Part shown: piece by piece, positions 1 through 64,000 of the stretch
Numbering within the stretch: position 1 is the stretch's first letter
How the letters are laid out: the number at the start of each line of letters is the position of its first letter
The notes under the pieces: generated by a model
Told to the model about the DNA's origin: nothing
The model's database searches: none
What the model saw: only the letters and a program-made list of their open reading frames with translations
NCBI GenBank assembly: GCA_005222965.1
Contig: NJBG01000001.1
Location: forward strand, 675,533 to 739,532
Length of the DNA stretch: 64,000 bases
Origin: Candidatus Woesearchaeota archaeon B3_Woes
Lineage (GTDB): Archaea > Nanobdellota > Nanobdellia > Woesearchaeales > B3-WOES
Reading direction: 5' to 3'
Made by a program: the position numbers and the translations under genes

Positions 1-251
1 ATATCATCTTCTGTAAATAAGATGTTGCTTGTTCCAGGGGCATTAGTAATGCCTCCGCCAGGCATTAAAAATATTTTATCTGTCCCCATCTCCTCCCCAA
101 ATTGATTCATATAACTATTAATTCCCTGGCCAAAACTAATCAAAGCAAAGATTGCTGTAATACCAATTAGAATAGATAAAATTGTAAGAAAACTTCTAAG
201 TTTTCTATGCCATAAGTTTGATATTGAATATTTTAAAATGTCTTCTATCAT
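1..251 (-). CDS. ABC transporter permease, MacB/FtsX family (5' part; runs off window)
   Basis: Manual translation MIEDILKYSISNLWHRKLRSFLTILSILIGITAIFALISFGQG; paralogous to the upstream permease; ATGA overlap with its stop. Confidence 0.85.
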   Translation of the reverse strand, partial: MIEDILKYSISNLWHRKLRSFLTILSILIGITAIFALISFGQGINSYMNQFGEEMGTDKIFLMPGGGITNAPGTSNILFTEDD

Positions 252-1471
252 TTTATATGTCTCAAAGCATCTACTGGATTTAATTTTGAAGCTTGGATAG
301 CTGGAAGTGTTCCAAAAAATGAACCAAGTATAAACGAAAATAAGATAGATCCTATAATAAGTTCAGGAGTGATGTGCGCAGATATAAGGCCGGATCCTAA
401 AAATAATTTACCTACAAACACAAGACCAGTTGCTAATAAAAAACCCAATACAGCGCCAATTACCCCCCCAACTGACCCTAAAAAACCAGATTCAATAAAA
501 AACAACAAAAATACACTTGAATTTCTTGCACCAATTGACTTCATTATGCCTATTTCTTTGGTTCTTTCAACAACAGATGTGTACATAGTGTTCATTATTC
601 CAATACCCCCTACCAACAGAGAGATGCCGGCAATAATATAGATGAATATCTGTATTCCAAGCAATACATTATTCACATTTTCCAGTACAGAGGCAGGACT
701 TTCAACAGAAAAATCTTCTTCACCCTCTTTTACATCTCTTATTTTTCTTAATTTTTTTTCAATATCATTTTGTATTTTTGTAACATCAGCACCCTCATCA
801 AACCTCACCGCCATTATATCATAATCATCCCCTTCTCTATCAACTAATTCCCTGAGATCATCTTCATTTACAAAAACAGCACCATCCAGCTGAATATTTC
901 CTTTTTTTTCTAAAATTCCAATTACTTTAAATTCTATATCCAGCAATTCAACTTTTGATCCAGGTAATATTGGTTTTTCAAATCCATTATCTTCTTCCAT
1001 AAAATTTGCCCCTAAAAAAACAACACCCTTGTCACCATCTTTTAGGAGCCTTCCTTTTTGAGCTTCCATATTCATTAGATGTTCCATTACTTTTCTTTCT
1101 TCTCCATCAGGCATGCTTGCAGCAAACCCAAAACCAACCATATTATTGAAAACCAATTTTCCTGATTCAATAATCCTTCCAGCAGCACCTTCTACTCCTT
1201 GTACGCCTTTTATTGCATTTAATTCCTTATCTGTTAATGGATCTACAACTCCTGTCCCAGGTGGGCCAAAACCTCCTGAAGCAGTTACACTTAAGAGATC
1301 TGTTCCTAAAAACCCAAATTGAGAATTTATTGCGTGTCTTAATCCCTCCCCTAATCCAATCAAAGATACTAATGAAGCTATTCCTATGAATATTCCGATC
1401 ATAGTCAACCATGATCTCAGCTTTCTTTTTTTTAAATTATTAATAGAAAAAATAAAAAAATCTTTTATCAT
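248..1471 (-). CDS. ABC transporter permease, MacB/FtsX family
   Basis: RKLRSWLTMIGIFIG N-terminus, GIMNTMYTSVVERTKEIGIMKSIGA and ASKLNPVDALR motifs. Confidence 0.92.
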   Translation of the reverse strand: MIKDFFIFSINNLKKRKLRSWLTMIGIFIGIASLVSLIGLGEGLRHAINSQFGFLGTDLLSVTASGGFGPPGTGVVDPLTDKELNAIKGVQGVEGAAGRIIESGKLVFNNMVGFGFAASMPDGEERKVMEHLMNMEAQKGRLLKDGDKGVVFLGANFMEEDNGFEKPILPGSKVELLDIEFKVIGILEKKGNIQLDGAVFVNEDDLRELVDREGDDYDIMAVRFDEGADVTKIQNDIEKKLRKIRDVKEGEEDFSVESPASVLENVNNVLLGIQIFIYIIAGISLLVGGIGIMNTMYTSVVERTKEIGIMKSIGARNSSVFLLFFIESGFLGSVGGVIGAVLGFLLATGLVFVGKLFLGSGLISAHITPELIIGSILFSFILGSFFGTLPAIQASKLNPVDALRHIK

Positions 1472-2829
1472 CGTTTAAGTTTTTCCTTGACTATTTCTTT
1501 AATTCTAGAAACAATCTTTGGATCTTTTTTGCCTTTCTTCTTCCTTCTATAATACCAAACTCCCCCAGCAATCAATAAGAAGAGTATGAATTTACCAAAA
1601 AAACCATTACTCTCTTTTAAACCATATTTCTTAGCTTCTGAAGAAGAGTATAGTTTCATATTAAGGATTACATCTTTCTTAAAGACCTTATTATTAGCAT
1701 CCCTGTAATCTAATCTTAGAGGAAGTTGAACCATTCTATCTCTTGTTCTTTTTACATAAAGGTTAAAATCTACACTTTCATAGTCGTCAGAATCAATATT
1801 CCCTACATATACAGCAGCTGGCGAAATAATATCATATTTTTCACTCTGCATCAACTCCACATACAAAAACTTAATATCAGACGAACCCTTATTTGTAAAT
1901 TTTAAAGATACAACACCAACTTCACCTGCTGAAACTATCTCAGAACTATCTATTGATGTAACCAAATCTGGCCGTTCTCCTATAATAAGGCTTGTATAAT
2001 AAGTTTTTGTATAATTTGTACCTAACCCATCAGAATATTCTATCACCAAAGGCAATTTATATACTTTTGAGCTTGCATCTGCATCTGCAATAAGCTTAAA
2101 ACTTATATCTTTTGATTCATGTGCACCAATGTTCTCTATAAATTTCTCATTTGTAGAACCAATTGGAGTAAATGGAAGCTCATCTGTGATTACTGAAGTT
2201 GTTGTTGTTGTTTTTGTTAAAATCCCTAAATTAACTCTAACATCTTTTAGCAAAGAATCTGCCATATTCTCTAAGTTAACAGTTAAGGTAATTGTTGACC
2301 CTGGCGTAACCTCTTCTGGATCTGATTCAACAGATTCAACATTTAGTACTGCATCATGGGTCTGAATCCTTACATCAAATTCAACCTGCACCCATGTGAA
2401 ACCACCATCATTAGTATACTTTAATTTTATAGGATTATCCCCTTCCACAGCATCTTTATCAACTCTTAATTTGTAGTACAGCATAAAGGCTTCTTCCCCA
2501 ACCTGGCTCATATGCATCTCTCCTGCTTTCCTTATAGCAGACATCCCTCTGTCTAATGTAAAAGGATATGTAGGAACTAACTCAAACATAACATCATTAG
2601 CATAATCAGCTCCAATATTCTCTACTTTAAACCTCAACTCCACATAACCCCCCGGCTCTGCAGGATCAGGATTCTGATTCACCAAATAATTATCAACTTC
2701 ATTAATATCCCAATTTGCTGTATGTCTTATCTCTATAGAATCCCCTCTTGGCACAATCTCAACACCAGCTACAAAACTGCTAATTAAAACAAAAATTACA
2801 ATTAATATCCCAATTTTTTTTATTTCCAT
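1468..2829 (-). CDS. S-layer-domain (COG1361-like) membrane-anchored protein in ABC operon
   Basis: Signal peptide, repeated Ig-like segments (PDPAEPG, PEEVTPG), C-terminal TM and basic tail. Confidence 0.75.
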   Translation of the reverse strand: MEIKKIGILIVIFVLISSFVAGVEIVPRGDSIEIRHTANWDINEVDNYLVNQNPDPAEPGGYVELRFKVENIGADYANDVMFELVPTYPFTLDRGMSAIRKAGEMHMSQVGEEAFMLYYKLRVDKDAVEGDNPIKLKYTNDGGFTWVQVEFDVRIQTHDAVLNVESVESDPEEVTPGSTITLTVNLENMADSLLKDVRVNLGILTKTTTTTSVITDELPFTPIGSTNEKFIENIGAHESKDISFKLIADADASSKVYKLPLVIEYSDGLGTNYTKTYYTSLIIGERPDLVTSIDSSEIVSAGEVGVVSLKFTNKGSSDIKFLYVELMQSEKYDIISPAAVYVGNIDSDDYESVDFNLYVKRTRDRMVQLPLRLDYRDANNKVFKKDVILNMKLYSSSEAKKYGLKESNGFFGKFILFLLIAGGVWYYRRKKKGKKDPKIVSRIKEIVKEKLKR

Positions 2830-2835
2830 TTTTTA

Positions 2836-3519
2836 TCACCTTTTTCTTTTAACAATCTTACCATCTCTTAAAAACTTAATTCTATGGGCTTTTCCAGCCA
2901 CATTACGATCATGAGTAACCATAATTATTGTTTTACCCTCTTTATTTAAATCAGCTAAAAAATTAATAACACTCAAACCGGTTTTTGTATCAAGATTCCC
3001 AGTAGGCTCATCAGCAAGAATAACTTCAGGATCATTGCATAATGACCTTGCTATAGCAACCCTCTGTTGTTGGCCTCCAGACAACTCTGTTGGCTTATGA
3101 TGAATTCTATCTCCTAATTCCATCATATTAAGTAATTTTTCTGCTTTCTCAATTCTTTTCTTCCTTTCAACATTCTGAAATATCATTGGCAGCATGACAT
3201 TTTCAAGAGCAGAAAGGGTTGGCAGCAAATTAAACTGTTGAAAAATAAATCCAATCTTTTTGCCTCTTATCCCGGCCAAATTTGATTCACTTAAATGAGA
3301 AATATCCTTTCCATCCAAAAATATACGGCCTTTAGTAGGTATATCCAAACAACCAACCATATTCATAGCAGTTGACTTGCCAGAACCAGAAGGACCTTCA
3401 ATTGCAACAAACTCCCCTCTTTTTATATCTAAATTAATTCCCTGCAATGCATTTACCTTGACATCTCCCATCTCATAAATCTTCCACACATTATCAAGTT
3501 TTATTATTATATCTTTCAT
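2836..3519 (-). CDS. ABC transporter ATP-binding protein (LolD/MacB type)
   Basis: GPSGSGKS, LSGGQQQR, ILADEPTGNLD, VTHD motifs. Confidence 0.95.
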   Translation of the reverse strand: MKDIIIKLDNVWKIYEMGDVKVNALQGINLDIKRGEFVAIEGPSGSGKSTAMNMVGCLDIPTKGRIFLDGKDISHLSESNLAGIRGKKIGFIFQQFNLLPTLSALENVMLPMIFQNVERKKRIEKAEKLLNMMELGDRIHHKPTELSGGQQQRVAIARSLCNDPEVILADEPTGNLDTKTGLSVINFLADLNKEGKTIIMVTHDRNVAGKAHRIKFLRDGKIVKRKR

Positions 3520-3674
3520 TTTGATTTTTTGATAATAATCTCTCCTTTGTTATTAATAGAAAATTCTAAACAATCCCCTTTTTTCCAACCCTTAGCCAAA
3601 GTAATCCCCATAGGAACAGTTATCATAAATTGTTTCTTGTTTGGAAACTGTAGAATAGATTTGTTTGAAGACAT
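3516..3674 (-). CDS. small AbrB/MazE/SpoVT-type DNA-binding protein (52 aa, not in ORF track)
   Basis: Manual translation MSSNKSILQFPNKKQFMITVPMGITLAKGWKKGDCLEFSINNKGEIIIKKSK; ITVP..GWKKGD pattern; ATGA overlap with ATPase start. Confidence 0.7.
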   Translation of the reverse strand: MSSNKSILQFPNKKQFMITVPMGITLAKGWKKGDCLEFSINNKGEIIIKKSK

Positions 3675-3795
3675 TTTATTATATATTTTATTATATATAT
3701 TTTTAATATAATTAATAAAAAAATATATATTTACTAGTATATATACCTTTTGGTTTTTCCAAAAAGAATATAAACCATAAAATTTTCACACTAAC

Positions 3796-4383
3796 ATGAG
3801 AAGACACGAACACAAAAGAGAAAAAAAGAAAAGACTCTATATGAGCCTGTTTATAGTTATGATTATGACACTAAGTGTTTTAGGTTATATGATTGGTAGT
3901 GGTTATGAAGACCAAACAAAATTTGAATATAATGATTTTAAATTCAACCAAATAACAAACAGATGGAAAACAAAAATAAATAACTATGATGTTATATTTG
4001 ATTATTCTCCTTTGCAGGTTGAACATATTAATATAACTCCAAATATTATTGAAAGAATAAAAAACAGCCCGCAAATAGACACAACATCAAATATTAACAG
4101 CTCATTCAAAGAAGCAATAGCTCTAGCTCAATACAATCTTGCACAACTTTTAGCACTTAATAACAATTTTTTAAGAGGAGGATTTACAACAGAGAACGAA
4201 TTCAACACATCTATCATAACATGTGAAGGCGCCACACAATATATTCCTGTTTTATTATTTGAAAAATCAAACCAAACAAAAATCTATGAAGAAAATAATT
4301 GTATTATTATTAAAGCAAGATCAGAACAAGATGTTATAGCTCTAAAAGATAGACTAGCATATGGGGTATTTGGAATTATCTAA
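3796..4383 (+). CDS. membrane-anchored hypothetical protein
   Basis: N-terminal TM; paralog of next gene (IITC..NCI..D(R/K)..YG.. C-terminus). Confidence 0.7.
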   Translation: MRRHEHKREKKKRLYMSLFIVMIMTLSVLGYMIGSGYEDQTKFEYNDFKFNQITNRWKTKINNYDVIFDYSPLQVEHINITPNIIERIKNSPQIDTTSNINSSFKEAIALAQYNLAQLLALNNNFLRGGFTTENEFNTSIITCEGATQYIPVLLFEKSNQTKIYEENNCIIIKARSEQDVIALKDRLAYGVFGII

Positions 4384-4384
4384 A

Positions 4385-5053
4385 ATGGAAAAAGAAGAAC
4401 AAAAAGAAACCAAAAAAAACAAATCATTACTATACTCAATAATCACGATTGTATCATTTGTAGTAATTCTTGGTTTAGTATTAATAGGTATAAAGTTATT
4501 TGGTCCAGACGATATTAACGACATTACAGAAGAAATTATTGAAAAAGGCAATACAGAACACGGATATATGTATAATGGATTTGTATTTATCTACCAAGAC
4601 AATTTATGGCACACAAAATGGCAAAGAGGAGATGTACTATACAATGCACATTTCCATTACGGACCTCTAGATGTAATAGATGTTCCTGTTATAGGGCATT
4701 TAAACACAGAGTTAGACACAACCAAATTCTATGTAACTTTCGATCCTCTAGAAAAAAACATAAGTTTAATCGGACTAGGAGCAGCAGAACTAGGATTAAG
4801 CCTAGTTAAAGTTATGGGAGTAAAAATAACACCAGCATGTTATAGAAATATAACAAAAGGATGCTATAAAAGACCAATAATAACATGTGATAATACAGAT
4901 GAAGGAGTAATATTCATCAAAAGCGATGAAATAACAAAAGTAACACTAAAAGATAACTGTATCACACTCCAGGGTAAAGGGGATAATCTTCTTAAAGCTG
5001 TTGATAAAGTGTTATTTAATTTATATGGAATTGTAGAACACGAACAGGATTAA
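4385..5053 (+). CDS. membrane-anchored hypothetical protein, paralog of previous gene
   Basis: Start MEKEEQK just after previous stop; N-terminal TM; shared C-terminal motifs. Confidence 0.7.
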   Translation: MEKEEQKETKKNKSLLYSIITIVSFVVILGLVLIGIKLFGPDDINDITEEIIEKGNTEHGYMYNGFVFIYQDNLWHTKWQRGDVLYNAHFHYGPLDVIDVPVIGHLNTELDTTKFYVTFDPLEKNISLIGLGAAELGLSLVKVMGVKITPACYRNITKGCYKRPIITCDNTDEGVIFIKSDEITKVTLKDNCITLQGKGDNLLKAVDKVLFNLYGIVEHEQD

Positions 5054-5055
5054 AA

Positions 5056-5409
5056 CTAAATCTCTTTTACACCTTGTTTTGTCAAAGCAACCATCCTTAT
5101 TCCTAATCCAAGCTTTAACAAAGCACACAAAACAGCCATATGCTGTTTTCCATCACCAGAAATCATGTTTAAAGCCACTTCTGTATCATTTATCTGACCA
5201 TCTAATTTTGATTTTATCTCTTCAACCAATTCAGAAAGAAATTTATTAGGATTAATCAAAATAATCTTAACATTTTTATTATCAAACAAATCCTTAACCT
5301 TTTTATCAGTTATCAAAAAAACTTTATCCCACTCTTTCCCTTCTATAATCTTAGCTACATGAAGTACTGTTCCTTTTTCATCTCCAAGACAAGCAACCAA
5401 TGAAGTCAT
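5056..5409 (-). CDS. small Rossmann-like protein, possibly CARF-like
   Basis: 117 aa; alternating beta/alpha pattern; VALNMISGDGK motif. Confidence 0.5.
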   Translation of the reverse strand: MTSLVACLGDEKGTVLHVAKIIEGKEWDKVFLITDKKVKDLFDNKNVKIILINPNKFLSELVEEIKSKLDGQINDTEVALNMISGDGKQHMAVLCALLKLGLGIRMVALTKQGVKEI

Positions 5410-5414
5410 ATTTT

Positions 5415-6251
5415 CTAAGATTTATGTATTATATAAAAAACTTCGTTTTCCAAATTAAATCTATCAAATTCTAGATTAATCCTATTCAACATTTTTTCTA
5501 TCCATCCCCTATAAGGATATCTCATTCTCCTGCCTGAAATTGTTTTTGTAGAAAAACTAACAATTATATATTTACAATCTAATGATTTAATAATCTCTTC
5601 ACTTAATTTATGCCCTTTTTCTTCTAAAGGGTCAAGAAATTTAAACATAAAACAAACATCAGCTTTAGGAAGTTTTCTAAAAGAATTCTTTAAATTACCA
5701 ACATACACTTTCCCTTTTAATTTAGAATATTGTTTCATTAAAATAAAATATTTATTTAAAAAATCACAATCTTCTCTATCAATATCATAAGCAGAATAAC
5801 TTAACTCATCTAAACCCATATAAGGATAAGATACAGGATTTAATCCACAACCCAAATCTAATATCTTTTTTGGATTTCCAGTTATCTTAAAAATATCTTT
5901 ATACAATTTTTTATAATCTTTTAATCTTTCACTAGAAGAAACAGAACCAGACAAAATCTTATCATGAGTTTTATAATCATCTTTACCTTTAATCTCCTTT
6001 AGAAAAGCTTTTCTTTTATCTTTTGATTTTGTCTGAAAAGAGCCATAAACCAAATGCAATTTAGCTCTGATAGATTTTACAATTCCTTTAAATTTATCAG
6101 ATTTCTCATGATCCAAAAACCTAACAGATTTAGGATTAATTCTGAAATACCTTAAAATCTCTTCTCTAATCAATTCTTTAGAAATAAACCCATACTTCTT
6201 ATTCTTTTTAACAGAACCCACAAGATTTTCTATCTGTTTTTTAGACAACAT
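5415..6251 (-). CDS. SAM-dependent methyltransferase resembling ArmA/RmtB/Sgm (FmrO) 16S rRNA G1405 methyltransferases
   Basis: SSSERL, ILDLGCGLNP, YDID and IIVSFSTKTISG motifs in family order. Confidence 0.72.
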   Translation of the reverse strand: MLSKKQIENLVGSVKKNKKYGFISKELIREEILRYFRINPKSVRFLDHEKSDKFKGIVKSIRAKLHLVYGSFQTKSKDKRKAFLKEIKGKDDYKTHDKILSGSVSSSERLKDYKKLYKDIFKITGNPKKILDLGCGLNPVSYPYMGLDELSYSAYDIDREDCDFLNKYFILMKQYSKLKGKVYVGNLKNSFRKLPKADVCFMFKFLDPLEEKGHKLSEEIIKSLDCKYIIVSFSTKTISGRRMRYPYRGWIEKMLNRINLEFDRFNLENEVFYIIHKS

Positions 6252-6292
6252 AATAAAATCTAATACATATTTATTAATAAATCTTCGCTTAA
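6235..6292. repeat. 58-bp direct repeat, copy 1 (methyltransferase start and promoter)
   Basis: 57/58 identical to 7414-7471. Confidence 0.93.
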
Positions 6293-6403
6293 TAGTTCAG
6301 GCTGTCCTATAATAAAAAACCTGAGATTAACTCAAAAAATAGTATGAATATATGTGCACAAATAACCGAAAGATTTATATATTGTGTGCCCTCACATATA
6401 TAC

Positions 6404-7333
6404 ATGACTTACATAGAAACTATAAAAAGGAACAAAAAAGAATATTATTACCTCACAAAAAATATAAGGTTAAGCCTAACTAAGTGGAAAAAAATACGTA
6501 TTTTCTTGGGTGATAAAAAACCTTCAAAAGAAAAACTAAAAAAATATGCTCAAGAAATAGAAAAAAAGGCAAAGCCATTTATAAAAAATTATACATATCT
6601 TTCAGAACATGATGCCGAAACTTTACAAGATCTAAAAAAAAGTTATAGCGTATGGCTAAAACAAATTCCAAAAAGTGTTAAGGAAAAGCTTAATGAAGAT
6701 TTTGTAATAAGATTCACTTATCATAGCAACGCTATCGAGGGAAATAGATTGACTTTAAGGCAAACTGCTTTAATTCTAAAGGATAAGGTAATCCCTTCTG
6801 GGATAAGGGCAGAGGATTATAATGAAGCAATAAACGGAAAAGAATGTTTAGATTATGTTAAAAAATATGATGGAAACTTAAACACTAAATTTCTAGAAAA
6901 AGTCAATGGTATTTTAACAAAAAATACTGGTGTTGTATATGGTGGAAGAATAAGATTTTTTGATGTCCAAATTCAAGGATCAACTCATGTTCCGCCACCA
7001 CATATAGAAATAAAAAAGCACATGCTCAATTTTTATAAATGGTATAGTGCAAATAAGAATAGGTTGCATCCTTTTGAGTTAGCTGCATTAGTCCATGCAA
7101 AACTAACATGGATTCATCCTTTCGAGGATGGAAATGGAAGAACCGCTAGAACTATCATGAATTACATTCTAATGAAAAGGGGATTTCCTATGTTCTTTAT
7201 ACCTTTTGAAAAGAGAGAGCAATATTATCAATCACTAGATATAGCAGATAAAGGAAATTATAAAGAATACATTTCTAGAGTGTTAAGATTAATTATAGAT
7301 CAAATAAGGAGTTATGGGCACAACAAAAAGTAG
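6404..7333 (+). CDS. Fic-domain protein (class II AMPylase)
   Basis: HPFEDGNGRTAR catalytic motif; SNAIEGN inhibitory helix; probable start MTYIET. Confidence 0.93.
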   Translation: MTYIETIKRNKKEYYYLTKNIRLSLTKWKKIRIFLGDKKPSKEKLKKYAQEIEKKAKPFIKNYTYLSEHDAETLQDLKKSYSVWLKQIPKSVKEKLNEDFVIRFTYHSNAIEGNRLTLRQTALILKDKVIPSGIRAEDYNEAINGKECLDYVKKYDGNLNTKFLEKVNGILTKNTGVVYGGRIRFFDVQIQGSTHVPPPHIEIKKHMLNFYKWYSANKNRLHPFELAALVHAKLTWIHPFEDGNGRTARTIMNYILMKRGFPMFFIPFEKREQYYQSLDIADKGNYKEYISRVLRLIIDQIRSYGHNKK

Positions 7334-7367
7334 AAAATTCCTTATATTGTGCACATACAAATATACA

Positions 7368-7430
7368 CTAAAGACTTTTATTTTTCCTAACATATAATAA
7401 GAGTGTATCTACTTGTTTTTTAGACAACAT
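7368..7430 (-). pseudogene. 20-codon remnant of a second allele of the methyltransferase 5' end
   Basis: MLSKKQVDTLLLYVRKNKSL* aligns with MLSKKQIENLVGSVKKNKKY. Confidence 0.7.
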
Positions 7431-7471
7431 ATTAAAATCTAATACATATTTATTAATAAATCTTCGCTTAA
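7414..7471. repeat. 58-bp direct repeat, copy 2
   Basis: 57/58 identical to 6235-6292. Confidence 0.93.
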
Positions 7472-7502
7472 ACTTTATTCCACAAAATCAACATATAATC
7501 AA

Positions 7503-8234
7503 CTAGGTAGTCGCTTTATTCCACAAAATCTCAAACTGTTTTCTATATCCCTCAGCTACTGCTTTGTCCTTTATTAGGACACCATATGGATTTTCTGTAA
7601 ATATTGCAATTCCTACGTATTCACCTATAATCACTGTTTCTTGTAATTGCGCATATTCTTTTGAAAGAAATCGTATTTTAGTCAAAGGTTTCTTGTTCAA
7701 TTCATTTCCAAAACCCCTAATAGTTTCATCAAAAACCTGTCTACATGAGATCTTTTTAGATATTCTTTTTACATGTAAATTTTTCCACCAGCTCTCCCCC
7801 ATAACATCATAGGTAACTTCAGAACCACCTCCAAAAGTATTATATTCTTTTCCACCAGAATTTAACAAAGTTGTATAAAGCTGATTTATACCTCTTTTTC
7901 CTTTAAAGACTTCTGCGAAAGATATTGCCTTTGAGATTTGTTGCTTTCTTTTCAGTTCAGGAAGTATTTCATCAAACCTTTTTATTTTATCATTGATGAA
8001 ATCATGAAAATTCTCAGGATTAGTAGCTTGATAGATTTTTTTCTTTCCCTCCAAAATATAACTTATTAACCCTTTGTCTATTATACTATTTAATGCTCGA
8101 TGAACTACTGAATTTTGCAGTCCTGATTTTTCTAAAATTGATCCTGCTGAACTACTTCCTAATTCAAGTAAAGCAAGATATACTTTAATTTCCGCATGTG
8201 TTAATCCCAAATCTTCTAATATTGAAGTGTCCAC
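7503..8234 (-). CDS. TrmB-family transcriptional regulator
   Basis: LGLTHAEIKVYLALLELG wHTH; C-terminal FEILW of PLD-like effector domain. Confidence 0.9.
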   Translation of the reverse strand: MDTSILEDLGLTHAEIKVYLALLELGSSSAGSILEKSGLQNSVVHRALNSIIDKGLISYILEGKKKIYQATNPENFHDFINDKIKRFDEILPELKRKQQISKAISFAEVFKGKRGINQLYTTLLNSGGKEYNTFGGGSEVTYDVMGESWWKNLHVKRISKKISCRQVFDETIRGFGNELNKKPLTKIRFLSKEYAQLQETVIIGEYVGIAIFTENPYGVLIKDKAVAEGYRKQFEILWNKATT

Positions 8235-8341
8235 ACCCTATTATACACCATCTAATTATTTAAATCTTTCTATTTATACTCCTAAAAGAGAGGATAAAAA
8301 TATAAATACTAGCGTTATGTAACTACTTTTAAGAGATTAAA

Positions 8342-9115
8342 ATGAAAAAAAATACACTAGAAACAAGAGCAAACGGAAATATCACATATAGCTTTGCTAC
8401 TCCTTATGATCCAAAAGCAAATATTTTGTATGTTAATGTTGTTCCTACATATGATTGTATGAATTCATGTAGGTTCTGTAGTAGAACTGATGCAGTAAAA
8501 GGAGAACCAAATATTTATGAACAAAAAGCAGGTGCAAATTTATATCTTCCAACAGCTCCTTCTGTAGAAAAAGTTGTAAATGAAATTGAATCCAAAAGAA
8601 AGAAAGGCATACTTAGAAAAACAAGAGAAATTGCTTTTGTTGGACTTGGTGAACCATTACTCCAGTTTGAATTAGTAAGAGATTCCATAAAAGGTATCAG
8701 AGAAAGAGGTTACAGAGGAAAAATCAGAATCGACACAAACGGTTTAGTGAAATCTTGGTATCATTCTTTTCCATTTGGGTGTCTTGAAATAATCGAAAGA
8801 GATCCTGCGAAAGAATTAAAACAAGTAGGGTTAGATGAAATAAGAATCTCTGTAAATGCAACAACTAAATATGGATATCAAAGACTTTGCAAACCACGGT
8901 ATGATAACGCTTTTCAAAATCTTTGTGGATTTGTCCGTGATTGTATTGGAGAGGGAATTGAAACAAAAGCAAGTTTTGTTACTGATTTTGATGATGAGGA
9001 AATTAAGAGTAAGACTCCTGATGAATACAAAAATTTTGCAATTTCCTTAGGAATAAAACAAAAAAATATAATTCTTAGAAAATATGTTAAACCTATTAAA
9101 CAAAACAACCACTAA
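8342..9115 (+). CDS. radical SAM protein (TatD-associated-like)
   Basis: LYVN..CMNSCRFC, AFVGLGEP and RIDTNG motifs. Confidence 0.8.
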   Translation: MKKNTLETRANGNITYSFATPYDPKANILYVNVVPTYDCMNSCRFCSRTDAVKGEPNIYEQKAGANLYLPTAPSVEKVVNEIESKRKKGILRKTREIAFVGLGEPLLQFELVRDSIKGIRERGYRGKIRIDTNGLVKSWYHSFPFGCLEIIERDPAKELKQVGLDEIRISVNATTKYGYQRLCKPRYDNAFQNLCGFVRDCIGEGIETKASFVTDFDDEEIKSKTPDEYKNFAISLGIKQKNIILRKYVKPIKQNNH

Positions 9116-9190
9116 CAGTTGTTATGTGCAATATGGCTTGGCAAACAACCTTTAGAAATTTATTTAAAGAATAACTATTTTAAATATAGT

Positions 9191-9655
9191 ATGAATACAG
9201 AGGATTTGAAAAAATTAGTAAAAAATATTGTTGAAGAAGCAACAATTCTCAAAAATAAACATATCGACTTTAAAGATATACCTATTAATTATGCTTGCAT
9301 TTTTTCTCAAAGCGAAAAAGAATATCAAGAATTATTGGAAATTTCACGAAAAATTGGAACTATGATTAAAGAAACGCCTTCTGGTTTTCTATTTCATATC
9401 AGTCCTCTGGAGACAATTTCTGGAACTTTGAAATTATTAAAAATCCGTTTCCCTGATTCTACTCGACCAGAACGTGGTGATGCAGATTTTACAATTTCCA
9501 ATTTTTCTAGATTTGAGAAAAAATATCTATCAAAAAAAGGGTTTAAATTAATAAAAAAAGAAAATTTTTACATGATTGAATTGATGGATCCAAAATTCAA
9601 TGTGCGTGCATATTTTTCAAATCCTCCTTTAGATTTACAATTAAATATTAAATAA
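9191..9655 (+). CDS. hypothetical protein
   Basis: Clean ORF; TATA-like element upstream of MNTEDL start. Confidence 0.6.
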   Translation: MNTEDLKKLVKNIVEEATILKNKHIDFKDIPINYACIFSQSEKEYQELLEISRKIGTMIKETPSGFLFHISPLETISGTLKLLKIRFPDSTRPERGDADFTISNFSRFEKKYLSKKGFKLIKKENFYMIELMDPKFNVRAYFSNPPLDLQLNIK

Positions 9656-9719
9656 CAATTTTCTGATTTTCTGAGATTAAACAGAAAACAATATAAACTA
9701 TTAACCTCCACTTAACAAT

Positions 9720-10289
9720 ATGTTTATAACACCAAGAGAAGTAATAGATATTATCATTATGACCCTTGCAATAGGGTATATTTTCTCAACAATCATTAAA
9801 AGAGAACCAACACCTGGTTATGATCCTCTAAAATACTATCAAAAAAATCAGTTATGGGAAAATATAAAATTTGGTGCAATGATTGCAGCACCTGCTGTTG
9901 TTTTGCATGAACTAAGCCATAAATTTGTTGCAATGACCTATGGTGCAATAGCAACACTACACGCACCATTAGGTTGGTATCTTATAGTCATTATATTAAG
10001 AATCCTTAATTTCCCATTAGTTTTCTTTGTAGGAGGCTATGTAACACATACCCCTTTACCACCATTTGAATCAGCAATGGTGGCCTTAGCAGGCCCATTA
10101 ATGAATCTAATACTTTATGCAGGATTTACATATGTTGTCAAATACAAAATAATTCCAAAAAAATATTTTAGAATGGCCTTAATATCAGCAAAACTAAACA
10201 TGTTCCTTTTAATTTTTAACATGATTCCAATACCTGGATTTGATGGAAGCCACGTATTCTCAGGTTTGTTAACATATTTCGGATTATAG
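9720..10289 (+). CDS. M50-family (site-2) membrane metalloprotease
   Basis: HELSH, ALAGP, NMIPIPGFDG. Confidence 0.9.
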   Translation: MFITPREVIDIIIMTLAIGYIFSTIIKREPTPGYDPLKYYQKNQLWENIKFGAMIAAPAVVLHELSHKFVAMTYGAIATLHAPLGWYLIVIILRILNFPLVFFVGGYVTHTPLPPFESAMVALAGPLMNLILYAGFTYVVKYKIIPKKYFRMALISAKLNMFLLIFNMIPIPGFDGSHVFSGLLTYFGL

Positions 10290-10380
10290 ATTTTAAACAC
10301 CAATAATCTTTAAATATAATAATTTTTTTTATTAATTATGCACACTTTTAATTCTTTAAAGAAAGTAGAGGAATCGTATT

Positions 10381-11997
10381 ATGGTTAAATATATCGTCGT
10401 AGCAGGAGGTGTAATGAGTGGTGTTGGCAAGGGTGTTACTACAGCTTCTATTGGCAAAATACTGCAAGAGTATGGATATAAAACAACAGCAATAAAAATA
10501 GACCCTTATATTAATTGTGACGCTGGAACACTAAGACCAACAGAACACGGAGAAGTATGGGTCACAGATGATGGAGGGGAAATTGACCAGGATTTAGGAA
10601 ACTATGAAAGGTTTTTAGATATAGATATTCTCAAAAAAAACAATATTACAACCGGTCAGGTCTATCAGGCAATAATAGAAAAAGAAAGAACAGGAAAATA
10701 CCTAGGGGAAACAGTACAATTTATTCCCCATGTTCCAGAAGAAATAAAGAAAAGAGTAAGAGAAGCTTCTGAAGGATATGATGTTTGTTTAATTGAAATA
10801 GGCGGAACAATAGGAGATTTTGAAAACCTCCCCTTCTTATTTGCAATGAAAAGCCTAGAAAGAGATTTAGGTAAAAATAACTTAATCTACATCTTAATAA
10901 CATATCTTCCTATTATGGGCCATCTAAAAGAAATGAAAACAAAACCAACACAACAAGCTATTAGATTATTAAGCGAAAACGGAATATTTCCTGATTTTAT
11001 TGTTTGTAGAGCTGTAAACCCTTTAGACGATGTTAGGAAAAAGAAAATAGAAACATACGCTAATATAGCTTCAAAATATGTTATCTCAGAACCAGATGTT
11101 AAAACAATATATGAAGTACCTCTTGATTTGGAAAAAGATGATTTAGGCAAAAAAATACTTGAAAAATTAGACCTAACTCCTAAAAAAACACCAGATTTTA
11201 AAGAATGGTCTAAGCTAGTTGATGCTATAAGAAATCCCAAAACAAAAAAGAAAATTGCTATAATTGGCAAGTATGTTGATATTGGAGATTATAATCTAAT
11301 AGATTCTTATTTGTCAATAAACCAGGCATTAATCCATGCCAGCAGTTTATTAGATGTTGGGGTAGATATGGAATGGATTGACAGTAAAAAACTTGAAAAT
11401 GATGAAAAAGAAGTTGAAAACCTGAAAAATTATGATGGAATAATTGTTCCAGGAGGATTTGGAACAAGTGGAACAGAAGGAAAAATAAAAGCAATTGAAT
11501 TTACAAGACTAAACAATATACCTTTCTTAGGATTGTGCTTAGGAATGCAATTTGCAGTAATAGAATTTGCAAGAAACGTTTGTAATCTAGAAGGTGCAAA
11601 TTCAGTAGAGATAAATCCAGACACAAAACATCCTGTTATAGATATGCTAGAAGAACAAAAAGAAATTCTTTATGAAAGCAGATATGGAGCATCTATGAGG
11701 CTTGGATCTTATCCAGCAGAACTAAAAAAAGACACAAAAGTATGGGAATTATATGGAAAAAAAGACAAAATACACGAAAGACACAGGCACAGATATGAAG
11801 TAAATCCAGAATTCATACAACAATTAGAAGAAAAAGGATTAGTATTTTCAGGTGTTTCTCCTGACAGAAAACTAATGGAATTTTTAGAACTACCTGATCA
11901 TAAATTCTTTGTAGCAACACAATCTCATCCTGAATTTAAATCAAGATTCGGAAAATCAGCACCTTTATTCTACGGATTTCTTAACTCCATGTTGTAA
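10381..11997 (+). CDS. pyrG: CTP synthase
   Basis: GGVMSGVGKG, KIDPYIN, KTKPTQ, GLCLGMQ, HPEF. Confidence 0.98.
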   Translation: MVKYIVVAGGVMSGVGKGVTTASIGKILQEYGYKTTAIKIDPYINCDAGTLRPTEHGEVWVTDDGGEIDQDLGNYERFLDIDILKKNNITTGQVYQAIIEKERTGKYLGETVQFIPHVPEEIKKRVREASEGYDVCLIEIGGTIGDFENLPFLFAMKSLERDLGKNNLIYILITYLPIMGHLKEMKTKPTQQAIRLLSENGIFPDFIVCRAVNPLDDVRKKKIETYANIASKYVISEPDVKTIYEVPLDLEKDDLGKKILEKLDLTPKKTPDFKEWSKLVDAIRNPKTKKKIAIIGKYVDIGDYNLIDSYLSINQALIHASSLLDVGVDMEWIDSKKLENDEKEVENLKNYDGIIVPGGFGTSGTEGKIKAIEFTRLNNIPFLGLCLGMQFAVIEFARNVCNLEGANSVEINPDTKHPVIDMLEEQKEILYESRYGASMRLGSYPAELKKDTKVWELYGKKDKIHERHRHRYEVNPEFIQQLEEKGLVFSGVSPDRKLMEFLELPDHKFFVATQSHPEFKSRFGKSAPLFYGFLNSML

Positions 11998-12021
11998 ACT
12001 TATTGATTACCCCCTTATTAG

Positions 12022-12053
12022 AAGATTATCAATAATAAACTATTGATAATCTT
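12022..12053. repeat. perfect 13-bp-arm palindrome with 6-bp spacer
   Basis: aagattatcaata-ataaac-tattgataatctt, immediately left of the cassette. Confidence 0.85.
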
Positions 12054-12054
12054 A

Positions 12055-12176
12055 TGTTAAGTTCAATTGTGTTTAAGTTCCCTCTTCTTTTAGAAAAAGA
12101 AGCAAAATGGGGGAGTTCAGGTACTACGTACATGTTGCATTTTACTTCGTAAAATCTATTTATCTAAAAATAGATA
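12055..12176. repeat. left structured end of cassette
   Basis: tgttaagttc (12055-64), ttgtgtttaagttcc (12067-81), tgggggagttcag (12108-20) plus local hairpins. Confidence 0.85.
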
Positions 12177-12261
12177 TTTCAATCAAAATTTTATTCCAAT
12201 AATTGATATGAAGAAGGTATTCCAGTAAAGTTTATTAACAAATAAAATAACCAATTCTATT

Positions 12262-15200
12262 ATGACTACAAATTCAAAAGACGAAATAAAAATGTCACCT
12301 AAAACATTTTATCGTTCAAGAAGACCGCAATATTTTTCAGATTCTAAAGTAACTATAAAAAATGAACTTCCAAGAGAAATTTTAGCTTATGAATTAGAAA
12401 AAATTACTGCAAATCAAAAAGAAAATGAATTTGAAAGTTTATGCAGACGACTGGCTGAAAAATTAATTTGTCCTAACCTAATTCCTCAAGTCGGTCCTAC
12501 AGGAGGCGGAGATGGTAAAACTGATTCTGAAACCTATCCTGTCTCTCCAAATATTTCTGACAGATGGTTTATTCCAGAAAAAGGATGGGATAATAATCAA
12601 AAGTGGGCATTTGCTATAAGTGCAAAAGAAAAATGGAGAGATAAAGTAAAAAGTGATGTTAAAAAAATAGTTGATACCAAAAGAGGATATACTAAAATAT
12701 TTTTTATGACAAATCAACTTGTATCAAGCAAGAAGAAAAAAGATAAACAAGATGAATTAAAAGATGAACATAAAATTGAAGTTATTATTCTTGATAAAGA
12801 ATGGATTTTAGAAAAAGTGTATGGTAATCAATTAATTGATATTGTAATAAATAGTTTAAATTTGACTCAATCTTATTCAAATAAAATAGAAGAAATAGGG
12901 TCTAATGATTCTTTAAGAAAAGAAGAATTAGAAGAAATTGAAAAAAATATTAATAACCCAAAATATTATGAGATTTATGATTTTCAATTAGTTGAAGACT
13001 CAATTAGATCTGCAATTTTATCTAGAGAATTAGAAAAACCAAAAGATGAAATAGAAGGAAAATTTCAAAGAGCTGAACGATTTTGTAAAAAAGTAAATCT
13101 AGATAAACAATGGCTAAGAATTTACTATCAAAAAGCGTGGACTTTTTTTTGGTGGTTCGAAGATTATGAAATGTTTATTGAGAATTATAAACTTTTTAAA
13201 ACATTTTTGAAAGATACAAATCAAATATTAGATGTAGAAAATTATATGAATTTATTTAATCTTCTTAGAGTTTGTTCTTCTAAAGTTGATTTAAAAAAGA
13301 TCGGTATTGATTTTAAAAAAGAGAAAGAAAACTTATTTGTTTTTATTGACAAAATTGAGAAAGATAAAGAAAGACCGAATTCTCAACTTACTGCCAAATC
13401 TTTTAAACTTATTATTGAGCTAACTGATAGTATTACTAGTAAAGGTGATAATTTAGACTTACTGCTTACTGAAATCAAAAATGTGCTAGTAAAAAGTGAA
13501 GATTATATTGAATTTCCATTCGAATCAACAAAAAATATTATTCAAGAAATAGGAAATATTATTTCTGATTTGAAGGAATATGATGAATTAATCGATATTT
13601 TAGTTAATATTTCTGAAAAACGTAACTCTCAAAGAGCAGCAGGTTTAATTTACTTTGAGAGAGGAAGACAATATTTCTTAAACGAAAAATACAACTCTTG
13701 TATTCAATATTTTGGTAAAGCTATTGTTAAATTATCTAAAGAAGAATCAAATGAGGAATTATTATATTTAATTTTTAGAGCTTTAAGTGAGTCATATAAA
13801 AATATGGGGCTAATATGGGCTTCATATAGTAGCAATGTTATGGCAACATATTATTCATTGAAACCATTTTTTAATAAACAAAGATTAACTAAAAATGCAA
13901 TTAATTGTCTTAAAGAAATGTGCTACATTGAATTAAAGATAGGAAGATTACCTTTGCTATTTTCATGGTATGAAGCATATTTTACCCTAGCAAAACAATT
14001 TAATATAAGAAATGAAGAAGATATAAGTTTTGGGGATGACTTAACCATAATAGATGGTTGTTTAGGGGTTAGGTTATTAAATTCAAAATGGAATCGTATT
14101 AAAACACAATCATTATTACCAGATGTATTGGAAAATTTAAATCTGTGGATGTCAAGAAAAGCATTAATATATTTATTAGGATATGAAGACTTGATCTGTA
14201 AGGAAAGTAATGATGACCAATTTGCGAAGGGAGAAAATCTAAATGAGTTTTTTACAAAATGGGCGAACCAACCATTCACCGAAGATATGGTTTATAGTAC
14301 TGAATTTTATAATGGTGAAGATATTACTTTAAAGTCAAAGGTTCTTGGAATTGAATTAGTTATTAATATTAAAAATGATTCAGATTCCATTCTTTATGCA
14401 GAAATGATATTAAGTCATGTTGAATCATTTTTTGCTACTAGTTTAAACAAAATATATCCTAAAAAGGATAAAATTAGTATTAATCTCATATTAGAAGAAA
14501 ATGATAAATCGGTTTCATTCAAATCAAATAATAATGGTAAATATAATTATGAATTTATAATTGATATTTCAAAAATTAACAAATCTAGTGAAAAAAATAC
14601 TTTGCCCGATGAATTAAAATCATTCATTATAGATTTATTTTCTAAGCATTTAATAATTGATAATGTTGAAAAATATTTCAAAGACCTATTTGAGCAAGAA
14701 GAAGTTCAAGAAAGAATTGCTTTTAGCTACAATCATCCTATAATTATTAAAAATATTTTAGGAGAATCACCTAAATTTCATTTGAAAAACTGGACAGAAC
14801 TCAGTAAATTAAAAAAATATGATTTAAAGCGTAAAGAACCAATTATATTTACAAATAAAAACGAAGATTCTTCAACATCTAAAAAAATTAATGACTTAAG
14901 TAATTTACGCCATGATAATCGAAAAATGGTCTCATTTATTAATATAGATTTATGGGATAAAGCTAAATGGGAGGGAGTAGGTTTAGGTTTTCATCCTAAA
15001 TTAGGACCTTTTATTGCAATCTGTTTTCAAGACATAGCAATTGGAAAACAAATATTTAAAGAATTAATTGATAAAATTGGAAAGACAGATACAAATGAGA
15101 AACTTCGTCTCTCTATAATTAGAGGTACAAATAAAAAACATCCTCATTGGTATAAAGTTCATTTAGGAACAAATTTAAATAAATTTGAGTTTAAAGAAAA

Positions 15201-15513
15201 AACATACATAACTGCTTCCAGAATTCACGAGATGAATCCTTATAATGATACAAATATTAAAAATTTTATTGAATTATATAGGGAACATAAAGAATATTAT
15301 TTAATGCCTGGGAAGATGTCGCTAGACAAAAAAGGAGTTGAACCATTTTTCGAATTAGGAATTAAAAAAAAGGAATTAAATATATCCTTTGCTTGGAAGA
15401 TTGATAGAAATAATCCTGATTTGGTAGTAATTCGAGAAGGTGATGAACCTTATATTCCTGATGATGTTAAGGATGCACCCGTAAACGATTTATTAAAAAA
15501 AATCAAAAAATAA
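12262..15513 (+). CDS. 1083-aa protein: N-terminal PD-(D/E)XK/Mrr-like nuclease fold plus TPR-like helical region; candidate defence protein
   Basis: FESLCRRL..GGGDGKTD..AFAISAK N-terminal pattern; TPR-like segment YFERGRQYF..YFGKAIVKL..ALSESYKNMG. Confidence 0.6.
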   Translation: MTTNSKDEIKMSPKTFYRSRRPQYFSDSKVTIKNELPREILAYELEKITANQKENEFESLCRRLAEKLICPNLIPQVGPTGGGDGKTDSETYPVSPNISDRWFIPEKGWDNNQKWAFAISAKEKWRDKVKSDVKKIVDTKRGYTKIFFMTNQLVSSKKKKDKQDELKDEHKIEVIILDKEWILEKVYGNQLIDIVINSLNLTQSYSNKIEEIGSNDSLRKEELEEIEKNINNPKYYEIYDFQLVEDSIRSAILSRELEKPKDEIEGKFQRAERFCKKVNLDKQWLRIYYQKAWTFFWWFEDYEMFIENYKLFKTFLKDTNQILDVENYMNLFNLLRVCSSKVDLKKIGIDFKKEKENLFVFIDKIEKDKERPNSQLTAKSFKLIIELTDSITSKGDNLDLLLTEIKNVLVKSEDYIEFPFESTKNIIQEIGNIISDLKEYDELIDILVNISEKRNSQRAAGLIYFERGRQYFLNEKYNSCIQYFGKAIVKLSKEESNEELLYLIFRALSESYKNMGLIWASYSSNVMATYYSLKPFFNKQRLTKNAINCLKEMCYIELKIGRLPLLFSWYEAYFTLAKQFNIRNEEDISFGDDLTIIDGCLGVRLLNSKWNRIKTQSLLPDVLENLNLWMSRKALIYLLGYEDLICKESNDDQFAKGENLNEFFTKWANQPFTEDMVYSTEFYNGEDITLKSKVLGIELVINIKNDSDSILYAEMILSHVESFFATSLNKIYPKKDKISINLILEENDKSVSFKSNNNGKYNYEFIIDISKINKSSEKNTLPDELKSFIIDLFSKHLIIDNVEKYFKDLFEQEEVQERIAFSYNHPIIIKNILGESPKFHLKNWTELSKLKKYDLKRKEPIIFTNKNEDSSTSKKINDLSNLRHDNRKMVSFINIDLWDKAKWEGVGLGFHPKLGPFIAICFQDIAIGKQIFKELIDKIGKTDTNEKLRLSIIRGTNKKHPHWYKVHLGTNLNKFEFKEKTYITASRIHEMNPYNDTNIKNFIELYREHKEYYLMPGKMSLDKKGVEPFFELGIKKKELNISFAWKIDRNNPDLVVIREGDEPYIPDDVKDAPVNDLLKKIKK

Positions 15514-15539
15514 TTCTTTTTTATACTTGTTCTTAATGT

Positions 15540-15680
15540 GTCGCTTCGCTCTTTTGAAGGAACTGAACTCCCCCAGTGCTACGCACATATAGTCTTGACT
15601 TTGTCAAGAATTTATTGGAACTTAAACACAACTCTGCGGACGCAGTTTTCCCACACTTTGTATTGTAAAAGAACTTAACA
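15540..15680. repeat. right structured end of cassette
   Basis: ctgaactccccca (15563-75), ggaacttaaacacaa (15617-31), gaacttaaca (15671-80) plus local hairpins. Confidence 0.85.
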
Positions 15681-15769
15681 AGACCCAATGTTAGACAATA
15701 TAACTCCTTCTAATGCAGCAACGCATTAATTACGAAACCTTTATAAAATACTTATTTATTTCAGTTGAT

Positions 15770-17104
15770 ATGGGGGAAGAAGAACAGAAGAAAGAGGAAC
15801 ATGCTGAAGAAGAGAATTCTATTCATGAAACTATTGAAGAACCTAAATCAGAAGAAGATATCTATAAGAAAGAAGACAGAAAAGAAATGGTGGATGATGC
15901 TGAAATAAGTCCTGAAGAAGAAGGATTTATGAAAGGTTATGATAAAGCAGATGAAGAAAAACCAGAAGAAAAAGTTGAAGAACAACCTAAAAAAGAACTA
16001 ATCGAAGAAAAAAAAGAAAAACAAACAAAAAAAGAAAAACATAAAGAAAAAGTAAAAAAAGAAAAAAAAACTCTAAAACAAACAATAAAACACTTATATG
16101 AAAAAAAATACAAAAAATTACTAATCATTCCATTCACTTTACTAATACTTTCTTTAATTCTAATAGGAATTCAAATAGCAACAACTGGAGATTTTATAAG
16201 AAAAGACGTAAGCCTAAGTGGCGGAATAACAATAACAATCCAATCAGATAAAGACGTAAATGTTCTTGATATTAAAGATTATTTAAACAATCAATTCCCT
16301 GATTCAGAGCTATCTGTTAGAGGCCTAAAACAAACAGGAAGACAAATCGGATTAATAATTGAAGGAACAGAAGATATTGAATCAGAACAAATAATTACTT
16401 CTCTAACTTCAAAAATAGGTGAATTAGAAAAAGATCAATACAGCGTTGCTGTAATGGGTTCTAGCCTAGGGGCAAGCTTTTTCAGAGAAACAATCAAAGC
16501 AATATACATTTCATTCCTTTTTATGGGCATTGTTATCTTCTTATATTTTAGCAAAGGAACCAAAATAAAAATAATATCAACATTTCTTACTCTTATTGCA
16601 GCTATGTTAATGTTTGGTGGAAGCCACTCAACACTAAAAAGTGTAATAGCATATCTTATTGGAATAACTCTACTTGTAATTTATTTTAAAAAAAGCATTC
16701 CTAGCTTTGTGGTTATCCTTAATGTTTTCTCAGATGTCATTGTCACACTAGCCATAATAGACTTAATTGGTATGAAACTATCTACAGCAGGAATCGCAGC
16801 ATTCCTAATGATTATTGGTTATTCTGTTGATACTAACATATTATTATCTACTAAACTTCTCAAAAGAAAAGAAGGAACAGTTTTTGAGAGGCTTATTGGT
16901 TCTATGAAAACAGGATTAACAATGACACTAACAACATCAGTAGCAATAATTGTAGCACTTATGTTTACACAATCTAGTGTTATACAGCAAATAATGACCA
17001 TACTATTTATTGGATTGATAGTAGATATGATATATACATGGCTGCAAAATGCAGGAATCCTAAGATTATACTTAGACAAAAAAAACAATGAAACACAAAG
17101 CTAA
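15770..17104 (+). CDS. secF: protein translocase subunit SecF with long acidic/charged N-terminal extension
   Basis: DVSLSGG, AGIAAFLMIIGYSVDTNILL; start MGEEEQK downstream of BRE/TATA. Confidence 0.88.
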   Translation: MGEEEQKKEEHAEEENSIHETIEEPKSEEDIYKKEDRKEMVDDAEISPEEEGFMKGYDKADEEKPEEKVEEQPKKELIEEKKEKQTKKEKHKEKVKKEKKTLKQTIKHLYEKKYKKLLIIPFTLLILSLILIGIQIATTGDFIRKDVSLSGGITITIQSDKDVNVLDIKDYLNNQFPDSELSVRGLKQTGRQIGLIIEGTEDIESEQIITSLTSKIGELEKDQYSVAVMGSSLGASFFRETIKAIYISFLFMGIVIFLYFSKGTKIKIISTFLTLIAAMLMFGGSHSTLKSVIAYLIGITLLVIYFKKSIPSFVVILNVFSDVIVTLAIIDLIGMKLSTAGIAAFLMIIGYSVDTNILLSTKLLKRKEGTVFERLIGSMKTGLTMTLTTSVAIIVALMFTQSSVIQQIMTILFIGLIVDMIYTWLQNAGILRLYLDKKNNETQS

Positions 17105-18812
17105 AAAAATATTCAAGAATTTAAGAGTAATCATAACTTTAGTAGCTATTGTATTAGCAATAGTTGCTATACATCCTTCTACAGCTGATGGGGTCACAAT
17201 AAGAAGTGTTAAAACAAATAGTTCTGCTTCTATAGCAGGGATTGTAAGTCCAAAACCAACAGCTCCCCCAACAAGCAAGGAAAGAATAATATCTATGAAT
17301 AATGTTCCTATTAATGATATTTCAGATTATCATGATTTTGTTAAAGATTTACAACCAAATAGAACAGTTCAGGTAAAAACAAATGTAAAATTTTACAGAC
17401 TAATCACAAAACCAAAACTAAACATAACAATACTCAGTAAATTAGAACCAAAAACAATTCAAGAAACAATTCAGGTTAATGAAACCATCAACGAAACTAT
17501 AACCTTATTAAATAAAAAAATAAACAAAACAATCTGGGTTAACAAAACAACTAGCGAAGTTATTGGCACAGAAGATCTTGGCTTATCTGTTTATAATTCT
17601 CCATCAAATAATATAAGAAAAGGTCTTGACCTACAAGGTGGAACAAGAGTTTTACTAACACCAGAAGAACCAATAGACCAAGACAGTATGGATATTCTAC
17701 TTGAAAATATGAAGTACAGGCTTAACATATTTGGTCTAAGCGATGTTGTTGTTAGAGAATCAACTGATTTATCAGGAAACCAATATATATTGGTTGAAAT
17801 AGCAGGAGCAAACGAAGACGAAGTCAAAGAATTAATGGCCAAACAAGGCAAATTCGAAGCAAAAATATCAAATCAAACAGTGTTTAAAGGTGGACAAGAC
17901 ATAACCTATGTTTGTAAATCAGCAGATTGTTCTGGTATTGACCCAAACAGACCATGTGGTCCTTCAGGCGAAGGATGGGTATGTAGATTTAGTTTCTCAA
18001 TTGCACTAAGTCCAGAAGCTGCAAGAAGACAAGCAGATTTAACATCTAATTTAGAAATTATATCTAATGAAAATAATGATGAATTCTTAAGCGAAAAACT
18101 CCAATTATACCTAGACGATTCTTTAGTTGATGAACTAAATATTGGAGAAGATCTAAAAGGACGAGCTGTAACAGACATTCAAATATCCGGTTCTGGGGCA
18201 GGCAAAACTCAACAAGAAGGAATTTTTAATACTCTTGCAAATATGAAAAGGCTTCAAACAATACTAGTAACAGGAAGTTTACCTGTTAAACTAAACATAG
18301 TAAAAACAGATAACATCTCACCTAGTTTAGGAGAAGAATTCATAAAATCAGCTGTGACAATTGGTTTGTTAGCAATACTATCTGTTTTTATTGTTACAAC
18401 ATTAAGATATAGAAAATTAAAAATTACAATCCCAATCGTATTAACTTCCCTTATAGAAGTAACTCTCTTATTAGGAGTTGCAGCTGTTATTGGATGGAAT
18501 CTAGACTTAGCAGCTATTGCAGGTATTATAATTGCAGTGGGTACTGGTATTGATCACCAAATTGTTATCACAGATGAAACTATAAAAGGAGAACAAGCTA
18601 ATATTTATGATTGGAAAAAGAAAATAAAAAACGCATTCTTTATAATAATGGGTGCCTATTTCACTACAGTTGTTGCAATGCTTCCTCTGATATCTGCAGG
18701 AGCAGGTTTGTTAAAAGGATTTGCAATAACAACAATAATTGGAGTTAGTATAGGTGTATTTATCACAAGGCCAGCATATGCTGCTGTAATTGAAATATTG
18801 CTAAAAGAATAA
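17088..18812 (+). CDS. secD: protein translocase subunit SecD
   Basis: KGLDLQGG, LDLAAIAGIIIAVGTGIDHQIVI, LKGFAITTIIG. Confidence 0.93.
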   Translation: MKHKAKKIFKNLRVIITLVAIVLAIVAIHPSTADGVTIRSVKTNSSASIAGIVSPKPTAPPTSKERIISMNNVPINDISDYHDFVKDLQPNRTVQVKTNVKFYRLITKPKLNITILSKLEPKTIQETIQVNETINETITLLNKKINKTIWVNKTTSEVIGTEDLGLSVYNSPSNNIRKGLDLQGGTRVLLTPEEPIDQDSMDILLENMKYRLNIFGLSDVVVRESTDLSGNQYILVEIAGANEDEVKELMAKQGKFEAKISNQTVFKGGQDITYVCKSADCSGIDPNRPCGPSGEGWVCRFSFSIALSPEAARRQADLTSNLEIISNENNDEFLSEKLQLYLDDSLVDELNIGEDLKGRAVTDIQISGSGAGKTQQEGIFNTLANMKRLQTILVTGSLPVKLNIVKTDNISPSLGEEFIKSAVTIGLLAILSVFIVTTLRYRKLKITIPIVLTSLIEVTLLLGVAAVIGWNLDLAAIAGIIIAVGTGIDHQIVITDETIKGEQANIYDWKKKIKNAFFIIMGAYFTTVVAMLPLISAGAGLLKGFAITTIIGVSIGVFITRPAYAAVIEILLKE

Positions 18813-18813
18813 A

Positions 18814-19485
18814 ATGAAAACAGTTGTTTTATCATTAGGAGGATCATTAATAGCACCAAAAGGTGTTGATTATTCTTTCTTAAAAAAATTCAGAAAACCA
18901 ATCCTAGATTTTATAAAAAAAGGAAACAGGGTTATAATTGTGTGTGGTGGAGGAAAAACCTGTAGAAAATATATTAATGCAGCTAGCAAAATAACAAAAA
19001 TATCTAATGAAAATCTAGATAGGTTAGGAATCAAAGCTACTGAATTAAATGCAGAGCTTGTCAGAGTTATTTTTGCTAAATATGCATATTATAAAATTGA
19101 ACAGGATTATCATAAGAAAAATCTTAAATTTAAAATACTTCTAAGTTGTGGATATTTACCTGGATCTTCATCCGACTATGATGCAGTTATGTGGGCAAAG
19201 AACTATAATGCAGATTACTTAGTTAATATGACAAATGTAGATTATGTTTATACAAAAGATCCAAAATATAAAGATGCAAAAAAAATAGAAGCACTTGACT
19301 GGAATACTCTACAAAAAATAGTTGGAACTAAATGGAAAGCAGGTTCAAACTTCCCTTTTGACCCTATTGCTACAAAAATAGCAAAAAAAGCCAAACTAAA
19401 ACTAGCGTTTCTAAATGGAAAAAACATAAAAAACTTTGAAAAATTCCTTAATGGAAAAAAGTTCAAAGGAAGCATAATTTCTTAA
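18814..19485 (+). CDS. pyrH: uridylate kinase
   Basis: VLSLGGS, CGGG, TNVDYVYTKDP, FDP. Confidence 0.92.
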   Translation: MKTVVLSLGGSLIAPKGVDYSFLKKFRKPILDFIKKGNRVIIVCGGGKTCRKYINAASKITKISNENLDRLGIKATELNAELVRVIFAKYAYYKIEQDYHKKNLKFKILLSCGYLPGSSSDYDAVMWAKNYNADYLVNMTNVDYVYTKDPKYKDAKKIEALDWNTLQKIVGTKWKAGSNFPFDPIATKIAKKAKLKLAFLNGKNIKNFEKFLNGKKFKGSIIS

Positions 19486-19533
19486 CTACCAATAAGAAAT
19501 ATTTATAAACACTATTTCTATCCTCCTATTTAT

Positions 19534-19608
19534 GGTGGCCATGGTGTAGTCTGGTTAGCACCGGAGATTGTGGATCTTCGAGGGTGGGTTCAAATCCCAC
19601 TGGCCACC
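19534..19608 (+). tRNA. tRNA-His(GTG), encoded G-1
   Basis: Cloverleaf GTGGCCA/TGGCCAC, anticodon loop TTGTGGA, C discriminator. Confidence 0.95.
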
Positions 19609-19670
19609 CTTTCTTATAACTCATTTACTAACGAAACCTTTTTAAACAACTTTTTAATAACAACTATTAT

Positions 19671-19768
19671 GCCTCCATAGCTTAGTAGGTAGAGCGTGCG
19701 ACTGTTAATCGCAAGGTCGGCAGAAACGATATAAAAGTCGTTGTCGAATTCAAGTCTGCCTGGAGGCG
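19671..19768 (+). tRNA. tRNA-Asn(GTT) with 25-nt intron at 53/54 (19724-19748)
   Basis: Removing aaacgatataaaagtcgttgtcgaa restores the GGCAG-TTCAAGT-CTGCC T arm; BHB-like junction. Confidence 0.92.
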
Positions 19769-19777
19769 CTTTTTATT

Positions 19778-20560
19778 TTACACATGAGAATCTATAATTT
19801 TTTTACCATCTAATATTGCAATTCTATCTTTTATATTGGTTTTAGGAGGGAGATGACCAAATTTTTTCCAGACTTCTAATTTTGTTAGTTGATTACTATT
19901 TGTAAATCCAATTTCATCCATCCATTTTTTTAGTCCTTTTTTACCATTTATTTGAAAATAATATGATTGATATGCCTTATCTCTCCTTTTTTTCATTCTT
20001 TCTCCATGATGAACTTTAAATCCCATATCCAACAAGAGTTTTATTATTGAATCATTCACTTTTTTATTTGATGTTTGATGATCTATTACAGGGTAATAAT
20101 TAAACTTTTTATGTCTATTTTTAAAAACAAGTGAAAAATCTGTATCGGCCATCCCTCTTAAAAATGCCCTTTTAATAGTCATATTAGCATTTTTAATTAT
20201 GTTAGGGACATCACAATTCTTTTTTGCACCTATTGGTAATTGGCACACACCATTTAAGAAAAAATGTATAGCTTTAGATGAAAATACAATTTGAATTGTA
20301 TTGTGACCTTTACTTAATTTAACTTCTTTATTGAACAATAATTTAACTAATTTGGTAAGATAAGTGTCATACCATTCATACTCATTAACATAGTGACCAT
20401 TGTAACACATTCTATAATCTTGTGGTTTTTTATTTAAATGACCATCTCCTAAATGAATCCCTATGAAATGGGCGAGGTGTTCATCTAATTTTTTAGGAAT
20501 TTTCACACCATTTTTAATATCATTATTATTAAATTTAACTTCAGATAAATTCAAAATCAT
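19778..20560 (-). CDS. free-standing double-motif LAGLIDADG homing-endonuclease-like protein
   Basis: AHFIGIHLGDG and AFLRGMADTD helices; no intein splice residues. Confidence 0.85.
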   Translation of the reverse strand: MILNLSEVKFNNNDIKNGVKIPKKLDEHLAHFIGIHLGDGHLNKKPQDYRMCYNGHYVNEYEWYDTYLTKLVKLLFNKEVKLSKGHNTIQIVFSSKAIHFFLNGVCQLPIGAKKNCDVPNIIKNANMTIKRAFLRGMADTDFSLVFKNRHKKFNYYPVIDHQTSNKKVNDSIIKLLLDMGFKVHHGERMKKRRDKAYQSYYFQINGKKGLKKWMDEIGFTNSNQLTKLEVWKKFGHLPPKTNIKDRIAILDGKKIIDSHV

Positions 20561-20756
20561 TTAAATCACCAAAAAATCTTTATTTTAGTTAATAATATGT
20601 AAATGATATATTATTTAAGTAGTTGACGTGTCCGTGACAAATGGCAAATGAGAATTCATAATTTGGTCATTCCAATATTTTTTATTTAAATAATTTTTAA
20701 ACTGAATTTTGGTAAATTTTATAAATGGTTCTCAAATCTTATTCTATACTTTCATT

Positions 20757-20830
20757 GACCCTGTAGCATAGTCTGGTGGTGCGTTCGACTGATAATCGAA
20801 AGGTCCGGAGTTCAAATCTCCGCAGGGTCA
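20757..20830 (+). tRNA. tRNA-Ile(GAT)
   Basis: GACCCTG/CAGGGTC acceptor, TTCGA-CTGATAA-TCGAA anticodon arm. Confidence 0.95.
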
Positions 20831-20941
20831 TTCTTAATTTCAAATTCTTAGAAAAATTATGCTCAAAAAATTCATCATAACCACTTCTAGAACTTCTAAA
20901 TAAACCACTATCTATTTAAAGATATTAAATATTTTAATTTA

Positions 20942-22492
20942 ATGAATCAAAAAATAAAAACACCAACAAGCGATTCTACAATTAATCTAGTTCTAGATAC
21001 TCTCGAAAAAAACAAACAAACAATTATTTTTGCTAATACAAAAAGAAGTGCTGAAAAAACAGCAGAAGATATAGCAAATAAAATAAAAAAACAAGATATA
21101 GTATTAAATGAACTATCAGAAGATTTTCTTCATTCACTTTCGAGCCCAACAAAACAATGCGAAAGACTAGCCAAATGTATAAAAAAAGGCGTTGCATTTC
21201 ATCACGCTGGATTAGTTCATAAACAAAAAGAACTTATTGAAGATAATTTTAGAAAAGGAAAAATAAAAATAATTTGCGCAACACCCACTCTAGCATATGG
21301 TTTAGACTTGCCAGCTTTTAGAGTAATCTTAAAAGATTTAAGAAGATATGGCCACAGAGGATTACAATTTATTCCTGTTCTAGAATACCTGCAAATGGCA
21401 GGCAGAGCTGGCCGTCCAAAATTTGATAATCAAGGTGAAGCAATAATAGTCTGTAATTCAGAAGAGCACAAAAAAACAGTAACAGAAAGATACATCAATG
21501 GCTCTCCAGAATCAATTGAATCAAAATTAGCAGTTGAACCAGTACTAAGAACATATCTATTAAGCTTAATAGCAACTAATTTTGTAAACACAAAACAGGA
21601 GATTTTCTCTTTTTTTGAAAAAACTTTTTGGGCACATCAATTTGAAGATATGGAAAAATTAAATTTTATAATTGAAAAAATACTTAACATGTTAATAGAC
21701 TGGAACTTCATAACTACTGAAAATAAAGAAGATTTTCAATCTGCAGATGATTTAGAAACAAACAAATACAAACCAACACTAATTGGCAAAAGAGTAGCTG
21801 AACTCTATGTTGATCCACTAACAGCTCATGAAATAATTAAAGCCCTAGATAAAAAAAATACACAACTTAACTCTTTCTCATTCCTCCATCTAGTATCAGG
21901 AACATTAGAAATGAGACCTTTACTAAGAGTTAGGGTAAAAGAATACGACGATATCCAATCAGAATTACTAAAATTCTCAGATAACCTGCTCAAATCAGAA
22001 CCAAACATATATGATTTTGAATATGATGATCATCTAAACAGCGTTAAAACAGCCCTAATGCTGGAAGAATGGATTAATGAAAAATACGAAGAATATCTAT
22101 TAGAAAAATATGCGATAAGACCAGGCGAATTAAGAGTCAAAATACAAATAGCAGACTGGCTTTTATACACAACAGAAGAACTCTCAAGAATACTAAAACT
22201 GCAGCCAATAATAAAAGAAATCAAAAAACTAAGATTTAGATTAAAACACGGAGCAAAAGAAGAACTTATACCATTGTTAAAACTAAAAAACATAGGAAGA
22301 GTCAGAGCTAGAAAGATGTTTAACAACAGAATAAAAAATATTGCAGATGTAAAAAAAGTAGATTTAACCAAATTAGCACAACTAATTGGAAAAACAACAG
22401 CTTTTAAAATTAAAAAAGAAGTTGGGGAAGAAGTACCAGAAGAAATAAAACCAACAAAAAGAAAAGGCCAATTAAGCCTAAATAAATTCTAA
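20942..22492 (+). CDS. Hel308/Ski2-like helicase, C-terminal portion only (RecA2, WH, ratchet, HhH)
   Basis: [43 protein letters not shown]; no Walker A or DExH. Confidence 0.85.
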
Positions 22493-24351
22493 CCCTTATT
22501 AATTTTCTTTAAAATTCTTTCCTTACCATTCCAAACTAAAGCATGCTTAAGAACTTCCTCAACTTTTTCCACAGGTATTATCTTTATCTTCTTTAATTTA
22601 TCAGGATCAATTATTATATCTCTTAAATTGCTCTTAGGCACAATAACATTCTTTATTCCAGCTTCTAAAGCAGCTTCAACCTTAGCACTCACTCCTCCAA
22701 TAGGCAGCACATCTCCCCTAACAGATAATGAACCAGTTAACGCAGTGTCTTGTTTTATAGGTATCTTCTTCAAAGCAGAAATAATAGATATTGCTATGGC
22801 AATACTTGCTGAATCTCCTTCAACACCTTCATATGTTTGTAAAAACTGAACATAAATATCATACTTTTCTTTTATATCTTCACCAAAATATTTCTTAATA
22901 ATAGCAGAAACATTTTTTACAGCCTCTTTTGCTATTTCACCCAACTTTCCTGTTGCAATAATCTCTTTTTCTTTTCCTCCAGGTGTTACCTGAGATTCTA
23001 TTGGCAGTATGATTCCAGAATAAGTATCTTCACCCCCCATAACAGCTAATCCATTAACCCTTCCAACCCTCTTACCTTCTGTAACAATAACTTCATACTC
23101 TTTTTTCCTTTCAATATATTTATCAGCAATCTGCTTTTCTAAACTCCTTGAAAGCTTTTTAGCATCTTCTATGTGATTTTTCTGAACAAGCTTTTTATTA
23201 TCTTTAACAGCAACATCACCAGCAGCCCTAACAAGCCCACCTAATTCTCTTAACCTTAATGTTAAATGGCCTTTTCTATTAGCCATCTTTTGAGCTTCTC
23301 TAATTATCTCTTCAACAGCATCTTTACTAAAATGAGGTATTTTTTTATCCTTTTGAACCTCTTGTGCAACAAATACTCGTAATTTCTTTCTATTCTTTTC
23401 ATTATCAGGCATAGTGCTTTCCATATAAACTTCATAACCATATCCCCTTATTCTAGATCTTAAAGCAGGATGCATATGCTTTAGTGTTTCATAATTTCCT
23501 GCAGCAATTAAAATAAATCCACATGGAACAGGTTCTGTTCTGACCATTGCTCCAGCAGATCTCTCAGATTGACCTGTTATAGAAAATTTACCTTCTTGTA
23601 AAGCAGATAACATCTCTTGTTGTGTTGCTGTTTGCAATGTCGCAATCTCATCTATAAATAATACACCCATATGCGCTTTATGGATCATACCAGCTACAAC
23701 TCTTTCGTGTGCAGGAGTACCCAATCCTCCTGATTGGAATGGATCATGAAGTACATCTCCTAGTAAAGCACCAGCATGAGCACCAGTAGCATCAAAAAAA
23801 GGAGATTGTTTTTTATCAAAATTATCAACTATTACTTTAGGAGAGTGTGACTTTCCTTCAGGCATTCTTTTGCTTAAATTAAGATACAAAACAAATATAC
23901 CCAAAAACATCATACCCCCAATAAAAAAAGCAGCAAACATTACATCTGAATTATACTCTTTTCTAACCCACCAAGGAGTTATCATAGATAATACAACCAA
24001 TATAAACAACAAAACAGTTTGATTTTTAACAGAACCAAAATTCTGCATCTTTGATTTACTAACTGTCTCACGCCCTTTACCAGCAGGCAAAGTTCTTATC
24101 AAAGGAGTATTTTCATCATTGGGATTTGGAAACGCAACAATATCAACCAACTTTTCTTTAGGCAATAATTCAGCTAAACCAATTCCTAACATAGATTTAC
24201 CAGTACCTGGCTCACCTATCAAAAGAACATGCCTACGTTGTGCTGCAGCTTTTCTAATTATATTCACAGCACTATCCTGCCCAATAACCTGATCAATAAT
24301 CTTTTTAGGAGTCTTTATCTCAGCTGTTGATTTAAACTTAAATTTAGCCAT
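22489..24351 (-). CDS. lonB: archaeal ATP-dependent protease LonB
   Basis: GEPGTGKS, two TM insert, [19 protein letters not shown]. Confidence 0.96.
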
Positions 24352-24403
24352 CTTGTTATATAAACTATAAATGTTTAAAAAGCTTTGTGTTAATCATAAG
24401 GTT

Positions 24404-24745
24404 ATGAAAGAAAAAACACTACTTAAAATAGCATTAATAGTATCTCTAATCGGAATATTAATCTTATTATTTATTTCAAGCAAATTAGAAGTTAATGAAA
24501 AAACTATTTCTAATATAGATGAAACAGATATTGGTTCAAGTCTAAAAATAGATGGAGTTATTACAAATATAAGAAAAACCAATACAATCACACTAATTGA
24601 TATTGCTCAACTTGAAGAAATGAAAGTTGTTGTATTTAACAAAGAAATAGAGTTAAATAAAGGAGATTACGTAGAAATCACAGGAAAAATAGAAGAATAT
24701 AAAGGTTCAACAGAACTAATTGCTGATAAAATTATTCTAAAATAA
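24404..24745 (+). CDS. membrane-anchored OB-fold protein
   Basis: N-terminal TM; KGDYVEITGKIEEYKG..ELIADKI. Confidence 0.75.
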   Translation: MKEKTLLKIALIVSLIGILILLFISSKLEVNEKTISNIDETDIGSSLKIDGVITNIRKTNTITLIDIAQLEEMKVVVFNKEIELNKGDYVEITGKIEEYKGSTELIADKIILK

Positions 24746-24794
24746 AAAGTTTTAAATACACTCTAATCCTAAATAAATAAAAAAGAGGTGTATA

Positions 24795-25187
24795 GTGTTA
24801 CTTCATAGAGAGCCAGTTCCAAAAACAAAACTTACATTTGGTCAGAGATTATCAGATAAAATATCAAAAGTTGGTGGAAGTTGGGGATTTCTAATATTCT
24901 TATCAGCTTTTCTAGCCACTTGGATGATGTTAAATGTAGCTGGTTTTTTTATATGGCATTGGGATCCCTACCCATTTATCCTTCTTAATTTATGTTTATC
25001 GTGTTTAGCAACCTATCAAGCACCAATCATCTTGATGGCCCAAAACAGATCTGCTGAAAGAGATCGTCATCAAGCTGAAAGGGACTATGCTGTAAACAGA
25101 AAAGCAGAAAGGGAAGTAGAAAAGATGCAAAAAGATCTAGATGAGATAAAACAACTAGTAAAACATCAACAAAGAAAATCAAAATAA
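24795..25187 (+). CDS. DUF1003-family membrane protein
   Basis: GGSWGF, DPYPFILLNL, QAPIILMAQNR. Confidence 0.9.
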   Translation: MLLHREPVPKTKLTFGQRLSDKISKVGGSWGFLIFLSAFLATWMMLNVAGFFIWHWDPYPFILLNLCLSCLATYQAPIILMAQNRSAERDRHQAERDYAVNRKAEREVEKMQKDLDEIKQLVKHQQRKSK

Positions 25188-26402
25188 ATGTTCATATACA
25201 TCATCTTAGCAACAATTCTAGGAATTCTATGTGGTGTATTCACAGGCCTAATACCTGGTATTCATGTTAACCTAATAAGCCTTTTACTATTAAGCATGTC
25301 TGCTTATTTTCTTCAAATAACCAACCCATTAGTTATATCTGTATTTATAATTGCAATGGCAGTAACACATACTTTTCTAGACTCAATTCCTTCAGTATTT
25401 CTAGGAGCACCAGATGCAGACATGGCCCTAAGCGTTTTGCCAGGACATAAACTTTTACTAGAAGGAAAAGGCTATGAAGCTGTTAGACTAACTGTTATTG
25501 GTTCTTTGTTATCTTTGATAATTGTTTTATCCATTATCCCTTTTATGATACCAATAATTCCAATCATTTATGAATTTATTCAACCACATATGGGTTATAT
25601 CTTAATTTTTGTTGTCTTCTATATGACGATAATCAAAGAAAACACAATAAATCACAAATTATGGGCATTAGTATTATTTTTATTATCAGGAATTTTGGGT
25701 TTAATAACTTTAAACATGCCTAATTTAAAACAACCCTTATTTCCTTTATTATCAGGATTATTTGGAACAAGCGCATTGCTTCTTTCCCTAAATCAAAAAG
25801 TTAAAATTCCAAAACAAAGTGTATCAGAAACAATAGATGTTTCTAAAAAAAATAAGATAAAAGCAATTTCAGCAGCTGTTTTTTCAGGAAGCTTAACAGG
25901 ATTATTTCCTGGATTAGGATCTGCACAAGCAGCCATAATTGGAATGCAATTAGTTGGCGAAATAGGAAATTATGCTTTTATGATTTTAATAGGAGGTATT
26001 AACACAGTAAACTTTGTTTTTAGCCTAGTAACTTTGTACACTCTACAAAAAGCAAGAAACGGAGCAGTTGTAGCTGTTTTAGAAATTATAGAATCAATTG
26101 ATATATTCCAACTAATAACATTATTAGCTGTTGCATTAATTTCAGGAGCAATTGCTGCTTTTTTGGCATTAAAAATATCCAAAGTTTTTGCAAAATATAT
26201 TGTAAAAGTAAATTACAAAATCCTTTGTATATCTATAATTCTTTTTATTGCAATGATATCTTTTATATTTGGACAATTTATAGGATTATTAATTCTAATT
26301 GTATCAACTGCAGTTGGATTAATAGCGCCGTTAATCGGAATTAAAAGAAGCAACGCAATGGGTTGTTTACTTTTACCTGTAATACTATATTTTATTCTTT
26401 AA
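25188..26402 (+). CDS. TctA-like (tripartite tricarboxylate transporter) membrane protein
   Basis: GLIPGIHVN, FLGAPD, LPGH..GKGYEAV. Confidence 0.85.
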   Translation: MFIYIILATILGILCGVFTGLIPGIHVNLISLLLLSMSAYFLQITNPLVISVFIIAMAVTHTFLDSIPSVFLGAPDADMALSVLPGHKLLLEGKGYEAVRLTVIGSLLSLIIVLSIIPFMIPIIPIIYEFIQPHMGYILIFVVFYMTIIKENTINHKLWALVLFLLSGILGLITLNMPNLKQPLFPLLSGLFGTSALLLSLNQKVKIPKQSVSETIDVSKKNKIKAISAAVFSGSLTGLFPGLGSAQAAIIGMQLVGEIGNYAFMILIGGINTVNFVFSLVTLYTLQKARNGAVVAVLEIIESIDIFQLITLLAVALISGAIAAFLALKISKVFAKYIVKVNYKILCISIILFIAMISFIFGQFIGLLILIVSTAVGLIAPLIGIKRSNAMGCLLLPVILYFIL

Positions 26403-26529
26403 TATCTTTAATAATAACCTTTTATAAGTAGTAACAAAACCAAAAGATTTAAATACCACCAAATAACTATATTTTAAGATAATTTAAACATATATCAAAT
26501 ATATAATCAATAAAATAAGAGTGTAAAAA

Positions 26530-27342
26530 ATGACTCAATCAGATAAACCAAAAAAAAACTTAGAAGATCTAGCTGAATTAAAACACAGAATTGCGCAAAC
26601 ACCTGAATGGGAAAAAGTACGTAAGGCTCAAGCACATACCACAAGGTTAAAACAATTATTTGAAAGGAGATTATTTTCAAAAAATGGTTCTAAATTTAGG
26701 AAATTTGATTGGTTACAAGATACCTATGATAGAAACATTATCACTCATTTAGATAATGCCGTAACTAATTATAATCAAGCACTGGTTAATCATAGAGCTG
26801 AGCATGGTGTATCACCAATTCCAATCTATCAATTACATGGAGTTCAGGATGAGAAGAATCTTGGATGCCGCATTGAGCACCAATATAATGATGAGAGAGG
26901 TCGTTCTACATTAGCTTGTGTACCACCAAAAGACTTACCTACAACAAGACCAGAAAATAGAAGAAGTATATTCACTAATGAAAGAACTATTGTGGAGGAA
27001 AAAAGGGGTGTTATATCTTTATGTGGGTTTTGTGATACCCCTATACACTATGATTGGAAAGATAGAGAATCTAGTAAACACTTTAGTTATACTTCACCTT
27101 CTTTTAAGGGAATTGGTTCTTATATATTTGTTTGTGGAGAAGAATTATGTACTGATATAGCAATTGTAAATTATATTGAAAGCATTAGTTTTTTTAATGA
27201 AATTAAGGATATATTCAAAAAAGTAATACAAGGAGACCAAACAGATGTCCAATTCAATTATAACACACATCAAGCTTATGAAAGATTATTAGCAAATTGT
27301 ACTGGTGGTAGAAGACTTGATACCAATTCATTAAGTGAATAG
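26530..27342 (+). CDS. hypothetical protein with possible Zn site
   Basis: 270-aa ORF; CGFC and CGEELC. Confidence 0.55.
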   Translation: MTQSDKPKKNLEDLAELKHRIAQTPEWEKVRKAQAHTTRLKQLFERRLFSKNGSKFRKFDWLQDTYDRNIITHLDNAVTNYNQALVNHRAEHGVSPIPIYQLHGVQDEKNLGCRIEHQYNDERGRSTLACVPPKDLPTTRPENRRSIFTNERTIVEEKRGVISLCGFCDTPIHYDWKDRESSKHFSYTSPSFKGIGSYIFVCGEELCTDIAIVNYIESISFFNEIKDIFKKVIQGDQTDVQFNYNTHQAYERLLANCTGGRRLDTNSLSE

Positions 27343-27366
27343 TTTTATAAACAAATAATTCTATTT

Positions 27367-28743
27367 TTATAAAACAATCTTCTCGCCCATACTAGGAATA
27401 TGGGTTTTCATTCCCATCTTCTGAACTTTTTTAGAAAAAGAAATAGTACTTTCCTCATCACCATGAACAACAAAAACCTTTTTTGGTTTAGGTGAAAAAT
27501 GGTTTAGCCAATTAAGTAAGCCATTATAATCAGCATGTCCTGAAAAACTATCAATAGATTCAATTTTTGATTTTACCATTAATTCTGTTCCTAACAATCT
27601 TACACTCTTTTCCCCTTTTTTAATCCAATAACCCAAAGTTCCTTCTACTTGATAACCAACAAACAATAATGTGCTTTTAGAATCCTCAATATTATTTTTT
27701 ATATGATGTTTTATTCTGCCTCCTGTACACATACCAGAACCAGCAATAATTATACATGTTTTTTTAATAGTATTAATCTTTTTTGAATCATCTACTGTTT
27801 TTGAATAAACCAAACCAGGAAAAGTAAATGGATTGTCTCCACTTTTTAAAAGAGCCTTTAACTCCTCATCATAACACTCAGGGTGTTTTTTAAAAACTTC
27901 TGTTGTCTTTATTGCCATAGGAGAATCTATAAAAACATTCATAGGAGGCATAAGTTTCTTTTCAACAAACTCATTTAGATTATACAATAATTCCTGGGCT
28001 CTCTCAATTGCAAAAGAAGGTATCATAAGTTTGCCTCCTCTTTGATGAGTATCTCTAATAACTTCTAAAAATTTATTTTTTCTCTCTTTAATAGGAGAGT
28101 GAAGTCTGTCTCCATATGTTGACTCAATAAATAAATAATCTGCTTTTTTAATAACTTCAGGATTTCTAACAATAGGACTATCAATATGCCCTAAATCTCC
28201 TGAAAACACAATAGTTTTTTCTTCTGCTTCTAATTGAATAAAAGACGCACCAAGTATATGACCAGCATCATAAAATTTTGCAGTTACACTCTCATTAATC
28301 TTAATAGGTTTATCATATTCTACTAATTTAAACAAAGTCATAGCTTTTTTTACATCTTGCTCAGTATAGATTGGTTCTCTAGGTGGTAATCCATCTCTTG
28401 CTCTTCTTCTGTTTTCATGTTCAGTATCATGCAAGGCAATATTAGCAGAATCCATCATCACAATAAAAGCTAAATCTTTTGTAGCAGGAGTTGAATAAAT
28501 TTTACCCTTAAACCCATGTTTGACTAGTTTAGGAATCCTGCCACAATGGTCTAAATGAGCATGAGTTAAAAGCAAAGCCCCGTATTCTTTTGGGATAAAA
28601 CCAAAATCATCATAATTTAGTTTTGTCATTTTCTTAGGACCTTGAAACATTCCACAATCAATAAGAATTTTATCTTTCTTTGTAATTAAACTATAACAAG
28701 AACCAGTAACTGTTTTAGCTGCTCCAAAAAGTCTTATTTCCAT
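27367..28743 (-). CDS. MBL-fold beta-CASP ribonuclease
   Basis: THAHLDHCG, AGHILG, ESTYG, SGHAD, VHG. Confidence 0.93.
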   Translation of the reverse strand: MEIRLFGAAKTVTGSCYSLITKKDKILIDCGMFQGPKKMTKLNYDDFGFIPKEYGALLLTHAHLDHCGRIPKLVKHGFKGKIYSTPATKDLAFIVMMDSANIALHDTEHENRRRARDGLPPREPIYTEQDVKKAMTLFKLVEYDKPIKINESVTAKFYDAGHILGASFIQLEAEEKTIVFSGDLGHIDSPIVRNPEVIKKADYLFIESTYGDRLHSPIKERKNKFLEVIRDTHQRGGKLMIPSFAIERAQELLYNLNEFVEKKLMPPMNVFIDSPMAIKTTEVFKKHPECYDEELKALLKSGDNPFTFPGLVYSKTVDDSKKINTIKKTCIIIAGSGMCTGGRIKHHIKNNIEDSKSTLLFVGYQVEGTLGYWIKKGEKSVRLLGTELMVKSKIESIDSFSGHADYNGLLNWLNHFSPKPKKVFVVHGDEESTISFSKKVQKMGMKTHIPSMGEKIVL

Positions 28744-28778
28744 AATCCTCTATAATAAATAATATTATATATATCTTT

Positions 28779-29771
28779 CTACTTATCTTCTATTAAAAAT
28801 CTTGGAAAGAAATTCTTTTTATACGCTTGATAAAGAGGAATACCTTCTATTTGTTGTATTAATAATGCAAATTCCTGTCTTATCTTCATCTCTATCTTTC
28901 TTAATTCTCTCTCATTATTTGCCTCTATTTCTATCTCTAAATCCCACTCTCCTAAGGTTTTGACAACTCCAACTACATGAGGATGTATTTTTAGATAATC
29001 AATTAACTCATCCTCTAATTCAGAAGATATATTATGGTATTTTATTGTTAATAGAGTTGAATAATAACCAACATCCCTTAAATTCAACAGAGGCTTAAAC
29101 TTTCTTATAATTTTTCTTTGTTGTAAATTTCTTATCCTGTTTATTATTGTTTTAGGTGTAAGATCAAGTTTTCTTCCAATATCAACAGAGTTCTTTCGTG
29201 CATCTTCAGCCAATTCATTAAGGAGTTGCATATCAACATCATCTACTATTTCTGGTTTTCTATCTCCTCCCACAATTACCTGAGAAATCATCGCTGGATT
29301 TTTGAAAAAATATTTTCTCCCAAAATTTCTTATAACAATAGTTGTTAATACTGTATAATTTTGAATCTGTTCTGGAAATTTTTGCATTATCATTCTTAAA
29401 GTTTTATTGAATTGAGATGGATTTTGAGCCAAAAAAGTGCATATCAGATCATACTTTCCACCACATGAATTTATCCAAGAAGTATGTGGTTCTTTTACTA
29501 AGTAATCAATCAATTCTTCTAGTTTTTTTTCGTTTAAATAACTTACCTTAAAATAAACTCTAAAGTGTAAAATATCCAGCTTTGAATAGTCTATTAGAGT
29601 GTAGAAATTTTGTATAATTCCCCTTTCTTTTAATGAATTTACCGTGTAGCTTATCTGTTGCTGGCTTTTTTTAATGTTTTTTCCAAACCTTGAAAAAGGC
29701 ATTCTAGAGTTTAACTCTAATCTGCTTAAAATAAGCCTTTCAACATTCTTTATTATACTTCTATTGGCCAT
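28779..29771 (-). CDS. duplicated Lrp/AsnC-family regulator
   Basis: Two HTH+RAM modules (GKYDL, GEWDLE); probable start MANRSII. Confidence 0.85.
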   Translation of the reverse strand: MANRSIIKNVERLILSRLELNSRMPFSRFGKNIKKSQQQISYTVNSLKERGIIQNFYTLIDYSKLDILHFRVYFKVSYLNEKKLEELIDYLVKEPHTSWINSCGGKYDLICTFLAQNPSQFNKTLRMIMQKFPEQIQNYTVLTTIVIRNFGRKYFFKNPAMISQVIVGGDRKPEIVDDVDMQLLNELAEDARKNSVDIGRKLDLTPKTIINRIRNLQQRKIIRKFKPLLNLRDVGYYSTLLTIKYHNISSELEDELIDYLKIHPHVVGVVKTLGEWDLEIEIEANNERELRKIEMKIRQEFALLIQQIEGIPLYQAYKKNFFPRFLIEDK

Positions 29772-29924
29772 TATTTTGTTATATTGTATACATCTTATAT
29801 AAAATTTACGTTTTAACAAAAAAATAACCAGATAAGGTTATATATTTACTACTACTATAGAATTAAGTAGTATAGATACTAAAAATTCACAAAATATTTT
29901 TATTTTCTATAATGAATTTTAAAA

Positions 29925-31145
29925 ATGTCAGAAAAAAATATCGCAATAGTAGTTAATTCAGGAAGAAAATTTGTTAACGATCTAGTTTCAATGCTAACAG
30001 AAGACTTAGAAAGGTTTGATCATTTTGATAATTATGAAATTCATCTTATTATTTCATATGATCCTACATTCTACAACCTTAAACCTACTGATTTTAGGAT
30101 TGAGCAGGAAACAAGTTCAAAATTTGACTCAGTTACATATCTAGGTCCAGAAAGCTATCTTGATTTTTCCTGGGTTAAAACACTTCCAGATGTTACAGAT
30201 GAAGCATTTAGTATTTTATTTGAACCAAGAGGATATTGTTCACAAAAAAATAGAGCAATATTAGATGCTTTATTAAAAGGCGTTGAACATATTTTATTTC
30301 TTGATGATGATGAGTATTTTGTTGCTCCATTTCAAAATGGAGGCATGCTAGACTGGGTTGAACAGGATGTTTTTGGTGCTCATCTTCAACATAACTCTGA
30401 TGCAGATATTACTAATGGTGCACATACAGGATACTTTTCACCAATACCATCAGATATTGAGTATAGTCTTGAGGAAGAAGTAAGAAGAACACTTGGCGAA
30501 ATCTTCTCAATTGGAAATGAAGTTATAGACAGAGAAACATTTATCAACATTAGGAAAAGTATAATATATGGTGACGATGTTTTTCTTAGAAATGGTCATC
30601 ATGAAATACCAGAAAAAAAAGGAGTTCGTACTTTAAGTGGAGGAAATATAACTCTCAATGCTTCATCAATTCGTAGTGGAAAAATTCCACCATATTATAA
30701 TCCTTATGGCGCAAGAGGAGAAGATGCAATCCTTGGGATGCAAATACCAGATCTATCTATTTTGAAAATACCTGTGTATACATTTCATGATCCTTTTCAA
30801 AAATATTGGCAAATAACTCAAAGACAGTATCCTGAAGAAATTGAACCCATTGAAGTAATTCCTGGAACAATTGATCGGTTCTGTAAAGCATGTATTGGCT
30901 GGATTAAATATGCTCCTTTTTTGATTCAATTAACATCACAAGATGAACAGGAGTACAGAGAACGTATTGCAGCAATGGAACAACCATTAAAAGAAATTGG
31001 TTCAGAAATAAATAGACAACTTAACTGGAAAGAATTCGACCAGATGGCACCAATACTTTTAGCATATGACTCAAGATCAAGACAAGATATTCAGGATCTT
31101 AAAATAGCTAAAGGTGCGTGGGCTGAAATTGTTCAACATTGTTAA
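29925..31145 (+). CDS. GT-A-fold glycosyltransferase-like protein
   Basis: RGYCSQKN, ILFLDDDE, SGGN, RGED motifs. Confidence 0.6.
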   Translation: MSEKNIAIVVNSGRKFVNDLVSMLTEDLERFDHFDNYEIHLIISYDPTFYNLKPTDFRIEQETSSKFDSVTYLGPESYLDFSWVKTLPDVTDEAFSILFEPRGYCSQKNRAILDALLKGVEHILFLDDDEYFVAPFQNGGMLDWVEQDVFGAHLQHNSDADITNGAHTGYFSPIPSDIEYSLEEEVRRTLGEIFSIGNEVIDRETFINIRKSIIYGDDVFLRNGHHEIPEKKGVRTLSGGNITLNASSIRSGKIPPYYNPYGARGEDAILGMQIPDLSILKIPVYTFHDPFQKYWQITQRQYPEEIEPIEVIPGTIDRFCKACIGWIKYAPFLIQLTSQDEQEYRERIAAMEQPLKEIGSEINRQLNWKEFDQMAPILLAYDSRSRQDIQDLKIAKGAWAEIVQHC

Positions 31146-32132
31146 ATGAAAAAAATGGATACACTAACTACAATAACAGACCATCATTCAGATATTGCTG
31201 ACCATCTCTTAAAAACAGATATTGAAGTAGTTCAAACTCCAGAAGGAAATATATTGCGTAAAAGATATCTTCCTGGAAAAGAAAGATTTTTTGGAGCAGA
31301 ATTTGATTTTAATAGAACTGTAGAAGCAACAGGATTCTCTAAAAAACCAAAAATAATAGCAGTAAATGAAGAAGAAAGAGAAATATCTATGGAATATTTT
31401 TCAGGCATAAATTTAGAGGTGGCTCTTACACAAAGCAAAACAATAAATTTTGATAAACTTATTTCTTTAATGCTCGAAGAAACTTTTTATTTAAGAAAAG
31501 CAACGCCTGAAGAAATATCACATTTGAGAGAAATCTCTTCTCAAGTGACATCCAATTTAACAAGAAAGTATAATGGTTCTTTAATCAATAGAGATTACTT
31601 CGCTTCAGTAAGAGGGCTTCTCACAACATCTGATAGATTAGTTAGCCCTCAAAGAAAGGAACAAATTGAAACTATGTTAACTAAAGCAGAAGTAGATCCA
31701 GTTCTTTTAAGATTTGATCCTGAAATGAGTAACTTCTTATCCTGTGAAGATGGAGAAATAAGACCTGTTGATTATTCAATTCCGTGGGTCGCACATCCAA
31801 TTCATAACGTTCTTTATTTTCTTTCTCATTTAGATTTGCCAAGGAAAAAAACCTTCTATAATATGAGAAACAATGCAACAAACCGTTTATATTCTGTAGT
31901 AAGGAATAGATTAAAAGAATTCTTTAATGGAACACAAGATGTTGAATCAACAATCAAGTGCGCTTACTTAGATCTATTTGCAGCAAATTTCATCTTTGAT
32001 GGAGCTCCTGAAATTTCTCCTGACCAAAAAATGAATCCTTCCTATCAAGATAGAGTTAATGCTATAATCCAAATAGTGGATTTAAGTGTGGATGAACTTC
32101 TTCAAGCAAAAATGGAATTTAGAAGACAATAA
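31146..32132 (+). CDS. APH/choline-kinase-like phosphotransferase (divergent)
   Basis: ILRK, PKII..ISMEYFSG, FDPEMSNFL..PVDY. Confidence 0.55.
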   Translation: MKKMDTLTTITDHHSDIADHLLKTDIEVVQTPEGNILRKRYLPGKERFFGAEFDFNRTVEATGFSKKPKIIAVNEEEREISMEYFSGINLEVALTQSKTINFDKLISLMLEETFYLRKATPEEISHLREISSQVTSNLTRKYNGSLINRDYFASVRGLLTTSDRLVSPQRKEQIETMLTKAEVDPVLLRFDPEMSNFLSCEDGEIRPVDYSIPWVAHPIHNVLYFLSHLDLPRKKTFYNMRNNATNRLYSVVRNRLKEFFNGTQDVESTIKCAYLDLFAANFIFDGAPEISPDQKMNPSYQDRVNAIIQIVDLSVDELLQAKMEFRRQ

Positions 32133-32185
32133 TATCCAATAATAAAAAATAAACCTTTATAAAACCACACAATATTCCCTTTAAA

Positions 32186-32638
32186 ATGAAAAGAGCAACT
32201 TATTCAGGAACACATAATTCTACAATGGTATATGGCCATGTACACATCCCTTCTAAAACATTAAATCAAATTCTATCAAGAGAAGGCACAATACCTGATC
32301 ATTTTTTAGGCTTTCCTATAAAAGAAGGAGCTTTCCCTTATATATATCTATTACATCCTGATGATTTAAAAGAAAAAAATGGAGAAATTGTCACATTAAG
32401 AGGTAAAGATATTTCAGATACAATCTATAGAATTGAAGTTAGAGGATACAAAAGATTAGTAATTCCAAAAGAATTAAGAAAATTTGCTGAATTATACAAA
32501 GGAGTATATTTTATAGGTAATCTCGATCATTTTGAAATTTGGAATAGAAAAAACGCAGTCAAAGAAGGAAGAGCAAGTGATATTTTTATCGAAAACCATC
32601 CAAGAGATGTTGAAAGACTTCATGAACGAATTTCATAA
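32186..32638 (+). CDS. MraZ-like (AbrB-fold) protein
   Basis: RLVIPKELRKFAEL..VYFIGNLDHFEIWN. Confidence 0.65.
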   Translation: MKRATYSGTHNSTMVYGHVHIPSKTLNQILSREGTIPDHFLGFPIKEGAFPYIYLLHPDDLKEKNGEIVTLRGKDISDTIYRIEVRGYKRLVIPKELRKFAELYKGVYFIGNLDHFEIWNRKNAVKEGRASDIFIENHPRDVERLHERIS

Positions 32639-32693
32639 TAAACTTCTAAACCCTATATCGAAAGCTTTTTAAACCACTTATAATTCCTTCAGT

Positions 32694-32732
32694 TACCTTA
32701 TGATTTATGAAGGCAAAGCCTGAATGAGGGTA
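32694..32732 (+). promoter_or_regulatory. structured 5' leader of rpl7ae with kink-turn-like GA motifs
   Basis: tacctt-atgatttatgaa-ggc-aaa-gcc-tgaatg-agggta hairpin, about 20 nt after BRE/TATA gaaagctttttaaa. Confidence 0.6.
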
Positions 32733-32766
32733 TATTCTATGTATATTCCTCGGGGGACAAATAAAA

Positions 32767-33111
32767 ATGGCAGATGAAATTTCAAAAGAAATAGTAGATA
32801 AAATTTATGAGGCAATTGAAGTAGCTAAATCTACAGGAAAAATCAAAAAAGGAACAAACGAAGTTACAAAGGCAATAGAAAAAGGAACAGCAAAAATTGT
32901 TACATATGCAAAAGATGTTAATCCTCCTGAAATAACAATGCACATACCTTTATTATGTGAAGAAAAAGGAATTAGTTGTGCACCTGTTCCAAGCAAAGAA
33001 GAATTAGGAGCTGCTGCTGGAATCGGAGTTTCAACAGTAAGTGTTGCTATAACTGAAGAAGGAGAAGCTACAAAATTAGTCAAAGAAATTAATGAAAAGC
33101 TAAAGAAGTAA
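32767..33111 (+). CDS. rpl7ae: 50S ribosomal protein L7Ae
   Basis: [29 protein letters not shown]. Confidence 0.97.
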
Positions 33112-33112
33112 A

Positions 33113-33403
33113 ATGGAAAACAAAACAGAAGACAAAAAACCTAGAAAAGGTAAACCAGTAGACGCAAAGAAAAGTTCTGCAGTTCATTTTACTAGAGCAG
33201 TTCCTGCAAGCGTTGAAGAGATTGTAGGAAGAACAGGTACAAGAGGAGAAGCCATCCAAGTAAGGTGTAAAGTCTTAGAAGGCCGTGACCAAAATAAAGT
33301 TTTAAGAAGAAACGTAAAAGGACCTGTAAAAATAGGAGATACATTAATGCTTAGAGAAACCGAAATAGAAGCTCAAAGATTAAATCAAAACAGAGGTCAA
33401 TAA
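33113..33403 (+). CDS. rps28e: 30S ribosomal protein S28e
   Basis: [27 protein letters not shown]. Confidence 0.95.
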
Positions 33404-33404
33404 A

Positions 33405-33581
33405 ATGGTAACATGCGGTTATTGCGGCAAGGAAATCAAACCAGGAACAAATAAACTATTTGTTTTTAAAACTGGTAAAACAATTAATTTTTGTTCTAGA
33501 AAATGTGAAAAAAACCAATTAAAATTAAAAAGAACAGCCAGAAATTTTAAATGGACAAAACATTATGAAAAAGGTGCTTAA
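33405..33581 (+). CDS. rpl24e: 50S ribosomal protein L24e (58 aa, not in ORF track)
   Basis: MVTCGYCGKEIKPGT..FCSRKCEK..KWT; conserved synteny. Confidence 0.93.
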   Translation: MVTCGYCGKEIKPGTNKLFVFKTGKTINFCSRKCEKNQLKLKRTARNFKWTKHYEKGA

Positions 33582-33583
33582 AA

Positions 33584-34072
33584 ATGATAGAAAAAACATT
33601 AGTATTAATCAAACCAGATGGCATACAAAGATCATTAGCTGGTAAAATTATAACAAGGTTTGAAGATGCTGGACTAAAAATAATCGGCATGAAAATGGAA
33701 TGGGTTGATGAAAAATTTGCTGAGAAACATTATTTTGATATAAAAAAAAGATACGATAAAAGGATATTTGACAATCTGTCACAATACTTAAGAGAAGGGC
33801 CGGTTATTGCAATGGTTCTCGAAGGAGTAAATGCAGTTTCTACTGTTAGAAAGATTACAGGAAGCACATATCCTAATGAAGCCCAACCAGGAACAATAAG
33901 AGGAGATTTTGCACATATATCTAAAGATTATGCAAACAAACACAAAAAGAAAGTTGGAAATTTAATTCATGCTTCTGCAAATCCTAAAGAAGCTAAATAT
34001 GAAATTAATTTATGGTTCAAAAAACAAGAACTTCACACTTATAAAACAGTTCATGATGTACATGTTCTATAG
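33584..34072 (+). CDS. ndk: nucleoside diphosphate kinase
   Basis: TLVLIKPDG, PGTIRGDF, NLIHAS. Confidence 0.97.
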   Translation: MIEKTLVLIKPDGIQRSLAGKIITRFEDAGLKIIGMKMEWVDEKFAEKHYFDIKKRYDKRIFDNLSQYLREGPVIAMVLEGVNAVSTVRKITGSTYPNEAQPGTIRGDFAHISKDYANKHKKKVGNLIHASANPKEAKYEINLWFKKQELHTYKTVHDVHVL

Positions 34073-34083
34073 GGGAAAATAAA

Positions 34084-36264
34084 ATGACAGAAAAGATGGT
34101 TGACAGGGTAGTAAAGATTGCTAATAATTATAAAAATATTAGAAATATCGCTATTTGCGCTCATATTGATCATGGAAAAACAACCTTTTCTGATAATCTA
34201 TTAGCAGGAGCTGGTATGATGTCAGAAGAATTAGCTGGAAAAGCATGTCTAATGGATTTCCATGACGATGAACAGGAAAGAGGAATAACAATTGACACAG
34301 CATCTGTTTCTATGGTTCACACATTTAAAGGAGAAGATTATCTAATAAACCTAATGGATACTCCTGGTCACGTTGATTTTGGAGGAGACGTTACAAGGGC
34401 CATGAGAGCAGTTGATGGAGCTGTTGTTTTATGCTGTGCATCAGAAGGAATCATGCCTCAAACAGAAACAGTTCTAAGACAAGCCCTAAAAGAAAGAGTT
34501 AAACCGGTTTTATTCATAAATAAAGTTGATAGACTGATTAAAGAGCTGCAACTAACTCCTGAACAAATGCAGGAAAGATTTATTGGCATAATCAATAATG
34601 TTAACAGATTAATAAATAAGATTGCAGAAGAAGGATATGGCAAAAAATGGCAAACAGAAGTCCAAAACGGAAGTGTTGCTTTTGGTTCTGCCTACCATAA
34701 TTGGGCTCTAAGCATACCTTATATGAAGGAAAAAAATATCACATTTAAAGATATTATAGATGCATATAAAGCAGGCGAAGACAAATACAAAGAATTGGCT
34801 AAAAAAGCACCACTACATGAAGTTATTCTTAACATGGTTATAAATCATTTACCAGATCCTGTTACTGCTCAGAACTACAGGATAGAAAAAATATGGCATG
34901 GAGACATCGAAAGCGAAGATGGACAAGCTTTAAAAAAATGTGATCCAAACGGAAACCTATTTTTCACTACTGTAAAGATTGTTGTTGATCCTCAAGCAGG
35001 AGAAATTTCTACAGGAAGATTGTATGCTGGAACTATAACAAAAGGTACAGAAGTTTATCTTAATAAACTAAAACAAGAAGGAAGAATTCAACAAATATTT
35101 ATTATGAATGGTGCTAAACGTGAAATTGTAGAAAAAATACCGTGTGGTAATATTATAGGTATTAGTGGAATAAAATCATCTGTTGGAGAAACAGTAACAA
35201 TAGGGGAATCCACCCCATTCGAACAAATTACTCATATATTTGATCCTGTTATAAGTAAATCTATAGAAGCAAAAAATCCTGCAGATTTACCTAAGCTTGT
35301 TGAAGTCTTAAAAACAGTTGCAAAAGAAGACCCTACAATACAAATTGAAATAAACGAAGAAACAGGGGAAAACCTTTTACATGGAATGGGTGAACTTCAT
35401 CTAGAGATCATAGAAAATAGAATAAAAACAGAAAAAGGAGTAGAAGTTAAAACATCTCCTCCAATTGTTGTATATAGGGAAGCAATAACAAAAGAAAGTC
35501 CAGAAGCAGAAGGAAAAAGCCCAAATAAACACAACAGATTCTATATTAAAGTTGAACCCCTAGATGATTCAATATATGAAGCAATGAAAAAAGGAGACTT
35601 ACCTAATAATAAAAGACTCAAGAAAAAAGATAATACAATAAGAGAAGTATTAGTAAACTGTGGAATGGATTCAAAAATAGCAGTTAAAGTAAAAGGATTT
35701 TTTAATGGTAATATATTCTTAGATCAAACACGCGGTCAAGTCCATATTGGAGAAGTAATTGAAATGATTCTTGATATGTTTGAAGATGTTATGAAAAAAG
35801 GACCTTTGGCTCGTGAACCTTGTATAAAAGTAAAAGTAAGCCTTATGGATATGAAATTACACGAAGACGCAATTCATAGAGGACCTGCTCAAGTCTATCC
35901 TGCTGTTAGAGAAAGCATAAGAGGAGCTATGATGCAGGCAAGACCAATCGTATATGAACCTTTACAAACTCTTCATATAGAAGGACCAGCAGATAATATG
36001 GGAGATATATCAAAATTAATAGCAAATAAACGTGGTCAGTTATTAGAAATGGACCAAGAAGGAGATTTAGTAGTAGCTAAAGCAAAACTCCCTGTTGGAG
36101 AGATGTTCGGATGGAGTTCTGAATTAAGATCAGCAACATCCGGACGTGGAACATCTTCATTAATTGATCAATCATTTGAAAAACTTCCAGAAGAACTTCA
36201 GGAAAAGATAATAAATAATATAAAAAACAGAAAAGGATTAACAGACGCCCAGGTTGGTGTTTAA
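34084..36264 (+). CDS. fusA: translation elongation factor aEF-2
   Basis: AHIDHGKTT, DTPGHVDF, NKVD, diphthamide loop HEDAIHRGPAQ. Confidence 0.98.
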   Translation: MTEKMVDRVVKIANNYKNIRNIAICAHIDHGKTTFSDNLLAGAGMMSEELAGKACLMDFHDDEQERGITIDTASVSMVHTFKGEDYLINLMDTPGHVDFGGDVTRAMRAVDGAVVLCCASEGIMPQTETVLRQALKERVKPVLFINKVDRLIKELQLTPEQMQERFIGIINNVNRLINKIAEEGYGKKWQTEVQNGSVAFGSAYHNWALSIPYMKEKNITFKDIIDAYKAGEDKYKELAKKAPLHEVILNMVINHLPDPVTAQNYRIEKIWHGDIESEDGQALKKCDPNGNLFFTTVKIVVDPQAGEISTGRLYAGTITKGTEVYLNKLKQEGRIQQIFIMNGAKREIVEKIPCGNIIGISGIKSSVGETVTIGESTPFEQITHIFDPVISKSIEAKNPADLPKLVEVLKTVAKEDPTIQIEINEETGENLLHGMGELHLEIIENRIKTEKGVEVKTSPPIVVYREAITKESPEAEGKSPNKHNRFYIKVEPLDDSIYEAMKKGDLPNNKRLKKKDNTIREVLVNCGMDSKIAVKVKGFFNGNIFLDQTRGQVHIGEVIEMILDMFEDVMKKGPLAREPCIKVKVSLMDMKLHEDAIHRGPAQVYPAVRESIRGAMMQARPIVYEPLQTLHIEGPADNMGDISKLIANKRGQLLEMDQEGDLVVAKAKLPVGEMFGWSSELRSATSGRGTSSLIDQSFEKLPEELQEKIINNIKNRKGLTDAQVGV

Positions 36265-36311
36265 ATAAAACCACAACCTTTTTAAACCAAATCCTTTTCC
36301 TCTGTTTACAA

Positions 36312-36355
36312 GCCCGAGTTCACGCGCATTTAGGGTGGTAGTGTGATTTCTCGGC
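36312..36355 (+). promoter_or_regulatory. GC-rich hairpin leader of the rps13 operon
   Basis: ccgag/ctcgg and tcacgc/gtgtga stems between TATA box and ATG. Confidence 0.55.
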
Positions 36356-36364
36356 AATATTAAA

Positions 36365-36913
36365 ATGGTAGAACAAAAAAACGAAAATAAAAAAGACTTC
36401 AAACATGTCGGAAACAAAGTTTCTGAGAATGCTCAAAAATCGCAAGATGATTTTCGACATTTTGTTAGAATTGCAAATACAGATCTAAATGGAAACCACA
36501 AAATAGAAAGAGCTCTAACAAAAATAAAAGGAGTAGGTTTTCAATTTGCTAATGCAGTCTGTTCAACATTAAAAATAGATCCAAACCAACAAACAGGATA
36601 TCTAAATGATGAAACTATTAAAAGAATACAAGAACTATTAAAAGATCCTCTAAAATTCAATATTCCTCAGTGGCTTTTTAACAGAAGAAAAGATTATGAG
36701 ACAGGAGAAGACAAGCATATATTAACTTCTGATGTTGATTTTATTCAAGATAATGATCTAAAACGTATGAAAAAAATTAAATGTTATAGGGGGGTAAGGC
36801 ACATGAGAGGATTACCTGTCAGAGGCCAAAGAACAAAATCAAACTTTAGAAAAAATAAAGGAAAAGGCAGCCTTGGTGTAAAAAAGAAAAAAGGAAAGTC
36901 CGGAAAAGTATAA
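36365..36913 (+). CDS. rps13: 30S ribosomal protein S13
   Basis: ALTKIKGVG, YRGVRHMRGLPVRGQRTK. Confidence 0.97.
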   Translation: MVEQKNENKKDFKHVGNKVSENAQKSQDDFRHFVRIANTDLNGNHKIERALTKIKGVGFQFANAVCSTLKIDPNQQTGYLNDETIKRIQELLKDPLKFNIPQWLFNRRKDYETGEDKHILTSDVDFIQDNDLKRMKKIKCYRGVRHMRGLPVRGQRTKSNFRKNKGKGSLGVKKKKGKSGKV

Positions 36914-36920
36914 ATAAAAA

Positions 36921-37637
36921 ATGGGAGATCCAAGAAAAGCAAGGAAAAAGTATAAAACACCTAGCCATCCATGGCAAAAGGCCAGATTAGAAGAGGAAAC
37001 AAAGTTAGCAGAAGAATATGGATTGAAAAATAAAGAAGAAATATGGAAGATGGATTCTTTTATAAAAAACTTTACAAACCAAAGTAAAAAATTAGTCACA
37101 CTTGTATCAAAACAAGCTGAAAAAGAAAAATTAAATTTAATCAAAAAACTAAAAACATTAGGCTTATTAAAACAAAACCAAGGTTTTGAAAATATACTTA
37201 ATCTAACTATAAGAGATGTTATGGAAAGAAGATTACAAACCCTTGTTCATAGAAAAGGATTAGCAAAAACAATGAAGCAAGCAAGACAATTAATCATTCA
37301 CTCTCATATAAACATAGGAGATCAGAGAATAACATCCCCTTCTTATCTAATAAATATCGATGAAGAAAAAAAGATAAGCTTTGCTTCAAAAAGCGCTTTC
37401 TCAAGTCCAGATCATCCTGAAAGGGTTATTAAAGAACTTAAAGCAAAAAAGAAAACAGAAGAAAAGGAAGAAAAAAAACCAAAAGCTGAGAAAAAAGAAA
37501 TAAAGAAAGAAACAAAACCAAAAAAAGAGAAAACAGAAGTAAAAGAAGAAAAGAAAGAGTCAAAAAAGAAGAAAAACATATTAAAGAAAAAAAATCAAAA
37601 AAAGACGAACCAAAAGATAAAAAATGAGATCAAATAA
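36921..37637 (+). CDS. rps4: 30S ribosomal protein S4 with K/E-rich tail
   Basis: [30 protein letters not shown]. Confidence 0.96.
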
Positions 37638-38022
37638 TATAAGATGGGGAATTGTACATATTTATTCTAGTTATAATAATACTATTATTCATATTACAGA
37701 TATAACAGGAACAGAAACAATAGCCAGAACATCAGGTGGTCAAGTTGTTAAAGCAGACAGAATGGAAAGTTCACCTACTGCCGCTATGATGGCTGCAAAA
37801 AGAGCAGCTGAAATAGCAATGGATAAAGGAATTTCAGGAATTCATGTTAAAATAAGAGCACCCGGAGGCCATAATGGACCTTCCAACCCAGGACCTGGCG
37901 CTCAGGCAGCTATAAGGGCCTTATCAAGAATGGGTCTTAAGATAGGTATAATAGAAGATGTTACTCCTGTACCTCATGATGGATGCAGAAAAAAAGGAGG
38001 TAAAAGAGGAAGAAGAGTTTAA
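37624..38022 (+). CDS. rps11: 30S ribosomal protein S11
   Basis: [34 protein letters not shown]. Confidence 0.97.
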
Positions 38023-38023
38023 A

Positions 38024-38821
38024 ATGGAAATAAAATTATTAGAAAAAAATCAAGAAGCAAAAAAAAATTCTTTTATTTTAAAAAAGACTAATGTAACCTT
38101 TGCTAACCTATTAAGAAGATATGCTGTTGAAAAAGTTCCAACAATGGCAATAGAAGATGTTGAAATAAAAGACAACAGCTCTGTTTTATACGACGAAGTA
38201 ATCGCACACCGTCTTGGACTTATTCCACTAACAACAGATATAAAAAGTTATTATATAAATAAAAAATGCAAATGTAAGGGAAAAGGATGCAACAGATGTA
38301 CTCTGAAACTTACACTAAAAGCAGAAGGTCCAGGAATTGTATATGCTTCTGATATCAAAAGCAAAGATCCAAAAGTAAAACCAGTATATCCAAAAACACC
38401 AATTGTAAAATTACTAAAAGATCAAAAAATTGAATTACTCGCAACAGCTATTTTAGGCCAAGGCCAAGATCATGTTAAATTTTCTCCTGGTTTTGCATAC
38501 TATAAATTTAGACCAGAAGTTAAAATAAACAAAAACCCTAAAAATGCCGAAGAAGTAGCTCAAAACTGTCCAGTAGATGTTTTTGATGCTAAAAACAACA
38601 ATCTGACAATAAACAAAGACAATGTAATGAAATGTCACTTTTGTAATCAATGTGTTGAGGTAGCAGATCCTAATAACACAATAGGCATTGAAAAAAGTTC
38701 AGATATAATATTTAATGTTGAAAGCTGGGGCCAATTAAGTTGTAAAGAAACTATTCTGACAGCAATAGATGAATACAACAAAGACCTGGACGAATTTGAA
38801 AAACTCCTCAAAAAATCTTAA
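38024..38821 (+). CDS. rpoD: RNA polymerase subunit Rpo3 (D) with Fe-S domain
   Basis: ANLLRR, DEVIAHRLGLIPL, CPVDVF..CHFCNQC; start MEIKLL. Confidence 0.95.
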   Translation: MEIKLLEKNQEAKKNSFILKKTNVTFANLLRRYAVEKVPTMAIEDVEIKDNSSVLYDEVIAHRLGLIPLTTDIKSYYINKKCKCKGKGCNRCTLKLTLKAEGPGIVYASDIKSKDPKVKPVYPKTPIVKLLKDQKIELLATAILGQGQDHVKFSPGFAYYKFRPEVKINKNPKNAEEVAQNCPVDVFDAKNNNLTINKDNVMKCHFCNQCVEVADPNNTIGIEKSSDIIFNVESWGQLSCKETILTAIDEYNKDLDEFEKLLKKS

Positions 38822-38834
38822 TCCATAATTTTTT

Positions 38835-38918
38835 GCGGGAGTGGCAGAGCGGTCAAATGCGCAAGGTTGAGGGCCTTGTCCCTTAGTGGGTGCGCGAGTT
38901 CAAACCTCGTCTCCCGCA
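38835..38918 (+). tRNA. tRNA-Leu(GAG)
   Basis: GCGGGAG/CTCCCGC, long variable arm; usual archaeal position before rpl18e. Confidence 0.95.
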
Positions 38919-38934
38919 TAATCATACTCGAAAA

Positions 38935-39297
38935 ATGAAAAAAACAAAAGCAACAAATGAACATTTGGTAAGCCTAATAAGTGAACTGAAAAAAAAGGCA
39001 ATTGAAACAGATGTAAAACTCTTCAAAAGAATAGCTATTGATCTTGAAAAGCCTACAAGGTCAAAAAGAGCAGTGAATCTAAGCAGAATCAATAGATTTA
39101 CATCAGAAAATGAAATAATTGTTGTTCCTGGAAAAGTTCTAGGAACAGGGGAATTAGATCATCCATTAACAATAGCAGCATATAAATTCTCTTCAAGCGC
39201 TTTAGATAAAATTAATATATCAAAATCAAAAGCAATAACCCTAAAAGATTTAATTAAGGACGAAGTAAAAGGTAAAAAAATCAGAATAATAGGTTAA
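38935..39297 (+). CDS. rpl18e: 50S ribosomal protein L18e
   Basis: VNLSRINR, VVPGKVLGTG; start MKKTK after tRNA. Confidence 0.95.
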   Translation: MKKTKATNEHLVSLISELKKKAIETDVKLFKRIAIDLEKPTRSKRAVNLSRINRFTSENEIIVVPGKVLGTGELDHPLTIAAYKFSSSALDKINISKSKAITLKDLIKDEVKGKKIRIIG

Positions 39298-39298
39298 A

Positions 39299-39712
39299 AT
39301 GATAATAGATGGAAAAAATCTAATAATGGGAAGAGCAGCAGCATTTATAGCTAAACAATCCTTAATGGGAGAAAAAGTAGATGTAGTTAATTGTAATGAA
39401 ATGTTGATTACAGGAAATAAAAGAGAAATTATTGCAAAATATAAAAGAAAAAAATCAATGGGGGTTCCGTCAAAAGGACCTTTTCAACCAAAGAAACCAG
39501 ATATGTTTGTCAGAAAAGTAATAAGAGGCATGCTTCCCTATAAACAATTCAAAGGGAGAGAAGCATTTAAAAGAGTAAGATGTCATATTGGTTTTCCAGA
39601 AACCCTAAAAGGCGAAGCTCAAACAATAAAAAACGCATCAATTAATAAAGTTCCAAATCTAAAATATATTAAAGTAGAAACTGTTTGTAAGGAGTTAGGA
39701 TGGCAAAAATAA
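39299..39712 (+). CDS. rpl13: 50S ribosomal protein L13
   Basis: IIDG..MGRAA, IRGMLP. Confidence 0.95.
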   Translation: MIIDGKNLIMGRAAAFIAKQSLMGEKVDVVNCNEMLITGNKREIIAKYKRKKSMGVPSKGPFQPKKPDMFVRKVIRGMLPYKQFKGREAFKRVRCHIGFPETLKGEAQTIKNASINKVPNLKYIKVETVCKELGWQK

Positions 39713-40098
39713 TTCATACAAAAGGAAAGAGAAAAAGAGCAGTAGCAAGAGCTACCCTTAAAGAAGGCAGAGGGATAATAAAGATAAACAGCAAACTCCT
39801 GAATGTTATGGAACCAAAACTAGTTAGAATGAAAATAAGAGAACCTGTAATCTTAGCAGGGGACACAATCAATAAAGTAAACATAAGCGTTAATGTTTTT
39901 GGCGGGGGAATAATGTCCCAAGCAGACGCTGCAAGATTAGCAATAGCAAAATCCTTAGTTCAGTATAATAAAAAATTAGAAAAAACATTTTTAGATTATG
40001 ACAGGCAGCTTCTTGTTGCAGATGTCAGAAGAAAAGAAACACACAAGCCTAATAGCCATGGTAAAGCAAGAGCTAAACGGCAAAAATCTTACAGATAA
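39700..40098 (+). CDS. rps9: 30S ribosomal protein S9
   Basis: GKRKRAVARA, GGG..QA, QKSYR. Confidence 0.97.
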   Translation: MAKIIHTKGKRKRAVARATLKEGRGIIKINSKLLNVMEPKLVRMKIREPVILAGDTINKVNISVNVFGGGIMSQADAARLAIAKSLVQYNKKLEKTFLDYDRQLLVADVRRKETHKPNSHGKARAKRQKSYR

Positions 40099-40107
40099 GG
40101 TGATAAA

Positions 40108-40311
40108 ATGATAATACCAATAAGATGTTGGAGTTGCGGAAAACCAGTTGCCCATTTATGGGAAGAATATCAACAAAGATTAGAAAAAGAAGGCGAAGAA
40201 AACAGAAAAAAAATCCTAGATGATTTAGGATTAGAAAGATATTGCTGCAGAGCAGTCTTCCTAGGCCATGTTGATTTAATAGACACAGTATCTAGATTTA
40301 AGAAATTTTAG
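40108..40311 (+). CDS. rpoN: RNA polymerase subunit Rpo10 (N)
   Basis: MIIPIRCWSCGK, RYCCR. Confidence 0.97.
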   Translation: MIIPIRCWSCGKPVAHLWEEYQQRLEKEGEENRKKILDDLGLERYCCRAVFLGHVDLIDTVSRFKKF

Positions 40312-41981
40312 AACATACTCCTTTTTATATAATGAGTATGTAATAATTTTTCAGATTTTCTACTTAAAGGAGCTCCTAAAAATTCATTATATATATCTTT
40401 CACTATTGGATTTTCATGAGATTTTCTAAAAGGTAATTTTCTATCTTCTTTGTAAATTGCCTTCATTCTTTTTTGTATTTTTTCTTCTGAATAAGGCAAT
40501 GGCTGTCCTCCACCACCTATACAACCGCCAGGGCAAGCCATTATTTCAATAAAATGATAATCATTTTTTCTTTCTAATAATTTTCTTGCATTAGCCAGGC
40601 CATTTGCAGCTGCATATTTAATTTTCCCTCCATTTAAACTAATAACACCTTCTTTAATACCACACATACCTCTTAATTGATTAAACTCAACCTTTTTCAG
40701 AGTTTTTCCAGTAGCTAATTCATAAACTGTTCTTAATGCAGCTTCCATTACCCCTCCTGTTGCTCCAAACATAACTCCTGCTCCTGTTGAAATTCCTAAA
40801 GCAGGATCAAACTTTTCATTAGGCAATGATTTAAAATCAATATTAAAATGCTTTATAAGTTTTGAAAATTCTCTTGTTGTTAAAACATAATCAACACCGC
40901 TCTTTAATTCAGGTCTTGTTGATTCAAATTTTTTTGCAGTACAAGGCATAACAGACACAACCACAATATCTTTTGGAGCTATATTTGATTTTTTAGCATA
41001 ATAAGTCTTAGTTAATACTCCTAACATTTCATGAGGGCTTTTACACGAAGACATGTTTTTCAGTAAATCATGATAAAAATGTTCCATAAACTTTATCCAC
41101 GCAGGGCAACATGTTGTTATCATAGGAAAAGGACCCCCTTTGCTTAATCTTCTAATAAATTCTGAAGCTTCTTCCATAATAGTCATATCAGCTCCTAAAT
41201 TTGTATCAAACACTTTATCAAAGCCACATCTTCTTAATGCACTTACCATTTTACCCTTAACCAAAGTTCCGGGTTTCATACCAAACTCTTCTCCTAAAGA
41301 CGCCCTTATAGAAGGTGCTGTCTGAACTACAACATGCTTTTTCTTATCTTTAAGAACCTTTAAAACATCTTGAAGATGTTCTCTTTCACTAATAGCCCCA
41401 ACAGGACATGCTGCAATGCACTGCCCGCATTTTATACAAGCCACATCATGAAGGCCGTGCTCAAAATAAGGAGTAACATGTTCATTATGGCCTCTTCCAG
41501 CAAAATCAATAGCCCATGTTGCTTGGACATCAGCACAAACCTGCACACACCTACCACAATTAACACATAAATTATTATCTCTTATTACAGATGTTCCTAA
41601 CTCAACCTTATATTTCCTCGTAGGGTCAAATCTTATATCTTTTAATCCAACATCCTGCACTATTTTACACAAGTCATGCTCTTTATTTTCTATAAAACAC
41701 TCTTTTGCATGCTCTGATATAAGCAATTCAGCATTAATCATTCTAGCTCTTTTAACCTTTTTAGAATTTGTTACAATCTCCATATCTTTTTCAGGATATT
41801 TTGAACAAGATGTTGATAATTTGCCATTAATCTCAACCAAACAAAGCCTGCACCTAGCTTCTGGTTTAAGATTTTCCTGATAGCATAGAGTAGGAATTTC
41901 TATTCCTCTATCTCTTAAAATATGAAGTAATGTTTTATTTTGATCACATTCAACAACCTTACCATCAATCTTTATCTTCAT
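40308..41981 (-). CDS. hydA: [FeFe]-hydrogenase catalytic subunit (group A)
   Basis: H-cluster motifs TTCCPAW, MPCTAKKFE, EIMACPGGCIGGGGQP; N-terminal 2Fe-2S and 2x4Fe-4S. Confidence 0.96.
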   Translation of the reverse strand: MKIKIDGKVVECDQNKTLLHILRDRGIEIPTLCYQENLKPEARCRLCLVEINGKLSTSCSKYPEKDMEIVTNSKKVKRARMINAELLISEHAKECFIENKEHDLCKIVQDVGLKDIRFDPTRKYKVELGTSVIRDNNLCVNCGRCVQVCADVQATWAIDFAGRGHNEHVTPYFEHGLHDVACIKCGQCIAACPVGAISEREHLQDVLKVLKDKKKHVVVQTAPSIRASLGEEFGMKPGTLVKGKMVSALRRCGFDKVFDTNLGADMTIMEEASEFIRRLSKGGPFPMITTCCPAWIKFMEHFYHDLLKNMSSCKSPHEMLGVLTKTYYAKKSNIAPKDIVVVSVMPCTAKKFESTRPELKSGVDYVLTTREFSKLIKHFNIDFKSLPNEKFDPALGISTGAGVMFGATGGVMEAALRTVYELATGKTLKKVEFNQLRGMCGIKEGVISLNGGKIKYAAANGLANARKLLERKNDYHFIEIMACPGGCIGGGGQPLPYSEEKIQKRMKAIYKEDRKLPFRKSHENPIVKDIYNEFLGAPLSRKSEKLLHTHYIKRSMF

Positions 41982-43090
41982 TTGACTTTTGCCTCAAACT
42001 CTTTTCTAAAATATTTTAAAGCAGTAATTAAATGTTGAGTAGACGTTTGACCCAGTCCACAAAAAGAAGTTTCTTTTATCACTTCAGCAAGTTCTTCTAA
42101 AGTATCTAAATCTTTTTTAGTTGCTTCTCCCATTGAAATGTTCTCTAATAAAGCTAATATCCTCATTGTTCCCTCTCTACATGGGGTGCATTTTCCACAG
42201 GATTCAAACTCATAGAATTTTGCAATGTTTGTTGCTACATCAACAATAGATTGTTTTTCATCAACAACAATTACACTACAAGCTCCTAAAACACACTCTT
42301 TTCCACATATATTTTCAGGAGTTAACTTAATATCACAATAAGGAAGACACCCACCAAAACAACCAAAGTAAACAGCTTTTACTTTGTTTTTAGGCCTGCC
42401 CATCTTAATAAGCTCACATAAATTTGTTCCTAGAGGAAGTTCATAAACACCAGGATTAGTAACATTTCCTGATAAACAAAACAACCTCAACATACTGTCC
42501 CAATCCTCAAACATTACAGCTAAAGGAACATTTGCTAATGTCTCAACATTATTAATCACAGTCGGCTTTCCAAACAAACCATCTGTTGTTGGAAAAGGAG
42601 GTTTATCTCTTGGTTGGCCCCTCTTCCCTTCAATTGATTCTATTATTGCTGTTTCATCACCACAAACATAAGAACCAGCACCTAAAATAATTTCAATCTT
42701 AACTTTTGATTTTGTTTTTCTAACAACATTTTTAATTACTTTATTTAATCCTTTTTCTAAATAATCATATTCCCCTCTCAAATAAATAAAAGCCTTCTCT
42801 GCTCCAACAGCAAAAGCAGCAATAAGAATCCCTTCAATAACCAACTCTGGATTATAATTTAAAATAAATTTATCCTTAAATGTTCCAGGCTCTCCTTCAT
42901 CAGCATTACAGATAATATATTTTTCTTTACCAGGAGACTTTAAAGCCATCTCCCATTTTAATCCTGTTAAAAAACTAGCTCCACCCCTACCAGTCAAACC
43001 TTTTTCTTTTATTAACTTAATAACCTTTTTCTGTCCTAACATAACAGATTTTGCATAAGCTTTTTGATCAGTCTTTCTTAAAATTTGCAT
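41978..43090 (-). CDS. hydB: NuoF-like FMN/NAD(H)-binding hydrogenase subunit (short)
   Basis: GRGGASF, NADEGEPGTFKD, ESCGKCTPCREG, CGLG. Confidence 0.92.
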   Translation of the reverse strand: MQILRKTDQKAYAKSVMLGQKKVIKLIKEKGLTGRGGASFLTGLKWEMALKSPGKEKYIICNADEGEPGTFKDKFILNYNPELVIEGILIAAFAVGAEKAFIYLRGEYDYLEKGLNKVIKNVVRKTKSKVKIEIILGAGSYVCGDETAIIESIEGKRGQPRDKPPFPTTDGLFGKPTVINNVETLANVPLAVMFEDWDSMLRLFCLSGNVTNPGVYELPLGTNLCELIKMGRPKNKVKAVYFGCFGGCLPYCDIKLTPENICGKECVLGACSVIVVDEKQSIVDVATNIAKFYEFESCGKCTPCREGTMRILALLENISMGEATKKDLDTLEELAEVIKETSFCGLGQTSTQHLITALKYFRKEFEAKVK

Positions 43091-43488
43091 TTATCTAGTA
43101 TTTCCTCTATCTTTTTCTTTGTTAAATTACCATAAACTCTTTCATTTATCTTCATAGCAGGCGCCTGATCACAACAACCAATACAAGAACAAATATGCAG
43201 ACTAAATTTTCCATTCTTTGTTGTTTCACCAGACTTTATCTTCAATTTTTTCTCAAGAAATTTAATCAAATCAATAGAACCATTAACATAACAAGAAGGA
43301 GAATCACAAATTTCAATAATGTATTTCCCTTGTTTTTTTGTATGCAACATTGAATAGAATGTAGCAGTAGCATATATCTTAGCAATAGGAATACTTGTTT
43401 TTTTACTCAACTTCTTCATATCCTTTTCAGAAATATATCTCTTTTTTTTCTGTATATCCTTAAGTAATGGAAGCAACAAGTAATTCAT
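43078..43488 (-). CDS. hydC: NuoE-like 2Fe-2S hydrogenase subunit
   Basis: ATFYS, CDSPSC, CIGCCDQAP. Confidence 0.92.
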   Translation of the reverse strand: MNYLLLPLLKDIQKKKRYISEKDMKKLSKKTSIPIAKIYATATFYSMLHTKKQGKYIIEICDSPSCYVNGSIDLIKFLEKKLKIKSGETTKNGKFSLHICSCIGCCDQAPAMKINERVYGNLTKKKIEEILDKCKF

Positions 43489-43582
43489 TATTCACCTCTT
43501 TAGTATTTTATTGTAATTTACTCTATTTATAATTTATGTTTTCTCCGATAATTATTTAAATATAAAACATTACAACTAAAAT

Positions 43583-44125
43583 ATGTACGAATTTATTAAC
43601 ATTAAAAGATATGATTATAGTAACAAATACCAAAACATAGAAATGGTTATTTTTTCTATAGCAGGATTTTTCATCCCATTCTTTATAGGACATCCACAAC
43701 TTTTGGTTGGAGCTCTAGTAAACGCCTTCTTAATCTCAGCAGGAATTCATCTTAAAGGTTATAGAATTTGGCCAATAATACTAATGCCTTCTCTAGGTGT
43801 TTTATCAAGAGGAATAATATTCGGGCCATTTACACCTTATCTTCTTTATCTAATTCCATTTATCTGGATAGGAAACTCATTACTAGTTATTACTTTTAAA
43901 TATTTTAAAACACATAAGAAAATGAATTATTGGTTAACACTAGCAATTGGAATTATCCTAAAAGCAGGATTTTTATTTACAATAACTTATTTATTATTCA
44001 AATTAAGCGTATTACCTGTTATATTCTTAACAGCAATGGGAATTCTACAAGTAATAACAGCATTAATTGGTGGCCTACTTGCTTTTGGCTATGAAAAAAT
44101 AAATTATAAACTCTTAACCATATAA
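43583..44125 (+). CDS. integral membrane protein (ECF S-component-like)
   Basis: Five to six TMs; QLLVGALVNAFL, PFIWIGN. Confidence 0.6.
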   Translation: MYEFINIKRYDYSNKYQNIEMVIFSIAGFFIPFFIGHPQLLVGALVNAFLISAGIHLKGYRIWPIILMPSLGVLSRGIIFGPFTPYLLYLIPFIWIGNSLLVITFKYFKTHKKMNYWLTLAIGIILKAGFLFTITYLLFKLSVLPVIFLTAMGILQVITALIGGLLAFGYEKINYKLLTI

Positions 44126-45789
44126 GGCCCTTCTTTTTTATAACCTAATTTTCTATAATAGTTTCTAACACCTACTCCAGAAATAACAACAACTTTATTT
44201 TTATAATATGTTTTAGCAATATTTTCAGCTTTCTTAACCAATAATCTTCCAACACCTTTATGTTGAACCTCTCCCTTTTTACCAACACCAACCATTGAAC
44301 CATACACATGCAACTCCCTTATTAAAGCAGAATCTTTTGTAATCTCTTTTACTAAACTTTGTGAAGGGAATCTCAATCTGCAAAAACCAACAATATAATC
44401 TTTATATTCAGCAGAAATAAAAAATTCATTACCTTTAGAAGCTTTATAATGTTCTGTCTTTATTTTAATTTTCTTATCATCCATCTTTCCTTTAAACCTT
44501 CCAATCTCTCTACACCTTATACATCTGCATTTTATTTTCTTCTTTTTCAAAACTTCATCAACATACTGTCTTAAATTAGTCCTATCAACACCAGCTTTTG
44601 TCATAAAAGTTGGAATATCTCTCTGAACACGCATCACTCTGACATATTCCGGAATCTTTTTCTTAAATTCTACAATTAAATCAATAGCCTGTTTCGTTGT
44701 TATTGGTTTATACTTGCCTTTTTTCCATAAATTATAGAGTTTGGTTCCTCTTAAAACCATACAAGGATATAATTTTAACATATCTGGTTGAAAATTTCCA
44801 TCTTCAAATAAGATTTTCAGATTTTCTAAATCCTTTTTCTTATTTACACCAGGCAATCCTAACATCATATGATAATTTATCTTAAATCCTAAATCTTTTA
44901 GTATTCTAGTTGATTCAATTGAATCCTCAACACTATGCCCTCTTTTTATTTTCTCCAAAACAGGATTAAAAACACTTTGTACTCCTAATTCAACTCTTGT
45001 GCATCCTAATCTTAACATATCTTTTCCGTGTTTTAGGCCACCATAATCAGGTCTTGTTTCAATTGTTAGACCAACACACCGTATATTTGAACTTTCATTT
45101 AGTTTTTGTTCTTTTTCTAAACTTGTTTTTTGATTTTTTGATTTTAATAACTTAGAAAAGATTCTTTTTCTTCTTTTTTCATCTTCTATATCCCCTGGCA
45201 ACTCAAAAAATCTTTTGAATTTAACAAAATCCAACTCATTCTTTTTAAAGAACAACCTTGAAAAATCATTCATTGCTTTGAAAGCGTACATAACAAAATC
45301 TTCTCTGTATTTTTTATTAAAACTCGGAAAAGTTCCACCCATTACTATTAACTCAACCTTATCAGCTGTATGCCCTTGAACAATATATTGCTCTAATCTG
45401 TTCATAACCTGCAAATAAGGATCATACAAATTTCTTATAGCTCTTCTAGTAGCTGGCTCTTTTCCAGTATAACTCTGAGGAACAGAACCAAAAACACTCT
45501 TAGGTCCACCAGGACACATAAGACATTTCCCATGAGGACATTTCAAAGGCTTAGTCATTATTGCACAGACAGCAACACCAGAAATAGTTCTTGTCTCTTT
45601 ACTCAATAGATATTTTTTTACTATTGCCAAATCTTTCCCCCCAACATTCAATAAAACTTCAATATCATTAGGAATTTTTCTTAACTTATATTTGCTACTT
45701 AAATGAGTCTTAAACCCAGTTATTTTATGTTTATCTGGCTTTTCCTTTCTAATAAAATCCACTATCTCTTTGATATACTCTTTATTCAT
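44104..45789 (-). CDS. elp3: Elp3 tRNA U34 acetyltransferase (radical SAM + GNAT)
   Basis: RTISGVA, CPHGKCLMCPGG, ETRPD, RELHVYG, QHKGVG, ISGVGVR. Confidence 0.97.
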   Translation of the reverse strand: MNKEYIKEIVDFIRKEKPDKHKITGFKTHLSSKYKLRKIPNDIEVLLNVGGKDLAIVKKYLLSKETRTISGVAVCAIMTKPLKCPHGKCLMCPGGPKSVFGSVPQSYTGKEPATRRAIRNLYDPYLQVMNRLEQYIVQGHTADKVELIVMGGTFPSFNKKYREDFVMYAFKAMNDFSRLFFKKNELDFVKFKRFFELPGDIEDEKRRKRIFSKLLKSKNQKTSLEKEQKLNESSNIRCVGLTIETRPDYGGLKHGKDMLRLGCTRVELGVQSVFNPVLEKIKRGHSVEDSIESTRILKDLGFKINYHMMLGLPGVNKKKDLENLKILFEDGNFQPDMLKLYPCMVLRGTKLYNLWKKGKYKPITTKQAIDLIVEFKKKIPEYVRVMRVQRDIPTFMTKAGVDRTNLRQYVDEVLKKKKIKCRCIRCREIGRFKGKMDDKKIKIKTEHYKASKGNEFFISAEYKDYIVGFCRLRFPSQSLVKEITKDSALIRELHVYGSMVGVGKKGEVQHKGVGRLLVKKAENIAKTYYKNKVVVISGVGVRNYYRKLGYKKEGPYMVKSL

Positions 45790-45824
45790 GTTAAAAAGAT
45801 ATTATAGAATGTTTATAAAAGTAA

Positions 45825-45885
45825 TGGCAAATCCAGTGTGAACCTAGCTGGATGCTAGGTCCTCAACTGGATGAGTCTTTCGCCA
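45825..45885. ncRNA. GC-rich nested hairpin; candidate ncRNA or terminator
   Basis: tggc/gcca, atccagt/actggat and acctagc/gctaggt stems in AT-rich context. Confidence 0.4.
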
Positions 45886-45893
45886 AGCGTGAT

Positions 45894-46064
45894 TTATGAT
45901 TTACTCTGTTTAATCTCAATATACCATTTATTTTTTTTAGCGTCATACCTAAACAAAACATCATGTTTTTTGGATTTATCAATAGCAAAAAGTAGAGGCA
46001 TAGGAATAGTAGTTTCAAAACTAGACCCTCTTTTGTATAGTTTTCTCTTGATCTCTGTAGTCAT
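45894..46064 (-). CDS. small AbrB/MazE-like protein (56 aa, not in ORF track)
   Basis: MTTEIKRKLYKRGSSFETTIPMPLL..WYIEIK. Confidence 0.65.
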   Translation of the reverse strand: MTTEIKRKLYKRGSSFETTIPMPLLFAIDKSKKHDVLFRYDAKKNKWYIEIKQSKS

Positions 46065-46187
46065 TCTATACTTATTTATTTACTTTAATAACTTCTTAGA
46101 AATATACTTATATTTAAATGTTGTTATTGCACAAAACACTAACTTTATATATCTTAAAAAATAAAATAAATCAAAGAGGTGAAATAA

Positions 46188-47159
46188 TTGTATGATGTAA
46201 TAACAGTGGGCTCTGCAACAGTTGATGCTTTTACTAATACAGGTTCTAAACTATTCCAAGGATCTAGATTTAGAAAATATGTAGCTGTACCCTTTGGAAC
46301 AAAAATAGTTATTGATGATCTAAAATTTGATATAGGTGGCGGTGGAACAAATACAGCAGTCGCTCTATCAAGACTAGGATTAAAAGTCTCTTATATAGGC
46401 GCAATTGGTCGTGGAACAAATAGTAAAAGAGTTATAAATCTGCTACAAAAAGAAAATATTGATACTTCTTTTATTCAAAATGATTTTGGAAGAACAGGAT
46501 TTAGTGTTATTCTAGATGCAGTTGGCCATGACAGAACAATCTTAACATTTAAGGGAAATAATGATGACTTAAATTTTAATAAAATTAACAAATCTAAATT
46601 AAAAACAAAATGGTTTTACTTTTCTTCAATGCTTGAAAAGAGTTTTGAAACACAAAAAAAATTAGCAGATTTTGCTGTTAAAAACAAAATAAAGATTGTT
46701 TATAATCCTAGCTCATATCTTGCTAAAAAAGGAGCAAAATATATTCAATATATCCTTAAAAGAACAGATATATTAATTCTAAATAAAGAAGAAGCAGCTT
46801 ATTTAGTTGGAAAAAGAAAACCAAAAATAACTCTAAATAAACTTCTTAAACTAGGACCAAAATTAGTTGTTGTTACAGATGGGAAAAATCCAATCTATGC
46901 AACAGAAGGAAAAGAGATATATTCATTAAAGCCGTCTAGTATTCCTGTTTTAGAATCAACAGGTGCAGGAGATGCCTTTGCCTCAAGCTTTTTAGCAGGC
47001 ATAATAAAAAAACAAGATATTGAATTTGCTCTAAAACTTAGCTTAGTAAATTCACAATCAGTAATAACTCATTATGGTGCAAAAAACAAGTTAATGAAAT
47101 ACAAAGAAGCATTAACTAAAATAAAAAACATGGATGTTAAAAAAGAAAAAATAAATTAA
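46188..47159 (+). CDS. PfkB-family carbohydrate kinase
   Basis: GGGGTNTAVALSRLG, ESTGAGDAF. Confidence 0.93.
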   Translation: MYDVITVGSATVDAFTNTGSKLFQGSRFRKYVAVPFGTKIVIDDLKFDIGGGGTNTAVALSRLGLKVSYIGAIGRGTNSKRVINLLQKENIDTSFIQNDFGRTGFSVILDAVGHDRTILTFKGNNDDLNFNKINKSKLKTKWFYFSSMLEKSFETQKKLADFAVKNKIKIVYNPSSYLAKKGAKYIQYILKRTDILILNKEEAAYLVGKRKPKITLNKLLKLGPKLVVVTDGKNPIYATEGKEIYSLKPSSIPVLESTGAGDAFASSFLAGIIKKQDIEFALKLSLVNSQSVITHYGAKNKLMKYKEALTKIKNMDVKKEKIN

Positions 47160-48826
47160 ATAGCAATCTTTTCTCCAGTTTTACCTCTTGTATATTTTCC
47201 TGGTCTAAATTCAGCAGCACTAAAAACAGGACCATCAACACAAGATCTTTCTCCATTTGGTGTTGAGCATTTACCACAAATTCCAACACCACAGCTTACC
47301 ATCCTTTCTACTAGATGATTTATATAATCAGAAGGAGTATTTCTTCTCTCTATTTCATCAACAAGCTTCATTACAATTTCAGGACCACAATTAAAAAAAT
47401 AAGGTTTTTCAAAATCTCCTTTACTTAATTGTATGTTTAATAAATCTGAAACAAAACCTTGATATCCATACGAACCATCATCTGTTGCAGTATAAACTTC
47501 TCCCATATCAGAAAGATTATCTAAATAAACAAGTTCTTCCTTAGTTTTAGCACCAATTACAAATATTTTTCTTCCTTTATGATGTGTTGCAGCATGATGT
47601 ATAGGTGCAATACCACACCCAGCCCCAACATAAATAACAGTTTTATCATCAGGAAGTCTAAAATCATTACCATAAGGACCTCTAACTCTAACAACACTAT
47701 TTTCTTTTAAACCAAATATCATAGAAGTAGTTTCACCAACCTTTCTAACTACCAATTCAAGACCATCTTCATCATTTGCTACAGAAAAGGGTTTTGTATT
47801 TCTATCACCAACTTTAAGAAAAACATATTGACCAGGACCAGCATCTATATTTTCATTAAATTTTATTAATCTTAATGTTTCACTTAATTCAACAATCTTC
47901 TTAACAGTAAAAGGATGATATTGTTTTGCTTCTTTAGATCTAGTCATTCCTAATGCTAGATTACTACCATTTCTTAAATCAACTTCAAGCTGAAGAAAAT
48001 ATTTTTCTATTTGTTCAGAATTTAGTTCAGCTAAAGAAGTACCTATCCCATAAAAGAAATTCTTATCAATTTCATCTAATTTTCTTATATCAGAAGCACT
48101 ACTTATTCCACCCATAACAATCATTGGAACATCTACAGCTTTTCTTATTCTCCTAATAGTTTTATATGTTGTAGGAAAAATTATAGCACCAGAAAGTCCT
48201 CCAAATCCGTTACTTAATTCCTGATTTGGACCTCCTAAAGTATTTATTCCAGATATAGCATTTGCTCCTGCATCAACAGCAGCCCTTGCTATTTGTTCAA
48301 TATCAGAAACACCAGCATTTAATTTTACAACTAATGGCTTTTTCGTAACTTTTCTAACTTCAGAAACAACAGAATGAACTATTTCAGGATCAGAACCAAT
48401 CAAAATTCCTCCTCTTTCAGCATGTGGGCATGAAACATTTATTTCAATACCATCAACAACATCTCCTAATTCATCAAATTTATGAGCACAATAAGCAAAC
48501 CTTCCTTCATCACTTTCACCTATTTGCGGCATTAAAAAAACATCATCAGGAACAGATTCTTTTAGTTCACAAAAACCTTTTATAGTTTCTTCTAAACCAG
48601 GATTTGTATACCCAACAGCATTCCACCCTGAATCAGGATTTGGTAAAACAAATATATCTTCTGGATTCCCTTCTCTTGATTCAATTGTTGTGCTTTTTCC
48701 AACATAAAAACCAAGCTGCGGAATATTTTGCAACATTAATCTTGCAGTATCAGAATTAGTTGAAATTACTCCTGATGGAAATCCAAAACGCCCTCTTACT
48801 TCTTTTCCTAATAAATTATGCATCAT
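47156..48826 (-). CDS. pyrD: fused dihydroorotate dehydrogenase (PyrD 1B) and electron-transfer subunit (PyrK)
   Basis: NAVGYTNPG, EINVSCPH, INT, GGLSG; then PGQY, KPFS, GAGCGIAP, CGVGICGKC, CVDGPVF. Confidence 0.88.
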   Translation of the reverse strand: MMHNLLGKEVRGRFGFPSGVISTNSDTARLMLQNIPQLGFYVGKSTTIESREGNPEDIFVLPNPDSGWNAVGYTNPGLEETIKGFCELKESVPDDVFLMPQIGESDEGRFAYCAHKFDELGDVVDGIEINVSCPHAERGGILIGSDPEIVHSVVSEVRKVTKKPLVVKLNAGVSDIEQIARAAVDAGANAISGINTLGGPNQELSNGFGGLSGAIIFPTTYKTIRRIRKAVDVPMIVMGGISSASDIRKLDEIDKNFFYGIGTSLAELNSEQIEKYFLQLEVDLRNGSNLALGMTRSKEAKQYHPFTVKKIVELSETLRLIKFNENIDAGPGQYVFLKVGDRNTKPFSVANDEDGLELVVRKVGETTSMIFGLKENSVVRVRGPYGNDFRLPDDKTVIYVGAGCGIAPIHHAATHHKGRKIFVIGAKTKEELVYLDNLSDMGEVYTATDDGSYGYQGFVSDLLNIQLSKGDFEKPYFFNCGPEIVMKLVDEIERRNTPSDYINHLVERMVSCGVGICGKCSTPNGERSCVDGPVFSAAEFRPGKYTRGKTGEKIAI

Positions 48827-48839
48827 ATGGAATAAAAAA

Positions 48840-49754
48840 TTAAATTGGACCTATTGCTTCATTAAGAGCATTTAATTCTGCAACACAAACCTTTGCATAA
48901 TCATCTGGTGCTGCTTGTTTTTGCTTTGCCCATGGGTGTGTTATTCCACTTGAACTATTAATTCTAGCTAGTCTTAAATCATATTCTGCTTCACGCAAAA
49001 CAGCAACAACTTCATCTGCTTTGCCTCCCTGACCACCCACACCAGGAATCAATAAGGGAATCTGATTTTTATTATAATTAACATCATCATTCATATAAAG
49101 ATTAACTAAAATACCTAACTCTTCAGGAGAAGTTGCACCAATAACAGCTCCAACCCCTGAGTGATCTGTTGCCCATTCTATAATTTTTTCAGCAACATCT
49201 TTATAAAGACGAGACATACTGGCTCTAGTATCCAAACTCTGAAAATCACTTGCTCCTGGATTTGATGTTCTATTTAATATATAAATTCCCTTTCCTTGTT
49301 CATCATTACAATAATCTCCAAAAGGCATTATAGAATCTTTCCCCATATAAGGAGAAACTGTTACAGCATCTGCTTGCCATCCTTCAAAACCCTCTACAGC
49401 ATAATTTGCAGATGATTTAGCAATATCTCCTCTTTTATTATCCAAAATAACAGGAATATCAGGAAAATTCACCCTAATAAATTTCAAAACTCTTGACAAA
49501 GCCATTCTTCCAGGAAAAGCCCCTTGTGCACCTTTATCATGTCTTGAATAAAAACCTTCATTTGGTTTAAATGCTCCTGGAAATACCTTTTGATCTATCA
49601 TCTCTCTAAAAATATTTTCCAAATATCCATCAACATGGTTCACACCATACCTTGAAAATTCTTCAGGCATTGCCTCAATAACAGGATCTAAACCCATACA
49701 AACAATACTTCCTCTTTTTTCAGCAGATTCTACTAATTTGTCTAAATAATTCAT
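48840..49754 (-). CDS. pyrF: orotidine-5'-phosphate decarboxylase
   Basis: CMGLDP, FKPN, LDNKRGDI, TSNPG, LIPGVGGQGG. Confidence 0.95.
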   Translation of the reverse strand: MNYLDKLVESAEKRGSIVCMGLDPVIEAMPEEFSRYGVNHVDGYLENIFREMIDQKVFPGAFKPNEGFYSRHDKGAQGAFPGRMALSRVLKFIRVNFPDIPVILDNKRGDIAKSSANYAVEGFEGWQADAVTVSPYMGKDSIMPFGDYCNDEQGKGIYILNRTSNPGASDFQSLDTRASMSRLYKDVAEKIIEWATDHSGVGAVIGATSPEELGILVNLYMNDDVNYNKNQIPLLIPGVGGQGGKADEVVAVLREAEYDLRLARINSSSGITHPWAKQKQAAPDDYAKVCVAELNALNEAIGPI

Positions 49755-50587
49755 TTGAATTTCCTCCCCATAATTCTATTGGCTTCATCTATAACTTTTT
49801 GTCGTAATGTTTCCCCATCAGCATAACTATATTTTTTTGGATCTTTTTGATAATCACAAATAAGTTCATGTTCTTCTGGAATCATATCATCTTTAAGCCA
49901 ACCAAGACCATATGTGTTAAATTTAATTAGTGCATGTAAATACATACCCAATTTCTCAGCTTCTTCTGCAGCTCCAACCTCCCTATCCAAAACAACAGCA
50001 ACATGATCTAAACTTACATCCTCAACACCCCTCCTCCTCAATTCATATTCTACTTTAAGTTTAGCAATTGCTTTACTAGCAAAAGTAGTAACCATATCAT
50101 CAGTTATACATATAATATCTCCATTATGAAATCTTCCCTCAACTAATTCTTTGCTACCATACCCATATTCTTCATCCATTAATGAAAGAACACTTTTTGC
50201 ATCTTCAAGATTTGTAGGTTTTGCATATCTTCCAGGAAACGATCTTGTATAAGAATAAGGAATCAATTCACAGCCAGGACCTTGTGCAACAGCCATTGCT
50301 GAAACTAAAGGGATACCAGCCATTTCAATTCCTGTAATTTGAGTTACACCAGGAACCTCATCCCTTACCATATGATTCATAAGAAAAGAAATATCTGATA
50401 CAATCTCTGGGGAAGCTCCAACTGGTCTTAAATTAAAATACCAAGGACTCCATTCACAACTCATTAACAACCACCCTCCTTGTTGATGTCTGGGTTTTTG
50501 TGTATTATACAAAGTTTCAATATACCCTTTACGATATAAATCTTTAAGAACTCTTTGTGCACCTTCTTGTCTTTCTTCTATTTGCAT
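49751..50587 (-). CDS. pyrE: orotate phosphoribosyltransferase (divergent, long)
   Basis: SPWYFNLR, GIEMAGIP, ITDDMVTT, VVLDRE; operon context. Confidence 0.82.
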   Translation of the reverse strand: MQIEERQEGAQRVLKDLYRKGYIETLYNTQKPRHQQGGWLLMSCEWSPWYFNLRPVGASPEIVSDISFLMNHMVRDEVPGVTQITGIEMAGIPLVSAMAVAQGPGCELIPYSYTRSFPGRYAKPTNLEDAKSVLSLMDEEYGYGSKELVEGRFHNGDIICITDDMVTTFASKAIAKLKVEYELRRRGVEDVSLDHVAVVLDREVGAAEEAEKLGMYLHALIKFNTYGLGWLKDDMIPEEHELICDYQKDPKKYSYADGETLRQKVIDEANRIMGRKFK

Positions 50588-50677
50588 TATAAATCCCCCT
50601 TAATGTTAGTATAAGACTTATTCAAGAACTAGTTTAAATACTTTTGTATGGTTTTGTCGTCCTAAACTTGGGACAAC

Positions 50678-50887
50678 TTACTTTTTATCTTCAGAACTTT
50701 TCATCTCAACATAACCACACTTTCCACAATATAATCTATCTTTATGGTTAGCTAAGAACACACCCATACCACATTTTGGGCATGATTTATTTTTTCTTTT
50801 AACAGAATTACCAGAAACTTCATAATTTTCATATCTTTTACTGGTCTTTTTCTTTTTTACTTCCTTGCCTTCTTTCTTATCTGCCAT
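50678..50887 (-). CDS. rps27ae: 30S ribosomal protein S27ae
   Basis: CPKCG..FLANH..YCGKCG. Confidence 0.95.
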
Positions 50888-50889
50888 TT

Positions 50890-51285
50890 TTATTTTTTCT
50901 CCTCTTCTTTAGGTTCTTCTTTCTTTTCTTCAGCAGGTTTAGGCTTAACAGCTTCTTCTTTAGGTGCTTCAGGTTTTGCTCCTTCTTTTGGAGCACCCTC
51001 CTTTTTACCTTTTGGTTTTTTATTTACTTCTTCAAGTTCTTTTAACTTTTTCTCATCATCATAAGCATAAGCAAGCACATCAGCAGAAGAAGAACCATAC
51101 TTTGTATAAATATTTTTTACAACAACCAATTTAACATCTTTCCCAATGTTTTTAGCTATCGCTTCTTTAACACTATCACCCGAAGGAGTTGCACTACCTT
51201 CAAACTTTAGTTTACCTTCTACTTTTAATCTAGATAACAATTTCTGTTCTTCTTTATTTGTAATATCTAATTTCAAGAATCTCAC
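50890..51285 (-). CDS. rps24e: 30S ribosomal protein S24e
   Basis: LLSR, ATPS, IYTKYG; synteny. Confidence 0.88.
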
Positions 51286-51467
51286 CTTGCTTTTAGAGCA
51301 TACTCTCCCTTAACTTCAATATCTATTTCTTTAGCTATCTTTGATTTATTAGCATCCATTACAGCTATTCTTCCTTGCCAGTTTGTTGAAAACTTATTAC
51401 CTTTACATAAAGGACACTCTGATCCTTGTACAAATACTAAACATTTTTTACAAACTTTTCTTACCAT
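51282..51467 (-). CDS. spt4: transcription elongation factor Spt4 (RpoE'')
   Basis: CKKC..CPLC, WQG, GEYALK. Confidence 0.93.
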   Translation of the reverse strand: MVRKVCKKCLVFVQGSECPLCKGNKFSTNWQGRIAVMDANKSKIAKEIDIEVKGEYALKAR

Positions 51468-52052
51468 TTACTTTTTCTCCTTTTTAACAGCCTTTTTCTT
51501 CTCTTCTTTAGGTTTAAGATCCTCTTCAATCCACTCTAGTTTCCCTAAAGCAGGCTGTCTCATTGTTAAACCCAGTTTTGGGTTTGATATATCTTTAAAA
51601 CTAACTGCAATTAATCTTGCTTTGCATTTATCACCAACTTTTAATGTTCTTTTGTTCTCTTTACCAACCAAAACTTTATCTTTTGAAAAACTAACAAAAT
51701 CATCCATTGTTTGTGATATATGAATCATACCTTCTATAGGACCTATTGTCATAAATGCACCAAAATCAGCAATATCTTTTATTTTACCCAATACAACTTC
51801 CTGCATTTCAGGCTTAAAAGTAAATAACTCAAACTTTGTTTCATAATAAGATGCACCATCTCCTGGAATTATGATTCCTTCACCAATCTCATTAATCTTA
51901 TAGAGATGTATAACAACACCCAATTCAGGAGTTATATACCCTTCGTACTTATTTTTAATGCACGTTTCAATGGCTTCCTCCCTTGATAAATGAAACAAGG
52001 TTGGAGGAACTCCAATATGATCCTTTACTTCTGTTTTATAGAACATGTCCAT
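51468..52052 (-). CDS. rpoE1: RNA polymerase subunit Rpo7 (E')
   Basis: IIPGDGA, FGAF..GPIEGMIHISQ, GLTMRQPALGK. Confidence 0.96.
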   Translation of the reverse strand: MDMFYKTEVKDHIGVPPTLFHLSREEAIETCIKNKYEGYITPELGVVIHLYKINEIGEGIIIPGDGASYYETKFELFTFKPEMQEVVLGKIKDIADFGAFMTIGPIEGMIHISQTMDDFVSFSKDKVLVGKENKRTLKVGDKCKARLIAVSFKDISNPKLGLTMRQPALGKLEWIEEDLKPKEEKKKAVKKEKK

Positions 52053-52071
52053 TAGAGATTTTAATTGCTTT

Positions 52072-52686
52072 TTAAAGGTTTCGGAAAATATCCACTATAA
52101 CATCCTTCTCTTTAGAAACACTGCTTTCAGGATATTTTTTAGATTTTTTTTCTATTAATTTAAGATAATATTGGGCTTTTTCTAAATTATAAACTGATTT
52201 ATGTCTAATAACAATACCGCTTTTACCTATTTTTCCATTAAAAGACTTAATACAAGGCATTACAGACTCATGAATAGGATAAACAAACTTCACATTTTTA
52301 TTTTGAAATAACTTACATATACCCTGAACATATTTTTTATTATTAACAACAGTTTCCTGTACAAACCTATATCCTAAATAATCTCTATTTTTAACCAACT
52401 CTCTGATTTTCTCTAAATCCTTTTTACTAATAATCTCATCAGGATCTAACCACAATATCCACTCTTTTGTTGCCTTTGAAACAGAAAAATTACGAGCCTT
52501 GCTAAAATCATCACACCATTTAAAATCATAAACTTTTGAAGTATATTTCCTAGCTATTTCTTTAGAATTATCACTAGAACCAGTATCAACAACAACAATC
52601 TCATCAACATAATGGTTTAAATCTCTAAGAAATTCATCTAAAACCAATCCTTCATCCTTTACAATCATGCACAAGCTTATAGACAT
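52072..52686 (-). CDS. glycosyltransferase family 2
   Basis: ISLCMIVKDE, VDTGSSD, DFSKARN, LDPDE, IHE. Confidence 0.9.
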   Translation of the reverse strand: MSISLCMIVKDEGLVLDEFLRDLNHYVDEIVVVDTGSSDNSKEIARKYTSKVYDFKWCDDFSKARNFSVSKATKEWILWLDPDEIISKKDLEKIRELVKNRDYLGYRFVQETVVNNKKYVQGICKLFQNKNVKFVYPIHESVMPCIKSFNGKIGKSGIVIRHKSVYNLEKAQYYLKLIEKKSKKYPESSVSKEKDVIVDIFRNL

Positions 52687-52687
52687 T

Positions 52688-53074
52688 TTATTCCAAAGCC
52701 AAAAACTGCTTTTTCTTTAAAAAAATTATTTTAACACCTTTTTTCTTTAACCTTCTCTTAAGCTCTCTATCAGAAGTAGCTACAACAGTGTCTTTGTCAG
52801 ATTTTTTAACAATTGCATCATCAACATATCTTTTATCACTTTTTATCTTGCCAATTTCCTTTAATTTAATCAACTCTAAACCAATCTTAGCATTCTCTCT
52901 GTCCTTTACTTTACTTTTTTTATCTTCAATTATTTTATTTAACTCATCAATTGTTTTATCAATAATAAAAAATTTATATTGAAAATCAACCAAACATCTG
53001 ATTTCAGTGAATATATCTATCTTAAACTCCCCAGGAATCAACAAAAAGTTAGTATCCAGTATTACTTTTTTCAT
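52688..53074 (-). CDS. PIN-domain protein (Fcf1/Utp24-like)
   Basis: VILDTNFL, VDD, VATSD; start MKKVILD. Confidence 0.9.
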   Translation of the reverse strand: MKKVILDTNFLLIPGEFKIDIFTEIRCLVDFQYKFFIIDKTIDELNKIIEDKKSKVKDRENAKIGLELIKLKEIGKIKSDKRYVDDAIVKKSDKDTVVATSDRELKRRLKKKGVKIIFLKKKQFLALE

Positions 53075-53112
53075 ATTAACATCAAACAAATAAGACTTTT
53101 TAAATCTATTGA

Positions 53113-53195
53113 CGCCAGGAGCAGGATTTGAACCTGCATATCCAAAGGAAAGGAGGGTTCGAGCCTCCCGCAATACCAAGTTATGCGATCCTGGC
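53113..53195 (-). tRNA. tRNA-Ser(CGA)
   Basis: GCCAGGA/TCCTGGC, GGAGG-CTCGAAC-CCTCC, long variable arm, G discriminator. Confidence 0.93.
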
Positions 53196-53317
53196 ACATA
53201 ATCAATAAATATGTTTTTATTTATATACTTAACCAAACAACATAAAAAATAAAGCAAAACTATAAAAACTACTTTATTTTTTACTATTCTGGAATTGTAA
53301 ATTGCATGGGGAATCTA

Positions 53318-54376
53318 ATGAAAAAAGAAAATAAACTCGTAGCTATTGTCGGCCTAACAGGATCAGGTAAAACAATTGCTGCAAACTTCTTTGTAGAAAA
53401 AGGTTACAGATATCTAAGATTTGGACAAACAGTATTAGATGAAGTTAAAAAGAAAACAGGTCTTGTATCAAATCCTCAGTTAGAGCAGGAAATAAGAGAA
53501 CAATTAAGAGAAAAGCATGGAATGGATGCTCTAGCAAAACTAAATAAAAAAAAGATAGACAAACTTCTTAGAAAAGGAAACGTTGTTATTGATAATCTTA
53601 CATCTTGGTCTGAATATAAATTTCTTAGAAAAACATACAATAATTTTAAAGTTATATCAATCCAGGCTTCTCCTGAAATAAGGTATAAAAGATTAGAAGA
53701 GAGAAAAGAGATTGATCAAAAAATGATTAACAGACCTTTTTCAAAACAAGAAACTAAACAAAGAGATTACTCAGAGATTGAAAACACAGAAAAAGCAGGA
53801 CCAATAGCAATTGCAGACACAACACTAACAAATGAAACAACCAAACAAGATTTCCTGAATAAATTAGAAGATCTTTTCTCAAAAAAGAAAAAACAAAGAA
53901 TTGGTTGGGATGATTATTTTATGAAAATGGCTTTTTTAGCAGCAGAGAGAAGCACATGCCTAAGACGCCATGTTGGTGCTGTTATTGTGAAAAATAAAAG
54001 AGTTGTTGCAACAGGATACAATAGCGCTGTTAAAGGAGCAAAACACTGTATGGAAATTGGTTGTTTAAGAGATAAACTCAAAATCCCTTCTGGAACAGAC
54101 AAACATATTTGTAGAGCAATACACGCTGAACAAAACGCGATAATACAAGCAGCATTACATGGAACAAACATAGAAGGTTCAACAATCTACATGACTCACG
54201 ACACCTGTCCTGTATGCGCAAAAATGATAATAAATTCAGGAATAAAAGAAGTAATCAGCTGTAGTCAAAGAAAAGAAAGCGAATTTAAACAATTATTCAA
54301 AGAAACAGGCGTTAAATTTATAAAAATAGAAAAACCAAAAGGAATTGAAGATTTTGGTTATAAAGGCTTAAGATAA
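53318..54376 (+). CDS. P-loop nucleotide kinase-like domain fused to dCMP deaminase
   Basis: GLTGSGKT; then WDDYFM, RSTC, TGYN, HAEQNA, CPVC. Confidence 0.9.
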   Translation: MKKENKLVAIVGLTGSGKTIAANFFVEKGYRYLRFGQTVLDEVKKKTGLVSNPQLEQEIREQLREKHGMDALAKLNKKKIDKLLRKGNVVIDNLTSWSEYKFLRKTYNNFKVISIQASPEIRYKRLEERKEIDQKMINRPFSKQETKQRDYSEIENTEKAGPIAIADTTLTNETTKQDFLNKLEDLFSKKKKQRIGWDDYFMKMAFLAAERSTCLRRHVGAVIVKNKRVVATGYNSAVKGAKHCMEIGCLRDKLKIPSGTDKHICRAIHAEQNAIIQAALHGTNIEGSTIYMTHDTCPVCAKMIINSGIKEVISCSQRKESEFKQLFKETGVKFIKIEKPKGIEDFGYKGLR

Positions 54377-54397
54377 AATAAAAATATTCAGATTAAT

Positions 54398-55111
54398 ATG
54401 GATGTCCAAGAATTAGGAAAATATCAAGAAGTTCAAGGGATAGCAAAAAGTACAATAGATTATTTAAGTGGCTTTATCCAAAAAGAAGTAAGTGAATCAG
54501 ATATTTCTCATGCTGCGAACGAACACATGAAAAGAAAAGGAGCATCTTCCTTTTGGTATCATGGGGTAGGATCCATTATTTTAGTCGGAAAAAGAACAAT
54601 ATTATCTATATCTGGTAGAGAATATGAACCGTCTGATAAAAAAGTTAGTATGGACGACTTAGTTACTGTGGATCTTGGCCCCGAGATAAATTCCTATTGG
54701 GGTGATTTCGCAAGATCATTTGTAATTGCAAATGGAGCAGTTGTTAATACAACAGGACCAGATTATTCAGATAAAGTAAAAGAATTATTTGATGGAATAA
54801 GTATTGAACAAAAATTACATAAAAGATTACAAGAGGTAGCAATCCCTGAAATGACATTTGAAGAATTATACCACATCATGAATGAAGCAATAACACATTT
54901 AGGATTTGTTAATTTAGATTTTAATGGAAATTTAGGACACAGTATTGAAAAAGATAAAGATGAGAGAGAATATCTTGAAAGTGGTTGTAGAACAAGATTA
55001 AGAGACAAATTTTTTACATTCGAACCCCACATCAAAAAAGCAAATGGATTATTTGGATATAAGATGGAAGATATATATTACTTCTTAGATGGAAATTTAC
55101 AAAGAATATAA
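54398..55111 (+). CDS. M24-family metallopeptidase
   Basis: VDLGP..GDFARS, GHSI, FEPH, KMED. Confidence 0.85.
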   Translation: MDVQELGKYQEVQGIAKSTIDYLSGFIQKEVSESDISHAANEHMKRKGASSFWYHGVGSIILVGKRTILSISGREYEPSDKKVSMDDLVTVDLGPEINSYWGDFARSFVIANGAVVNTTGPDYSDKVKELFDGISIEQKLHKRLQEVAIPEMTFEELYHIMNEAITHLGFVNLDFNGNLGHSIEKDKDEREYLESGCRTRLRDKFFTFEPHIKKANGLFGYKMEDIYYFLDGNLQRI

Positions 55112-55136
55112 AGCAATCATAAAAATAAAGAATTAA

Positions 55137-55297
55137 TGCTCCTAAGGGGATTTGAACCCCTGTCTCAGGCTTTTTCTAACAGATTATGCGAGCGTTTAGC
55201 GAGCAAGTGTGGCTTTATGCCGCACCTTGCGTGTCAACCGCGCGTAACCAGTTGTTGCGAGAAGCCTACATGCTTGACCGGACTACACTATAGGAGC
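55137..55297 (-). tRNA. tRNA-Glu(CTC) with 86-nt intron at 37/38 (55172-55257)
   Basis: GCTCCTA/TAGGAGC acceptor; canonical BHB with TTCT/AGAA helix and CGC, AAA bulges. Confidence 0.93.
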
Positions 55298-55346
55298 GCG
55301 TAAATCTTTTGTGCAATGCCAAACCCCATAGAATAATTTATTAAAA

Positions 55347-55460
55347 TCAACAATTGTATTTTGTGTCATCATTGCCATCATGTTTATGCCCACACTTTAA
55401 ACATATATGTATTGTTAAAAAATGTGGATGCATGTGGCTCTCACATTTTGGACATCGCAT
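55347..55460 (-). CDS. 37-aa zinc-ribbon microprotein (not in ORF track)
   Basis: MRCPKCESHMHPHFLTIHICLKCGHKHDGNDDTKYNC; two CxxC; upstream AAGGT and TATA-like element. Confidence 0.55.
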   Translation of the reverse strand: MRCPKCESHMHPHFLTIHICLKCGHKHDGNDDTKYNC

Positions 55461-55517
55461 AGTAATACCTTTTAATTGTTATCATAATAATCATTTATAT
55501 ACTTTTTGCTTTAGAAA

Positions 55518-56072
55518 TCAGTTTTTAATAAACTCACCAAACTTCCTAAATACCTGTGCTCTTTGGGAAAACTGGTTCTTTTCTTCCAAACTCATGTCTG
55601 ATATTGTTTTGTCCCTTCCTTCTGGAATAAATATTTTATCATAAGGCATAGTTTCTTTATCTTCATTATAAATTTTTGTTGCTATCTTCCCTTTCATAAC
55701 ACCTTCAAATAAATTAGGTTCTTTTCCAGGTTCACAAAAAGCCGCTATTGTTTTAAAATAAGCTTTCCTTGATTCATTTTCTAATAATTTAAAGATTCCT
55801 TTGAAACCTATTGTATTAATAACAAATTTAGGCAAGGCCCCTGGAAAATTATTGTAAGCATCAAAAAATAAACCAGTGTCCTCCAAAATGATTGGTTTAT
55901 TTAATCTATCTGCTAATTTTTTAGCAGCATTTCTTGCTATAATATCAATACTTTCATCATGGTTCTCTTCATATTCTATTTCCAAATGTTCCAATTCAAT
56001 AGGGTAATCTTTTAGAATATCCTTAACCTCTTCAAATTTATGTTTGTTTGTTGTTACAAAATAAACTTTCAT
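55518..56072 (-). CDS. rdgB: non-canonical purine NTP pyrophosphatase (HAM1/RdgB)
   Basis: FVTTNKHK, EDTGL, FPG, YDKIF, EKNQFSQR. Confidence 0.9.
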   Translation of the reverse strand: MKVYFVTTNKHKFEEVKDILKDYPIELEHLEIEYEENHDESIDIIARNAAKKLADRLNKPIILEDTGLFFDAYNNFPGALPKFVINTIGFKGIFKLLENESRKAYFKTIAAFCEPGKEPNLFEGVMKGKIATKIYNEDKETMPYDKIFIPEGRDKTISDMSLEEKNQFSQRAQVFRKFGEFIKN

Positions 56073-56971
56073 TCTATCAAACCATGAACATATTGTATCT
56101 CATCTGGATAAATTATCTTAGAATCTAATCTATCTACAATAGAAGAATAAACCTCTAACCCGATTACAAAATTATTAGCATAACCAGGATCTACTGGATA
56201 ATTAGCAGCTAAATTTTTAACTCCAATATCTTTCAATCCTTCTTTATACTCCTTATACTTTTGAACAGAAAACTTAATTGGATGTTCTTTTACATCACTC
56301 TCTTCAAAATCAGCTCTAGTTAATTCTTTTTGTTTAAGAGTAAATGCCAAAACACCTGTTAAGAATATTGAATCTACTTTTAAATCAGGATGAGAATTAA
56401 AAACAGCATCAACTTGTTTTCTAAGAAATTCTTGAGCATTTCCCCACGCTTCTTTATTATTAAAATCATCTTGTTCATAAGATTCTTTTAAGAATTCTTG
56501 ATTAATTTTATTAACACCTAAAGGCAAAAGAAAATGTTTCATCTCATTATTTTTAAAAACAATTACTTCTGTACTTCCACCTCCAACATTAGCAGCTGCA
56601 AAATCTCCATCAACTAACCCAGCATACGCTTTTCCAAGTAATTTACCTTCTTCTTCATGGGTTATAATTCTAATATCAATATCTGTTTCCTCTTTTAATT
56701 TATCAATAAAATGACTTGAATTTTCTGCTTTTCTTAATGCATCAGTCCCTATAATCTTTGTTGTTGAAACACCCTCTTTATTATTTATATCCAAACAACC
56801 TTTTATATAATCTAAAGCTCTTGTTATCCCTTTTTCATCCAAAAGATTAGTCTTTAATACATCCTCTCCTATCTTAATTGAACTCTCTCTTCTAAAAAAT
56901 ACCTCTTTTTTACCCTCAAAAATATAGTGCTTAATACTTTTTGTACCTATATCTATTATTGATGTCCTCAT
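56069..56971 (-). CDS. Ppx/GppA-family phosphatase (divergent)
   Basis: IIDIGTKS, GTDALRKAEN, EEEG, NVGGGSTE. Confidence 0.82.
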   Translation of the reverse strand: MRTSIIDIGTKSIKHYIFEGKKEVFFRRESSIKIGEDVLKTNLLDEKGITRALDYIKGCLDINNKEGVSTTKIIGTDALRKAENSSHFIDKLKEETDIDIRIITHEEEGKLLGKAYAGLVDGDFAAANVGGGSTEVIVFKNNEMKHFLLPLGVNKINQEFLKESYEQDDFNNKEAWGNAQEFLRKQVDAVFNSHPDLKVDSIFLTGVLAFTLKQKELTRADFEESDVKEHPIKFSVQKYKEYKEGLKDIGVKNLAANYPVDPGYANNFVIGLEVYSSIVDRLDSKIIYPDEIQYVHGLIE

Positions 56972-57471
56972 TTCCCAAACTCTTCTAATCTGTATTCTCC
57001 TTCCTCTTCAGTCATCTTTATTTTATGTAAATCCACTTTACTATCTTTTAACAAGAATTCTTTTATCATTGATAAATCACTCGGAATTATTTTTGTATTT
57101 TTTAATTCATTAATATCAAACCATTGCAACTCTCCTTCTTTTGTAGCCTGTATATTTGTATGTAATGGCTTTAATTTACAAACATATATCATAAGATGAG
57201 CGACCTTATCATCTTTATTATGGATAATTTCAGAAGCAATACCCCTAAACCCTTCAAATTCACAATCTAAATCTGTTTCTTCTTTTATTTCTCTTAAAGC
57301 AGTCTGTTCAGGGTGCTCTCCAAACTCTATTTTACCACCAGGCATACTCCAAAATCCAACATAAGGAGGCGTAACCCTTTTTATCAAAAGAATTTTATTA
57401 TCATTAGTAATCCCACTAATAACTATACTAATAAGCTTATTATAATTTTTTCTTGAAGTTTCTTCCCCCAT
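56968..57471 (-). CDS. Nudix hydrolase
   Basis: PGGKIEFGEHPEQTALREIKEETDL; start MGEETS downstream of tRNA. Confidence 0.92.
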   Translation of the reverse strand: MGEETSRKNYNKLISIVISGITNDNKILLIKRVTPPYVGFWSMPGGKIEFGEHPEQTALREIKEETDLDCEFEGFRGIASEIIHNKDDKVAHLMIYVCKLKPLHTNIQATKEGELQWFDINELKNTKIIPSDLSMIKEFLLKDSKVDLHKIKMTEEEGEYRLEEFGK

Positions 57472-57478
57472 TTTAAAA

Positions 57479-57564
57479 TGGACCCACCGGGAATTTCGTA
57501 ATATATATCGAACCCGGAATCTCACCCAAGCCAAGGGCGTATTTTACCATTAAACTATGGGCCC
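57479..57564 (-). tRNA. tRNA-Ala(GGC) with 14-nt intron at 59/60 (57493-57506)
   Basis: G3:U70 pair; BHB with TTCG/CGAA helix and ATA, ATT bulges; splicing restores TTCGATT loop. Confidence 0.92.
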
Positions 57565-57653
57565 TGTAATTAAATCAATTACACTATCTTTAAAAACATT
57601 TCTACTTTATCATAAATTATATAAACCTACAATCTTTACTTTTAATTAGAAAA

Positions 57654-58904
57654 ATGGAAAAAATAAACCCGCACGAAAATGCGAAGAACATTATAAAGAA
57701 AGCATCAGAAATAATAAATTTAGAAGAATGGAAAACTAATATTCTATTAAATCCTCAAAGAGAAATAAGTGTTTCATTTCCAGTTAAAATGGATGATGAT
57801 ACAATAAAATTATTTAAAGGTTATAGAGTCCAACACAACAACTCAAGAGGACCATACAAAGGAGGGATAAGATACCATTGGGACGTTGATTTAGATGAAG
57901 TTAGGGCTCTTGCAACATGGATGAGCATCAAATGCGCAGTAGTAGACATTCCTTTAGGCGGCGGAAAAGGGGGTGTTGTTTGTAATCCAAAAGAAATGTC
58001 AGAAAAAGAATTAGAAAGAATGACAAGGGCATTTACAAGAGCAATTGCATATAATATTGGTCCCGATAAAGATATTCCAGCACCAGATGTTTATACAAAT
58101 TCTCAAATTATGGATTGGATGGTAGATGAATATGCTAAAACAACAAAAAAACAACCAAAAGATGTTTTAGGAGTTGTTACAGGTAAATCCTTAGAAAATG
58201 GAGGATCAATCGGAAGAGACACAGCAACAGCAAGAGGTGCTCAATTTGTATTAAGGGAATCTATTGAAAAAGGTTATACATCATTAAAAGAATTAAAAAA
58301 TGCAAGTGTTGTTGTCCAAGGATTCGGAAATGCAGGATTTAACTTTGCAAAACTATTACACGAAGATAAATGTAAAATAATTGCTGTTTCTGATTCAAAA
58401 GGAGGGATCTTTAACAAAGAAGGATTAAACCCAGAAGAAGTTTTAGAATATAAAAAAAGGAATAAAACAGTTATAGGCTTTCCAAACTCAACTGAATTAT
58501 CAAATGAAGAAGTCCTAGAACTAGAATGTGATATTCTAGCACCAAGCGCCTTAGGAAATGTTATAACAAAAGAAAACGCAGACAAACTAAACACAAAAAT
58601 TATAGTTGAATTGGCAAATGGCCCAATTACACAAGAAGCAGATAATACCATCTATAAAAAAAGCATAGTTGTTCTACCAGATATTCTAGCCAATGCAGGA
58701 GGTGTAACTGTTTCATCATATGAATGGCAGCAGAATCTAGTAAATGAAAAATGGGATGCTGAAAAAGTTGATACAATGTTAGAAAAAACAATGAGAACAA
58801 ACGCTTTAACTGTTTTAGAAACAGCAAAAAAACATAATACAAATAACAGAGTTGGAGCCTATATTTTAGCAATAAATAGAATCTCAGAAAAACTTACTTC
58901 TTAG
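57654..58904 (+). CDS. gdhA: glutamate dehydrogenase
   Basis: GPYKGGIRY, GGGKGG, IPAPDV, QGFGNAG, ANAGGV. Confidence 0.97.
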   Translation: MEKINPHENAKNIIKKASEIINLEEWKTNILLNPQREISVSFPVKMDDDTIKLFKGYRVQHNNSRGPYKGGIRYHWDVDLDEVRALATWMSIKCAVVDIPLGGGKGGVVCNPKEMSEKELERMTRAFTRAIAYNIGPDKDIPAPDVYTNSQIMDWMVDEYAKTTKKQPKDVLGVVTGKSLENGGSIGRDTATARGAQFVLRESIEKGYTSLKELKNASVVVQGFGNAGFNFAKLLHEDKCKIIAVSDSKGGIFNKEGLNPEEVLEYKKRNKTVIGFPNSTELSNEEVLELECDILAPSALGNVITKENADKLNTKIIVELANGPITQEADNTIYKKSIVVLPDILANAGGVTVSSYEWQQNLVNEKWDAEKVDTMLEKTMRTNALTVLETAKKHNTNNRVGAYILAINRISEKLTS

Positions 58905-59109
58905 CAGCTAGCTTAATATCCCCTTCATGAACAGTTTTTCTTCCAGAATGCTTTGCTATTTCAACAGCTCTTGAAGCTATCTCCAAACTTATATCTTTTA
59001 CAATATCAGACAGAGCATTAACAGCAGATGCAGATACTCTTCTAGCACCAGAATTCATCATAATTCTTGCAACTGTCGCTTTAGGAATTGTACTTGTTTT
59101 TCTTTGCAT
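58894..59109 (-). CDS. archaeal histone (HMf-like)
   Basis: IPKATVARI, RVS, HSGRKTV..DI. Confidence 0.95.
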   Translation of the reverse strand: MQRKTSTIPKATVARIMMNSGARRVSASAVNALSDIVKDISLEIASRAVEIAKHSGRKTVHEGDIKLAAKK

Positions 59110-59144
59110 TTTTCCACCTAATCTAATTTTTATTAAGTATTTAT

Positions 59145-59885
59145 TTAAAGTTTTTGTTTTTCAAAATCAGAAACAGCCTTTTCAAAATCATCCTTCCCAA
59201 AATCAGGCCAAAGTTTCTTTGTAAAATATAAACTTGAATTTTTAGAATCCCATAACAATAATCCAACTGATTTTTGCTTTAATCCATTTTTTATTATCAA
59301 ATCAGGAGGTAAAAAATCCGATGCATAAATATTAGATTTAATATTATCTCTATTTATTGCATCCAAACCAATTTTTTCAGTCTTTGCCTGCATAGCTAAG
59401 ATCTTACAAGCATCAACAATCTCATCCTGACCATTATAATTAATACAAAAATTTACAAAAAAACCATCATAATCTTTAGTTACATCTAAAAGTTTTTTTA
59501 TTGGCTCTACAACTCTGCCAGGCAAATCATACCACTTACCAAAAGTAGAAATCTTTATATGATTTTGTTGAATAAATTCAGATTCAGCCAATTCATTAAA
59601 TAATTCTATCAAAGAATCCACCTTCATAGAAAAATGCTCAAGATTTTTCATATCAGAAGGCAAAACATAGATTGTTAAGATAGGTATTTTAAGCTTTATC
59701 TGAGATCTTATAGTGTTTCTTATAATAAGATTGCATTTTTTATAAGCATCATCAAGACTTTTCTTATTATTTTCAGCCCAGGGTATAACTCCTTCTGTTG
59801 TTATAGCAACATGATGAGCCCTAACTTTAATACCTTCTTTCTCTTCATTTTTTAATAGTTCTGAAAATTTATCAAGTATAGCCAT
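59145..59885 (-). CDS. cis-prenyltransferase (UppS)-like protein with degenerate active site
   Basis: HVAI, INYNGQDEIVDA, PDLII, LLW, LWPDF; lacks DGNRR. Confidence 0.8.
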   Translation of the reverse strand: MAILDKFSELLKNEEKEGIKVRAHHVAITTEGVIPWAENNKKSLDDAYKKCNLIIRNTIRSQIKLKIPILTIYVLPSDMKNLEHFSMKVDSLIELFNELAESEFIQQNHIKISTFGKWYDLPGRVVEPIKKLLDVTKDYDGFFVNFCINYNGQDEIVDACKILAMQAKTEKIGLDAINRDNIKSNIYASDFLPPDLIIKNGLKQKSVGLLLWDSKNSSLYFTKKLWPDFGKDDFEKAVSDFEKQKL

Positions 59886-59987
59886 TTCATTATAAATAAG
59901 TAGTTAAAACTTATAAATATTATGCATTTTGTTAAATATAAGTAGTAAAAACAAATCTTTATAAATATCATTTATTGTTGTAAAATT

Positions 59988-60866
59988 ATGTTGCCAATAA
60001 TCTTAGCATCCATAGCTGTTATTGTTCTAATAATAGCCTCTCTAACAGATATAAAAACAAGAGAGGTTCCTGATTGGATTAATTTCTCAATAATTCCATT
60101 AGGACTGGGTATAAGATTAATATGGTCCTTATCAACAAACGATTATAGCTATATAATAGAAGGATTAGTTGGTTTTAGTGCTTTTTTTATTCTGGCTTTA
60201 CTAATGTTTTATACAGGACAGTGGGGAGGAGGAGACTCAAAAATGCTCATGGGATTAGGAGCATTAATTGGTTTACCATATCAATTCTTGTCATCAAATA
60301 TTAATTGGTTAATAGAACCTCTACCTTCTTTCTTGATAAACACAATAGTAGTTGGATCTATATATGGTTTTGTGTGGAGCATAATTCTTAGTCTTAAAAA
60401 CAGAAAAAAATTCCTAAAAGAAATAAAAAAAACAACTCAATCAATTGCAAAGCTCAGCAAAATAATGATGGTGTTGTTTGTAATCCTCCTTTTTTCAACA
60501 CTATTAATCCAAGATATTGTTATAAAAATTTTAGTAATTTTATTAATAGTCTTTATACATGGCTCATTCTACTTATTTATTTTTATTAAGGCTGTTGAAA
60601 AATCCTGTATGTTAAAATACGTAAAACCAACAGAAGTTACAGAAGGAGATTGGATTGCAAAAAAAATATTTGTAAATAAAAAATATATAGCAGGCCCAAA
60701 AGATTTAGGCATAGAAAAAAAACAATTAAATCAATTGATTAATTATTATAAAAAAGGAAAGATAAAAAAAGTCTTAATCAAAGTCGGAATACCTTTTGTA
60801 CCTAGCTTCTTAATTGCCTATTTATTTACATTATGGATAGGCAATATCCTTTTATTATTTATCTAA
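59988..60866 (+). CDS. A24 prepilin/preflagellin peptidase
   Basis: TDIKTREVPD, GGGDSK, IPFVP. Confidence 0.9.
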   Translation: MLPIILASIAVIVLIIASLTDIKTREVPDWINFSIIPLGLGIRLIWSLSTNDYSYIIEGLVGFSAFFILALLMFYTGQWGGGDSKMLMGLGALIGLPYQFLSSNINWLIEPLPSFLINTIVVGSIYGFVWSIILSLKNRKKFLKEIKKTTQSIAKLSKIMMVLFVILLFSTLLIQDIVIKILVILLIVFIHGSFYLFIFIKAVEKSCMLKYVKPTEVTEGDWIAKKIFVNKKYIAGPKDLGIEKKQLNQLINYYKKGKIKKVLIKVGIPFVPSFLIAYLFTLWIGNILLLFI

Positions 60867-61384
60867 GGTATCCTTTTCAAATGCTTAACTAAATAATTCG
60901 AAGAATCTATATGTTCTTCAGTTTTTTCATCAAGATTAACAGGTTCTGCTTTTTTCTCTTCAAAATAACCTACTGTTTTACTTTGGTCTTTTATCTTCAA
61001 TTCTATAGTGGACATATCCTCTTCTGTTAACTGTTTTGGCTGCCACTCTAACTTTATTTTATCATCAGGCATCCTTGGTATTACATTAATCAAAAAATGA
61101 TTATGTTTTTGTCCTGCTGCAACACCATTTTCAACAAATATATTTGTTCCCTGAACCTGCAAAACCTCAAATAGAGAAATAGAAATCTTATTAGCAATCC
61201 AGAATAAATGCCCAACCTCAAAATCAGGTATGTGTTCCATTATAGTATAGTGTTTTTTTGGTATAATCCAAACATGACCGTGAGAAACAGGCTCTGGACA
61301 TAAAACAGCCACAATATCATTATCTTCATAAATCTTTTTTGATTTTCCAGATTTAATTATATCACAAATTTGGCATTCACTCAT
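60863..61384 (-). CDS. HIT-family protein, degenerate triad
   Basis: CQIC, GHVWIIPKKH, AGQKHNHFLINVIPR. Confidence 0.85.
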   Translation of the reverse strand: MSECQICDIIKSGKSKKIYEDNDIVAVLCPEPVSHGHVWIIPKKHYTIMEHIPDFEVGHLFWIANKISISLFEVLQVQGTNIFVENGVAAGQKHNHFLINVIPRMPDDKIKLEWQPKQLTEEDMSTIELKIKDQSKTVGYFEEKKAEPVNLDEKTEEHIDSSNYLVKHLKRIP

Positions 61385-62079
61385 TTTCCACCTGTTACAA
61401 GATTGGCAATATCATCCAAACTTACGCTCTCTTTTTTGGCCTGCTTTTTGGTTTTCTTTGCTTTTGATTTAGAACTTTTCTTAGTTGTTTTTTTCTTAGG
61501 TTTATCCTCAAATTCAGCATCAACAACTTTTGGTTTTTCAACTTCTACTACTTCCTCTTCAGTTTCAATACCAAACTCTTGATTTAATTTAGCAACTAAT
61601 AATCTCCTCAACTCTTCAAGAGCCTCTTCACTACTTTTTTTACCTTTAATATCTAACACAAGACCATCTTTTTCCATCCTTGGAATTATATGAATCATAA
61701 AATGCTGAGCCTTTTGTCCTGCAGCCATACCATTAGCAACAAATATATTTATTCCCTGAGCTTTTAGAGCTTTTAACAAAATAGAAGAAAGCTGTTTTGA
61801 AATCATAAACATGTGTTTAATAATATCCTCAGGAATCAAAGGCATTATAGCATAATGTTCTTTTGGTAACAATAATATATGACCTGGATTAGATGGATTA
61901 ATATCAAGTATTGCTAAACACTTCTCATCATCATAAATCTTTTTAGAATTAACTTTTCCTTCAACAATATGACAAAATACACAATTCTTAGCCTGGAATT
62001 CTTTTAATTCTTCAGGACTCATATTCTTAATTTTTTCCTGCATCTCTTTTGCTTCTTCTTCAGACGGCATATTAACCAT
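61381..62079 (-). CDS. HIT-family protein, degenerate triad, charged tail
   Basis: CVFC, LDINP..PGH..PKEH, AGQKAQHFMIHIIPR. Confidence 0.88.
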   Translation of the reverse strand: MVNMPSEEEAKEMQEKIKNMSPEELKEFQAKNCVFCHIVEGKVNSKKIYDDEKCLAILDINPSNPGHILLLPKEHYAIMPLIPEDIIKHMFMISKQLSSILLKALKAQGINIFVANGMAAGQKAQHFMIHIIPRMEKDGLVLDIKGKKSSEEALEELRRLLVAKLNQEFGIETEEEVVEVEKPKVVDAEFEDKPKKKTTKKSSKSKAKKTKKQAKKESVSLDDIANLVTGGK

Positions 62080-62287
62080 AAATTCGTGTATTTATTTAAA
62101 TCTTTTCAAAAATCACAATATTTATAAACAATTAACCCAATATAAAAAGCATGGCAGAAGACATAAGAAAAATAAAATCCTGTCCAGAGTGTGGAAGCAC
62201 AAACATTGCATACAAAGAGAATGAAAATCAGATAATATGCAAAGATTGTGGATTAATATACGAACCCTTGGCAGAAAAAACCAAAAA

Positions 62288-62764
62288 ATGAAAAAATATA
62301 TTGCTCTAATTTTAATCATAGCGTTGCTTATTTTAGTTGGATGTAAAAAATCAACCATTACACCAACAGGTACTGTAACACTTGATCCACTAGAAGAAGA
62401 AATTATAGAAGAAGTTGAACCAGAAGAAACAACTATAGAAGAAAATACAACAGAAACAGAACCAAAAGCAACAATACCAGAAGGAACACACATTGTTGCA
62501 ATGCAAATGGCTGGAACAAGCATGGTTTTCTTCCCAAAACAACTAACAATTTCTGTAGGGGATACAATAAGATGGGAAAACAGATTAGATTATCTTAACA
62601 AAACAGCAGAACTAACTGTTTACTCTTATCAAAGTTTATTTAGAGGATCTAAATTAAAGTATGGTGAATATTTTGAACATACTTTCAGAGAAAAAGGAAC
62701 ATTTAGGTATAATGCATTACCATACATAAAAATATTTAAACCTGGAGAAATAATTGTTAGATAG
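62288..62764 (+). CDS. lipoprotein with cupredoxin-like fold
   Basis: LVGC lipobox; FFPKQLTISVGDTIRWEN, HTF..GTFRY. Confidence 0.7.
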   Translation: MKKYIALILIIALLILVGCKKSTITPTGTVTLDPLEEEIIEEVEPEETTIEENTTETEPKATIPEGTHIVAMQMAGTSMVFFPKQLTISVGDTIRWENRLDYLNKTAELTVYSYQSLFRGSKLKYGEYFEHTFREKGTFRYNALPYIKIFKPGEIIVR

Positions 62765-62766
62765 AG

Positions 62767-62976
62767 GTGATATTAATGAAAAAATATAAAAAATCAACAA
62801 AGAAAAAAACATATAGAAAACCTATTATGAAACAACAAGACAAAAAAACAGTAGGATCTTCTTTAAAGTATATTACATTAATATTCTTATTAGCAGGATT
62901 CTTATTTGAAAACAGACCCCTGATGGGAGTAGGATTAATTGTTTTAGTAGTTTTCTTTATGATGGAAAAACACTAA
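62767..62976 (+). CDS. small membrane protein
   Basis: Two TMs, basic N-terminus. Confidence 0.5.
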   Translation: MILMKKYKKSTKKKTYRKPIMKQQDKKTVGSSLKYITLIFLLAGFLFENRPLMGVGLIVLVVFFMMEKH

Positions 62977-62979
62977 AAT

Positions 62980-63138
62980 TTATTTTTTTAATTTTGGTAT
63001 TCCTTTGTAAGCAGCTAGGCCAACTAAGATCAATACCATCCAGAAAATCATAATATCTATTTTTCCTAAAACCATTAGAATCAGATTTAAAACAACAATT
63101 ATAACAAAGAATATCGACAGAATCTTAATTGATTTCAT
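62980..63138 (-). CDS. small two-TM membrane protein (52 aa, not in ORF track)
   Basis: MKSIKILSIFFVIIVVLNLILMVLGKIDIMIFWMVLILVGLAAYKGIPKLKK. Confidence 0.55.
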   Translation of the reverse strand: MKSIKILSIFFVIIVVLNLILMVLGKIDIMIFWMVLILVGLAAYKGIPKLKK

Positions 63139-63177
63139 TTATTTAAAAAAGAAAATAAAAAAATAAAAAGGTAAAGC

Positions 63178-63480
63178 TTATCGCTTTTTCTTCTTTTTAG
63201 CAGCCTTTTTCTTCTTAACAACTTTTTTCTTAACTGCCTTCTTTTTCTTTCTCTTTCCGCCTCTCACCATTTTTGCGCAAGAGATATCTCCTTGTTTATC
63301 AATGAAATACAAGAATCCAGATTCTTTTTTAACACCAACTTTTGCTACAACTTGGATTTTTGCTTTTCCTTTTTTCTTCCCTCTTGCCATTTTGGCTCTA
63401 GCTACGTTTCCTTTTTTATCAACAAAATATAGGTAGCCAGATTCTTTTTTAACACCAACCTTTTTTACTTTTTGTGCCAT
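63178..63480 (-). CDS. small very basic tandem-repeat protein, candidate chromatin protein
   Basis: Two copies of KVGVKKESG(Y/F)LYF(V/I)DKxG..AKMxRG plus a K/A/V tail. Confidence 0.7.
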   Translation of the reverse strand: MAQKVKKVGVKKESGYLYFVDKKGNVARAKMARGKKKGKAKIQVVAKVGVKKESGFLYFIDKQGDISCAKMVRGGKRKKKKAVKKKVVKKKKAAKKKKKR

Positions 63481-63600
63481 TTTTTAAACCTCTCTATTTT
63501 TTTAAGACAAAAATTGTCCTATGTCGTCTAAACATAAACTAGTATTTAAAGGTTTCTATTTTTTATCGTCGGAAAAATGATTACTTCTCTGTGACAAAAA

Positions 63601-64000
63601 TCAAATAATAACAAAAACTCTGTCATTCTCCCTCACAACCATCTCAAGCTTTACACCAACAAATCCTTTTTTGATTCCATTTACCCTTTTATGATCTTTT
63701 TGCATTGACTTAATACTTTGCTCAACAACTCCTGTTTTATTCCCCTGAATCATTATATGATCTCCTATTTTTACACCATGAGATTCTATCTTAATTTCAG
63801 CTACCTTAACATTTTTATAAAAATTCTTCACAACCCCTACATAAATCTTCTTTTTTGTTGCTTTACTTCCATAAGTTTTAGACCATTCGTCTATTGGTTT
63901 GCCCATATAAAAACCAGAAGAAAAACCCCTATTGTAAACTGTCTTTAATTTTTCTAATAATTTTTTCTTATCTGCTTTAGGATTATCAATAGCCTCTCTA
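63601..64000 (-). CDS. U32-family peptidase-like protein, C-terminal part (starts beyond window)
   Basis: Frame continues upstream of the track ORF: VYNRGFSSGFYMGKP, then beta-barrel (KIGD..QGNKTG). Confidence 0.75.
   Translation of the reverse strand, partial: REAIDNPKADKKKLLEKLKTVYNRGFSSGFYMGKPIDEWSKTYGSKATKKKIYVGVVKNFYKNVKVAEIKIESHGVKIGDHIMIQGNKTGVVEQSIKSMQKDHKRVNGIKKGFVGVKLEMVVRENDRVFVII

Follow-up and report, generated by a model that had tools for sequence, protein, structure and literature searches.

The integron integrase is a tyrosine recombinase that carries an IntI-specific additional domain near patch III, and its attC sites share a consensus of R'' (RYYYAAC) and R' (GTTRRRY) boxes, L boxes and extrahelical bases. 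In IMEX such as the CTX phage, a folded single strand is the substrate of Xer. To our knowledge, XerA is found in almost every archaeon; DPANN archaea are host-dependent and have genomes of about 1 Mb. Integrons, composed of IntI, attI and attC, include sedentary chromosomal ones with near-identical attC repeats, and the available excerpts of Ghaly et al. (2022; PMC9668308) extend them to archaeal integrons and CALINs. The resolution of archaeal chromosome dimers by XerA at dif is treated by Cortez et al. (2010; PMC2958812), an article whose accessible sections also place the Sulfolobales dif sites close to xerA.

The locus presented here lies between pyrG and SecD/F-family genes of Candidatus Woesearchaeota archaeon B3_Woes; positions refer to the window, i.e. 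the whole stretch of 64,000 nucleotides that was analyzed, or to contig C1 of the same genome where so prefixed. The original prediction saw in it an undescribed cassette capture or exchange system mobilized in trans, a proposal now supported by recurrence in this genome and across DPANN assemblies, by replacement at a TGTTA motif and by an empty junction. We regard 11999-15726 as a probable orphan: an outpost with a single cassette that belongs to an integron-like system of mobile gene cassettes, associated with XerA, in Woesearchaeota and Nanoarchaeota. No published description of a XerA-associated cassette system of DPANN archaea was found.

Architecture of the inserted unit

All features are given on the forward strand. 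Directly behind the pyrG stop codon (11995-11997) begins the left flank of the unit (11999-12022), a remnant of the promoter region that elsewhere separates a XerA-like gene from the so-called H site; blastn homology of the window locus to H-type platforms begins at -55 to -63 from TGTTA. The H site itself (12023-12054) is a dif-like palindrome of 12-6-12 geometry, AGATTATCAATA / ATAAAC / TATTGATAATCT, followed by TA. The identical 37-mer extending from this palindrome through TGTTA occurs at only two places in the genome, whereas 32 loci of DPANN assemblies combine the 19-mer TATTGATAATCTTATGTTA with the complete palindrome. In all five loci that were translated, the palindrome stands about 86 nt away from the start codon of a recombinase gene. 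This conserved 37-nt palindrome to the left of block A, which the original prediction had missed, also belongs to the unit. Block A (12055-12064) consists of the core TGTTA and cassette-specific bases and marks the left cassette boundary and presumed crossover region, inter-locus homology stopping at +5 or beginning at -2/-1 relative to TGTTA. A CAAT motif (12064-12067), conserved on the left arm only, stands between A and B, and the string TGTTA-N4-[CA]AAT is present in the listed true loci and beside recombinase genes.

The locus had been singled out for three blocks left of the gene described as exact reverse complements of three blocks right of it, and these proved real: A and A' (12055-12064 and 15671-15680, 10 nt), B and B' (12067-12081 and 15617-15631, 15 nt) and C and C' (12108-12120 and 15563-15575, 13 nt). 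They are nested, as claimed, with unequal spacers of 2 and 26 nt on the left and 39 and 41 nt on the right; a repeat search lengthens the inner pair to 18 nt at 89%, and, with up to one mismatch allowed, block C and its complement have no further copies in the genome. Paired arm amounts to 66 nt on the left side of the cargo and to 118 nt on the right, and other loci show the same split. The collinear chain of exact blocks totals 38 nt. Neither 5000 mononucleotide shuffles of the arms nor 5000 equally spaced pairs of genomic windows drawn at random reached that figure, the maximum being 27 in both series. In an information-weighted scan of contig C1 this chain ranked fourth, the first rank being taken by a second locus of the same kind. 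The motif RAGTTC, reported for every block, holds at the window cassette and fails in other cassettes of the family, e.g. TTCGGGGCTCGCC and GGGCTGGGCAA.

Between and beyond the blocks the arms carry small hairpins. On the left, CTTCTTTT-AGA-AAAAGAAG (12084-12104) is predicted both in the single-arm fold and in the co-fold, and GTAC-TAC-GTAC (12121-12131) has its right-arm counterpart after C' in GTGC-TAC-GCAC, the two stems differing by a compensatory change; locus L016 has GTGCTACGCAC at the homologous left-arm position. The right arm carries the conserved motif TCTTAATGTGTCGCTTCGCTCTTTTGAAGGA (15531-15561), common to the window locus and locus 2 in an alignment, and TCTTTTGAAGGA is exact in the right arms of both. 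The right spacer (15576-15609) contains in the co-fold the hairpins GTGC-TAC-GCAC (15576-15586) and TCTTGAC-TTT-GTCAAGA (15593-15609), homologous to hairpins of different sequence in the cassette at this genome's XerA platform. From B' to A' extends a scaffold (15632-15670) with the hairpin CTGCG-GA-CGCAG (15634-15645) and a YTTGYA motif. Block A' ends in TAACA, the right cassette boundary, and is continued by a reduced junction, TAACA-AGACCCAA-TGTTA (15676-15693), counterpart of the longer J hairpins between array cassettes, which read TAACA-GCGATTAAGAGG...CCTCTTAATCGC-GA-TGTTA in L034 and L015. The unit tail (15694-15726), with a degenerate TGTTA-GA-CAAT start and a TAATGC/GCATTA hairpin, reaches to the empty-site joint. 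Co-folded with DNA parameters, the two arms form three inter-arm helices and side hairpins with a gain of -34.9 kcal/mol (-35.2 on the opposite strand), where 200 shuffled partners give -6.9 +/- 1.8 with a minimum of -14.9, in agreement with the single-strand panhandle with spacer hairpins that had been proposed.

The cargo is indeed a single gene, P0001 (12262-15513), the one ORF between pyrG and the SecD/F-family genes; it encodes 1083 aa and is preceded by a TATA-like TTTATTAA about 25 nt upstream of its ATG. Its product matched no Pfam, PADLOC or NCBIfam family, and the gene is present in none of 60 relatives of the order; among its 595 homologues at E<=1e-5, the named ones are bacterial. 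Elsewhere in the family the cargo is diverse and accessory: NUDIX, HD, LMW phosphatase, HNH, methyltransferases, LemA, RhuM and many proteins without a family. TATA-like boxes sit inside the arms, and the nearest ORF lies on the same strand as the arms in 8 of 19 loci and on the opposite strand in 11.

Recurrence, cassette exchange and XerA-family genes

The layout shared by these loci starts with a dif-like palindrome, continues with TGTTA+N4, CAAT, cassette-specific blocks and one or two genes on either strand, and closes with the complements of those blocks, among which conserved small hairpins are interspersed, before a final N4+TAACA. It is found at no fewer than four further places in this genome. 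Locus 2 (C1:198028-199314) has the identical 37-nt palindrome and the shared right-arm motif, but its paired blocks are different ones and enclose asd, which is encoded on the opposite strand; further cassettes lie at C1:199325, C1:104141 and C1:905414. Blocks A, B and a C-like block recur around different cargo at C1:104141-106290, with block B at C1:104153 and its complement at C1:106219, so that the window locus is not a one-off. The H-type palindrome occurs twice in the genome and another palindrome type at C1:98280, 104126, 124908 and 905399.

The architecture also recurs around unrelated cargo in many DPANN assemblies. Nested exact partners at offsets 0, 12 and ~40-60 were found in 15 of the 24 H-type loci of Woesearchaeota and Nanoarchaeota assemblies that offer at least 290 nt of downstream sequence (13 of 22 distinct ones); the remaining nine have no partner blocks within the 2-kb flank. 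In a genome-wide census TGTTA, with 3 pairs, did not stand out from the range of the control 5-mers, so family membership rests on the longer blocks and on comparison.

Related contigs differ by cassettes exchanged or re-positioned exactly at TGTTA. Up to +5, L015 and L034 share 1765 nt at 99.3% identity; there follow unrelated cassettes of 584 and 774 nt, and behind them the two are 100% identical again. The cassette that stands first in L011 and L064 comes second in L022, that which stands first in L034 comes second in L036, and L021 and L036 share a cassette behind different flanks. An empty site was found as well: one metagenome contig (run X4, depth 81), matched to the window at 88% likeness or more, joins pyrG to secF without the whole unit, 11998 being linked to 15727 with ACCA between. 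This contig probably comes from a relative, so insertion and loss are indistinguishable from it. In the community the right arm is present in multiple copies, with depths of 145/103/29/24 for the bin 15522-15772: 14 metagenome contigs (4+8+2) break exactly at 15680 and then read GGGATTA... or GGAATTAAAAG..., and in run X2 eight contigs match the window from 15630 onward behind differing sequence. Among the assembled metagenome contigs, no circle and no excision scar within one population was seen.

The co-occurrence of a tyrosine recombinase, which had been suggested as a check, was found here and in relatives in the form of a XerA-family gene diverging from the same kind of site. At H-type loci a recombinase of 267-273 aa begins at -71 to -87 on the opposite strand (5 of 5 translated), and homology on the recombinase side is common to about 15 of them. 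The protein of L029 (268 aa) scores 253.1 bits on NF040815 recomb_XerA_Arch (cut-off 220). This genome encodes one full-length XerA (C1:103166-103993, reverse strand, 276 aa, 221.8 bits on NF040815), 41% identical to the H-type protein. Its gene begins about 150 nt from a palindrome+TGTTA site (C1:104113-104145) heading a cassette, and this platform lies 584 kb from the window cassette, to whose arms those of its first cassette are homologous although the cargo differs. Upstream of the XerA homologues of relatives, a strict TGTTA-N4-NAWT core was present in 8 of 28 loci, and six more had variant or contig-truncated cores as judged by eye. On TIGR02249 integrase_gron (cut-off 265) the protein of this genome scores 165.3 bits and that of L029 211 bits, the matches falling into two stretches that cover only profile positions 1-184 and the C-terminus; this split indicates XerA-like proteins devoid of the IntI-specific insert.

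The window locus itself has pyrG upstream and no recombinase gene, and XerA appears, from gene linkage, to be the candidate enzyme acting in trans. As the H-type recombinase is absent from this genome, the H site of the window would depend on the paralogue, which is 41% identical to it and has another palindrome as its own site. Against a role in cassette exchange, an ordinary-looking XerA could simply be the chromosome dimer resolvase beside its dif site.

Described systems and competing explanations

As in integrons, a tyrosine recombinase gene diverges from a neighboring primary site, behind which small accessory genes form an array. The boundaries of the cassettes fall in a conserved GTT/AAC core (TGTTA/TAACA), and the bases with which a cassette begins find their complement close to its other end. 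Like attC, the sites are imperfect palindromes of variable sequence in which pairing is kept; arm families common to different cargo recall species-specific attC repeats, and orphan clusters without recombinase, the window cassette being one, recall CALINs. The claim that the ends fit neither an IS terminal inverted repeat nor attC stood in its first half, ends differing between copies and target duplication being absent, and was too strong in its second, since TAAC...GTTA cores and the cassette-specific complement of the first bases follow attC/attI logic. ACTTAAC and GTTAAGT of the window cassette fit the attC consensus strings given above; L boxes are absent from its 8-nt junction. Unlike IntI, the recombinase is XerA-like (268-276 aa), below the integron-integrase cut-off and without the insert; unlike attI, the primary site is a dif-like perfect palindrome. 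An attC lies whole at the 3' end of its cassette, with only ~6 nt 5' of the ORF, whereas the DPANN palindrome is split around the cargo, pairs over 40-120 nt and bears conserved side hairpins on one arm only. Integron cassettes are mostly promoterless and co-oriented with the platform promoter; those described here have their own promoter and either orientation, and are scattered round the chromosome in arrays of one or two.

The same elements could be read as ordinary dif-like sites bounding IMEX or dif-module-like inserts exchanged by classical double-stranded Xer recombination, the inverted blocks being leftovers of site origin or protein-binding arms without a folding role. We judge this unlikely, although it is favored by H as a perfect 12-6-12 palindrome and by the ~11-7-11 site next to the xerA of this genome, both of the dif geometry given in the accessible part of Cortez et al. 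(PMC2958812), and by a recombinase above the XerA equivalog cut-off without integron-integrase insert. With the archaeal dif of those sections the loci share the recombinase family, an 11-12-bp inverted repeat with 6-bp spacer and proximity to xerA; there dif is one per chromosome with no cassettes behind it, whereas the present site type occurs several times per genome and heads exchangeable genes. The Acinetobacter plasmid dif modules, as far as the excerpts at hand describe them, provide the precedent of small gene modules bounded by Xer-type sites, shuffled between replicons and presumably served in trans by a housekeeping-type Xer, and the CTX phage that of a folded single-stranded hairpin as Xer substrate. 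The present system differs from both in having a single XerA, in an archaeal chromosome, instead of XerC/XerD, in inter-cassette boundaries that are not 28-bp 11-6-11 sites, and in cassette-specific blocks and scaffold hairpins that lack a counterpart there. At the window cassette, the left boundary is 12-6-12 and the right one, TAACA-N8-TGTTA, is not of dif geometry. Moreover, homology breaks at TGTTA, 15-20 nt right of the H spacer and not within it. Junctions between TAACA and the next TGTTA have no arms in common with H and range from 8 nt at the window cassette to N10 to ~N45 elsewhere, a poor fit to a fixed double-stranded core site. Finally, locus 2 and L015 are identical at 41 of 42 scaffold positions and yet differ in A/A' on both sides (TGTTATACG/CGTATAACA versus TGTTATGTG/CACATAACA), and the complementarity reaches into coding ends in L029 and L015, which argues for selection on pairing.

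Somewhat less probable still is a role at the RNA level, in which a transcript through the arms would fold into a panhandle for processing, circularization, insulation or stabilization, as do archaeal rRNA processing stems. C(TTCG)G-type loops, a mark of stable RNA hairpins, cap many stems of the right arm, the folding of the arms exceeds that of shuffles to a modest degree (z -2.47 and -2.35), and the small stem mentioned above shows its compensatory change. However, the cargo stands on either strand and has a promoter of its own within the arms, RNA that runs through both arms would be antisense in half of the cases, and a conserved TATA box left of H points leftwards into the recombinase gene. 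G.T accounts for none of the seven isolated mismatches, a small sample, in 1219 paired positions, a search of Rfam gave no family (lowest E 1.4, at 17.6 bits where the gathering score is 100), and cassette replacement at TGTTA is left unexplained. Decayed IS or MITE terminal inverted repeats, or chance similarity, are very improbable: the unit has inverted ends with TGT...ACA termini and is an insertion relative to one metagenome contig, but its repeats are segmented rather than continuous and exact rather than decayed, the ends vary between copies apart from TGTTA/TAACA, the flanks tctta / agacc show no target-site duplication (as had been noted), no transposase was found in a search of the 96% complete genome for Y1/HUH enzymes with Y1_Tnp (PF01797), and shuffles and genomic pairs exclude chance.

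A proposed cassette cycle and its implications

In the XerA-associated cassette system that we favor, a full platform would comprise a XerA-family gene, a dif-like primary site ~90-240 nt upstream that faces away from it, and TGTTA followed by at least one cassette. Each cassette would span TGTTA+N4 to N4+TAACA and hold, besides a promoter of its own, one or two genes in either orientation. In a free circular cassette the right and left arms would be contiguous, and the joined arms would make up a single extended, imperfect palindrome (C'..B'..A'-junction-A..B..C) that would serve, like attC, as a fold-back recombination site. Strand exchange by the recombinase would take place close to the dyad, in the conserved (A)TGTTA core, so that integration would split the palindrome into arms on both sides of the cargo and leave the segmented panhandle from which the original prediction started. 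That the paired blocks are cassette-specific and the small right-arm hairpins conserved suggests separate roles: the blocks may let the two ends of a cassette find each other in single-stranded DNA, and the scaffold hairpins and cores may be what the protein recognizes.

More tentatively, and as a possibility that we would not call likely, DPANN archaea might run a second, independently evolved capture system on their housekeeping XerA. Hypervariable blocks in a hairpin scaffold would then constitute a private address by which a cassette pairs its own ends in single-stranded DNA, XerA at the TGTTA cores would move exactly one cassette, and base-pairing in cis rather than protein synapsis would pick the partner sites.

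The system may bear on how DPANN archaea gain accessory and defence genes. Cassettes served by XerA would be a general gene-capture route, including capture from bacteria; the cargo family of the window cassette is otherwise named only from bacteria. A position midway between the logic of Xer/dif and that of IntI/attC would also make the system relevant to how integrons arose. A split fold-back site whose pairing is specific to each cassette represents a site geometry of a new kind and, if functional, could serve as a programmable recombination target. Several contigs end exactly at TGTTA; such cassette sites thus break assemblies and explain some 'orphan' islands in MAGs.

Nested inverted blocks around a single gene

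The cassette at 12055-15680 had been described as bounded by three blocks that are exact reverse complements, in nested order, of three blocks on the far side of its gene, and this description is confirmed. The pairs A/A' (12055-64 / 15671-80), B/B' (12067-81 / 15617-31) and C/C' (12108-20 / 15563-75) are exact, with inter-block spacers of 2 and 26 nt on the left and 41 and 39 nt on the right. Their chain totals 38 nt; in 5000 shuffles, and likewise in 5000 random genomic window pairs of equal geometry, the longest chain was 27 nt. The 38-nt chain ranks fourth in an information-weighted scan of contig C1 for nested inverted blocks. The predicted panhandle-type fold was also recovered: co-folding the arms with DNA parameters produced three inter-arm helices and side hairpins, with a computed gain of -34.9 kcal/mol, where 200 shuffled partners gave -6.9 +/- 1.8; results for the opposite strand were similar.

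A split or permuted non-coding RNA (tRNA halves, or an SRP or RNase P RNA interrupted by a gene) was considered and abandoned after the same arms were seen around other cargo; Rfam at gathering thresholds reported only tRNAs in the window (n=5), and permissive scans of the two arms gave nothing credible (best E 1.4). A multi-copy repeat of the source genome (G000; archaeal, 1.02 Mb, 30% G+C) was ruled out because block C has no genomic copies beyond the two arms and the 37-nt palindromic stretch described below occurs only twice. Elsewhere in the window, TGGGGGAGTTTGG at 1555-1567 (-), two mismatches from block C and resembling the C-like block GGGGGAGTTTG of the xerA-adjacent cassette, may be a remnant of a further arm. 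Two Rfam matches to tRNA, at 19671-19768 (98 nt) and 55137-55297 (161 nt), absent from the ARAGORN output, are probably intron-containing tRNA genes.

As originally described, the sole cargo is one large gene between pyrG and secF, a single ORF at 12262-15513 (+) encoding 1083 aa (P0001) and neighboured by pyrG and two SecD/F-family genes. P0001 falls in no Pfam, PADLOC or NCBIfam family and matches no PDB sequence. The gene was found in none of the 60 relatives examined in the same order, and its 595 homologues at E<=1e-5 are, among the matches listed, full length, 40-50% identical (one 81%) and bacterial where named; such a set of homologues is typical of a gene that moves horizontally. The family consists of ~1075-aa proteins without a Pfam domain, its named matches span many bacterial phyla, and many matches lie on contigs of just 3.3-3.7 kb, as though bounded by assembly-breaking repeats. 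Language-model neighbours score 0.90 at best and include Mrr_cat, DUF4365, TPR and, in 26% of one cluster, Cap4_nuclease; taken as leads only, they suggest a nuclease of Mrr/Cap4 type at the N-terminus together with TPR-like repeats, which would make P0001 a candidate defence gene.

Related cassettes behind dif-like palindromes

The top-ranked nested chain on C1 is a second locus, C1:198028-199314, where blocks TGTTATACG, TAAATCTGAAGTCC and GGGGCAAACTTATT enclose asd on the minus strand. Its paired blocks are unrelated to those in the window. On the same strand, the two loci have in common 37 nt running from the left of block A into it, AGATTATCAATA-ATAAAC-TATTGATAATCT-TA-TGTTA, of which AGATTATCAATA-ATAAAC-TATTGATAATCT is a perfect 12-6-12 palindrome (the H site) and TGTTA the left cassette core; these are the only copies in the genome. 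Also common to both are a right-arm motif of ~31 nt ending TCTTTTGAAGGA and a terminal TAACA, the right core, followed after a short spacer by a second TGTTA. The second locus as a whole (C1:198028-200400; L004 1529-3900) comprises an H site followed by an array of two cassettes, with a tRNA 3' end ~100 nt upstream of the H site. Its first cassette carries aspartate-semialdehyde dehydrogenase (asd), a biosynthetic gene and as such an unusual cargo; the second starts at C1:199325 (TGTTATGCG-AAAT), has a block TCGAAAGAAAGACC with a partner 1049 nt onward and contains an EamA-family transporter.

The blocks themselves recur in G000 around other genes. About 150 nt from the start codon of its full-length xerA lies a different palindrome, CAACACCTATTAA-TACTTCG-TTTAATAGGTGTTA, followed by AGTT-CAAT, blocks A and B identical to those in the window and a C-like block; the right arm of this cassette is homologous over its whole length to the window's right arm, with hairpins swapped for other hairpins, and its cargo is two unrelated minus-strand genes. 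A ~130-nt flank (GCATGGCAAATG.CAAGTGTAT...) with palindrome CAACACCT..TTAATACTTCGTTTAATAGGTGTTA occurs twice (C1:98150-98310 and C1:104030-104145), once adjoining xerA and once 6 kb to its left, and the genes left of the two copies (contig positions 97499-98053 and 106333-106872, both minus) have paralogous ends. A 9.8-kb 'super-cassette' at C1:98295-108145 was rejected as probably due to chance, its A' lying within a coding region and its B block being an 11-nt AT-rich match. The left arm TGTTATGTGCAATATTACTCGG... stands behind a half palindrome at C1:124901-124950 and behind H-type sites in two metagenome loci, L015 and L038, and thus represents one arm family across genomes and site types. 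In a census of TGTTA-cored pairs, TGTTA gave 9 with the block threshold at 11 nt and 3 at 13 nt, where control 5-mers gave up to 22 and 12; in this AT-rich background, chance pairs are as frequent for other 5-mers.

Beyond this genome, the 36-nt palindrome was found with <=3 mismatches in none of 400 other genomes of the order. A scan of public contigs with the 19-mer TATTGATAATCTTATGTTA returned 54 metagenome and 22 genome loci; 32 contain the full palindrome, the remainder being chance matches in bacteria, and the related loci are assigned to Woesearchaeota and Nanoarchaeota. The partner test was restricted to the 24 H-type loci (22 distinct), those with the same palindrome, with a downstream flank of 290 nt or more. 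In 15 of them (13 of the distinct ones), nested partners that are exact reverse complements lie 0.3-1.8 kb downstream, so the architecture does recur around different cargo in DPANN contigs; the other nine have no partner within the 2-kb flank, and their right arms may lie beyond it. Partnered elements consist of TGTTA+N4 (offset 0), a block of 12-16 nt (offset 12) preceded by a conserved CAAT and, in many cases, further blocks. Between the arms of H-type loci are one or two genes, each with its own TATA-like boxes; the cargo is varied and accessory, and the ORF nearest the palindrome is on the same strand at 8 of 19 loci and on the opposite strand at 11. At L029 and L015 the pairing blocks extend into the first and last cargo codons. 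The right end of L034 and L015 reads N4-TAACA-GCGATTAAGAGG-loop-CCTCTTAATCGC-GA-TGTTA-N4-CAAT, a junction hairpin leading directly into the start of the next unit, hence arrays.

Comparison of these loci separates two components of the arms. The asd locus and L015, from different genomes and with different cargo, are identical at 41 of 42 nt in the hairpin module between B' and A', whereas their B blocks are unrelated and their A/A' differ on both sides (TGTTATACG/CGTATAACA versus TGTTATGTG/CACATAACA); the same holds for C1:905414 and L034. The small hairpins thus form a conserved scaffold, and the paired blocks are hypervariable, co-varying with a partner 0.5-3.6 kb away.

Cassette replacement and the adjacent XerA gene

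The original prediction of a cassette capture/exchange system is supported by replacements between loci. L015 and L034 match at 99.3% over the 1765 nt that end at +5 (counted from TGTTA). The cassettes that follow, 584 and 774 nt long, are unrelated, and identity is again complete (100%) from the 3' half of the junction hairpin onward. The second cassette of L022 stands first in L011 and in L064 (95% and 91%, beginning at -2), the first of L034 is the second of L036, and L021 and L036 have a common cassette in different flanks.

The window was compared with assembled contigs of four metagenome runs (X1-X4) from two studies at a likeness of at least 88%, which shows presence and not frequency. 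One X4 contig (depth 81) joins 11998 to 15727 via ACCA, placing pyrG next to secF without palindrome, arms or cargo; it probably comes from a relative. Depth in the bin 15522-15772 was 145/103/29/24 against ~0-20 in most other bins, X4 being high also over pyrG and 15773-16023, and 14 contigs match to exactly 15680, the A of TAACA, then continue into junction-type sequence. Apparent joints 12080->15576 and 12107->15574 (X1, X2) were rejected as excision products, being left arms from relatives in which the hairpin after C aligns better with the right arm (cf. L016).

Mobilisation in trans had been suggested, and a tyrosine recombinase does co-occur. At ~15 H-type loci, ~800 nt of common upstream homology ends at +5, just past TGTTA. 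In all five loci translated it encodes, on the opposite strand, a tyrosine recombinase of 267-273 aa whose start lies 71-87 nt from TGTTA; the TATA box of this gene is TATATAAA, conserved to the left of the palindrome. The protein passes NCBIfam recomb_XerA_Arch with 253 bits (cut-off 220) and, at 211 bits in two stretches, stays below the 265 required by the integron-integrase model. G000 has two PF00589 genes. The full-length one, C1:103166-103993 (-), is likewise divergent from its site, is 41% identical to the H-type protein and reaches 221.8 bits with the XerA model and 165 bits with that for integron integrase. The other (C1:856270-856920; L084 1465-2118) encodes 217 aa without the N-terminal SAM-like domain (PF00589 93 bits); beside it are two coiled-coil/HTH-like ORFs and a 300-aa ORF with an HPFxxGNGR-like Fic motif seen by eye, and the region may be an integrated element. 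XerA homologues were found in 23 of 30 relatives, one per family, giving 28 loci; the divergent upstream region has a strict TGTTA-N4-NAWT core in eight and, by eye, a variant or contig-truncated core in six more, and several contigs terminate right at the site.

A proposed split fold-back site and its alternatives

The simplest account would treat each arm as one half of a single fold-back site. As long as a cassette is free and circular, its C'..B'..A'-junction-A..B..C would be one uninterrupted stretch able to fold into a long imperfect, attC-like hairpin; if strands were exchanged within the invariant (A)TGTTA close to the dyad of this hairpin, the cassette would integrate and the palindrome would be split around the cargo. 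XerA as enzyme, a single-stranded substrate and the crossover nucleotide are all putative. Such a site would explain the nested order, the exact pairing, the cargo-independent arm families and cargo on either strand; the species-specific attC repeats of integrons are likewise arm families independent of cargo. Once the cassette is integrated, the panhandle may also serve to bring the cassette's own ends together in single-stranded DNA, a use indistinguishable here from the first. At its H site the window's cassette retains ~60 nt of platform flank (the sequence that elsewhere accompanies the XerA gene) and no recombinase gene, the only full-length XerA lying 584 kb away, and is therefore called an orphan. 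We regard it as probably an orphan cassette of an integron-like, Xer-served system with a split fold-back site, the XerA-type gene being the candidate enzyme.

A purely double-stranded Xer/dif-module mechanism, which the palindromes would fit, is unlikely, as it agrees poorly with breakpoints at TGTTA, variable junction lengths and two-sided covariation. Somewhat less probable again is a role of the arms in RNA: cargo lies on either strand, the promoter left of the palindrome points leftward, replacements occur at the DNA level, and the seven isolated mismatches, few enough to make this a weak test, comprise no G.T, one A.C and six others. Decayed IS/MITE ends, or chance, are highly improbable given the shuffle and genomic-pair controls, the lack of a target-site duplication and ends that vary from copy to copy; no Y1/HUH transposase turned up in G000.

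As described in the part of the literature consulted, archaeal integrons have a canonical IntI with an extra domain and mostly co-oriented cassettes (PMC9668308), whereas the recombinase here fails the integron-integrase model and cargo takes either strand (8 same, 11 opposite). A term look-up in a 2021 review of archaeal tyrosine recombinases (PMC8371274) returned neither cassette, DPANN nor hairpin. In the literature covered, which included few subscription journals, neither cassette arrays linked to XerA nor split fold-back sites were found described for archaea; some junction hairpins reported here may be among the archaeal 'attC' calls of PMC9668308. Archaeal dif, in the text consulted, is a single 11-6-11 site (PMC2958812). 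A second group of six XerA loci of relatives (L092-L097; genomes G027, G019, G018, G006, G007 and G021) have a CGTATAA-TGTACC-TTATACG-type, 11-6-11-like palindrome adjoining the gene's TATA box in place of the core described above, which may be the true chromosomal dif of those lineages.

Follow-up and report, generated by a model that had tools for sequence, protein, structure and literature searches.

Within the window (the whole 64,000-nucleotide stretch of woesearchaeal DNA that we analyzed), a gene cassette with a single cargo gene lies between pyrG on one side and a secD-like gene on the other (Table 1). The 1083-aa cargo protein had no match in Pfam, NCBIfam, PADLOC or PDB sequences, and a metagenome scan returned no relative of it in other contexts. 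Both ends of the cassette carry complementary boxes, here termed clamps A/A' and B/B', that include exact inverted 13-mers (12108-20 on the + strand with 15563-75 on the - strand, and 12069-81 with 15617-29 in the same sense), together with a series of small hairpins. By sequence inspection, all hairpins reported in a preliminary description of this DNA were present, including the further ones at 12084-102, 12161-76, 15593-609 and 15634-45; the hairpin at 12140-54 extends to 7 bp if read as 12139-55.

Table 1. Features of the cassette and its ends, in window coordinates.
Feature	Position	Strand	Description
Solo recombination-site hairpin, pre-existing	12014..12061	+	21-nt arms, 86% complementary
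Left GTTA core	12056-12059		Within 3' arm of solo hairpin; cassette inserted inside that hairpin
Putative cassette unit	12057..15690	+	~3634 nt; TTA following the left G through G of right ATG/TTA
Clamp box A	12061..12081	+	Partner is A' (15617-15631)
hp5	12084..12102	+	Between A and B; sequence kept in many left ends
Clamp box B (G-run)	12108..12120	+	Exact reverse complement of B' (15563-15575)
hp1* GTAC-TAC-GTAC	12121..12131	+	Direct-orientation copy of hp1; bottom strand cGTAg
hp2* ATTTTAC-TTC-GTAAAAT	12139..12155	+	Direct-orientation copy of hp2; bottom strand cGAAg
Additional AT hairpin TATCTA-AAAA-TAGATA	12161..12176	+	5' of ORF; elsewhere no conservation, as far as seen
Cargo ORF, 1083 aa	12262..15513	+	Uncharacterised family, mostly bacterial
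Right-end upstream block, conserved	15523..15562	+	Includes GCTTCGC 15543-49 (2-bp mini-hairpin; bottom strand GCGAAGC)
Clamp box B' (C-run)	15563..15575	+	Pairs with B
hp1 GTGC-TAC-GCAC	15576..15586	+	TNC loop in 14/14 aligned homologues; stem covaries GC/CG
hp2 TCTTGAC-TTT-GTCAAGA (copy in window)	15593..15609	+	TNC in 12/14 homologues; window copy among the 2 exceptions
Clamp box A'	15617..15631	+	Pairs with A
hp3 CTGC-GGAC-GCAG	15634..15645	+	Loop favours top strand
hp4, degenerate in window copy	15646..15670	+	Position 3' of hp3
Crossover hairpin	15671..15698	+	5' arm 15671-80, loop 15681-88, hybrid 3' arm 15689-98
Right GTTA core	15690-93		Within 3' arm of crossover hairpin

We then examined the borders of the cassette. 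The sequence preceding it (12015-12059) is 98% identical to a stretch that precedes another cassette of the same genome (G000:C1:197988-198032), and the match ends at ATGTTA, a word that recurs as a direct repeat (12054-59 and 15688-93). A contig of run X4, from a related strain, joins position 11998 to 15727 and lacks 11999-15726. A synteny search for empty sites gave none (0 of 29 pyrG loci of relatives had a secD-like gene or the right-end profile downstream). The 5' arm of the crossover hairpin (15671-80) matches the start of its own cassette (12055-64) exactly in reverse complement, and in each of five cassettes, compared by eye, this arm paired better with its own cassette start than with the downstream neighbour (10 vs 6, 10 vs 8, 10 vs 8, 9 vs 7 and 8 vs 7). 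Longer crossover hairpins with an inner stem occur in relatives. The loops or spacers beside the two junction sites share no common homology, which suggests one-strand exchange.

When the two ends were joined (~300 nt), the predicted fold placed hp1, hp2 and the A'/A clamp (~16 bp) within the B'/B clamp (13 bp); A'/A in turn surrounded hp3, hp4 and the crossover hairpin, whose 10 bp pair perfectly. Folding both strands yielded a stable structure (z = -6.8 to -9.8 against mononucleotide shuffles), but DNA parameters did not separate the strands: top and bottom gave identical energies, for the joined ends and for single hairpins, because the parameter set contains no loop bonus.

At four places (12121-31, 12140-54, 15543-49 and 15576-86) the bottom strand reads as a G-N-A triloop with a C-G closing pair. 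Three of these four cGNAg hairpins have stems of at least 4 bp, but the fourth (15543-49) has a 2-bp stem and is not conserved, homologues mostly lacking a triloop there. DNA parameters predicted 15543-49 to be unfolded, likewise 12121-31, and assigned the remaining two only -1.6 to -1.7 kcal/mol. To place these numbers against the genome, contig C1 (1,000,545 nt) has just 29 perfect hairpins in which a stem of at least 4 bp carries a C-G-closed TNC or GNA triloop, unbiased on the + strand (12 TNC vs 17 GNA). Three of the 12 TNC hairpins fall in the two ends of the window cassette and one in a sister cassette; chance expectation in ~300 nt is about 0.01. The single orientation of the cGNAg loops despite the inverted blocks, pointed out previously, is true. 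The left hp1*-hp2* pair follows box B just as hp1-hp2 follows box B' on the right, and both ends share a loop polarity because the left hairpins copy the right module in direct orientation. The window copies of hp2 and hp4 have TTT loops.

The same layout was present elsewhere in the genome (G000:C1:104141-106284) and, with other clamp sequences, at C1:198033-199330 and 199331-200450. Clamp boxes are private, their sequences differing from cassette to cassette, and pairing was retained in 7 cassettes (B/B' 11-13 of 13; A/A' 10-14 of 14). The right end was present in 24 of 60 relatives searched, its profile matched 44 of the 123 loci of a genome-contig pattern scan, and a related genome carries an array with 9 right-end matches on one strand over 31 kb (G021:C4). 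Across 87 left ends GTTA was 85-98% conserved, and conservation collapsed upstream of it. A split known ncRNA at the cassette ends was ruled out by Rfam, which returned only tRNAs at gathering scores over the whole window and, at E up to 10 over 11950-15800, only chance snoRNA-like matches inside the ORF; no tRNA or tmRNA was found at the cassette ends.

We next compared the hairpins across homologous ends, where a lack of strand bias or of stem covariation would, according to the preliminary description, have refuted its proposal; both proved to be present, in its favour, the bias in extreme form. Unique C-G-closed triloops read on the top strand were TNC rather than GNA in 32 vs 0 cases in a first sample and 49 vs 2 in a second, independently anchored metagenome sample (19 vs 0 plus 30 vs 2), counts that shrink to ~6-7 independent positions, two of them duplicating two others, because hairpins at corresponding positions of homologues do not count independently. 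Compensatory changes occurred in 8 of 23 pairs (0 of 500 shuffles matched the observed values) under a hand-written structure, RNAalifold on the 25-sequence alignment having recovered, owing to alignment gaps, no more than hp1. Loop bases 1 and 3 did not change, whereas any of T, A, G or C stood at the middle position and the stems varied. Among the 14 aligned homologues the hp4 loop was TNC in 8 and TTGC in 3 (GCAA on the bottom strand); in the family consensus, the hp4 stem has 11 positions, among them a conserved C.A (read as T.G on the bottom strand; retained in 13/14 copies). A 2-nt bulge is retained in hp2, and both this bulge and the hp4 C.A lie outside the crossover hairpin. The TNC polarity was also found at unrelated positions (upstream block, hp4 and hairpins within long crossover sites). 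It was indifferent to the coding strand of the cargo (5 cassettes coding top, 4 bottom), which argues against terminator or UTR hairpins. Some signals favour the top strand: the hp3 loop is GGAC, the more stable form on that strand, in 13 of 14 copies, and the T.G wobble of the upstream-block stem has the same preference. Leaving aside one conserved inherited position, wobble pairs were balanced (6 top vs 4 bottom). Since the cumulative GC skew of C1 fell monotonically with no turning point, leading or lagging strand assignment is impossible on this contig.

Although the cassettes themselves contain no recombinase gene, the genome carries a XerA-type gene (276 aa) 148 bp from a sister cassette in divergent orientation, one of only two PF00589 genes. 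Its product narrowly passed the NF040815 cut-off (221.8 bits vs 220) and failed that of the integron integrase model TIGR02249 (165.3 bits vs 265), to which it matched in two pieces (2-182 and 235-315) with model positions 183-234 missing; no IntI match above the TIGR02249 cut-off was found anywhere in the genome. Repeated GTCCAGTG-like motifs lie between xerA and the core site. The same platform was recognized in 8 of 30 xerA loci of relatives, a count based on reading by eye since the right-end profile matched only 4 of the 30; three contigs stop at or just past GTTA. Platform-linked XerAs form two clades (support 100/99), one of which includes the XerA of this genome, and they may therefore be specialized. 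In the G021 array no recombinase was found within 40 kb. Canonical dif-like palindromes lie upstream of xerA in 12 of 30 relatives; a weak search of this genome by regular expressions gave no canonical dif.

Together, our results confirm the hairpins and indicate that they are conserved structural modules in the end regions of a mobile gene cassette. The uniform loop strand suggests that movement of the cassette involves folded single-stranded DNA, much as for bacterial integrons, and a folded bottom strand is the best reading of the polarity. Strand bias, covariation, independence of gene orientation and DNA-specific loop stability all favour the earlier proposal of a folded bottom-strand substrate, but hp3 and the balanced wobbles do not. 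The further phrase "rather than RNA or duplex DNA" was too strong, as DNA parameters give equal strand energies and hp3 favours the top strand. The loop stability invoked there is in line with the mini-hairpin literature, in which d(GCGAAGC) is reported to melt at 76.5 C, compared with 39 C for an RNA counterpart, to bind SSB poorly and to occur at ssDNA priming sites (PMC13037366); GAAB-type loops, treated in the same review, bear on the GGAC loop of hp3.

If instead the palindromes served as protein-binding sites in duplex DNA or an extruded cruciform, the loop polarity would reflect sequence-specific contacts. Read as duplex, the crossover hairpin has the classical layout of a tyrosine-recombinase core (10-bp inverted arms and an 8-bp spacer), duplex dif is described as the XerA substrate (PMC2958812), the putative GTCCAGTG-like sites resemble accessory duplex binding sites, and hp3 favours the top strand. 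Yet stems vary freely while pairing is kept, those of hp2 being wholly different between copies, which fits folding and not a sequence-specific duplex site, and the junction spacers lack the homology required by classical two-strand exchange. We consider a duplex substrate rather unlikely.

Folding might alternatively occur in RNA, either in a bottom-strand transcript with cGNAg or GNRA-like loops and G.U in hp4, or in a top-strand array transcript, acting as a processing, stabilizing or guide structure for the cassette or recombinase. Covariation proves pairing equally for RNA or ssDNA, RNA parameters fold the joined ends just as well (-90.8 and -98.4 kcal/mol), the GCAA found on the bottom strand of 3/14 hp4 copies is a GNRA loop, and G.T pairs are present on the top strand (6 cells). 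However, Rfam gave no match at the cassette ends at E up to 10, the loops keep their polarity whichever way the gene points, and they are triloops rather than UNCG tetraloops, because covariation fixes the triloop register. Moreover, the clamps are 0.6-3.5 kb apart, flanking the cargo, and the RNA mini-hairpin is reported to be far less stable (39 vs 76.5 C; PMC13037366). An RNA structure is, in our judgement, distinctly improbable.

It is also conceivable, though we give it little credence, that the polarity has no function and that one ancestral TNC module was duplicated directly and inherited by all copies. hp1* and hp2* are evident duplicates of hp1 and hp2, and the polarity counts come from related sequences; but loop bases 1 and 3 stay constant while middle base and stems change, the same polarity appears at unrelated positions, and the background of the genome shows no such bias. 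An ordinary integron cassette, with canonical attC and integron integrase, has hardly any chance of being correct: the crossover-hairpin arms fit RYYYAAC/GTTRRRY and archaeal integrons have been published (PMC9668308), but L box, unpaired central spacer and a 57-141-nt hairpin are absent, ~100 nt of conserved structure sits at the cassette 5' end, and IntI is lacking (TIGR02249 165 bits vs 265, positions 183-234 missing). This lack of attC layout and the non-IntI recombinase set the system apart from a canonical integron. Most remote are ends of an IS200/IS605-type single-strand transposon or derivative, with which the subterminal hairpins of single strand polarity, the insertion beside a short conserved word and the lack of target duplication past the common core would agree, but for which the Y1 HUH transposase is missing (PF01797: 0 matches in this 96% complete genome) and the long inverted clamps and arrays adjoining a tyrosine recombinase gene are out of place.

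Returning to single-stranded DNA, we propose that each cassette uses its own nested clamps A/A' and B/B' plus the common hairpin modules, such that in a circular or looped form both ends would meet as one branched palindrome. At its centre would stand a small hairpin with dif-like arms, with crossover at G/TTA in the 3' arm. The hp1-hp2 module, placed in direct orientation behind both B and B', would present its top-strand T-N-C loops as very stable d(cGNAg) on the bottom strand. These hairpins may nucleate folding of the large site while resisting SSB or, on a single-stranded circle of the cassette, serve to signal priming. Recombination would then exchange one strand of the folded bottom-strand ssDNA, comparable to integron attC and CTX-phage/XerCD. 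Taken as a whole, the explanation of the locus as an integron-like, XerA-linked woesearchaeal cassette with hairpins as structural modules and a presumed bottom-strand ssDNA exchange could equally well prove right or wrong. We lean slightly against, while still advancing tentatively, the wider proposal that Woesearchaeota and other DPANN evolved their own integron counterpart from XerA, the recombinase of chromosome resolution, with a branched bottom-strand site, cGNAg nucleation or priming and one-strand exchange at G/TTA.

Integrons, which depend on a single dedicated integrase family, are the textbook case of recombination via folded single-stranded DNA. If genome-reduced archaea do possess an independent cassette platform based on XerA, the folded-ssDNA strategy would have evolved repeatedly. 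Such a platform would also give host-dependent cells a route to accessory, often bacterial, genes and would make possible the cross-domain capture of genes from bacteria, that of the 1083-aa cargo being an example. As to which strand is used, the polarity of the mini-hairpins gives the first clue at the level of sequence. Our literature search on archaeal integrons and XerA/dif returned canonical work only, with no description of this cassette system, and no paper combining "Woesearchaeota" and "integron".

The R''/R' boxes of attC sites have the consensus RYYYAAC/GTTRRRY. Here it is matched by ACTTAAC (15673-79) and GTTAAGT (12056-62), with crossover at G/TT; the second attC pair L''/L' and the unpaired central spacer are absent from the crossover hairpin, which has 10-bp arms and an 8-nt loop. 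The cassettes resemble those of integrons in being promoter-less and single-gene, solo or in co-oriented arrays, in the divergent transcription of the platform's tyrosine recombinase gene, in a G/TT crossover in the hairpin 3' arm whose 5' arm pairs with the cassette's first bases, and in junction spacers without homology. In contrast, the recombinase here is of XerA type without the IntI-specific segment, and the crossover hairpin spans just 28 nt and lacks both L box and central spacer. In the ~300-nt branched structure that the two ends form together, this hairpin occupies the centre and not the base, and there are private clamps and ~100 nt of conserved 5' structure per cassette. Bottom-strand GAA-type terminal loops do occur in some attC sites (PMC2727003), but the attC analogy drawn previously is loose: that source reports little effect of the terminal loop (GAA 1.6-fold up, TTC 2.4-fold down) and strand choice by extrahelical bases. 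Archaeal integrons have been described by Ghaly et al., 2022 (PMC9668308).

A parallel in the recombinase is CTX phage, an IMEX (integrative element exploiting Xer), for which a folded single strand is described as mimicking the site, XerCD as exchanging one strand pair and replication as completing the process (PMC3442271, PMC5357621). Both involve a housekeeping-type Xer recombinase, a role XerA would play here by analogy, and elements with no recombinase of their own, but ours are small single-gene cassettes in arrays instead of phages, and platform-linked XerAs fall in their own clades. For the mini-hairpins, the comparison is with d(GCGNAGC)/d(cGNAg) at ssDNA initiation sites (phage G4 origin, RSF1010 ssiA; PMC13037366): in both, GNA triloops closed by C-G lie on one strand and cluster within a structured non-coding element, whereas stems here are mostly 4-7 bp instead of 2 bp and a priming role is hypothetical. 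Lastly, XerA/dif (Cortez et al., 2010; PMC2958812) shares the recombinase family NF040815 and inverted-arm sites. As far as that report describes it, dif has 11-bp arms and a 6-bp spacer, is present in a single copy per chromosome and, in Thermococcales, does not adjoin xerA, whereas the sites here occur in multiple copies at the borders of gene cassettes, with 8-10-nt loops or long inserts.

The ends of the cassette in the archaeal source genome (1.02 Mb; 96% complete) are structured and non-coding, and they flank a single 1083-aa ORF between pyrG and a secD-like gene. They carry hairpins (hp1 to hp5, with hp1* and hp2* as left-end copies of hp1 and hp2), clamp boxes (A/A' and B/B', nested inverted complementary boxes private to each cassette) and a small crossover hairpin with a GTTA core. 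Taken as its reverse complement, the 5' arm of this hairpin (15671-80) is identical to the cassette start (12055-64), and ATGTTA forms a direct repeat at the two cassette borders. Reading through 11700-16100, we found every hairpin of the preliminary description in place, and its four C-G-closed mini-hairpins do share one polarity, with loops of T-N-C on the + strand and G-N-A on the minus strand. The hairpin at 15543-49, however, has a stem of only 2 bp and is predicted to be unfolded, and most homologues lack a triloop there.

Features of the cassette and its ends, with loop sequences (top strand) in 14 aligned copies
Feature	Position	Detail
pyrG	10381-11997	upstream neighbour of cassette
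Left end, module order		A, hp5, B, hp1*, hp2*
Right end, module order		upstream block, B', hp1, hp2, A', hp3, hp4, small crossover hairpin
Inverted block 1	12108-20(+)/15563-75(-)	exact
Inverted block 2	12069-81(+)/15617-29(-)	exact
C-G-closed mini-hairpins	12121-31, 12140-54, 15543-49, 15576-86
Further hairpins	12084-102, 12161-76, 15593-609, 15634-45
Cargo ORF	12262-15513	1083 aa
hp1 loop		TNC 14
hp2 loop		TNC 12; window copy is one of two exceptions
hp3 loop		GGAC 13
hp4 loop		TNC 8, TTGC 3

Strand bias and stem covariation, which the preliminary description had proposed to test across homologous ends, were both evident. With hp3-hp4 as the anchor, 64 element regions were oriented and searched for unique perfect hairpins whose stem has at least 4 bp and whose triloop is closed by C-G. 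On the top (+) strand these read TNC 32 times and GNA never (166 had other loops), homologous copies not being independent in these counts. The 32 fall in the upstream block (9), the core (15) and the downstream part (8). A second sample, anchored on box A alone and hence blind to hairpins, gave 19 TNC vs 0 GNA in left ends and 30 vs 2 in the preceding right ends, with tetraloops dividing into 13 cTNNCg vs 0 cGNNAg. Such hairpins are rare, since only 29 (perfect stem of at least 4 bp, C-G-closed TNC or GNA triloop) occur in the 1.0-Mb contig C1 (30% G+C); this genome background comprises 12 TNC vs 17 GNA on the + strand, and three of the 12 lie in the ends of the studied cassette and one in a sister cassette. 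When 14 distinct hp1-hp4 segments were aligned, pairing cells reached 91.8% (83.2% when shuffled) and 8 of 23 pairs showed compensatory changes; the observed pairing values were matched by 0 of 500 shuffles and by no slid register. At one hp4 position, 13 of the 14 copies have C.A (top strand), equivalent to T.G on the bottom, and the other wobbles are balanced (6 top vs 4 bottom). Most copies also keep a 2-nt bulge (TC, top strand) on the 3' arm of hp2 (alignment A2, columns 33-34), a second conserved asymmetry that recalls the extrahelical bases of attC sites.

The uniform hairpin orientation, described as persisting despite the inversion of the conserved blocks, has an anatomical cause. At both ends of seven cassettes and in 106 further left ends, the left-end hairpins behind box B are direct-orientation copies of hp1 and hp2, and these copies also keep the short spacer words found behind hp1 and hp2 in the right end. 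The clamps are therefore inverted, whereas the hp1-hp2 module stands as a direct repeat; in the seven-cassette set, five of the seven left ends carry it. Loop polarity was unchanged whether cargo genes lay on the top strand (five cassettes) or the bottom (four), and this independence of coding direction argues against a role as terminators or UTR structures.

We concatenated the ends by script in the order of a circular form and folded them. The joined ends formed one branched palindrome, in which B'/B encloses hp1, hp2 and A'/A, and A'/A encloses hp3, hp4 and a perfect 10-bp crossover hairpin. The fold arises whichever strand is used and under RNA as well as DNA parameters (z -6.8 to -9.8). 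The energy model does not discriminate between strands. Covariation with free stem sequence shows folding of the hairpins in a single strand, and their loops, with first and third bases fixed and the middle base free, match d(cGNAg). The mini-hairpin GCGAAGC melts at 76.5 C, an RNA counterpart at 39 C and a T-loop variant at 33 C, and d(cGNAg)-type mini-hairpins are bound poorly by SSB and found at single-strand priming sites (PMC13037366, in part). The absence of spacer homology at junctions fits one-strand exchange finished by replication, as reported for integrons (PMC2727003, in part) and for CTX phage with XerCD (PMC3442271, in part). Several points weigh against certainty on the substrate: hp3 favours the top strand, the energies are non-discriminating, homologous copies are not independent and the terminal loop is of little weight in integrons (PMC2727003, in part). 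Judged from sequence, bottom-strand ssDNA would be the most likely substrate, a reading we hold about as firmly as we doubt it.

In a metagenome scan with the box A word, GTTA was 85-98% conserved in 87 left ends and information fell below 0.55 bit per position directly upstream, which places the crossover at or beside G|TTA. In five of five cassettes read by eye, the cassette's own start was a better pairing partner for the 5' arm of its crossover hairpin than was the downstream sequence (10 vs 6, 10 vs 8, 10 vs 8, 9 vs 7 and 8 vs 7). We compared contigs from four metagenome runs with the locus. In run X4, one contig goes from 11998 straight to 15727 across four other letters (side 84, depth 81), representing a related strain that lacks the insert. 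Contig depth was 164 and 106 across right-end modules vs ~5 within the cassette, and numerous contigs diverge directly before 15576, before 15630 and behind 15680, which are module borders. Window 12014-12061 and G000:C1:197988-198032 (G000 being the source genome) share a palindromic segment of 45 nt at 98% identity; both copies directly precede a first cassette, one ~60 nt past a tRNA gene, and the segment resembles a portable solo attachment site.

Next to the left end of the sister cassette, at a distance of 148 bp, is a divergently transcribed gene for a 276-aa tyrosine recombinase (G000:C1:103166-103993). Against the archaeal XerA model the protein reaches 221.8 bits (cut-off 220), and it falls below the cut-off of the integron-integrase model (165 bits vs 265; model positions 183-234 unmatched). 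Only one other PF00589 gene was found in the genome, and no Y1 transposase (genome 96% complete). We inspected by eye the 520 nt upstream of xerA at 30 loci (L203-L232): 8 carry a platform (hairpin, then G|TTA, then cassette features or the contig end), 12 a canonical dif-like palindrome, and 10 are unclear. Three contigs of relatives (L205, L216, L231) stop at the GTTA core upstream of xerA or a few bases beyond, and many other xerA genes lie no more than 700 nt from a contig start, which suggests that assemblies break at variable cassette arrays. The eight platform-linked XerA proteins form two clades (100/99 support; maximum-likelihood tree), requiring 3 changes of a platform label that was assigned by eye and is common to related genomes (so few in 0 of 500 shuffles). 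Between xerA and the core hairpin, the platforms (also read by eye) contain a GTCCAGTG-like word in two direct copies and an inverted one; these words may be accessory binding sites. Regular expressions matched no canonical dif-like palindrome in the source genome, and with only two tyrosine recombinase genes present, the platform-linked XerA may also be its only chromosome-resolution enzyme. No recombinase was found within 40 kb of a cassette array in a relative (G021).

That array comprises nine right-end matches on one strand over 31 kb (G021:C4), and the right end occurs in 24 of 60 same-order relatives, frequently in multiple copies. Within the source genome the same layout recurs at C1:104141-106284 and, with other clamp sequences and the same logic, at C1:198033-199330 (asd-like gene) and 199331-200450 (membrane protein). 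Box sequences vary from cassette to cassette, yet in seven complete cassettes from four genomes the B/B' match covers 11-13 of 13 positions and the A/A' match 10-14 of 14; the ends within a cassette therefore covary. A pattern scan of genome contigs returned 123 stretches, 44 of them fitting the right-end profile, and the titles read were labelled Woesearchaeota, Pacearchaeota or Nanoarchaeota MAGs, with a few others; the 19-base box A word occurs in more than 121 metagenome stretches. Further partial copies lie at G000:C1:127124-127192(-) (hp3-hp4 and the beginning of a long crossover site) and about C1:906100 (short crossover hairpin, then the beginning of a copy-4-type cassette). At L039 5190-5930 and at L204 (upstream of xerA in a relative, G028), several G-run/C-run boxes are stacked, each with an hp1-hp2 module behind it, and many left ends have a second B-like box behind hp2*; some cassettes therefore have three nested clamps.

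Full-length homologues of the cargo protein number at least 595 at 40-50% identity, and the closest is 81% identical; those with names come from a range of bacteria (Flexistipes, Leptospira, Cyanobacterium and others). Searches of Pfam, NCBIfam, PADLOC and PDB gave no match for it. TPR proteins are suggested by an Atlas lead, and in a neighbouring cluster 26% of members carry a Cap4-type nuclease; the cargo may be a defence-type gene gained across domains. Elsewhere in the window, two tRNA matches from Rfam (19671-19768, 98 nt; 55137-55297, 161 nt), unreported by ARAGORN, are probably intron-containing archaeal tRNA genes.

Literature searches returned canonical archaeal integrons and XerA/dif work and no account of such an arrangement; what is new here is the family-wide strand polarity of the hairpins and its anatomical cause. 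The cassette system works like an integron and like an IMEX, yet belongs to neither: it lacks IntI and attC architecture, and its site is composed of both cassette ends, with private clamps.
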